Source: Fonticula alba ATCC 38817 (lineage: Eukaryota; Protista; Nucleariida). From it: a DNA stretch of 40,131 nucleotides. The notes below the pieces were generated by a model. The model was not told the origin of the DNA. It saw only the letters and a list, made by a program, of their open reading frames with translations, and did no database searches. Location: NCBI GenBank assembly GCA_000388065.2, contig KB932217.1, one strand, 5' to 3'. Of this stretch, positions 1 to 40,131 are shown in pieces; the first letter of the stretch is position 1, and the number at the start of each line of letters is the position of its first letter. The translations under genes and the position numbers were made by a program.

Positions 1-79
1 CCCCCCCCCCCCCTCCCCCCTCTCCAGATCGGGAGGAAACACCCTCCTCCCAGGCATTCCCCTCGCCGCCCCGACACGT

Positions 80-3000
80 ATGTCGGTCCCGGCGCTCGCC
101 ACACCCAGCACCTCGGCCCCCCGGTCTCCGGCGGCCGGGGACGGCTCGGTGTCCAAAGCTCCTTTGGGGGCTCGCGGCTCGCCGCCGCTGGATTGCGGCG
201 CCGATCTGAAGGTCTCCCCGGTGCGTCGGACCCTCGGGGCCGGATCCCCCTCGGACCTGCGGTCGGCACCCTCCTCGCCGGCAATGGCAGCCGGGTCGCC
301 GGCTCCCCCCTCGCCCGGGGGGGCGGATGGCGAAGCGCGTGCCTCCTCGCACGGGCTGGTCTCCCCCCCGGCCAGCCCGTCGTTGGATCGCTCGGCCGCC
401 AGCCGGCCCCTGGGCATCGCCCCCCGCCGAGAAGGCGCCCGGGCTGGATCGGGCAGCAATCGTCGGAAGTCGGCCCTGCCCCTGCGGTCGCCGGTCCTCG
501 GTGGCCTTCCGGCCAACCGGGCCGCCAGCCTCTTCGGGTCGCCACCGCTGTCGGCGGCCGTGTCGCCGCAAAATGGGCCGCTCCCACGGGCGGCCGACGC
601 GGCCGGCAGCTTCCGCGTCACGACCTCCCACTCGCCGGACTCCTCCTCCTCCTCTTCCTCCGATGATGATGATGATGGCGATGATGATGGCGGTGACGAT
701 GGCCCTCATGCCCGGAGGAGGAGTCACCTCGCGGCCAACGCCCCGGGTGGCTTGGGCCCCGGGTCATCGCGGTCATCCGGTGCCGAGGGACCGGCCGGCG
801 CCTCCGGCACCAGCGCCAAGGGCGCCTCCTTCATGTTGCACTTCGCCGGCAGCAGCCCGGCCGATGCGGACATGGTCGACTGGCCGGAGAGCACGGCCGG
901 GTCACCCGGCCCCGAGCAGCATCCGCCGGTCTCGGGGGAGCTGAGCCCGACCGAGGCCGCCCTGGAGCCGGGGCACCCTCCCCAGCCGGCTCATGCCACC
1001 TCGGCACACCACCTGCTGGCCCTGCGCCGGAGCAATCAGCTCTACCTGGAGGATCAGATCCGGCGGATGCAACTGCCAGCGGCCCGGGCCCCGGCCGACC
1101 CATCGACCTTCCTCCGGCAGTACCGGTGGTTTGAGCCCGCCAAGTCCACCCCCTCGGAGGGGTCCGGCTGCGGGTCATCCTCATCGTCGTCGCTGGTGGC
1201 CGGGCGCACGCCGGGGACGCCCCCCTCGCCGGGCATGGCCGACGCGGCCCCCGGCAATGGTGGCCCCGGGCCCGGGCCGTCGACCGGGCTGGACTCCGCC
1301 GGCAAGCAGCCAAGCAGCACCACCCTCCGGCGGCGGGCCGGTGTGGATGGCGAGTCCCGGCGCCGGGCCCTGGCCGCGGTCTTCGACGGGGACGCCGGCG
1401 CCGACAGCGACGGTGTGTCCGGCAGTGGGTTTGACGATTCGGCGGCCGACGATTCGGACCCCGAGCCGGGGTCCCCCTTCCGGACGCCACATCACCCGAG
1501 CGCCGGCGGCGGCCGGGGCTACATGCAGGCTGGCGGCGGGGCCCGGCGCCCTGGCGGCCCGGGGACCGCCGGGCAGCCCCCGGCCACCGGGGGCTCGGCC
1601 CATGCGGCCGGGCATCTGGGCCCGGGGCACGGGCCGGGCCCCTCGACTGGGTCGCGGCCGGGGGCCGTGTCGCGTGATGGCGCGGCTCCGGCCGAGTCCG
1701 ATGACGCCGGTTCCGCCCGGCTGACCCCCTACTCGCCGGTGGCCTTCGCCGCGCGCCGGCGCAACAGTGTCTCCGATGTGCTGGGGTTCTTCGGCATCAA
1801 TGGTCCTCTGGGGCTTGGGGCCGGGTCGGCCCCGCGCGGCTTGCAGCTGGCCAGCGATCTGTCGGCCTCGTTGCTGTCCAGTGCCGGTGGCATGCATGCC
1901 AGTGCCCTGGCCCATCATCCCACCCTGGTGGAGGGGTCGGCCGGGGGCAGCGGCGTCGGCGGCGCCGGGGCCGGCGGTGCGGCGTCCTCCTCCTCGGCCC
2001 CCGGGGCCGGTGGCACCGGCGGCCTGGGCATCGTCATGGCCCCCACCCTCGGGGCGGACCTCCTGGCCACCGGGGCCCGGCATCACCTGCACCACTCCAG
2101 CGGGGGCCATTTGTTCGCCGGGCCCGGCCGGCGTCCGTCTCTCAGTGCCCCGGGCACTGGTGGGCCCTACATGGCGAGTGCGCACCATTTGCAGGCCCAC
2201 CAACACCCGGCGCCCGGTGGCTTCCCCCTGTTCGGGGAGGACGCCCCGGAGGCCGGGCTTGTCGAGCAGCAGCAGCAGCAGCAGCAACCGCGCCCGGGGC
2301 CTGGGTCGGCGACGGGCGGCTTGGCCGGCGGCAAGGCCCGCAAGCCGGGCCCCGGTGCCGGCAAGCAGGGGTCCTCCTCCGGGGCGTCAGCGTCAGCAGC
2401 GGCCACGGGCGGCGCGGCCGCCGGTGCTCGCAAGCCCCAGGCCGGCGGGGCTGGCGGCACGTCGACCACCGCCGGCGGTGCGACGTCCACCGGTTCCGGC
2501 AAGGCCGGCGAGCGCAAGGAAAAGAAGCGCCACCGGCGCGCCGACGGCACGACGGCCCCCGGCGAAGGGGGGGCCGCGGCCGACGGGCCGGAGGGTGCCC
2601 TGGCACGGAAGCGTGCGCGCGCCGCCGGCGGGGCCGCCGGGTCTGGCGCCGGGCGCCGGACCTCGGCCACTGGCAGCCTGAGCACCCCGCCGCCCGGGGG
2701 GAAGGCCCGCCGGACCGGGGACAACCTTCCGCCCGGGTCCATGGGGGACATGCTCGGGGGCGATGCCCTGCTTTTGCTCGGGGCGGATGCCGACGACCCG
2801 GAGGGGGCCCTGGCCCGGCATGCGCACCTGTCCAAGAAGTGTGCCGCCTGCCAGACCACTCGGACGCCCTACTGGCGGGATGGCTGGACCACGGACTGTC
2901 TGCTGTGCAATGCTTGTGGCATTCGCTTCCAGAAGTACCGGACCCGGTGCAACTCCTGCGACTATGTTCCCCGCAAGGATGAAGCCTCGCGCTTCGAGTG

Positions 3001-4093
3001 CGCACGGTGCCACAAGTCCGGCACCATGCGCGTGGTCCAGCGCGGCGAGCGGGCCGAGCAGCAGCGCGAGAAGAAGACCACCCCCAGCGGTGGTGGTGGT
3101 GGCGGTGCCGGTGGCGGTGCCTCCGGCGGGTCTGGTGCCTCGGCCAGTGGCAAGTCCTCCAAAAAGGCGGCCAAGGCCACGACCGCGGCTGCGGCTGCTG
3201 GTGGCAGCCTGGCTCGGCCGCCGGGAGCAGCCTCGGCCAGCTCGGCCGGCGGCTCGGGCAAGTCCCTCTCCTCGGCCGGCGGGGTGTCGCTCAAGTCCTC
3301 GCTGATGATCCCGGCCGGCACCCATCAGTCCATCAGTGGGAGCCTGTCGGCCACGGCGATGCCGGCGATGCCGGGCGGGGCCGCGCGTCCGGTGGCCTCC
3401 GGCCCTTCTAGCGCCGGCAAGGCGGCCACCGGCGGCGCCTCGGCCCCGGTGGCCGTGTCCTCCGGCGCATCTGCTTCGGCCGTGTCCTCGGCCGTGTCCT
3501 CGGCCGTGTCTGGCCCGGCCCCGGCCGCGTCGGCGACGTCTCCCTCTGTGGTGGCTGTGCCTGCTGCCCCGGCGACCGGGGCCGGCCCTGCCCCTGGGCC
3601 GAGCACTGGCAAGGCGGCCTTTGCCCCGGTGGCGACTTCGTCTGCGGCTCCTGTGGTGGCTCCTGTGGTGGCTCCTGTGGTGGCTTCTGTGGTGGCTCCT
3701 GCTGCGGTTGCTGCTGCGGCCCCTGTCATCACTCCTGCTACCACTCCTGCTGCCACTCCTGCTGCCACTCCTGCTGCCACTCCTGCTGCCACTCCTGCTG
3801 CCACTCCTGCGGCTCTTGCCATGAGACCTTCGTCTGGGGTTGCCCCGACGCCGGCCGCAGTCGTTGTCCCCTCCTCTGCTTCGGCTCCCGTTGTGTCCTC
3901 CCCGCCGTCCTCTCCTCCCATCACGGCTGCGCCGCAGCCCGCGCCGGCGGCCGCCTCCTCCTCGTCGCAGAGTTCCCCGGCTCCGGCGGCTGCCGCATCT
4001 TCCCCTTCCGCCAGTGCGCCGACCCCGGCCACGGTGGGAGTCGCGGTGCCGGCCGGCGTGCCCGGGCCCAGCTCGGGCGCGAGCCGGCCCTGA
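80..4093 (+). CDS. GATA-type zinc-finger transcription factor with long low-complexity flanks (1337 aa ORF; 5' end may extend upstream)
   Basis: CAAC-x18-CNAC finger (KCAACQTTRTPYWRDGWTTDCLLCNACGIRFQKY) at ~2840-2940, followed by a second CNSC-x13-CARC module ending at 3010. Basic NLS-like stretch ERKEKKRHRR. The frame stays open upstream to an AG at 26-27 preceded by a poly-C tract, so an earlier exon may lie outside the window. Confidence 0.9.
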   Translation: MSVPALATPSTSAPRSPAAGDGSVSKAPLGARGSPPLDCGADLKVSPVRRTLGAGSPSDLRSAPSSPAMAAGSPAPPSPGGADGEARASSHGLVSPPASPSLDRSAASRPLGIAPRREGARAGSGSNRRKSALPLRSPVLGGLPANRAASLFGSPPLSAAVSPQNGPLPRAADAAGSFRVTTSHSPDSSSSSSSDDDDDGDDDGGDDGPHARRRSHLAANAPGGLGPGSSRSSGAEGPAGASGTSAKGASFMLHFAGSSPADADMVDWPESTAGSPGPEQHPPVSGELSPTEAALEPGHPPQPAHATSAHHLLALRRSNQLYLEDQIRRMQLPAARAPADPSTFLRQYRWFEPAKSTPSEGSGCGSSSSSSLVAGRTPGTPPSPGMADAAPGNGGPGPGPSTGLDSAGKQPSSTTLRRRAGVDGESRRRALAAVFDGDAGADSDGVSGSGFDDSAADDSDPEPGSPFRTPHHPSAGGGRGYMQAGGGARRPGGPGTAGQPPATGGSAHAAGHLGPGHGPGPSTGSRPGAVSRDGAAPAESDDAGSARLTPYSPVAFAARRRNSVSDVLGFFGINGPLGLGAGSAPRGLQLASDLSASLLSSAGGMHASALAHHPTLVEGSAGGSGVGGAGAGGAASSSSAPGAGGTGGLGIVMAPTLGADLLATGARHHLHHSSGGHLFAGPGRRPSLSAPGTGGPYMASAHHLQAHQHPAPGGFPLFGEDAPEAGLVEQQQQQQQPRPGPGSATGGLAGGKARKPGPGAGKQGSSSGASASAAATGGAAAGARKPQAGGAGGTSTTAGGATSTGSGKAGERKEKKRHRRADGTTAPGEGGAAADGPEGALARKRARAAGGAAGSGAGRRTSATGSLSTPPPGGKARRTGDNLPPGSMGDMLGGDALLLLGADADDPEGALARHAHLSKKCAACQTTRTPYWRDGWTTDCLLCNACGIRFQKYRTRCNSCDYVPRKDEASRFECARCHKSGTMRVVQRGERAEQQREKKTTPSGGGGGGAGGGASGGSGASASGKSSKKAAKATTAAAAAGGSLARPPGAASASSAGGSGKSLSSAGGVSLKSSLMIPAGTHQSISGSLSATAMPAMPGGAARPVASGPSSAGKAATGGASAPVAVSSGASASAVSSAVSSAVSGPAPAASATSPSVVAVPAAPATGAGPAPGPSTGKAAFAPVATSSAAPVVAPVVAPVVASVVAPAAVAAAAPVITPATTPAATPAATPAATPAATPAATPAALAMRPSSGVAPTPAAVVVPSSASAPVVSSPPSSPPITAAPQPAPAAASSSSQSSPAPAAAASSPSASAPTPATVGVAVPAGVPGPSSGASRP
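3646..3808 (+). repeat. Coding 12-nt tandem repeats (APVV units, then PAAT units) in the GATA factor C-terminus
   Basis: gctcctgtggtg repeated at ~3646-3700 and cctgctgccact repeated at ~3733-3808. Confidence 0.85.
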
Positions 4094-4204
4094 TCCGATG
4101 CCATCTTCCCTTCTTCTCCCCATGTTCTTCCCTGTCCTTGTGCCCATTGTATTTCCCCCCTTCCCCTTCCACCCGACGATCTAGTTTCGCCCTTTCTTCC
4201 TCCC

Positions 4205-4206
4205 TG

Positions 4207-4244
<38 letters not shown>
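4205..4244 (+). repeat. (CT)n microsatellite between convergent GATA and PSMA6 3' ends
   Basis: Direct reading: ctgtctctctgtctctctctc... run. Confidence 0.85.
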
Positions 4245-4249
<5 letters not shown>

Positions 4250-4602
4250 GTCTCCCGTTCGCCCCCGTTTCCCCGCTTGCGATGGAGGCGACAATGCAGA
4301 CACCCTCTCTCTCTCTCTCTCCCGTTCTCTGGCTTGTGCGGGCGCGTGTACACGGCGGAGCCCAATCGCACGGGGCTCTCCACCGGAGGCCTGGCATCTT
4401 TGAGGGGTTATCATATTTGTACAGGGGGATGGGTGTGAAAATGGGCGCGACCCGGAGGCAGGGGAGGGCGAGGGGGCCAAACACGCCAGGAAAAGGGAAA
4501 GACAAAGGAGGAGCTCCCCGGCGCGCACATGCGGCGAGAAACAAGGTCAAAGGCCGGCAGGCCGGGCGAGGGATCGGACAATGATGAACGGGCTGGTGGG
4601 GC

Positions 4603-6160
<1,558 letters not shown>

Positions 6161-6551
6161 NNNNNNNNNNNNNNNNNNNNNNNNNNNNNNNNNNNNNNNN
6201 NNNNNNNNNNNNNNNNNNNNNNNNNNNNNNNNNNNNNNNNNNNNNNNNNNNNNNNNNNNNNNNNNNNNNNNNNNNNNNNNNNNNNNNNNNNNNNNNNNNN
6301 NNNNNNNNNNNNNNNNNNNNNNNNNNNNNNNNNNNNNNNNNNNNNNNNNNNNNNNNNNNNNNNNNNNNNNNNNNNNNNNNNNNNNNNNNNNNNNNNNNNN
6401 NNNNNNNNNNNNNNNNNNNNNNNNNNNNNNNNNNNNNNNNNNNNNNNNNNNNNNNNNNNNNNNNNNNNNNNNNNNNNNNNNNNNNNNNNNNNNNNNNNNN
6501 NNNNNNNNNNNNNNNNNNNNNNNNNNNNNNNNNNNNNNNNNNNNNNNNNNN
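6161..6551. other. Assembly gap (N run)
   Basis: Ns in sequence. Confidence 1.
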
Positions 6552-7325
6552 CCCCCCGCCCCCCCCCGCCGCCGCCGGTGCTTGAACGGGCCGCGGCGGC
6601 CGTGCTGACAGCCAGTGCCCTCCCTAAACGCTAGCGTCCTCTTCTTGCGCGGGCACCCCCTCGCTCCGGGGGTGGGGGAGAGACGCGCGTCCCCCGGTGT
6701 AATCGGCGCGGCAAATACGCGCCCACACCCAACGGCCCCGGTCCTCCCTTCCCCCTCCCTCCCCCTCATCGGACCCCGCTTCTGGAAGGTCCGGCCCCCG
6801 GGGCTTGCCTCTCTCACCGCCGCCGGTGACGGCCGTCCTCCGCCGCCCTTGTGGGAGCCTGGCTTCTGGAAGGCCCCCAGGGAGAGTGGGCCCAAGACGT
6901 TTGCTCGCGCGCGTGCGCGCGCGCATGCACGCCCGCTCCCCCGCCCCAGGCCGGCCGGCCGGCCGGCCGGGAGGACGTTGGACAGCTCGGCGCCCGGGGC
7001 GGGCGGCTGGCGCGACGGACGGCCGGCGCAAGCGCTGGCAGTTGGTCATATCATGTGGGCCGGCGCCTGATCCGGAGCCCCCGCGTGTTCTGATCGCACC
7101 AGCCCCTGCGTCCGCCTGCCGGCGCCCCGCCGGAGCGGCGGCTCGGGATATTTTCGCGCCCACCACCGTCCTGGTCTCATCCTCTCTCCGGGCCGCCTGG
7201 GCCTTGTGCGTCTGGTCCGGGGGACGGGGGGGTCTATTGTCTTCCATACAGAAAGACAGGGAGAGAGAGAGAGAGAGGAAGGGAGAAAAGGGAGACAGGG
7301 ACCAGGGGCCTCTTGCGCTCGGCAC

Positions 7326-8117
7326 TCACAGCTCCGGCATGGCACGGACCTCGCCCTCCGGGTTCCGGGCAATGTGCCGGATGAGAGCCAGGACCCGGGT
7401 GTCTGCGAACTCCGGGGGCACAGGCCGGCGCTCGGTGGCCCAGTAGTAGATGTCCCAGTCGTTCTCGTCCAGCAGGCGGTCATACTGCTCGAGCTCCGTG
7501 TCGTCCAGCTCATCGAGGTGGCGCTTGGCAAAGGTGCCCAGGATGAGGTCGTTCTCGAGGATGCCGCGCTTGCTGCAGGCGGCACCAATGCCCGCCGTCC
7601 GGGCAGGGGCCGAGGGAAGCCGCGCACCGGCGACCGGCGGAGGACAGGGAAAACCAGTTAGCATTCGGACGGCCGCGGCACCACCGGCCAAAAGGGGCAC
7701 AAGAGGGAGGGCAGGCAAGGGGGCAGGGGCACACTCGCCACCCCCCCCCCCCTCGCCGAGGGAGGGGGGAGACTCTTCCACGCACCGGCTCTCCCAGAGA
7801 AGACGCTTGCGCTTGTTGTCGATCGGCTCGTTCGGCCGCGGGGCCGGGCGCAGCTGGAAGGGGGGGATGTATTCGTCCTCGGCATTGCCGGAGGTGGGGT
7901 TGGTGACGCGCATCATGGCCGACGCGTCGAAATCCACCCCGATCGCGGGATTGGCATACGGGTTGTCGCCGGCCGGGGCCGAGGGCGAGGAGCCGGACGT
8001 GGAGTACAGGCGGAAGCGCGCCGCCAGATTGGGCGACGCTGCGGCAAGGGCGGCCGGAGCGGCCCGGGCGTGGGTCACAGTCCGGGCCACGGTGCGCAGG
8101 GCAAGGCGAGTGAACAT
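7326..8117 (-). CDS. SDHAF2: Succinate dehydrogenase assembly factor 2 (Sdh5), 2 exons: 8117-7786, 7572-7326 (~192 aa)
   Basis: Mitochondrial-type presequence MFTRLALRTVAR. The spliced join gives KRKRLLWESR|KRGILENDLILGTFAKRHL...YDRLLDENDWDIYYWAT, the Sdh5 family signature. Confidence 0.95.
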   Translation of the reverse strand: MFTRLALRTVARTVTHARAAPAALAAASPNLAARFRLYSTSGSSPSAPAGDNPYANPAIGVDFDASAMMRVTNPTSGNAEDEYIPPFQLRPAPRPNEPIDNKRKRLLWESRCVEESPPSLGEGGGGGECAPAPLPALPLVPLLAGGAAAVRMLTGFPCPPPVAGARLPSAPARTAGIGAACSKRGILENDLILGTFAKRHLDELDDTELEQYDRLLDENDWDIYYWATERRPVPPEFADTRVLALIRHIARNPEGEVRAMPEL

Positions 8118-8312
8118 GGCAACACAGTCGGGGGGAGGGGGGAGGGAGGGGGGGGGGACAGCCAGCGGGAGGAAGGGGGAAGGGTTGCCAAGGTGGGATG
8201 CAAGAGGGGAGGGGACTCCGCGCGAGCGGGCGCCAGGGCCGCCGAAAACAGGGAAAATGTCCCCACGCCCCTGGCGGATCTCCCGGTCGCGTTGCACCTG
8301 CCATCGAGATCT

Positions 8313-8360
<48 letters not shown>

Positions 8361-8752
8361 CATGAGTCTGACAACTGTGTCGGCCCCACGGCCGGCCCCG
8401 CCCCCGCCCCGGCCCACCTTCGCCCTCGAGCCGCCGCGCCCGCCGGCCGGGGGCAACACGTTCCGCCTCGGTCTCACCGCAGACTGGGCATGTATTTGGC
8501 CAAGTGCCAACGTTTGGCGCCGCCTCGGCACTGCGCCCGATCGGTCCGGCTCCCTCCCAGCCGCCGGATGGTGAAGGGAGAACAGGCGGGACAAAACTGG
8601 GTGTATTGCCGGCGCGCTTACGCGCAGCCTACAGAGAGAGAGAGGGGGGTGAGGGGAGAGGGAGCGCGGGCGGACGCCAGCACAGACATCCACACGAGCA
8701 AGTGAGGGGGGCGGCCCAGGGCGCGGGGGCCCGCCCGGCGGAGGCGGCCGCC

Positions 8753-9345
8753 CTAGACGGAGGAGGACCGCGGCCGGGCCGGGCCGGGAATCTGCGTGAG
8801 CATGGCCCATGGCTGCTGCGGCGCTGCCCCAGAGCCCGAGGATCCAGGCATGACCATGACCGAGGCCCGAACGCCGGGTGCCTGGACGGGTGGCAGCGCC
8901 ATTGGCCGGAGCCGAGGTCAGTTGTGGCCGACGGTGGTGGGGCGGTTCGTGGGAAAGGGCAAGCGGGAGGGAGCAGAGGGAAAGGAAGCAGCGGAGAGGG
9001 CCACGCACCTGGGGCGATGGCCGGCCTGCAGGGCCGCCAGACGAGACGGCATGCGGTGCCAGGAAGTCGTGTGAAGGGGGGCCCCCTGCATGGGGACCAG
9101 ATGGCCAGGGAAGGACCGGGGAGGGTGGCAGGGTGCGCGTTAGAAGGGCGGCCAGCATGAGGATGCCACAGGGACGGCGGCAAGTCGCACCGGCAAAGTC
9201 TCCGGCCGACGGGTCGATGTGATGATACGCCGGACCCTGGTGCGAGTGGTAGTGGTGCTGGTCGTATTGCACCGGCTGCTGCGACTGCGAGGATGGCTGA
9301 AAGGGCGCATGCTGTGTCGAGGCGTGGTACGACTGCTGGTGGTAC

Positions 9346-9384
<39 letters not shown>

Positions 9385-9936
9385 GATGCCTGCTGCGACG
9401 GGTGGTGATACTGCGCGGCCGGGGGGTGCCGTGCTTGGGTGTCGTAATAGACACCCGCCGGGGGCTGATCACCCGGGGCATGTCGGAGATCATAGTGCGT
9501 GTCTCCGGGCCCGGCGCCCGGCGGAGGGACCACGTCATAGTAGTAGCCCGGGTGCCCAGAGCCCAGCACGCCCTGCGGCTGGTATAGCCCATGCTGCGAG
9601 GAGTACATCCCCCCGGCGAGGCCCGAATCGAGGGGCCCATGCTGCTGGTGCTGCTCGCCATCGGGCGACAGTGGCGGCGAGCCGGAGTCCGGGTCGGCCG
9701 GCTCCGGCGAGCCGGCTTGCATCTTCACGGATGCCCCGGCCGCCGGGACAGCACCCCCGGCATCGGGGTCGGTGGGGTTGCTGGACGGCCGGGCGGGATG
9801 CGGCCGAGGGGGCGGCAGCCCGGTCGCCCCGGAATCCAACAGCGGCTCGGCCGTGACGCGCGAGGTGGACTCCTTCTCGGCGCCGGGCAACGCCGGTGGG
9901 GGGGCCGGCCCGGAGCCGGACTTGGAAGCGGCCGCC

Positions 9937-9971
<35 letters not shown>

Positions 9972-10928
9972 CGCCGCGGCGCTGGCAGCTTGGGTCTGGG
10001 CCGCCACTTCGGCAGTCACACGTCGGCGAGTCTCCTCCAGCAGGGAGGCCACCGCCTCCGGGTAGATGGCCAGGCCGGTCATGCCGTAGAGATCCTCCTC
10101 GCAGGACTTCGGGTCCAGGCCGCGCAAAATGGCCTCCTCACAGACGTGGTTGATCATCAGCCGCAGATGCAGGTCCAGCTGGTTGGTCCGGGTCACCACG
10201 TCGGTGTACTTTTGGGTGATCCTCTGGGTGAGGAGCTCGCGCGCGGCCGGGTCGTCCATCATGGGCATGCCCCCGGGGCCGGGGGCCGACATGCACTCGG
10301 CCTCCCCGGCGTGGCTGCCGAAGGAGGCTCCCCCGCAGGGGGGAAGATCTGGCCGCCGGCCGGCGCCCCCGGCCGGGCCGCCAGCCAGGCCGCCGGTCAG
10401 GCCGCCGGGGCCCAGCAAAGCCAGCTCCCCGGCCGGGGCGCCGACTTCCAGCTGCGGCTCGCCCTCCAGCAGGAGCTCATTCGTCAGCATGAGCGTGGTC
10501 TTGGCCTGGCGGATGTAATTGGCCGTCAGCTGCAACACCCGGGCCTTGTTGATGTTGGCAATGTTGTGGGCCTCCGGCAGGATGGGGAACACCCCCTGCG
10601 GAGGGTCGGCATTGGTGGGGGTCAGCAACTTCCGCAGGGAGGTGATGGCGTCGTTCAGCTCGGCGCGATACTTCCGCTCCATCTCCGAGTGTTGCTTGCG
10701 CTGGGTGTTGGAGCCTGGCAGGGGGATGCACATGCGGCCCGGCGATGGGCAGGGCGCGTAGTGAGGACCGACGGGGGGCAAGGGAGGGGGGGGGGGGCGG
10801 AGGTGAGGAGGCCAGGGGAGAGGAGCAAAGACACAAGGAAAGGCAGGATCCCGGCAGGGCGTACCGCCGCGGGCCGAGGCCCCGGCCCGGCCACCGCGCT
10901 TGGTTGCACCGGCCGTAGCACCTGACAT
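8753..10928 (-). CDS. bHLH transcription factor of SREBP/Tye7 type, 4 exons: 10928-10865, 10714-9191, 9085-9009, 8881-8753 (~597 aa)
   Basis: Basic region QHSEMERKYRAELNDAITSLRKLL and helix 2 INKARVLQLTANYI. Poly-Ala and poly-Gln tracts downstream. All three introns are GT-AG and phase-consistent; the last two small exons are less certain. Confidence 0.85.
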
Positions 10929-11231
10929 AATGTTCCGGGGGTTGGCCGGCTTGGACCGGTCGGTGGGTGGCGAAGGCTAGCGGGAGGGAGGAAGGGCGAG
11001 GATGGAAAGGGGGGGAGGGGGACGTGCACAGAGCGCGCGCGTGTATGTGTCTTGTCGGGAGGCCAGGGGCGGGGAGGGGGGGGGGATAGGAGGGCGCGAT
11101 CAGGGAAACAGCGGAGCAGGAGGGGGGGGGGTGGAGAAAGAGGGGAGTGCCTCCAGGGGCGATCTCGCCCCCGGCCAGGCGTGGGCGCCCGAAAAGCAGA
11201 TCGCGCCGGCCCAAGTGCCGTGAGGGGGATC

Positions 11232-11235
<4 letters not shown>

Positions 11236-11298
<63 letters not shown>
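11236..11298 (+). repeat. (GA)n microsatellite, ~60 nt, upstream of the bHLH gene (probably a 5'UTR intron)
   Basis: Direct reading; similar runs at ~8324-8358, ~32208-32232, ~34598-34622 and ~36777-36816. Confidence 0.95.
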
Positions 11299-11303
<5 letters not shown>

Positions 11304-13495
11304 AAGAGCAGGAGACAGAGGGAGCTCACAAAGCCCAAGCCGTGGCCTGCCTCCGCCCCGCGCCCCTCCCCCGCGCCACCTGCCCCCCTGGGAGGAATCC
11401 CCCCCTCCGCCTCCCGGCCCCCGGGCAAGGGGGCCAGTTACGCCTGGGCAAATGGCGCGCATGCCTGCGGACTCTCCGCCCAAGCGTGGGCGAGGAGGAG
11501 GGGGGGGGTGCATGGGTGCGCGCGCGCGCACGCGCACGCGCGCGCAGGGCCGATGGTGTGTGGTGACAGCTACCGGGGGCTTGTTTGTTCCCAGCCACAA
11601 GAGCCCCCGGGGTCGGGGCGGGGGAACGTCCTCGGCGGCGGGACGCCCGTGGTGGGAAAGGCGCCCCGCCCCGGGCCGCCGGGCCGCCCGCCGGAGGGAG
11701 ACCCGCCGGGTGTGAGAACGCCGCATGTTTGGGCCGTCGCGCGCGGCCCTAAAAACGCCCATACACCCCCCCCCCCCACCCCCTTCACCCGGGGCAAGAC
11801 GGCACACGGGCAGAAGCACTCATATGGGCGCGCCGGGCGGCAGAGCGCCCGCCGGCGCGGCCGATCCCTCTGCCCCCGCATGCGCCGGCCAGCCGCGCGC
11901 CGCATCCAACTCGACCGGCCATTTGCCGGCCGAACCCCTTTCTTGCGGCCAGGCCACACACACAAATAAACACGCCTGCCAGTCCGGCGCGTCCACCGCG
12001 TTGCCCGGCAGGCTGTACCACCGCTCGGGCGGGGGGAGGGGGCGGCCGAGAGACGCCGGGCAAGCCGTCGGCCCTTGCGCGGCAACCGACCCGTCCACAC
12101 GCCGGCCAGCCGCCACCTCTTGGCACTCGAGGGCCCCCCCCCCCCCCCCCCCCCCCCCTGGGTGCGGGAAGATCGACAGAATGGTAGCCCACAACTGGAC
12201 CCGGACCCGGGCACCCAAGAGTTGGGATGTGGCCCGGCGGGTTGTGGGCTAGTTCGGGAGTTTGGCCGGCGCGATGCGTTGGGGCCTCGGGGCCAAAACA
12301 ATGGTCCTGGCCTGGGCGCCAGGTGGCCATGGTTTTGTCCCCCCCCCGGCCCGGGGGAGGGGCCCAGGGGGGCGGAGGCACTCTCCGGCCGGGCTGCTCG
12401 GCGGAATTGATGTGCCTTCCGCCGAAAGCACACCCAAATGGCTTACGGCGAACGGCCCGGGAGACCGGCGCGTGCACGCACTCGCCCCAGCACCAGGGGC
12501 CCGCCGGGGCAGAGTCCGCGGGCGGCCCTCGGCCCGGGCGGAATTCGGCCCCTTACTTTAGGCCTTCATGCGGGCTCACGCAGGAGCGCCGGGGGCCGGG
12601 CCGCCTGCCATCCATGCGGCCGGCTGGCGCCGGCCCCGGTGAACAGCCGACGCGTCCGCGCGCGCGCGCATGCGCACACCCTTGCACACATGCGCCGCTG
12701 CCCTCCGGCGGCCCTTGACAGCCTCCTGGCTGCCCTGTCTCAGGCGACGCCCATCCTCCGGGCGACCCCCCCCCCCCCCCCCCCCCCCCCCCAGGCGTTC
12801 GGGGCGCTTGCCCGTCCGACACCCTCGTTGCCCGGTTCCAGTCCGCTCGTGTCCCATGCCGGCCCGGCCCCCGGCCCCTCGCCTTGGCTGGGGCCCGGGC
12901 CACACCTGCCTCCCTGGTGACGATGGCCCGCCCGCCGGCGCACGCACCGCAAGCATGCGGCGCGTGCGGCCCGCCCGCCGGCCCCCCTCCCCCGCGAGGT
13001 TCGGCGGGACCCTACGTCGGTTGTCAGTTGTTGTTTCAGGAGGCGGCCGGAATTGGGGCGCGGCGGCCTCCGCGTGACATGGCGATGCGTGACGCGCCGA
13101 ATTAACGACTTAACCCAAGGCATACGGCGCGGCCGCTGGCCGCGCCCCGGCCTGGTACCCCCTCCCCCTTTCGAGGGCCCACGTCTGTTGCCTTTTCCCG
13201 GCTCCCCGGCCCGCTGGTGGAGAAACAGACGGCGGTGGCCACCTATATACATGAGACATATGAATGTGTGTGTGTGTGGGTGAATAAAATAACATGTATT
13301 TCGCACGCAAGAAGCGGGAGAGCAAGGGAGACATGCAGAGATAAGGAGAGAGAGAGAGAGAGAAGGCCGCCAGTGTGAGGAAGGAAGGAGGGAGGAAGAA
13401 AGCAGAGGAGACACGCCTCCACACACGACGAGCATGATGCGTGGCGCGCATGGGCGCGCACCGCAGATGCCGGGACACACAAGGAAGACGGCCCT

Positions 13496-13666
13496 CTAGG
13501 GGTGGCCGCCGAGTGGGCTGCGCGAGCGAGACCGACCAAAGCGCCGGCCCCGGGACGGGCCATTGCCATACGGCCGCCGGCCGCCGGAGGGACTCGGTGA
13601 GCGGGACCGCGAACGCGAGCGCCCTCGGCCCCCGCGCGAGCGGCCATCCCGGCCACCGCCTCGCCG

Positions 13667-13715
<49 letters not shown>

Positions 13716-16599
13716 GTACGACTGAGCCCGGAGGGAAGCTTGCCCCGTGCGCCGGACGTCGCGCCGACAGAGCTGAGCAGCTGCGGGCGTGGCACCATAT
13801 GCAGCGCGGCCGACACATCATCCAGACCGTCGGCCCCACGTTCGGATGTCGGGTCATTGTCAATGTCAGGGCGCCGGCGCGGTGACCGCGACCGCGAGCG
13901 CGACTGGTCCCAGGCCAGCGGCGGGGGCGAGGGAGACCGCGGTCCTCGGGGAGCGCGATCGAGCAGCTCGCGCGATGGCGACCGTCGCCGGCGGCCGCGC
14001 AGGTCATCCGGTCCAGGCGCGCGGCTCCGGCTCCGGCCATGGTCGCGATCCCGGTCGCGATCCCGGTCGCGATCCCGGTAGCCACCATGGTCGCGGTCGC
14101 GGTCACGATCACGGTCTCGGTCGCGGCCGCGGCCCCGGTCACGATCCCGGTCACGGCCGTCTCGGTCACGATCCCGGTCACGGCCGTCTCGGTCGCGATC
14201 CCGGTCGCGGCCATCTCGGTCACGTCCACGCAGCCGGTCATGGTCGGAGTCCGAGAAGGACCCACCGCGGCCGCCGATGTCCACCCGGTCGCGCCGACCA
14301 CGATCGTCATACCGATCGCGCTCGCGATCATGGTAGAAGTCGCGGTCGCGCTCACGGTCGCGGTCGCGATCTCGGCCACGGCCGCGCAGCCGGTCGCCCT
14401 CTGGCAAGTGATAGGGAGCCCCTGGGGGCGAGTGCCCGCGCGAGTCGGTCGACCGGCTGCGACTACGCCGGTCGGACCGGCCGCGGCCGCGCATGTCGCC
14501 CCCACGGCCACCGAGTGGTCCGCTCGAATGGTGAGGCTCACCCACGCCGCCGGGATCCAGCGGCCGATCGTCCAAATGCCGACGATGGGTATGGTGGTGA
14601 TGCGGCTCGATCGGGCCGCCGGGTGGTAGCGGCCGGAGGCCGGACCCCCGGAAGTCCCCCCCGGGGCCCGGGCTGGGCGAACGCCGCCGACGTCCCTCCC
14701 CCCGACCGGCCCCACTCCGGTCCATGGACGAGTGGGAAGAGGAGGAGGAGGAGGAGGAGGAGGAGGAATAACGACCACCGCCACCACCCGGGCCATCATA
14801 GGGTGCATCATGCTGGGACCGGGTCGCTGATGACGGAGAGCCCCCCCGGCGGGCGGACGACGCGGAGGAAGCCGGAGACCCGCCCTCATCCGGGCCCTCG
14901 CCCGAGTGCGAGTGCCCCCGTTGGGACAAGGTGGCCGTTGGCGACTGATCCGGCGCCCGGCCTCCAGCCTGGGCGTCCTCCCCCCCGGCGGGAGGCTGGA
15001 GCCCGACAAACGGCCGGTCACAGGAGATGATTTGCGGCTTGAAGACCACGGCATTCAGCCAATTGAGCCCGGGCATTTGGTGTCCCAAGGACAAGCACTG
15101 CTGCCCCAGGCGGAAGAGCTCCACCGCCACCAGCTCCACCTCGCGCAGCTGGGCATTCGTCAGCAGCAGGCGCCACAGGTCATCCGGCCGATCGACCGAG
15201 CTCGGGGGAACGCCGGCAGCCTCCGGCCGCAGCTGGATGGCTCCGAGCGCCTCGCCCGGAACCAATGTCGCCAAGTACAAACACGCGGTCACCAAAGTCA
15301 AGGGGGTGCACGCGAAGGCGGCCGCCGAGAACACCGCGTCCAGCAGCAGCTGGAAGGCCACGAAGGTGCGATTGCGACTCACTGGGCGAGCAGGCGGGTC
15401 AGCATCATTTCGGCGAGCCGCACCTGCCCCTCCCCCGGCCAGGGGCCGAAGAAGGGAGCGGCAGAGGAGTGCGTGGCTGCGCGAGAAGCAAAAACAACCA
15501 ACCGAAAAGCCCCCAGCAACAGCGACAACGCCCCAGCGATCGCTGCAATGGGGGGACCATCGGGCCCCACTCGCCCCCCCTCCTCCCTCCCCCATGAGTT
15601 TGGCAAGCATCCATGCGGGAACGTACTGCCGCTTTGTTTGGCCAGCCGGACAAGAAGAACCGTGTGATTGGCATCCGCCGCGCCCAGATCAAAGCCGATG
15701 GTCGACAGGACCAAGCGCTCGAGGCGCACAAGCTGTCGAACCCGCTGGTGGTCCAGCACGAAGCCCGAGTGCCGGCTGGCATTGGACCCCATCCCGGCGG
15801 CCTCCTCCTGGGCAATGTGGTCCCGCCGAACGGCTTGATATTCGACCTCCAGGATCTTGGGCAGTTTGCGGATGGAGTCTTCGATCTTGCTGCCAATCAG
15901 CAGCGACACGAGAACCACATCCTACGAGGCATGGCAGGATGGGGCGATCAGTTTCGGAGGGGGGAGGGGGGGGGGCGACATGGCAGCGACGAGCAAGGGG
16001 CAGGCGAATGGCGAGGGGGTGGCCCCGGGCCCTGGTGGCCGGCAATACGCACCGCCGGATTGTGGTGGTAGATGGAAAAGTGCGCGAAGAAGCCATGGTA
16101 CACTCGGGCCGAGGTCAGGATGGTTGAGGCGGGCCTGCAAGCGCGCGTACACGCGCCGGGAGGGACCAGCAAATTCGGTCAGTCATGGCCGGAGAGGGCA
16201 GCCGGGAGGAGGAGCGGAAGGAGCATAAGTGGGCAAAAAAGAAACAAGAGGGGGGGGGGGCCAGCAGGGGTGACCGGCGACGCACAGCCGAAGCATCCCA
16301 AGGGCGTAGCGCATGAAGATGCAATTCTGCAGGTGCGCGATTTCCGGATTCTGCAAGAAAGCCTGCTGCTGCAGGACAGTCGAGGAGGCATCCGATTCCG
16401 GGGCACCAGGCGGGAGGGCCTCCACCGGGGGTGGACCGGCATCATGCACGGGCCCAGGTCCAGGCTCCCCCGCGAACGGGGGCCCATGCCGGTCAGCATA
16501 CCGGTCGTCCGGCCGTGGATGGTCCGAAGGGGGCGGCAATTCGATGCCATGGTGGCCGTGGTGTGGTGGCGCCTGATGGTGATGATGGTGGTGGTGGTG

Positions 16600-16633
<34 letters not shown>

Positions 16634-17337
16634 GGGTGCTGTTGCTGCTGCGGGTGGCGAGGGGTTGAGTAGTGATGGTGGTGCTGCTGCGGCTGCTGCT
16701 GCTGCTGTTGTTGCTGCTGCGGTTGCTGAGGTGGCGGGTGATGGCGTGAATGGTGCAAATGGTCGCCTCCATGCGGAGGGTCGCCCCCATGCGGGTGCTC
16801 CCCCCCGCGAGGGTGGTCTCCACCGCGCGGGTGGTCGCCCCCGTGAGGGCGGTCGCCTCCGTGCGAGAAGTGGTGTTGGTGGTGCGGGTGACCATGCGGG
16901 GGCCCATGCGAGTGCGGATGCCCATGCGGGGGCCCATGCGAGTGCGGCCGATAAAAGGCCTCATCCCGCGGTGGGGAGGGGTGCCCATGCGCCGATGGCG
17001 GGTGAAAGGGGGGGGACGCGTGGTCGCCAAAGTGCCGGCCCTGCGGGCCATTCGGCGGACCCCCATGCCGATGGTTCATTTGTCCCGACTGGTGGTGCTG
17101 CTGCTGCTGCTGCTGGTGGTGGTGGTGGTGATGGTGGTGGGGGTGGGGCGAGGGCGGCGGTGGCAGTGGCGGCGGCGGCGGTCCACCGGGCCCGCCACCG
17201 GGGTGCATCGGCCCTGACGGGTGGTGGTGCTGGTGTTGGTGGTGGTGGTGCGACAGCGGCGGCGGTCCGCCGTGCCTCTGCGAAGCTTGCGGCGGATGGT
17301 GGGGGTGATGCCCGTGGACGGAGGAGTGATGCTGCAT
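13496..17337 (-). CDS. Cyclin L-like transcriptional cyclin, 4 exons: 17337-16286, 16134-16053, 15921-15627, 15381-13496 (~1104 aa)
   Basis: Spliced product gives a cyclin box: LQNCIFMRYALGMLRL|PASTILTSARVYHGFFAHFSIYHHNPA|DVVLVSLLIGSKIEDSIRKL...LERLVLSTIGFDL...|MSRNRTFVAFQLLLDAVF...TLVTACLYLA. Long RD/RS dipeptide C-terminus as in cyclin L; His/Gln/Pro-rich N-terminus. Start codon assumed at 17337. Confidence 0.85.
14040..14215 (-). repeat. Coding tandem repeats (12-nt and 24-nt units) encoding RD/RDG repeats
   Basis: ggtcgcgatccc x3 at ~14041-14076 and ccgtctcggtcacgatcccggtcacgg-type units at ~14130-14215. Confidence 0.85.
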
Positions 17338-18507
17338 CCTCAAGAGCTGCAAGGGCCGGCAGCAAGGGGGCGAGCGGGCAGGCAGTCAGCACGGGAAGAG
17401 GCACCCAGGGGGCGGGGGGGGGGGGGGGGGGAGGCCAGCTGGCGGATGGCGCCCGAGAGGGGGCTCCCCTGCGGCACCCGTGGCAGGCGCTGGCAAACCG
17501 GCAGGACAGTGGCCGAGGTGTTTGCGAGGGCGAGAGGGTGAATGTGCTTGGGCAGGCGACACCATGCCACACGTGCGGGAGTGTACCTTTCTCTCGTTCT
17601 CTCTCTCTCCTCTACTCCAAGTGGCTGCGGCCAGCGCGCCGGCGGCACGGCCCGGGGGTGCGGGGAGGCTTGGTTCGGCAGCCAGGGGAGGGGGGCAAGG
17701 GCGGAGGGTAGGGGGCGCGCGGGCGTGCGAGGGTGCTACAGGTGATGCGGCAGTGTAGGAGGATGGAAACCAAGCAAGGCGATGGCGGAGGGAGGGGGAG
17801 AGTGGCGCAGGTTGCCGCGACCCAGCCAGTCGTCTCTGCGCCCGCGGGTAGCCTTGAATGTGTGCGCGCGCCTGGCGGGGGGGGGGGGGGGGGGGCGCCT
17901 TTGCTCACCGCGGCGTGTGAAGGCCCGCAGGTGTGTCTCCCCTCTGCCTCATGGCGGGCGCGAAAAGAACGCCGCGTAGAGCCCGCCCGTTCCGTCTCCA
18001 CACACACACACACACACTGTCTGCCCCCAATCTAGTGCCCCGGCACCGGAGCACAGTGTTGAAGGTACCGGCGGACCCCCGCCCGAAGCCAGCCGACTGC
18101 CGGAAGAATCCAGCTGACAACGCACACATCCCTCCATGTGCCACCGATCCCACACGGCCTGGCGCCCGGCCGATCGCATGCAGAGTCCGCCCGGCCCCCG
18201 GCCCCGGGGCCCCACCCCGCCTGGGCCCCCGGCCGAGCCCGCCACTCTGGCGAGAGGGGCCCGCGCAAAGCGGGGCTTACGTGCGGGGCGTCCTCCTGCC
18301 CCGGCTGGCGGCCGAGGGGACAATATTTCGGCGGAGGTCTAATTGTGGCCCCTCCCAGTGATGGTACCTAGCGTCACTGGCCCTGTCCCTTCCTCCCCCC
18401 CCCCCCCTTCCTTCAATACATCCAACAATACCCCCCCAAAACACCCACAAACCCAAACAACCATGTATAAAAACGACAACCACCAGAAAAACAATCCGAA
18501 GCTTTAC

Positions 18508-20159
18508 ATGTCTCTCTGGGTACGGCCGACGCTGCTGTCCTCGTCGCGGGCGCTGCCGGCTCGCGATCCGGGCGCCTGCCCAACGCAAATGCCGGCACAT
18601 GTGGAGGCGGCCAACGCCCTGTGCGACCGGGCGGTGCTGCGCCTGTCCGCCGACCGGTCTGCCGATCTGCTGGGCTTCCTGCAGGGAGTCACCGCGCAGG
18701 ACCTCCTGCACCCGTGGACCCACCGGTCGCAGGAGGGCCCGACCGCCGCCGGGCGGCCGCTCTACACGGCCTTCCTGTCGAATGTCGGCCGGGTCTTGTC
18801 GGATGCCTTTGTGTACCTGCCGCCGGCCGGGGCTGCCCCGCACGACCGGGATGTCCTTCTGCTGGATGTGCCCGCGGCCCATGTCGGCCCGCTGACGGCG
18901 CACCTGCGCAAGATGGCCTTCCGCAAGCGCATCACCATCGACGACCTGTCGGGGTCGGTGGTGGTGGCGGCCTCGGTGGCCGGGGCCAGCGGCCTGGCGG
19001 ACTTGGCCCCGCCGCACCTGCGCTACGGCGGCCGCGACAGCCGGCACATGTTGCTCGGGTCGCGGGCGCTGGTCCTGCGCGAGGCGGCCGACGCCCCGGA
19101 CGGAGGCTACACCCTGCCGAATGCCAGCTTCTGGAGCTCGCGCCCCAAGTGGCTGGCCTTGCAGAAGAGCCTCGGCCTGCCGGACCTCTCGACCATGGGC
19201 TTTTCCGCGGACGGCTCCCCCGGGGGCAGCATCTTCCCCCTGGAGGCCAATCTGGACATGGCTGGCGGTATCAACGTGCGCAAGGGCTGCTACCTGGGCC
19301 AGGAGCAAACCGCGCGCACGGTCTTCCGCGGCGCGGTGGCCAAGCGCCTGGTCCCGCTGGAGCTGTCCCTCGGTGTGCCCAGCCCCCTGGTGGCCGGCGA
19401 GCTCGGCGAGGAGGCCGGCGACCTCCGGTGGATCGACGTCGGCGCCTATGAGTCTCCCCTGCAGGATGCCCTGTACACCCTCTTCGAGGGGCAGGGCCCG
19501 CTTGGTGGGGGCCAGGCTGCCGGCTCCGCCGCCGGCACCACCGAGGATGCCCCGCCGGCCGCCGGCCTGTCGCTGGTCCCCTTCGACCTGGCCACCGAGA
19601 CGCTGGTCGATAAGCCGGCCCCGCGCGGCGGCCACCCTACCCTGGCCCGGGGGACGGTCCTCAATGTTGGCATGTCGGTCTTCCGTACCACTTCCATCCT
19701 CAACCACCAGGTCTTCCGTGTGGTGGTATGTTGCCGGGTGGTCCTTTTCTCGCCATGCCAGTGTGTGCCTTCGCTCGGGGTGGTCCTCCCCGTGCTCGCC
19801 TGTCCTGACACACTGCCGCTCCTGTTGCCTCCGGCCTGCTTTCTTCTCACCTCCCCCCCCCCCCCCCTCCCCTGCCCGGCCTCGCCCCTCCTCGCCAGGC
19901 TGCTGACGGCCAGCCGACCGATATCTTCGCCCGGGTGCAAGTCCCGGCCGACTGGCCGGCCAACCCTGCGGCCGACGGGTCCAACCCCCTGGCCAAGGGC
20001 ATCTTCCCGCCGGGGCTCGAGCCGTACGCCTTCATCCCGGTCGAGGGGCAGGAGGAGGAGGCCCCCACTGCCGAGGCCCCGGCTCCGCCCATTTCCCCGA
20101 TTGACAGCCCCAGCAACCTGGCTCACCCGCAGGGCTGGGAGACGTTGGTCTCCCTCTGA
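18508..20159 (+). CDS. IBA57: IBA57/CAF17 (YgfZ family) mitochondrial Fe-S assembly factor, 2 exons: 18508-19725, 19899-20159 (~492 aa)
   Basis: Signature GGINVRKGCYLGQEQTAR; N-terminal DRAVLRL...FLQGV and YTAFLSNVGRVLSD. Intron GTATGT...CCAG in phase 0 leads to FARVQVPADWP. Confidence 0.92.
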
Positions 20160-20367
20160 TAGATGGCGGGCGCTATCCCCAAGGTGCGGTCCCACCCCCT
20201 GGCAAGATTCCCCCCCCCCCCCCCCCCCCCCTCATGCTCCCGTGCACCATGCCCGGCCGAGGAACATATGTATCACACACAAAATACACCGGTATAGAGA
20301 TGGCCTGTGGCTGCACAGGCCGCACAACATGGTATGTGTGGGCGTAGTATTGGCTGTTTGGGACTTT

Positions 20368-21065
20368 CTAAAGGTCAAACATGTCTTCGTTCTTCTTTTC
20401 CATCCAGGAGGACTGTCCCATGAGATTGTCGTCGATGAACGAAAGTTGCGAGCCACGCTGCGACCGGAAGGGCGACGCGACCCCCGACCGGGCGCCGCTG
20501 AGGGTCGGCGAGAAGCCCGGCTGCGAGGGCCCCATGTAGATGGTGGTGGAGCCAGTTCCAGCGGTCGAGGGGTCTGGTAGGGTGCTAGAGTCCCGGCAGA
20601 AGAAGAAAAAAAGGGCGCACGCGCACACCGCAGAGCAGGAACATCAGTCAGACAATCTCCAGGGGGGGGGGGGGCAGAATGCCCACCAGGGGGGCACGGC
20701 AATATGGATGTACGCACTTCCGGCCGGAGGTGGAGGCCGATGGTGGCCCGATGATGTCGTGCTGCTGGCTGGAGGAAGTAGCGGGACGGACAGATCCGGC
20801 CAGGTGAGAGGAGGGCGGAGGGGGCAAGAGGGGGGCGGGGTCAAAAAAAAAAAAAGAATGGCAAGAAGCAAGTGATGACCAGGCAGAGGCAGCACGCCAG
20901 GGACCCTACCGCGCGAGAATCGACCGACTGAGCTGCTCCGAATCATGGAGCAACGCCTCGCTGTCGCGAAGAATGCGATCCACATCAGACAAGGTGCCGA
21001 TGGTGGAGTCAAACTTGGGTGCGGCGGTGGTCAGGCCAGCGGTGGTGCTGGACGAGGGCCCATGA

Positions 21066-21111
<46 letters not shown>

Positions 21112-21443
21112 TCTGTTGGTGCTGAGGTTGTTGTTGATGCTGCTGGCCGGCGGCCATGGTCTGCTGCGCAGCCCCCTCGGCCACGGGGATGTCGATCGTG
21201 CGGCGGGCCCCGAGGGCCGAGGCCGACCAAAGCCGGTTAACACGTTTCAGATCGGCGACCTGCTCGCGGGGATGATGGCATGGTCAGAAACGCGTCAGAC
21301 GGACAGGGGAGCCACAATCGGTTTCAGGGACAGCAAAAGGAGCGAGGACCGGCCGATCCAGCTCCCCCTCAGCGCACCGAGACATTGTAGAGCAGAGCGA
21401 TCCCCTCGAGGGTGTCCAAAGGGGTCACCGTGTGTTTGAGCAT
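20368..21443 (-). CDS. Intracellular LysM-domain protein (LYSMD1/2-like), exons 21443-21378, 21259-20910, 20768-20718, 20584-20368 (~227 aa; a further 5' exon is possible)
   Basis: Spliced LysM: LKHTVTPLDTLEGIALLYNVS|VADLKRVNRLWSASALGARRTIDIPV. Then poly-Gln, a short helical segment, and a C-terminus ending MEKKNEDMFDL. No signal peptide or TM segment. Confidence 0.85.
21071..21110 (-). repeat. (CAG)n poly-glutamine repeat within the LysM gene
   Basis: ctgctgctg... run on the + strand; similar runs at ~9346-9382 (bHLH) and ~16600-16640 (cyclin). Confidence 0.9.
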
Positions 21444-21768
21444 CCGGGCAGGGGCAGAGCGGGGAGGGGGGGGGGGAGGCGGCGAAAAGGACAGACGCAA
21501 GTGATGGAAAAGAAGGGGCAGGGGGAGGGGGGGGGGAACACATTATCTACCTGGGCGCAAGCCCGACACGCGCCGGTCCGGTGCGTGAAAACCATGGTCA
21601 CCTCGGCCCCGTACACCCCGGGGGAAGCCGGCCCCGAAGAAGATCTGACCATCCCCGGGGGTGGGCATAAAAATGCGTACTGCGCGGGCGGCCTGCTCAC
21701 GGGTGCGGCCACCAGGAAAACGGGGGAGAAGTCGGGTAATGAATCTGTGTGTGTGTGCGGGGGGGGGG

Positions 21769-21838
21769 NNNNNNNNNNNNNNNNNNNNNNNNNNNNNNNN
21801 NNNNNNNNNNNNNNNNNNNNNNNNNNNNNNNNNNNNNN
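21769..21838. other. Assembly gap (N run)
   Basis: Ns in sequence. Confidence 1.
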
Positions 21839-21911
21839 CCCCCCCCCCCAGGGCCCGGGCTCTATTTATTGTTTATTCCCACGCCGAGCGCGTGCCGCGG
21901 CAGTCGCGTGA

Positions 21912-24900
21912 TCACACAAAGTGGACCAGACGGCAAGGGACCGGACAGGTGTGCGAGAAGACCGCGGCCCGGGGCGTCCGCGAGCAGGAATAATCCCCCA
22001 GGCGGGCATGGGAGACCTCGGGATTGTGGAGGAGGAACTCGCGCTTGGCCAGACGCAAGAATTCCCGGATGAACCCATCGGTGAAGGCATGGTCGCGGAT
22101 GACATCGCGATGTCCAAGGCCGTCAATCTCCAGCACAATCACATGGCTATCATCCTCGGTGTCTGGGTTTTGGGCCTTGTGGTTGGTGTTGTGTGCGCGT
22201 GTGCGTGTACCGCGGGGGCGGAGCGGGGAGAGGGGAGGCCGGGCGGGCGGGGCGGGCGGGGCGGGGGAGGCCGCAAGTTTCGCCGCGAGAGGCAGGGCGG
22301 GAGGGGCAAAAGGTGAGTGGCGAATCGCCGCGAAGGGTGCGGGGCCCGCGTGGGCGAGGGCAGCAGGTCAGGCAAGGGGGCCCCATGGCCGGAGCAGACT
22401 GGTGGATCGCCGATGAAAGCGCAAGCCGGCGAGAAGCAGCAGCAGCAGCAGCAGCAGCATACCTTGCGAGTGGACTGGTATCGCGAGTAGGAGGACTGGG
22501 ACTTGTGGAATTGCTGCAGGAGGTCCAAGTGCACGAAGCCCGACTGGGCAAGAGTCCCACCGAGGTCCTGGTACAGTTTGGAGATGAGGGTGTCCACGTC
22601 GCCGGCCGAGCGAGCGGGGATATTCTTCACCTGGACATTGTCGTGGTGCCAGGTGTGCGACCAAGAGAGCGAGGCATACGGCACGGTCTGGGGACAGGGG
22701 AGACAGGAGGGTAAGTACGAATGGCGAGCACCGGGCCGGTCGGCGGCCAACCATCAACCAGACAGCGAGAGCAGGTACCCCATCGCCGGACTTCGGATAG
22801 CGCGACTGGCCGATGATCGCGGAGCTGGGCAGAAGACTGTGGGAACTGGTGGCCAGGATCTTGCCGCCACTCGATTCGAAAATCTCCGACTCCATGATGA
22901 GGGACATCTTGCCATTGTTCCGCGTCACTGTGGTGCAAGGAGGGAGGAGGAAGAACGAGTGAAAGAGAGGTCAGGGGAGGGCAACGAGCGGGCAAAGCCA
23001 CCGGCACATTGAGGGGGGAGGGGGGGATTCGGAGAAGACCACACGCACCCGCCTTATAGTGATATCCAAGGTCGGTTTGGAGGTTCCGCCCATAGATGGT
23101 GAGGATCTGCCGGATGGGAGGTCGAGCGGGGCCCTCCCGCTCGAGTTCCAGCCACACCGGGTCGCGGAAGTAGAATTTGTCCAAGGCCTGGTAGAATTTG
23201 TCGTATTCCGAGTCGCTCAGCTAAACCAGGTGGGTGAGTGGGAGAATGAGGGGGGAGCAAAAGCAAGAGCAGGAAGAATCCCATACCATGGCATGCAGCG
23301 TCCGATACATCTGGCCGGAGATGATTTCCGAGGGGCTGAAGGTGGTGGTGGTGCCGTTTTCGGCCTTGATGACGACAAGATGATCCGGCCACAGGGAGGG
23401 GGCATTGCCGAGGGTGGTGTTCGAGTGTGCGGGAACCAGGCTATTTTCCCGGTGCACAAGGGGGAGGCAAAAGGAGGGAAAGTCAGCCGGGGCTGCGGCA
23501 AGCGCGCGGGAACATGCAAGCACCATGGGGCGTACTTTTCGGCGATCGTGATGTTGGAGGGCAGGAGGAAGTGTGCACTCGAGAAAGACACGCCCATCAG
23601 GCGCGAGTCCATGGAATTGATTGGCAGGGAGAAACCCACACCGGAAATCATGCCACGGACCGATTGAACAGACCCCAGCAGCGGCGGGGCCACGGACTGA
23701 GTGTGCACGCCCGCGAGGGCAGGCGTGAGGGAGGGGGGGGGAAGGTGAGGAACCAGACCGGCGACCTGGGGCGCAAGCAAGTCCGACATACCACAAACAT
23801 CCAAATGTGCGCGTCAAACCATTCCTCATGGATCTTCGGATAGTGAAGCTTCATCCACTCGACAAAGTACAGGAACAACTTGCAGCCCATCGAGTGGCAC
23901 AGGGCAATGGCCGGGTTGCGGTTCATGCGGACCGTATGCTGCGAGGACCATGCAAGCGATCGACCAGTCAGCGGCGGGCGCCGGAATGAGCATGCAAAAT
24001 GATGGCATCCAAGCGTGGGGCCTACCTCAATGTCGAACTTCATCTTGGAAAAGAGGGCATCCCGGTCCTCGAGCAGCTTCGGCGCGATGCGCCAGTCATA
24101 TGGCAGAGCCAGCATGCTGGAGATGTCGTAGCTAAAGTGGTGGGCCATGTAGTAGACCAGGTTCCGGAAGATGGCCGTCACCGGGGCCAGCACACCATTC
24201 AACAGGTCATAGATGGCACCCATGCCTGCGAAGGGGGGAGGAGCACCATGTGCATCGGGTCAGGGACACCTCCACGGAGAAGAGCAGGACAAGCGGGCAG
24301 GCAAAGGAACGCACCCTCCTCGGGCCGGAGCTTGCAGCCCTCTGGGTCTGTCTGGTCCACGATGTCCAGCATCATGCACTTAATCCAGCATGCCTCCTCG
24401 AAGAGGTTGTGGTGAAGGACCTTCTCGAGGTTGAGCCAGACGACGTCGCCGATCTCGATGCTACGCCGCGGCCAGGGGGAGGGGAGTGCAGGCCAAGCGA
24501 TCAGGGTTAGGGGAGGGGGGGGAGGGGGGGGGAAAAAAAACCCGACAAAGCACGAGGAGAAAGGAGGGCGCACTTCATGGCCGAGCAGGACTTCCGCCGC
24601 CAGGCAATCAGGCGCGACGAGGCGAAGCCCGGGATGTAGAGGATGGGCTTCTTCCGGCGCTTCTCAATGTGCGCCTGAATGAAGCGCTTTTCCAGGATCG
24701 ACCGGAGCAAGACGCTCTCCTGCAAAAGCAAGTTCAGCGCGGGCGCATTGGCTACCCACACGGCGGCGGGGGTCTCCGAAGAAACGACCAAGTTGATGTT
24801 GTGCCGGCGCCCATGGAGCATGTTCATGCCGCCTGAGATGGATGAAAAAGTATCCTCCGGGTGAGTTTCACACAGCGAGATGCAATGTCCCGACCGACCG

Positions 24901-25898
24901 AGAGTAGGTCGGGGAGGGCACAACAAGAGGCGACATACCGATGGAATCCCCCCGGAAGAAGGAGCTAATATACTCGGCGGCATGCTCGGGATTCTCGCCG
25001 GGAGTGGCGGAGAGGGTGCCCTGCTCGACGATCAGAAAGTGTGTGAAGCCATCCTGCAGCCCGAATGCCGGCCGGTGAGTGAGACGAAGGCTGACCGGAG
25101 AGAAGGGACAGGCTGACGCACATCGAGCACCAGGCCCTCGCCCGTCTGAAGGGTCTGCAATGTGAAAAGCTGCGACAGCTGGGTGATCATCTCCGGGGAG
25201 TAGATCAGTCGGTCCGAGAAGAAGGGGTTCGCCGAAAAGAGGACGCTCATCTGGAAGACAGAAGGGCAGTCATTCGGAAGGTGGTGGGGGCCACAAGCGG
25301 AGGAGCAGCGGAAAAAAGTGGTGAGGCCGGGAGACGAGCAGATCGAAGAGGGGCCACAAAATCCCGAACGCACCTCCTGGTTGTATGAGAAAGGCCGGAC
25401 ACTGATGTACCAGGAGTTGAGGAAGGAAAAAAGCAAGTACGACATGAAGAAGGCCTGTGACCAGGGGCAGGGGGGGAGGGGGACAAACACAAAGGCATCT
25501 GTGAATACGGGTGGGCGAGCATGAGGCGGCGCCGAGGGCTTACGCACGGAGAAGAGGGAGAGTGTAAAGAAGAAGAGACCAGACAGGTTGCCTCGGAAAC
25601 GCTGTTCAGAGTCCGCAGAAAACTGGCCACGGCTTTTCCGGGGGGAAAAGCCCGAGCCTCCTCCCCCGTCAGCATCGCCTTTCCGGCCAAAGAGGCCATC
25701 CTGCTGGAAGGAATCCGACAGCAGGGTAAGTGCGTCGGTCGGGAATTGCAGGTCGCGAATGGAGGAGGCCGAAGAGTCGAAGTAATCCCCGAAGGGGGGA
25801 GGCGGGCGCGCTAGCAAGTGTTCACGCGAGGAGAAATCCACCGACAGGGCCCTACGACGCCGTGGGGCTCGGGGGACATCGGAGTCTAGATTGCTCAT
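21912..25898 (-). CDS. LCAT-family acyltransferase (PSAT1-like) with N-terminal TM segment and cNMP-binding-like domain; 14 exons: 25898-25548, 25454-25374, 25250-25122, 25053-24939, 24832-24574, 24460-24315, 24225-24026, 23938-23792, 23696-23536, 23440-23287, 23220-23049, 22927-22779, 22687-22463, 22175-21912 (~850 aa)
   Basis: LCAT motifs: ILYIPGFASSRL, VWLN, CWIKCMMLD, LPYDWR, nucleophile CHSMG, APPLLGS, SGDG|TVPYASLSW and GHRDVI. All 13 introns are GT-AG and phase-consistent, summing to 2553 nt. The last acceptor could be 22175 or 22154. Confidence 0.9.
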
Positions 25899-27758
25899 GA
25901 CATGGATTGCGAGTCATAAAGAAGGGAGTGGAAAAGACAAACCAAAGAGAGAACAATGTGGGAGGAAGGAGGGCAAGGAAGTGGCATGCAGGGGAGGGAT
26001 GGAGAAATCCCTCCGCCTGGTGGATGGACGAGGGGGGTGCCCGATCGACCACCAGGCCCGAAGACCGAGGCCGGGGCCTGGGCACAGGGGCCTGGGCGCA
26101 GGGGCTTGTAACAGAACGTGGGGCAGGATTAGATTAGCAGCAAGAAGACAGAGAGGCATAAATATGCCATGTATTTTATTGGATGTGGTTTATTTTTCCA
26201 GTAGATATAATGACAGAAAAGTCCAACAAATGTGATTTTAGTAAAGTATGATCTATAATTAGACAGGGATGGTATTTAAACAAGCTAATTTGAGCATATT
26301 CCAAAATCATCATTCTTTGAGGCTTAATAAGGTCATTGTTTTTCAGGGTGCCGTTGTGACTGATCGATTGCCAAGCCCGGGCCTCGCCAAAAGAAAGGGT
26401 GCTCCTTGGTGGGCATCTGTTCGCCCAAAGGGATACTTAATCACGCCCTCCCCTTCTCCCCCTCCCGGCGGCTTTCCTCCTTGTCAAGCCACCCTCCTTT
26501 TTGCACTCCCGATCTCATGCCCTCTTTCGAGACCTTGATCTCTTTGGCCAATCTGGAAGCCCCTCTGTCTGGCCTCTTCCGGCATTGCTCTTTAACACCT
26601 GCCAGCTCGGTTCCGACTGAACCAGAGACGACTTCCCCTGAAGAGCCTCCCTTCCGGAATGCCCCCACCCACAGGGCCCTCTCGGCTCTTGCCAAGGATC
26701 TCATCTATCTTTTCCCCCCGGCCAGACGGCCCACTGCCTGAGCCATCACCCTGGGTCGCCTTTATTTTTTTTTCCCCGCTTCTCCTTCCTTGAACTCCTC
26801 AAAGCCGATCCACCTCGTGTGTCCACGGGCTACCTGGGGCGAGGGGTCTCTCTGCAAACCAGTGACCGGTCCCAGGAAAGGCTGCCGGACAATATCTCCT
26901 CTCTCCTGGCGGCTTTTTGGATTGAGATGCCTCAGGCAGGAGGGCCTTGTGTGTGTATCTCCGGTCAGGGGTGGATTGACATGGGGGTGGCCTTTTGAAC
27001 TTCTCCGGGAGTTCCCCCTCGTCGGGGAGAAACAGCCTCAATGGGAGATATTGCCGGACACGGGGAGAGGTTACTCGAGGGTGTCGGAGGAGGAGGAGGG
27101 GGTGGAACCGAACGAGTGAGCGGCCACGCTGGCGTGACGAGCCTCACAGCCCTCCCTCGTCGGTGCTCATCACGCGCGTGCACACAATGCCTGTCCTACT
27201 CCTCGGTGCCATTGCTCCAGGCCCCATCTTCCCGAGGTCAGCCACGCAAGCCCCTCGCGACGGCCTCGCCTCCTTTCCGACAGCTTTGCTTCCGACCCCC
27301 CAGGCGGGAGGAAGGGGGGGATGCCAGAGCATGTGTTTTTTCTGCCGACCCCAGCTCCTCTTGCATCAGGCCGAATCTGCTCCCTGGCCGGCTGAGCCCA
27401 CCACGGCACTTGGATCAAGTGCCGCGCCAGCCGGCACACATCAGGGATCGCGCTGAGCCCTCCTCAAGCGCAACCCCGCCCCCAGGCAAAGACAACCAAA
27501 CACGAATGTCCCACCGATCTGGCCAGCGCCAGGGCAAAGGGCGCCATCCCAGCGGCCGCCTCGCGGGTGATGTGGCCGACACCCTCTGCACCGTGACGCG
27601 GCGGCCCAGGGTGCCTGACCTCGGGTCATGCAACCCCCGCAATTGCCCCGGGGACGCCGTCTGGTTCTCTCGACATGATTGGGAGTGTCTATTGTCGACC
27701 GTGGCGAAAGACCGACCCTTGTGAACAAAAGGCAGGTCTCGAGGCGCGACCTGCGGCG

Positions 27759-30043
27759 TCAATCCTGCTTGGCGCTCTTCTTGCTCGAGGCCGAGGCGGC
27801 AGGGGCGGCGGGGGCAGCGGCCACGCGGCCGGTCGGCCGGCCACCGGGCTGCAGCACGCGCGGGGCCTCATTGTACGAGTCATAATCGTCGCTCGGGGCG
27901 ATCTTGATGATGCAGTACACGAAGGACATGATGACGCCAATGAACATGCTGGCCACGAGGATCGGGTGAGCGACAGCCCAGTTGAAGGCAAACTCGAAGC
28001 GCTTGGCGATGAGCTACGCCGGCACGAGTGGCGGCCGGCAAGAATTGGCGGGACAATGGCAGACAGGCGTGTGAGTCGGGGACACCCGGGCTGGATGCAG
28101 GCATGGGGAAAGACCGGGCGAAGGGGAGGATGTCTGCAGCATCGAAACGCACCCGGGGAATGGCCACGACCCAACCGCCGATCCAAGCGGCCGGGAGCTT
28201 CTCGGCCTGGGTGTCGGCGACGAACTGCGTAAGACTGGCGGATACCGCGGCAACGATGCGAGCCGCATGCTCCGGGTCAACCACCTGGTTGAGCGGGCCC
28301 TGCTCGGCGAGGAGGTCCAGCAGCGGAAGCGCGGTGAAAGTCTGCTCCGGCGGGTTGATGAACACCACGGAGGGGTATGTGGGGGAGGAGCCGCTGCCCG
28401 GACGGAGCTCCTCGGCCGGGACCGGGCGGATGGGGAGCTTGAAGTTGCGAGAGGCATACGGCGACCAGGTGTCCGAGGACATCCAGGTGAAGTGGAGCGG
28501 CACGCCGGCGGCCTCAGACGCGCGGGCAACCTGGCGCAGACCATCGCTGCAGGTTGGAATGGAACACACAGGTGTCGGGCGTCAGAGATAGGTGGGAGCT
28601 TGCCGGGAGAGAGCCATCTCCGTGGACAGTGCTATCGGCGCGAACTCGCGATCGCGAGGGGAAAAAAAAAGAGCAAGCCAAGCGCAGACAAGGATAGAGA
28701 AAGAAGGAGACGGGGGAGCAGCCGACCAGGGGGAGGGGAAGGACGCACAGCAGCGAATAGTGGAAGGGATAGGTGGGGCTGGTGAAGGCAATCAGCAGGG
28801 GGACATCCGAGTCGCCGACCAGGTCGGCACCGCTGCGGGCGTCGAGGTTGATCAGCGGCGGGTAGCGGTGGCGAATGATGAAGTCCAGCACGGCGGAATC
28901 CTGCTCCAGAGAGGTCAAGTCCTGGGGGAAGAGAGACAGCTTGCCGTCGCGCCACATAAAGAGTAGGGCAGCACCGTCGGCCGGGGGGGGCCGCTGACCG
29001 GAAACCTTGGCCAGGTCCAGCAGGTGCGCGAGCGACTCCGGGCCGGTGGCATCGAAGAACCGCGAGCGGAAGACCAGCTTCTTGGAGGCCGCCACAAAGG
29101 GGACCGCGCCGAAGGGGACCGACTCATCCGGCACCCAGCGAATGAAGGACACCGGCTTGCTGGTGTCCGACTGCAGGGTCTTCTTGATCTCGTCGCCGGT
29201 CGTCGGGAGCATGGAGATCAGGGGCGCGGACAGCGATGCAACATACTCGCTGAAGGCCTCCACAGTGCGCTGGCCCTGGTAGGTGTCCACCTCCTCGCCG
29301 TTCATGAAGCTGGGTTGGTTGTTTCATGTGGCCGTACAAGGCGAGCGGTGAGTTTGTGCCCGGCGGGGGAGGGCAATGCCGGCGAAGCGGAGATCCCGAG
29401 CGAAGGAAGGGGAGGGGAAATGGTCGGGCACGCACAACTTCATGGTGGGATAGCCGCGGATGCCATACTTCTCGCAGGCGACTGGCAAGAACAAAGCCGA
29501 GTTGGGTCAGCACCAGAGGCGGGCATGGGGAGCAGAACGAAAAGAGCAAGGAAAGCGAGGGGAAGAGCGGCGTGCAGGGGAGGGGAGTGAGGAGCAGGGG
29601 GGATCCGAACGCACGCGAGTGGGCGGAGCAGTCAATCGAGGCGATGTTGACACTGTGAGCGGCGGCCGGGGCAACCAGCTGCGGCCAGATTGGCTCCAGG
29701 CGCTTGCAGTGGCCGCAAGACCTACGACGCGCGGGGGTGAGAAGGCCCAATGGAAGCACGTAAAACAGACGTCAGAGAGGAAGAGAGAGAGAGGGAAGGG
29801 GAAAGCGAAAAAAGCGCCACCATCACCTTGGCCGGAGCGAGTGGTGGGATGGAGGGCAGACACGCACGGAGAGTGGAACTTGACAAACCAGTTGCCCTTC
29901 GAGAGCAGGGAAACCGAGTCATTGGTGAGGGCGTGCGGGCCCGCATGGGCGCGAGCCACGGCCGCCAGGCAACTGGCGACCAGGAGAACTACCGCCAGGA
30001 GGCTGGAGACCATGCCGCGCCGGGGTTGCTGCTGTGAAAGCAT
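27759..30043 (-). CDS. TMX3: TMX3-like transmembrane protein disulfide isomerase, 6 exons: 30043-29868, 29721-29615, 29481-29436, 29309-28749, 28546-28153, 28013-27759 (~512 aa; start may be 30013)
   Basis: Signal peptide MVSSLLAVVLLVASCLAAVARA; WFVKFHSP|SCGHCKRLEPIW; IASIDC, YGIRGYPT and YQGQRT motifs. Two non-catalytic Trx-like regions, a C-terminal TM (ILVASMFIGVIMSFVYCII) and a lysine-containing tail KKSAKQD. Orthology to TMX3 is inferred from architecture only. Confidence 0.85.
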
Positions 30044-30469
30044 TTTCCTGGGGGAGGGCAGCAGGAAAGGGGGCCGGCAACGGATGGGAGGGGGGGAGGT
30101 GTTGCTATGGACCAGCCATCTGGTCCCCCCCGGCGCATGATCCCGCCCCTTATCGGGGGGGGGATCTTCGGGGCCCCAAGCCGCCGCGGGGGAGGAGGGG
30201 GACACACGCATGCACAACGGTGACAAGCGTCCAGCTGGTGGACATCTAGTTGGCTGCATCCGTTGGTAGATGGAAATGCTTCCAGAAGCTGGCAGCTTGC
30301 CGGAGAAGCCGTGTTTGAGTGCCTTTTTTCGTGGACCCGGCTGGAGGCCCTCGGCCTGGCATGCGTCTCATCCTGCCCCACCCCCCCCCCCCTGCCTCAC
30401 CTCCAATCCTGTTTGAGGAGCCGCCCTTGGTCTGCCTCCCCTCCACGCCTCTGCGCCCTTCCCTCGGTG

Positions 30470-30835
30470 ATGGATCGGATCCCCCCGCTTGCCATCAAGT
30501 ATCCCCGGACACGCTGCTCAGCCGACGCCTTTCTGCGCTTGACTCACGGGGTGCCGGCAAACCAGCTGCTGAGCATGCTGGGTTCCTTGCAAGTGGAGCG
30601 TCTCCCTCAGGTGGTGATCACCCAAGCGGCGACGGCGGCAGTGGCGGCAGCGACGACAGTGGCAGCGGCGCCGCTGCCCTCCTCGCCGTCCGCGATCCCG
30701 ACCGCACCCGGCTGCCCACCGATCGAGCCCCGCGTTGCGACCGCGCCCCCAGGGCCGCCCCTGCCTGGGATATGGCTTCATGAGGAGGAGTTTGAGATGT
30801 TCTCGATCTTTGGTGCCGCCGACCACCACCCCTAG
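30470..30835 (+). CDS. Hypothetical small protein (>=121 aa), family not recognised
   Basis: MDRIPPLAIKYPRTRCSADAFLRLTHGVPANQLLSMLGSLQVERLPQ...GIWLHEEEFEMFSIFG. Lies in the gap between divergent TMX3 and convergent SEY1 and is followed by 3'UTR-like GT/GC repeats. No homology recognised. Confidence 0.45.
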   Translation: MDRIPPLAIKYPRTRCSADAFLRLTHGVPANQLLSMLGSLQVERLPQVVITQAATAAVAAATTVAAAPLPSSPSAIPTAPGCPPIEPRVATAPPGPPLPGIWLHEEEFEMFSIFGAADHHP

Positions 30836-31102
30836 GGCGCCAAGTGCGCGCGTGCCTGTGCGTATGTGTGTGTATGTGTGCGCGCGCGCGCGCGCAATTA
30901 AGAGACAGACTATCTAATGATGCTTTCTTTGATGGAGGTGGGGCATGGGGAAGCACTCCACGCAGAGGCAACCGGGGAGTTGGGCGTGGAGGGCGGAGTG
31001 AGGAGGGGCAGGGGGCAGGGGATCCACCATGTCGGTGCACACACCGCATGTGGGCCTTCTCTTCGCACGCATGGGCACAGCGGACTTTGCATCCCGAGGA
31101 GC

Positions 31103-32205
31103 TCAGTCCTCCTTCGGGCCAGCACCGGCCGCGGGGGGAGAACCACCGGCCGAGGCGGCGCCAGAGCCGGCAGTGCCCCGGTCATTCTTGTTGTCGTTGA
31201 GCATCTGCATCACGTCATTGAAGTTGGGCATGGTGCCAGTGACTGCGCCTCGCACAATGGCCGACGACAGGCGGCCAGCAAACTGCAAGCGGAGAGGTGA
31301 GTGTCAAGTGGGGGGAGGGGGAGGATGGCGCGGTCAAGGGGAGGCGCAGCCGAGGGCCATGTACGCACCACGCGAACGCGGTAGATGAAGTTCTCAACCG
31401 GGACCTGGAGATCGAAGGCCAGGATCACGACATACAGGAGGCCCAGCTGCGATGCGGAAAAAGAGAACGTCAGTAAAGGAGGAGGTGACTGGGGGGCGGG
31501 GGCATGTCGTAGAGATGAGTGGGTGACGAGATGCTGTGGAGACGCACGAAGACCGCAATCAGCAGGTACTTGCCGGGGGAGGAAATGAAGTCCATGAGCT
31601 CGTTGAAGCCGAGGAGGAAGATGGCCAGATAGGTCCACTTGGGGATCTTGTACTGGGGCTGGTCGCAGCGCATCGAGGCATCCTGGAACTCGACGGCCAC
31701 CTCGCTCTCGAATTGGGTCCAAATCTGCCACGGAAGGGGAAGGAAGCACCAGGAGAGGGGTCAGAGACCGGAGAGGGCGGTATGTGCTCCTGTGTCCTGA
31801 AACCGAGTAGCGACCGATGCACTGGGAGAGGATGGCAGGGGGGGGGGAGTACCTTGTTCTCGAGCTTCTTGTCGATCAGAGCCAGGGGAGTCGGCGGGTT
31901 GGAGATACCCTGGTGGCATGGCCAAGAGAGATCGACCGAGGGAGCAAACGAAGATGGGCGTCAGGAAGCAGCGGCGAGTGAAGGTGACGGGGACGGAGCT
32001 GTGCCATATGCCCGACGTACGAGCGGAGACCAATCCAGCTTGATAAAGCGCATGGCCTCGAGCGCATTGCGGGCCAGAAGCTTGCCCGAGTCGAAGTAGG
32101 TCTCGACATTCATGCCGGGGCGCCAGATGATCGGCCGGCGCTGGCTATCGAAGCGGAACTTCGAGTGGAAGCTGGAGTCCACGCAAGGAGGAAGGAGGAG
32201 AAGGG

Positions 32206-32236
<31 letters not shown>

Positions 32237-35114
32237 TCAGAGGCCGGGCCGAATGGTCGACAATCGGACACGCAACACGGCGGAAAAGATGACGCACATG
32301 GTGCGCAGCTTGCTGTTGAAGGTGGACGCATCGACCAGCTCATTCAGCTCCTTGGTGATGAGATCCTTGATCGAGGCGCTCAGGGTGCTCTGGACATCGG
32401 CACGCTCATCCTCGGACAGCTGGTAACCTGAACCGGGGGGAGATGGGTAGGGGGGTCAGTGGTGCGGTCGGGGACGCCATGCGTGAATGCGGCCACAAGA
32501 AAGCACGCTTACCCTTCAAGTGGGTGTCAATCGCCTCGGGCAGCTTGGCAGCCGCCTCAGTGACGAGGGTATCCATGCCGGGCCAGAACTGAGCATCGAT
32601 GGTGTTGAAGGCGAAGGCCAGATCGGCCTCGAGCTTGGTGGAAATCTCCTCCTGGAGAACGCAAGGAGAAGGGGGGGGGGGAGTGAGTCGCAAGCAGTAA
32701 TGGAAGGGGCAGAGGCGGCCGCTCGACAGGGGTGGATCGGCGAAGATGAGGCGTGTGGTGTACCTGCAGAGCGACCTCCTTGTTCTTGATGCCGGCGGCG
32801 CGGAGCTTCTCGAACACGGCGTTGATGTCCGCCGAGAACGGCTTCACCTGCTCCTCGTACTTCCACGGCGAGCCGGGAATGGTGAGAGCTGAAGGGGGGC
32901 AGGGGGGGGGGCAGCATGGAGGACGAGCAGGGAGGAGGTAGGGTGTCAGGAAAGAGGAGGGACCCCGAACGGAAGGGACGGGACCAACGCACAGCGGGCC
33001 GAATTCTCGAACGTAGCCAGCAGATGCTCCTTCTGCTTGAGAGCCTCAGTTGAGAAGCTGTCCGGGTTCTCGGCATTGAGTTTCTGCGGGCGCGTGCACA
33101 TGGTAGCGACGATGGCGGTGGCGATGCGGCGGCGATTGAGAAGCAGGATACAACCGACAGGGATCAGCACATGCAACGAGAGGCGCCGGGGACTGGAAGG
33201 TGCGAAAGGGAATGGGCGGGGGGGGGGGGGGGGGAAGGAAGGCGAAGAGGGAGAGCCCTGTGCGTACCTCGACGAAGGCGGTGAAGGACTTCAGAGAGGA
33301 CCGGTGGATGTTGCGGAGCTGCGCGGCGAACAGCATGTACAGGATCCCATGCAGCGTCTGAGCGAAGACATCACGCTCGGTCTGGAAGACCGAGGTCTCA
33401 TAGCGCGAGGCCTGGTGGCAGAAGGAGTCGAAGCTGGTCTGGTAGATGGTGTGCATGCGATCGGCCAGGTCGGCCACCTCGCGGCCGCCCTCCAGGGCGG
33501 TCTGCAGCTCCTGAACCTCGTCGTTGATGGAGTGCAGGATGTTGCGGGAGATTTCGTCGCAGCGGAACTTGGCCAGCAGCTGGCGCTGGGTCGGCAGGTC
33601 GAGGTCTTTGTTCGAGCAGATTTGCTCCTACAGCCCGGCAACGGATGGGAGGCCCCGTGTGTGTGTGTGTGTGTGTGTGTGTTTGGGGGGTGAGGGATGG
33701 GGTCCCGACAGTGGTAAGCAGGAGAGGACCCTAAACCGGCGAGCGGCGCAGCAAGACAGAGACGAGAGGAGGGACAGGGGCCGAGGAGGAACGCACCCAA
33801 ACCTCGCCGGCGAAGTGCCCCAGACCATCGGAGGGGATGCGCTTGCGGTACTCCTTCTTGAAGACGTAGTTCGGGTTGTCGGGGTCGGAGAACCACGGCT
33901 TCAGCTTCTCGACGGCCGCGTCAAATTCGGCCGCCTGGATGAGCTTGTGCGGGAGGGCCGTGAAGGCCAGGTCAAAGTACTGGCTGAGCTTGGCGTCCTC
34001 CAGGCCCTCGGGCTTGCGGATGCCCTCCCAGATCTGGTTCATGTCCTCCTCCAGGGTCTTGCTGAGCTCGGCCACCGGGGTGCCGTAGTGGTCACGAATG
34101 ACGAACAGCAGCAGGGTCTTCTGAGCACTGTGGACGTGGCCCATCGGCAGGGAGATTGAACATGGGGTAGAGTGGAGCAGGGGAAGGGTGAGTGGAGGGC
34201 GACATGTGGAAGTGCCCAGGAGGGGGGGGGGGGGGAGAAGGAGGGTGGCCGCACGCGCGCGCGTGCGCGTGTGGCGTGGTGCACGCACGAGGTTGACTGG
34301 AAAAGGCCAAGGTTGACCTCGAACACGGTGCGGAGGAGCCCGTAGTTGGAGGCGTTGGACCGGCCGATGTCGGTCTCCAGCAGGTTGATGAGCAGGACCT
34401 GGGAGATGGCCAGCGAGAAGAGGGCGCTCTTGCGCTCCATCTCCAGATCCTCACCGCGCTCACGGCTGTCGGTACCCTCGACATCCATGACGATGGTGTT
34501 CTCGGCAGTGCCACTGGTGGTCATCCAAAGACCTGCGACGCAGCAGAGGCGGAGCAGGCGGAAAGTCGGAGCAAGAAGGGTGAGTACACCGAAGGGGCGA
34601 GAGAGAGAGAGAGAGAGAGAGAGGAAGGGGGGTGTCAAGGTGCAAGGAAGCACTCGAGAAAATGGGCATACCCTTGGTGGTCTGCTGGCGACGGTTGGCG
34701 GTCATCACATCGAAGCCGGTGCCGAAGACCGTGTTCAGCAGAGTGCCTGAAGCCGGTCACGTCGGGGAAGGGAGAGGGGGGGGGGCATGAGGTGAGAACA
34801 TGGGCACCGGGGGCAGGCAGGCAGCCAGCAAGCAACAAAGAGGGGGCGCACTCTTGCCGGTGCTCTGAGCACCGAAAATGGCGATGAGGTTGTACTCATG
34901 GCCGGCGTCCTTGAGACCCCACTTGTCGTTGACATACTCCTGGATGTCCGGGCTGAGGAAAGGCAAGTCGGGGCGCCATGAGAAGACAGGTAAGTCAGGC
35001 CAGCCGAGGCAAAGGAGAGGAAGCTGTCCCTGGGGGGAACCGTGGCAGGGAAGAGGGAACATACGAGAGCTCAAGGTCCCCGGAAATGATGTTCAACATT
35101 GGGTTGGGGGACAT
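31103..35114 (-). CDS. SEY1: Sey1/RHD3 atlastin-like ER fusion GTPase, ~15 exons (internal boundaries only partly resolved)
   Basis: P-loop [13 protein letters not shown]|[16 protein letters not shown]|[18 protein letters not shown] and ERKSALF. Also [15 protein letters not shown] and [18 protein letters not shown]-terminal hairpin [18 protein letters not shown]. Exon 1 is 35114-35065; stop TGA at 31105-31103. Confidence 0.95.
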
Positions 35115-36010
35115 AGCGGTAGCAGGTGGAAGGGGAGGGTGATGAGGGGGGAAAGGGCGGAAGGTAGTGCGTGTGTGTGTGTGTGTGAACTGTGAACGGG
35201 GCAGCACAGGGCGGGGGGAGAGAAGGGGGGAGAGAAGAGGGAGGAGGGGTGGGCTGCCGAAGATCGGCCCCCGCCCAGGGCCGACTGGGCCGGGTGCTGA
35301 AAAGAACAATTAAGAGGGCCCTTGCTAGAGCAAGGCGGGGAGACAAGGGCCCGGGGGCGATCTCTGGGGCAACTCGGAAAAGGGAAAACAGGCCAGGCAC
35401 CGCGCAGTGGGCCAGGAAAACAACAGCCATCCGCTAGTGACCTCCCCCGTCCCTCTATCTCGGCCCCCGCCTTCCCCCCACCCCCTTCTCTCCGCCAGCG
35501 GTGATATGTTGTTGAGAAGGCGCGAAAGAAACTAGCGTCTTGCCGGTGGGTCATGTGACCAGGTGCCAATGGATATGTACATTTTTATTTTGATTGGCTG
35601 GCAGGCCCGCCTCCGGAGGAACGGAGGTGCGTGCGTGTGTGTGTTTGTATGTGTGAGAGAGGGGGGAGAAAGTGAGTGCATGAGCGCACAAGTGCACGAG
35701 TGCATGGGTGCACAAGTGCACGAGTGCATGGGTGCATGGGTGCGTGGTGCAGTATACGCGCGCAGGCATGCGCTGGAGGCGAGTGCACACAAGCGCTGTG
35801 TACGTGCGTGCGCAGTGCGTGTGTGTGTGTGTGTGTGTGTATGTGACTGAGGCGACAGCAGTAGGGAGAGGCATGTGCCGATGTGCGCATGGACGGGTGT
35901 GTGCCTGCCGGGGCGAGAGAGGGAGAGAGGGGGGGGGGGAACAGAAGGGACGGACTTCGCTCCTGCGGGGAAACGAAGTAGGACGAGGAGGAAGCCGGAC
36001 CAGAGGGAGC

Positions 36011-36776
36011 TTACTTCTTCTCGGCGAACTTGGAGATCTCCTCCTCCTTGGTCTGGTAGTCCATCTGCATCTTGCGGATCAGCTGGACAAGCTGTAGGCG
36101 AGGAAAGGGCAGAGAAAGAAAGAGATTAGACACGAGAAGCCGGGCAGGAACAAGAGCGAGGAGTGAGGGGCAAGAAGCGAAATGCGAGGAGCAGGAAGCC
36201 AGCAGCAAGGGCCAGGAGCAATGAAAGCAAATCCCGGCAGAGGGGGGGGGGAGGAGGGAGATGGGCCGGCCAGGGGGGAACGGCGCCAAGACAGGATACT
36301 ACGTACACCCTCGCGGACCTTCTGCAGCTCGGGCAGAACATCACCGACCTTGCGCTCGATCAGGGCATCGCCCATCTGGCGGAAGCACAGGCGCTCGCCA
36401 TCCATGGACTCGAGGGTGGCGATGGTGAGGCTGGTGCCGGGCAAGATGACGGGGCAGGAAAGGCAGTACGGGGGTACATGGTCGGCAGGAGACGGTGCCC
36501 AGCAGTCGAGGAAGGGGAAGGGGGGGCGGAAAAGGGAAGGGGTTGGGGAGACATGGTCAGTGTGAATTGGAGCCTGACGGCCAAAGGAGCAGTGATAGGG
36601 GGTGGGGGTGGAGCGAAGGAAGGACGGAGAGGGAGAGGGAGAGGGAGAGGGAGAGGGAAGGAGAGGGAGAGGAAGAGGGGGGGAGGGGGAGGAAAGGGGG
36701 GGGGGGGGGGATGGGGGGGGGGGAGGTGTTGCTATGGACCAGCCATCTGGNNNNNNNNNNNNNNNNNNNNNNNNNN

Positions 36777-36817
<41 letters not shown>

Positions 36818-36963
36818 GAGCGCATGGTGGCGGAAGGAGGGAAAAGGGCCCCGTACGAATACTCGTCGAGCTCGCCCTCAAGCTCCTGGATGCGCTTGGA
36901 CAGGATCTGCAGGTCCTGGCGCATCTGGTTGACAAGCTGCTGAGTGGTGGCCTGGCCTGACAT
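36011..36963 (-). CDS. PFDN2: Prefoldin subunit 2 (Gim4), 3 exons: 36963-36857, 36430-36307, 36091-36011 (~103 aa)
   Basis: QDLQILSKRIQELEGELDEYS|LTIATLESMDGERLCFRQMGDALIERKVGDVLPEL is the beta-type prefoldin 2 signature; junctions are phase-consistent. Confidence 0.92.
36751..36776. other. Assembly gap (N run) inside PFDN2 intron 1
   Basis: Ns in sequence. Confidence 1.
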
Positions 36964-38348
36964 GGTTCTGGCGCCGGCACGCGAATGGGCAACAAGGAGG
37001 TGGGTGTCAGAGAAGGGCAGCCGAGAATGGAGCGAAGCAGTCGCCAGAGGAGGGGAGCAACAGCCGAAACAGGAAGGCAGCACAGGCAGAGGCAGGGAAA
37101 CGAAGGGGAGTCGACACACAGTGGGCAGGGAGAAAGGGAGGCAGAGAGAGGGAATGAAGGGTCTCAGGGGAGGGGGGGAGGAGAGGAGAGAGCCAGCGAG
37201 TGGGGTTGAAGCCCGGGCGATGGACCGCCCTCGCCACAGGTCGGTGGCACTTGGGCACGCCCCCTTCCTGGCGAGGCGGAACGGGCGCCGTGCCGTACGA
37301 AAATGCCAGGCGGCAAGATTTGGAAGCAGACATTCCTCCCACCCCCCGGCCCCCCTCCCCTCCGCGAGCCTCACGCCCCCAAGCTAGCCAGAAGGGGGGC
37401 CCACCCAGCCGGGAGGCCCCGGGCGCGCGGCCCGCGCGTCCACCCAAGTTTGGGCCCGGCAAAAGGCAGGGCAAGGAGAAAAAGAGAAAGCGCGGACACC
37501 GGGAACCGCCGGAGGGGGGCGGCACACCATGGCCGAGCGGTGGGAGATCGGCCGTTGGCATGTGGTCAGGCGCGGCCCGCCGGCGTGTATGCATGATCTG
37601 GAAATGGTGAAATGCGGGATCGAACGGCCCGGGAAGGGCTAACGCGGGTTCGTGGTACTGTTCGAATTCCCGCGTTGGTTTGATTTAGGACTTCGTGGCC
37701 AACAGTGATCGCCCTCTTTCTCATCGGCCACCGCCGATGGCCTCGAAACAATATTGTGTCCTACTATTAAAGCAAAGATATCCCAAATGCGAGGATTTTC
37801 CCCGGGGCCGCGAGCGCTGACCCACGGCAGGCGCCCGCTTCATCGGCACTCCAAAACTCGAGGGTCAGCTCCGACCCTGGTGGGGCAGTTCTGGTGTGTC
37901 TCATTGCCGCCAGCCAGGCTGCCGGAACTTTATTTCCTCCCTGATGCGATGTCCCCTTGGTGCGGGGGTGTTGTCTGTGTCTGTTCTCCGTTCCTCTTCG
38001 TGGTCGGTGCGGGCTTTTTTTTTTTTTTAGGGAGTCCGAGGGGCGGCAGCGCGGGCGGCCGTAGGGTGCAAGTGCAGGCGTGTGTGAGTGTGGTCCCTGT
38101 GCACCCGGCATATCCCCACAGGTAGCAGGGGCGGGGGGCGGGGGGGGGGGGGACCTCCTCTCTCCCTCCTTCTCGCTCGCTCGTTCGCTCGACGGAGGCT
38201 GGTTGCATGCGGTCCGCGAGGGGCCACATCACCGGCGGCGAACTAATGGTGTGTCCCCCGGGGAAGGCAGGGGGGAGCCCGCGGTGGGTCGTTGGAAAAG
38301 GTGGACAAGCCGTGGCGCCCGCTTCATCGGCACTCCAAAACTCGAGGG

Positions 38349-38743
38349 NNNNNNNNNNNNNNNNNNNNNNNNNNNNNNNNNNNNNNNNNNNNNNNNNNNN
38401 NNNNNNNNNNNNNNNNNNNNNNNNNNNNNNNNNNNNNNNNNNNNNNNNNNNNNNNNNNNNNNNNNNNNNNNNNNNNNNNNNNNNNNNNNNNNNNNNNNNN
38501 NNNNNNNNNNNNNNNNNNNNNNNNNNNNNNNNNNNNNNNNNNNNNNNNNNNNNNNNNNNNNNNNNNNNNNNNNNNNNNNNNNNNNNNNNNNNNNNNNNNN
38601 NNNNNNNNNNNNNNNNNNNNNNNNNNNNNNNNNNNNNNNNNNNNNNNNNNNNNNNNNNNNNNNNNNNNNNNNNNNNNNNNNNNNNNNNNNNNNNNNNNNN
38701 NNNNNNNNNNNNNNNNNNNNNNNNNNNNNNNNNNNNNNNNNNN
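38349..38743. other. Assembly gap (N run)
   Basis: Ns in sequence. Confidence 1.
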
Positions 38744-38825
38744 CCCCCCTCCCCTCCCCACCGCGCCCCATCCCTTCCCGTAGTCTGGACATTCCCGTTC
38801 GCGTCATCTCCGCTGTGTAGCAACC

Positions 38826-40079
38826 ATGTTCTCTGTCAGCAAGCTCTCTCGGTGCGTACGCCTGTGTCGTGCTCCGTCCATTGCCATGTCACTCACCCCT
38901 CCACGCCGGTTTCCGCCCTCCCCCGCTCCCGTCCGTGCACTCGCGCAGCGATGCCATGCCCCTGATGCGCCAGGTGTGTAGCTGCCCCGCTGTCCACGTA
39001 TTTCCCCGGCCCGGCCGGGCCCGGCCTCCCGCCTGACCCTCCCCCCTAACGCTGTCCTCTCCTTGTGTTCCTCCCCCCCCCCCCCTTCGCCAGGCCTACC
39101 TCCGCATCTCGCCCACTGTCATGCCGGTCCGTCATCTGAACCTGCACGAGTACCAGAGCAAGGATCTCATGAACGAGTATGGCATCAACACCCAGAAGTT
39201 CAAGCTCGTCACCTCCGCCGACGGCGCGGCCGATGTTGCCTCTTCCCTCAGTGCGTCTGGGTTTTCTTGTCGCCGCTCTGTCATGGCCTGGTGTCCGCCG
39301 CGTGCCTGAAATGCGCCCAATGCTCGCCCCCTCACCCTCTGTTTCTTTCTTTCCTTTTCCCTCCCTCGTTCCTCCATCCCCCCCCCCCGGCCCCGGCTCA
39401 GACGTCCCGGAGTACGTCATCAAGGCCCAGGTCCATGCCGGTGGCCGTGGTAAGGGCACCCTCTCCAGTGGTCTGAAGGGCGGTGTGCACCTGACCCGCG
39501 ACCCGAAGGTGGCCGAGGACCTGACTCGCCAGATGCTCGGGTACAACATCTTCACCCAGCAGACCCCGCCCGAGGGTGTCACCGTCAAGAGCGTGCGTCC
39601 TCCTCCCCCCCCCCCCACAGCACCCCCGTCCCCCGGCACAAGCACCTACTGACGCTTCCCCTTACTTGGTCTCGGCCGCTCCCTGCCCTCTCCCCCCCCC
39701 CCGCCCGCCCGGCCGGCGCATTGTCTTTTCACACAGGTCATGATTGCCCAGGCTCTGGACATCGCCCACGAGTCGTACTTCGCCATCCTCATGGATCGCG
39801 GCTTCGGTGGCCCGGTGCTGGTGGCCTCCCCCCAGGGCGGCATGGACATCGAGGCCGTCGCCGAGGAGACCCCGGAGCTGATCTACAAGCAGGCGGTCGA
39901 CATTTCCAAGGGCCTGGCCCCGGCCGACGTGATGGACCTCGTGGAGAAGATGGGCTTCACCGATGACAAGAGCAAGGCCGAGGCCGCGGACCAGATCGCC
40001 CGCCTGTACAAGCTCTTCATCGATGTCGATGCCACCCAGGTGGAGATCAACCCCTTCGGCAAGGACACCGATGGCAACG
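38826..40079 (+). CDS. SUCLG2: Succinyl-CoA ligase beta subunit, GDP-forming-like, 5' partial; exons 38826-38851, 38949-38973, 39094-39250, 39402-39592, 39737-40079, continuing beyond the window
   Basis: RHLNLHEYQSKDLM, YVIKAQVHAGGRGKG, GLKGGVHLT, YFAILMDR, SPQGGMDIEAVA and DATQVEINPFG motifs; two 25-26 nt presequence exons with consistent phases. Confidence 0.92.
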
Positions 40080-40131
40080 GTGCGTGGACACATCGTCCCC
40101 GTGTGTGGGCACATGCCGGGGGGGGTGGGGG

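What the first reader, a model, noticed from the sequence alone, without database searches (positions are those of the whole stretch)
21912..25898. TM + cyclic-nucleotide-binding domain fused to an LCAT/PSAT acyltransferase: candidate second-messenger-regulated lipid acyltransferase
Seen: splicing exons 3-5 yields ITQLSQLFTLQTLQTGEGLVLD|DGFTHFLIVEQGTLSATPGENPEHAAEYISSFFRGDSI|GGMNMLHGRRHNINLVVSSETPAAVWVANAPALNLLLQESVLLRSILEK. This follows the CNB/CAP_ED pattern: helix, G-E-x-(I/L), F-x-I-x-x-G, G-D-x-x-G, phosphate-binding cassette, beta strands, hinge helix. It lies between a TM segment (GLFFFTLSLFSAFFMSYLLFSFL) and, within the same exon 5, the LCAT start KKPILYIPGFASS. Established: TM-CNB-lipase architecture is known for NTE/PNPLA6 with a patatin domain; I know of no described CNB-LCAT fusion. 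The cassette lacks the canonical Glu (GE to GG) and the PR-x-A Arg, so the ligand may not be cAMP/cGMP. Inference: an ER enzyme whose sterol/lipid esterification is allosterically gated by a small ligand, convergent on the NTE design.
Basis: partly seen in the sequence, partly recalled or inferred. Interest (0 to 1): 0.8.

Follow-up and report, generated by a model that had tools for sequence, protein, structure and literature searches.

The report
Membrane lipid acyltransferase with degenerate nucleotide-sensor domain
This Fonticula alba gene really encodes a membrane-anchored lipid acyltransferase carrying a domain with the fold of a cyclic-nucleotide sensor, but that domain lacks the key nucleotide-binding residues and probably faces the ER lumen, so cAMP/cGMP control is unlikely.

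Summary
A 14-exon minus-strand gene (21912-25898, all introns GT-AG) encodes an 850-aa protein, identical to Fonticula alba H696_06047. Transcript contigs carry all the exon joints and link the 5' exons to the lipase body in one mRNA.

The protein has one transmembrane segment (aa 106-132), a cyclic-nucleotide-binding (CNB) fold (aa ~141-286) and an intact LCAT/PDAT-type Ser-Asp-His body (Pfam LCAT E 3e-50).

The CNB call is below Pfam's cut-off in F. alba itself (12-15 bits against 27.5). Three other results establish it:
- An ortholog passes the Pfam cut-off.
- A profile of five lineages hits only CNB proteins in PDB (best E 2e-15).
- An AlphaFold model (pLDDT 78) matches MloK1, HCN, PKG and PKA CNB domains.

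The phosphate-binding cassette lacks its Glu, and no ortholog has a conserved Arg. Charge bias, a conserved LCAT-type cysteine pair, glycosylation sequons and PDAT-like structure all suggest the Lro1/PDAT topology: N-terminus in the cytosol, CNB and catalytic domain in the lumen.

My reading is therefore a PDAT-like enzyme with a conserved CNB-homology module, not a cAMP/cGMP switch. UniRef already names the protein as CNB-domain-containing. I found no paper on the fusion, and the scan had not noted it on other DNA.

The parts
21912..25898 (-). Complete CDS of Fonticula alba H696_06047: 14 exons, 850 aa, stop codon included
   Evidence: Splice model. Identical to P0001. Joints seen in transcript contigs.
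25584..25898 (-). N-terminal tail, aa 1-105: low-complexity, Arg-rich (RRRR at aa 13-16). Predicted cytosolic.
   Evidence: Sequence. In-frame stop upstream of the ATG. Low pLDDT and no Pfam hit.
25410..25583 (-). Single transmembrane anchor, aa 106-132, split by intron 1
   Evidence: Only segment with a 19-mer Kyte-Doolittle mean above 1.6. Joint 25453|25547 in RNA.
24651..25385 (-). CNB-homology domain, aa 141-286 (exons 2-5): N-helix, helix A, beta-barrel, cassette helix, helices B and C. Helix C runs directly into the first strand of the hydrolase.
   Evidence: PF00027 sub-threshold. Profile against PDB, E down to 2e-15. AlphaFold2 pLDDT 78. Foldseek.
24789..24951 (-). Degenerate phosphate-binding cassette, aa 222-240 (GDSIGGMNMLHGRRHNINL), split by intron 4. 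G227 replaces the canonical Glu and H236 sits at the canonical Arg position.
   Evidence: HMM alignment to PKA RI-beta. Ortholog alignments. Coordinates.
22026..24650 (-). LCAT/PDAT-type alpha/beta-hydrolase body, aa 287-813 (exons 5-14)
   Evidence: PF02450 E 3.4e-50. LPLA2 and LCAT PDB hits. Atlas structure match to PDAT clusters.
23891..23893 (-). Catalytic Ser443 in the HSMG motif, followed by the Met typical of PDAT
   Evidence: Aligned to the HSMG of LPLA2; the 4x92 sequence reads HAMG at that place. Conserved in orthologs.
22782..22784 (-). Predicted catalytic Asp687 (GDGTV)
   Evidence: Motif conserved in L001, L004, L005, L008 and L002. Assignment as the catalytic Asp is by motif position only.
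22110..22112 (-). Predicted catalytic His785 (G-H-R-D)
   Evidence: The 'HR(D/N)' motif is conserved in L001, L004, L005 and L008. Assignment is by motif position only.
24388..24587 (-). Cys308 and Cys336, the counterparts of the two cysteines that I recall as the LCAT Cys50-Cys74 disulfide
   Evidence: Both aligned to the cysteines of LPLA2 and LCAT. Conserved in orthologs.

Best explanation
The gene encodes a single-pass, type II (N-terminus cytosolic) ER-membrane enzyme of the LCAT family, closest to phospholipid:diacylglycerol acyltransferases (PDAT/Lro1).

Shown:
- one mRNA;
- one TM anchor;
- an intact Ser443/Asp687/His785 triad and a Cys308/Cys336 pair;
- a true CNB fold inserted between the anchor and the catalytic domain;
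- the same arrangement in at least four other eukaryotic lineages, under purifying selection;
- a remodelled cassette, GDS(I/Y)GG(L/M)(N/H), without the Glu and without a conserved Arg.

Inferred:
- The CNB-fold domain and the catalytic domain both lie in the ER lumen.
- The enzyme moves an acyl chain from a phospholipid to a neutral-lipid acceptor (diacylglycerol or sterol), or to water.
- The CNB-fold domain is a CNB-homology module that does not bind cAMP or cGMP in the canonical way.
- Because its C-helix runs within a few residues into strand 1 of the hydrolase, next to the disulfide-bonded membrane-binding region, it most likely acts as a conformational stalk or regulator. It would set how the catalytic domain docks on the luminal leaflet or how its lid opens, as the ligand-less CNB-homology domains of KCNH channels do for their pores.
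For: Architecture and transcription.

LCAT body: PF02450 E 3.4e-50. The Ser and both Cys align to LPLA2/LCAT. Ser, Asp, His and Cys motifs are conserved in orthologs.

PDAT affinity: the Atlas structure search gives TM 0.74 to a 669-aa plant cluster and 0.65 to fungal PDAT, against 0.60 for LCAT/LPLA2. PMC9874167 lists a single TMD, a luminal bulk, the S-D-H triad and the Ser-Met pair as PDAT features.

CNB fold.

Degenerate cassette in all lineages.

Topology:
- Only one hydrophobic segment, with net charge +3 on the N side and -1 on the C side in F. alba, and +4 against 0 in P0005. L006 has RRR on the N side and an acidic C side.
- The 105-aa tail lies before the anchor.
- There are three sequons in the F. 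alba LCAT body and 3-4 in the CNB domain of each ortholog.

Functional constraint: pN/pS is 0.17 and 0.02 across the CNB region between L005 and L008.
Against: - The topology is predicted, not measured, and the 15-residue charge difference in F. alba itself is zero.
- F. alba has no sequon in its CNB domain.
- Missing canonical residues does not prove missing binding. As I recall, Popeye domains bind cAMP with non-canonical motifs, and they are among the nearest folds.
- F. alba and L006 have an Arg one position before the canonical site.
- The PDAT assignment rests on predicted-structure similarity and motifs, not on a tree with reference PDAT, PSAT and LCAT sequences.
- No model of the CNB-LCAT interface was obtained: the full-length single-sequence model had pLDDT 35.6.
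- The proposed stalk or regulator role is inference only.
Confidence: 0.5

Rival explanations
1. The CNB domain faces the cytosol, binds cAMP or cGMP (or a close analogue) and allosterically switches the acyltransferase, converging on the NTE/PNPLA6 design.
For: True CNB fold with helices B and C leading into the catalytic domain. CNB domains fused to lipases or acyltransferases exist: NTE (PMC6995513), and Rv2565 and the acetyltransferase Pat among the hits. F. alba has Arg234/Arg235 next to the canonical Arg position.
Against: The cassette Glu is Gly in all lineages, and no Arg or Lys is conserved at or near the canonical position. Charge bias, the conserved cysteine pair, the sequons and the PDAT/Lro1 precedent all point to a luminal location (PMC10716787). 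Even NTE's CNB domains have no shown cAMP binding (PMC6995513).
Confidence: 0.1
2. The domain is a genuine small-molecule sensor, but for a ligand other than cAMP/cGMP that is present in the ER lumen or secretory pathway (for example a lipid headgroup, a sugar-phosphate or another metabolite). Ligand binding gates the enzyme.
For: The cassette is not decayed but remodelled and conserved as GDS(I/Y)GG(L/M)(N/H), with very low pN/pS (0.02) over this half. From my own knowledge, the CNB/CRP superfamily is known to bind other ligands (heme, 2-oxoglutarate, c-di-GMP).
Against: No ligand can be inferred from the sequence. The loop after the cassette helix is variable between lineages. A conserved cassette helix could equally be structural or a protein-contact surface.
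Confidence: 0.25
3. The CNB fold is a passive spacer or a remnant of domain shuffling, with no regulatory role. The protein is simply a PDAT with a longer stalk.
For: PDAT N-terminal regions are described as the variable part of the protein (PMC9874167). The F. alba domain scores below Pfam's threshold. Identity between lineages is lower in the CNB part (about 30%) than in the neighbouring LCAT part, which reaches 62% over aa 285-480 against P0005.
Against: The domain is retained with the same boundaries, and a shared intron position, in five lineages whose GC content ranges from 0.26 to 0.68. There is purifying selection and a confident compact fold.
Confidence: 0.15

Closest known systems
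PDAT / yeast Lro1p (phospholipid:diacylglycerol acyltransferase, LCAT family PF02450)
   Same: N-terminal tail, single TM anchor and a large LCAT-type domain. S-D-H triad with Ser-Met. The family's conserved cysteine pair. Best predicted-structure matches are PDAT clusters (PMC9874167, PMC10716787).
   Different: About 150 residues with a CNB fold lie between the anchor and the catalytic domain. The structure matches to PDAT clusters do not cover that part. Activity and acceptor are untested.
NTE / PNPLA6 / Swiss cheese, and mycobacterial Rv2565 (CNB domains + patatin lipase)
   Same: Order of parts in NTE: TM, CNB fold(s), lipid esterase. Rv2565 is the top Swiss-Prot fold match for the CNB model. 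NTE's CNB domains also lack shown cAMP binding (PMC6995513).
   Different: The catalytic domain is patatin, not an LCAT-type alpha/beta-hydrolase. NTE has three CNB domains, this protein one. As I recall, NTE's domains face the cytosol, whereas this protein's are predicted to face the lumen. No homology outside the CNB fold.
CNB-homology domains of KCNH (EAG/ERG) and plant AKT1/SKOR channels
   Same: A CNB fold that does not work through canonical cyclic-nucleotide binding (from my own knowledge) but couples conformation to the attached machine. AKT1 is among the profile hits.
   Different: Those are cytosolic and attached to ion channels. An 'intrinsic ligand' strand was not looked for here.
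cAMP-regulated acetyltransferase Pat (CNB + GNAT; PDB 4orf, 4oll, 4onu)
   Same: A CNB domain fused to an acyl-group transferase. It is hit by the family profile (E 7e-4).
   Different: Soluble, bacterial, with a GNAT fold and an acetyl-CoA donor. From my own knowledge it has a canonical cAMP site.
Human LCAT and LPLA2 (PLA2G15), solved structures 4xwg and 4x90
   Same: Homologous catalytic core over aa 287-530 (E 1e-10 and 1e-6). The Ser and both cysteines align.
   Different: From my own knowledge those are soluble secreted or lysosomal enzymes with signal peptides. They have no TM anchor and no CNB fold, and lack the long PDAT-type insertions.

Membership tests
LCAT family (Pfam PF02450) | Profile match above the gathering score | tested here: met
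   171.8 bits against a cut-off of 21, aa 318-722.
LCAT family (Pfam PF02450) | Nucleophile Ser in a G/A/C-H-S-x-G elbow | tested here: met
   Ser443 in CHSMG aligns to AHSMG of LPLA2. Conserved in orthologs.
LCAT family (Pfam PF02450) | Asp and His of the triad | tested here: inconclusive
   The GDGTV (D687) and GHRD (H785) motifs are present and conserved in orthologs. The PDB sequence alignments did not reach them, so the assignment is by motif.
LCAT family (Pfam PF02450) | Cysteine pair equivalent to LCAT Cys50-Cys74 | tested here: met
   C308 and C336 align to both cysteines in LPLA2 and LCAT. Conserved in orthologs. The bond itself was not tested.
PDAT subfamily (Lro1/PDAT1) | Single N-terminal TM anchor with the bulk of the protein after it | tested here: met
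   One hydrophobic segment, aa 106-132. Feature as described in PMC9874167 and PMC10716787.
PDAT subfamily (Lro1/PDAT1) | Catalytic domain in the ER lumen | not testable with these tools
   Predicted only, from charge bias, sequons and the cysteine pair.
PDAT subfamily (Lro1/PDAT1) | Closer to PDATs than to LCAT, LPLA2 or PSAT | tested here: inconclusive
   Atlas predicted-structure TM 0.74 and 0.65 to PDAT-size or PDAT-named clusters, against 0.60 for LCAT/LPLA2 and 0.46 for PSAT.
PDAT subfamily (Lro1/PDAT1) | Acyl transfer from phospholipid to diacylglycerol | not testable with these tools
   Needs an enzyme assay or yeast complementation.
CNB domain (Pfam PF00027 / CAP_ED) | Profile match above the gathering score | tested here: not met
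   The F. alba protein scores 12.4 bits (whole) and 15.5 bits (aa 100-300) against a cut-off of 27.5. Ortholog P0005 scores 27.8 bits, just above it.
CNB domain (Pfam PF00027 / CAP_ED) | Homology by family profile | tested here: met
   The A2 profile finds 89 PDB sequences at E<=1. All 60 shown are CNB-domain proteins, best 2.1e-15. The A1 profile gives 18 of 18 CNB proteins.
CNB domain (Pfam PF00027 / CAP_ED) | Beta-barrel with cassette helix, flanked by helices A, B and C | tested here: met
   AlphaFold2 pLDDT 78.3, pTM 0.75. Foldseek top hits are MloK1, HCN, PKG and PKA CNB domains with TMq 0.6-0.68. AlphaFold DB hits are also CNB-domain or CNB-like (Popeye) proteins wherever the name tells.
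CNB domain (Pfam PF00027 / CAP_ED) | Cassette Gly-Glu and Arg-(Ser/Thr) that hold the ribose and the cyclic phosphate | tested here: not met
   G227 replaces the Glu and H236 sits at the Arg position. There is no conserved basic residue in five lineages.
CNB domain (Pfam PF00027 / CAP_ED) | Binding of cAMP or cGMP | not testable with these tools
   Needs a binding assay on the isolated domain.
NTE / PNPLA6 family | Patatin catalytic domain | tested here: not met
   Pfam on the whole protein lists only LCAT and sub-threshold cNMP_binding. The protein is not a member; only the order of parts is alike.

The most novel reading that the evidence does not exclude
A CNB-fold sensor working outside the cytosol. 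A luminal, remodelled CNB domain would bind a non-cyclic-nucleotide ligand of the ER or secretory pathway and gate a PDAT-type acyltransferase. That would be a new compartment and a new ligand class for this fold, and a new mode of control for acyl-CoA-independent neutral-lipid synthesis.
Probability: 0.2. Interest if true: 0.7.

Novelty: new variant of a known kind. Interest (0 to 1): 0.42.

Why it matters
PDAT/LCAT enzymes make neutral lipids or remodel phospholipids without acyl-CoA. Little is known about how their luminal catalytic domains are controlled beyond lid opening at the membrane.

A conserved CNB-fold module wired directly onto strand 1 of such an enzyme gives a concrete, testable handle. 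Delete or mutate it, test binding, map the topology.

It also adds a likely extracytosolic, cassette-degenerate example to the growing set of CNB-homology domains that do something other than bind cAMP or cGMP.

The reach is limited. The fusion appears only in Fonticula alba and a handful of uncultured eukaryotes, its automatic database name already flags the domain, and nothing here shows regulation.

Tried and rejected
- Pfam on single exons gave nothing for exons 3, 4 and 5 even at E<=10, because the pieces were too short. Only the whole protein or the family profile shows the domain.
- AlphaFold2 on the full-length single sequence was useless (pLDDT 35.6). I did not use it for any fold claim or search.
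- The word-index homolog searches, all three, returned only the protein itself, P0005 and P0006. I therefore could not collect reference PDAT, PSAT and LCAT sequences or build a tree.
- Raw-read RNA runs filed under the same species label (X12, X13) laid 0 and 1 reads. They are no test of expression.
- tblastx of the window against loci L001-L008 found no synteny outside the gene.
- Pfam on ten long neighbouring ORFs between 16 and 32 kb found nothing. In this GC-rich DNA most are probably spurious.
- The Atlas feature and structure searches found no large cluster carrying both PF00027 and PF02450.
- The apparent low-GC bins at 6-7 kb and 38-39 kb are runs of N, not AT-rich DNA.
- I rejected a cleavable signal peptide, because the hydrophobic segment starts at aa 106.
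- I rejected the idea that the 5' exons form a separate gene, because of the 2476-nt spliced contig.
Full report
**1. What is in the sequence**

Translating the minus strand of 21850-25950 in three frames and placing splice sites gives 14 exons:

| Exon | Window coordinates |
|---|---|
| 1 | 25898-25548 |
| 2 | 25454-25374 |
| 3 | 25250-25122 |
| 4 | 25053-24939 |
| 5 | 24832-24574 |
| 6 | 24460-24315 |
| 7 | 24225-24026 |
| 8 | 23938-23792 |
| 9 | 23696-23536 |
| 10 | 23440-23287 |
| 11 | 23220-23049 |
| 12 | 22927-22779 |
| 13 | 22687-22463 |
| 14 | 22175-21912 |

- All 13 introns are GT-AG. The CDS is 2553 nt and encodes 850 aa.
- An in-frame stop lies just upstream of the ATG at 25898.

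**2. Transcript evidence**

- Four small runs from 2012 hold 53-55% of the sampled words of the stretch. That is near the exonic share.
- Laid on 21850-26100, their contigs show 12 joints at exactly the predicted borders, each CT..AC on the plus strand, which is GT..AG on the minus strand.
- The thirteenth intron appears as adjacent pieces. It has a 3-nt ambiguity ('ctt' on both sides) that only the GT-AG choice resolves.
- One 2476-nt contig runs from 25764 to 21855, and another reaches 25989.
- Two large raw-read runs filed under the species label laid next to nothing and are no test.

**3. Identity**

- A phmmer search of 1.84 billion representatives with exon 5 alone returned five proteins. 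The best, P0001, is 850 aa and equals my model residue for residue.
- Its sources name it hypothetical protein H696_06047 of Fonticula alba. UniRef names it 'Cyclic nucleotide-binding domain-contai...'.
- The automatic annotation has therefore already flagged the domain. No paper in the searched library joins PDAT or LCAT with a CNB domain, and the single co-occurrence is a yeast lipid review.

**4. The catalytic body**

- Pfam LCAT (PF02450) covers aa 318-722 at E 3.4e-50.
- Against PDB sequences the best relatives are LPLA2 (4x90, E 1e-10) and LCAT (4xwg, E 1e-6).
- In those alignments Ser443 (CHSMG) sits on the nucleophile. The 4x92 sequence reads HAMG at that place.
- Cys308 and Cys336 sit on the family's two cysteines. 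As I recall, those cysteines form the Cys50-Cys74 disulfide in LCAT.
- GDGTV (Asp687) and G-H-R-D (His785) are present and conserved in the orthologs.
- The ESM Atlas holds a model of this very protein. Its body (aa 296-811) matches best a 669-aa plant cluster (TM 0.74) and a fungal cluster named PDAT (0.65). LCAT and LPLA2 come next at 0.60 and PSAT at 0.46.
- PDAT is described as a single-TMD protein with most of its mass in the ER lumen, an S-D-H triad and a Met after the Ser (PMC9874167). [quoted passage not shown] 2011, which I could not open).
- I therefore read the body as PDAT-like. The reserve is that I could not build a reference tree.

**5. Is the middle part a CNB domain?**

Yes, although the F. 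alba sequence alone would not prove it.

- PF00027 scores 12.4 bits on the whole protein and 15.5 bits on aa 100-300, against a cut-off of 27.5.
- The metagenomic ortholog P0005 scores 27.8 bits, next to an LCAT match.
- A scan of JGI metagenomes, tblastn and an HMM of the N-terminal half (E 1e-11 to 1e-19) show the full arrangement in further lineages of very different base composition:
  - group A: L001, L003, L004 (= P0005), GC about 0.5;
  - group B: L005, L008 (= P0004), GC 0.62-0.68;
  - group C: L006, L007 (= P0003), GC 0.26-0.30;
  - P0002, a fragment, may be a further lineage.
- F. alba and groups B and C share the phase-1 intron inside the cassette, after GDS(I/Y).
- A profile of the ten-row alignment A2 finds 89 PDB sequences at E<=1. 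All 60 shown are CNB-domain proteins: PKG 2e-15, PKA regulatory subunits about 1e-11 to 1e-9, then Pat, CRP and AKT1.
- AlphaFold2 on A2 gives pLDDT 78.3 and pTM 0.75, with the expected order of helices and strands.
- Foldseek finds at least 500 PDB matches. All 50 listed are CNB domains of MloK1, HCN, PKG, PKA and related proteins, TMq about 0.5-0.68.
- In AlphaFold DB the nearest entries are the NTE-family protein Rv2565, Popeye domains and HCN channels, and many proteins named CNB-domain-containing.
- Between L005 and L008, pN/pS is 0.17 in the first half of the domain and 0.02 in the second. The domain is kept by selection.

**6. Can it bind cAMP or cGMP?**

- In the HMM alignment to PKA RI-beta, the F. 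alba cassette GDSIGGMNMLHGRRHNINL lies on GGSFGELALIYGTPRAATV.
- The Glu is Gly227 and the Arg position is His236 (numbering).
- All orthologs have Gly-Gly. At and around the Arg position they have F/P, P/K, C/E or S/L, with no conserved basic residue.
- What is conserved instead is GDS(I/Y)GG(L/M)(N/H). The cassette is remodelled rather than decayed.
Across the family they argue against canonical cyclic-nucleotide binding.

**7. Which side of the membrane?**

- There is one hydrophobic segment only, 105 residues from the N-terminus, so it is an anchor and not a signal peptide.
- Net charge within 25 residues is +3 before the segment and -1 after it in F. alba, and +4 against 0 within 15 residues in P0005.
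- L006 has RRR just before its hydrophobic stretch and an acidic stretch after it.
- By the positive-inside rule the N-terminus is cytosolic and the CNB fold and catalytic body are luminal, as in Lro1p.
- Three further observations are consistent with this:
  - the conserved cysteine pair;
  - three sequons in the F. alba body;
  - 3-4 sequons in the CNB domain of each other lineage, against roughly one expected by chance (my estimate); F. alba itself has none there.
- This step is inference. I put it at about 0.7.

**8. Mechanism and rivals**

- My best reading is a PDAT-like enzyme whose luminal catalytic domain is carried on a CNB-homology module.
- The model's helix C (aa 266-286) ends at the Lys-Lys-Pro that begins strand 1 of the hydrolase. 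Any hinge movement of helices B and C would therefore act directly on the catalytic domain and on the neighbouring disulfide-bonded membrane-binding region.
- That is how I think the module works, as a stalk or regulator without cyclic nucleotide. I give it 0.5.
- Rivals:
  - a sensor for another, luminal ligand (0.25);
  - a passive spacer (0.15);

**9. Comparison and novelty**

- The order TM, CNB, lipid esterase is that of NTE, which has a TMD, three putative CNB domains and a patatin domain, with no evidence that cAMP binds (PMC6995513).
- Here the catalytic fold is different and the side of the membrane probably is too.
- CNB folds without nucleotide binding are known from KCNH and plant channels. 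CNB domains fused to transferases are known from Pat.
- No large Atlas cluster carries both Pfam families, and only five proteins in 1.84 billion representatives match exon 5.
- I rate this a new variant of a known kind, of moderate interest.

**10. Limits**

- There is no experimental topology, binding or activity data.
- There is no reference phylogeny and no model of the domain interface.
- The taxonomic origin of the metagenomic orthologs is unknown, and there is no synteny with the window.
- The neighbouring ORFs gave no Pfam match.

Noticed in passing
window 21749-21850: An assembly gap (N run 21769-21838) flanked by a poly-G run on one side and a poly-C run on the other lies about 60 nt beyond the stop codon. 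The transcript contigs reach 21855 and 21850 (the edge of the laid stretch), so the 3' UTR runs up to the gap and is probably cut short by it.
   Followed up: partly
window 22214-22272 and 22424-22465 (intron 13): A G-rich (GGGGC)n-like microsatellite and a (CAG)n run lie inside the longest intron. Read laying skipped both as repeats.
   Followed up: no
window 26101-26451: The only truly AT-rich island of the window (GC below 0.45 in a 60-75% GC context) lies about 110 nt upstream of the 5'-most transcript contig. It is unique within the window and may be a promoter region. The low-GC bins at 6-7 kb and 38-39 kb are N runs.
   Followed up: partly
L005:1071/1166, L008:1417/1518, L006:1309/1390 versus window 24939/24832: The phase-1 intron splitting the cassette after GDS(I/Y) is shared by F. 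alba and two metagenomic lineages. Introns at aa 361, 427 and 476/477 of the F. alba protein also recur there, and one near aa 311-316 in L006-L008 but not L005. Group A (L001, L003, L004) has lost most of them.
   Followed up: partly
L002:514-2256 (P0006): An LCAT-only relative (33% identity, no CNB part found on the contig) lies next to a PSP1-domain gene. It may represent the plain PDAT-like sister form.
   Followed up: no
window 20900-21250: Long CAG/CTG-type repeats give poly-Q, poly-A and poly-L ORFs on both strands just downstream of the gene. Whether any of them is coding was not examined.
   Followed up: no
runs X5-X24, X12 and X13 laid: Large 2026 RNA runs listed under the 'same species label' (organism B) gave 0 and 1 reads on this expressed gene. 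The label may not be the same organism as the 2012 runs (organism A).
   Followed up: no
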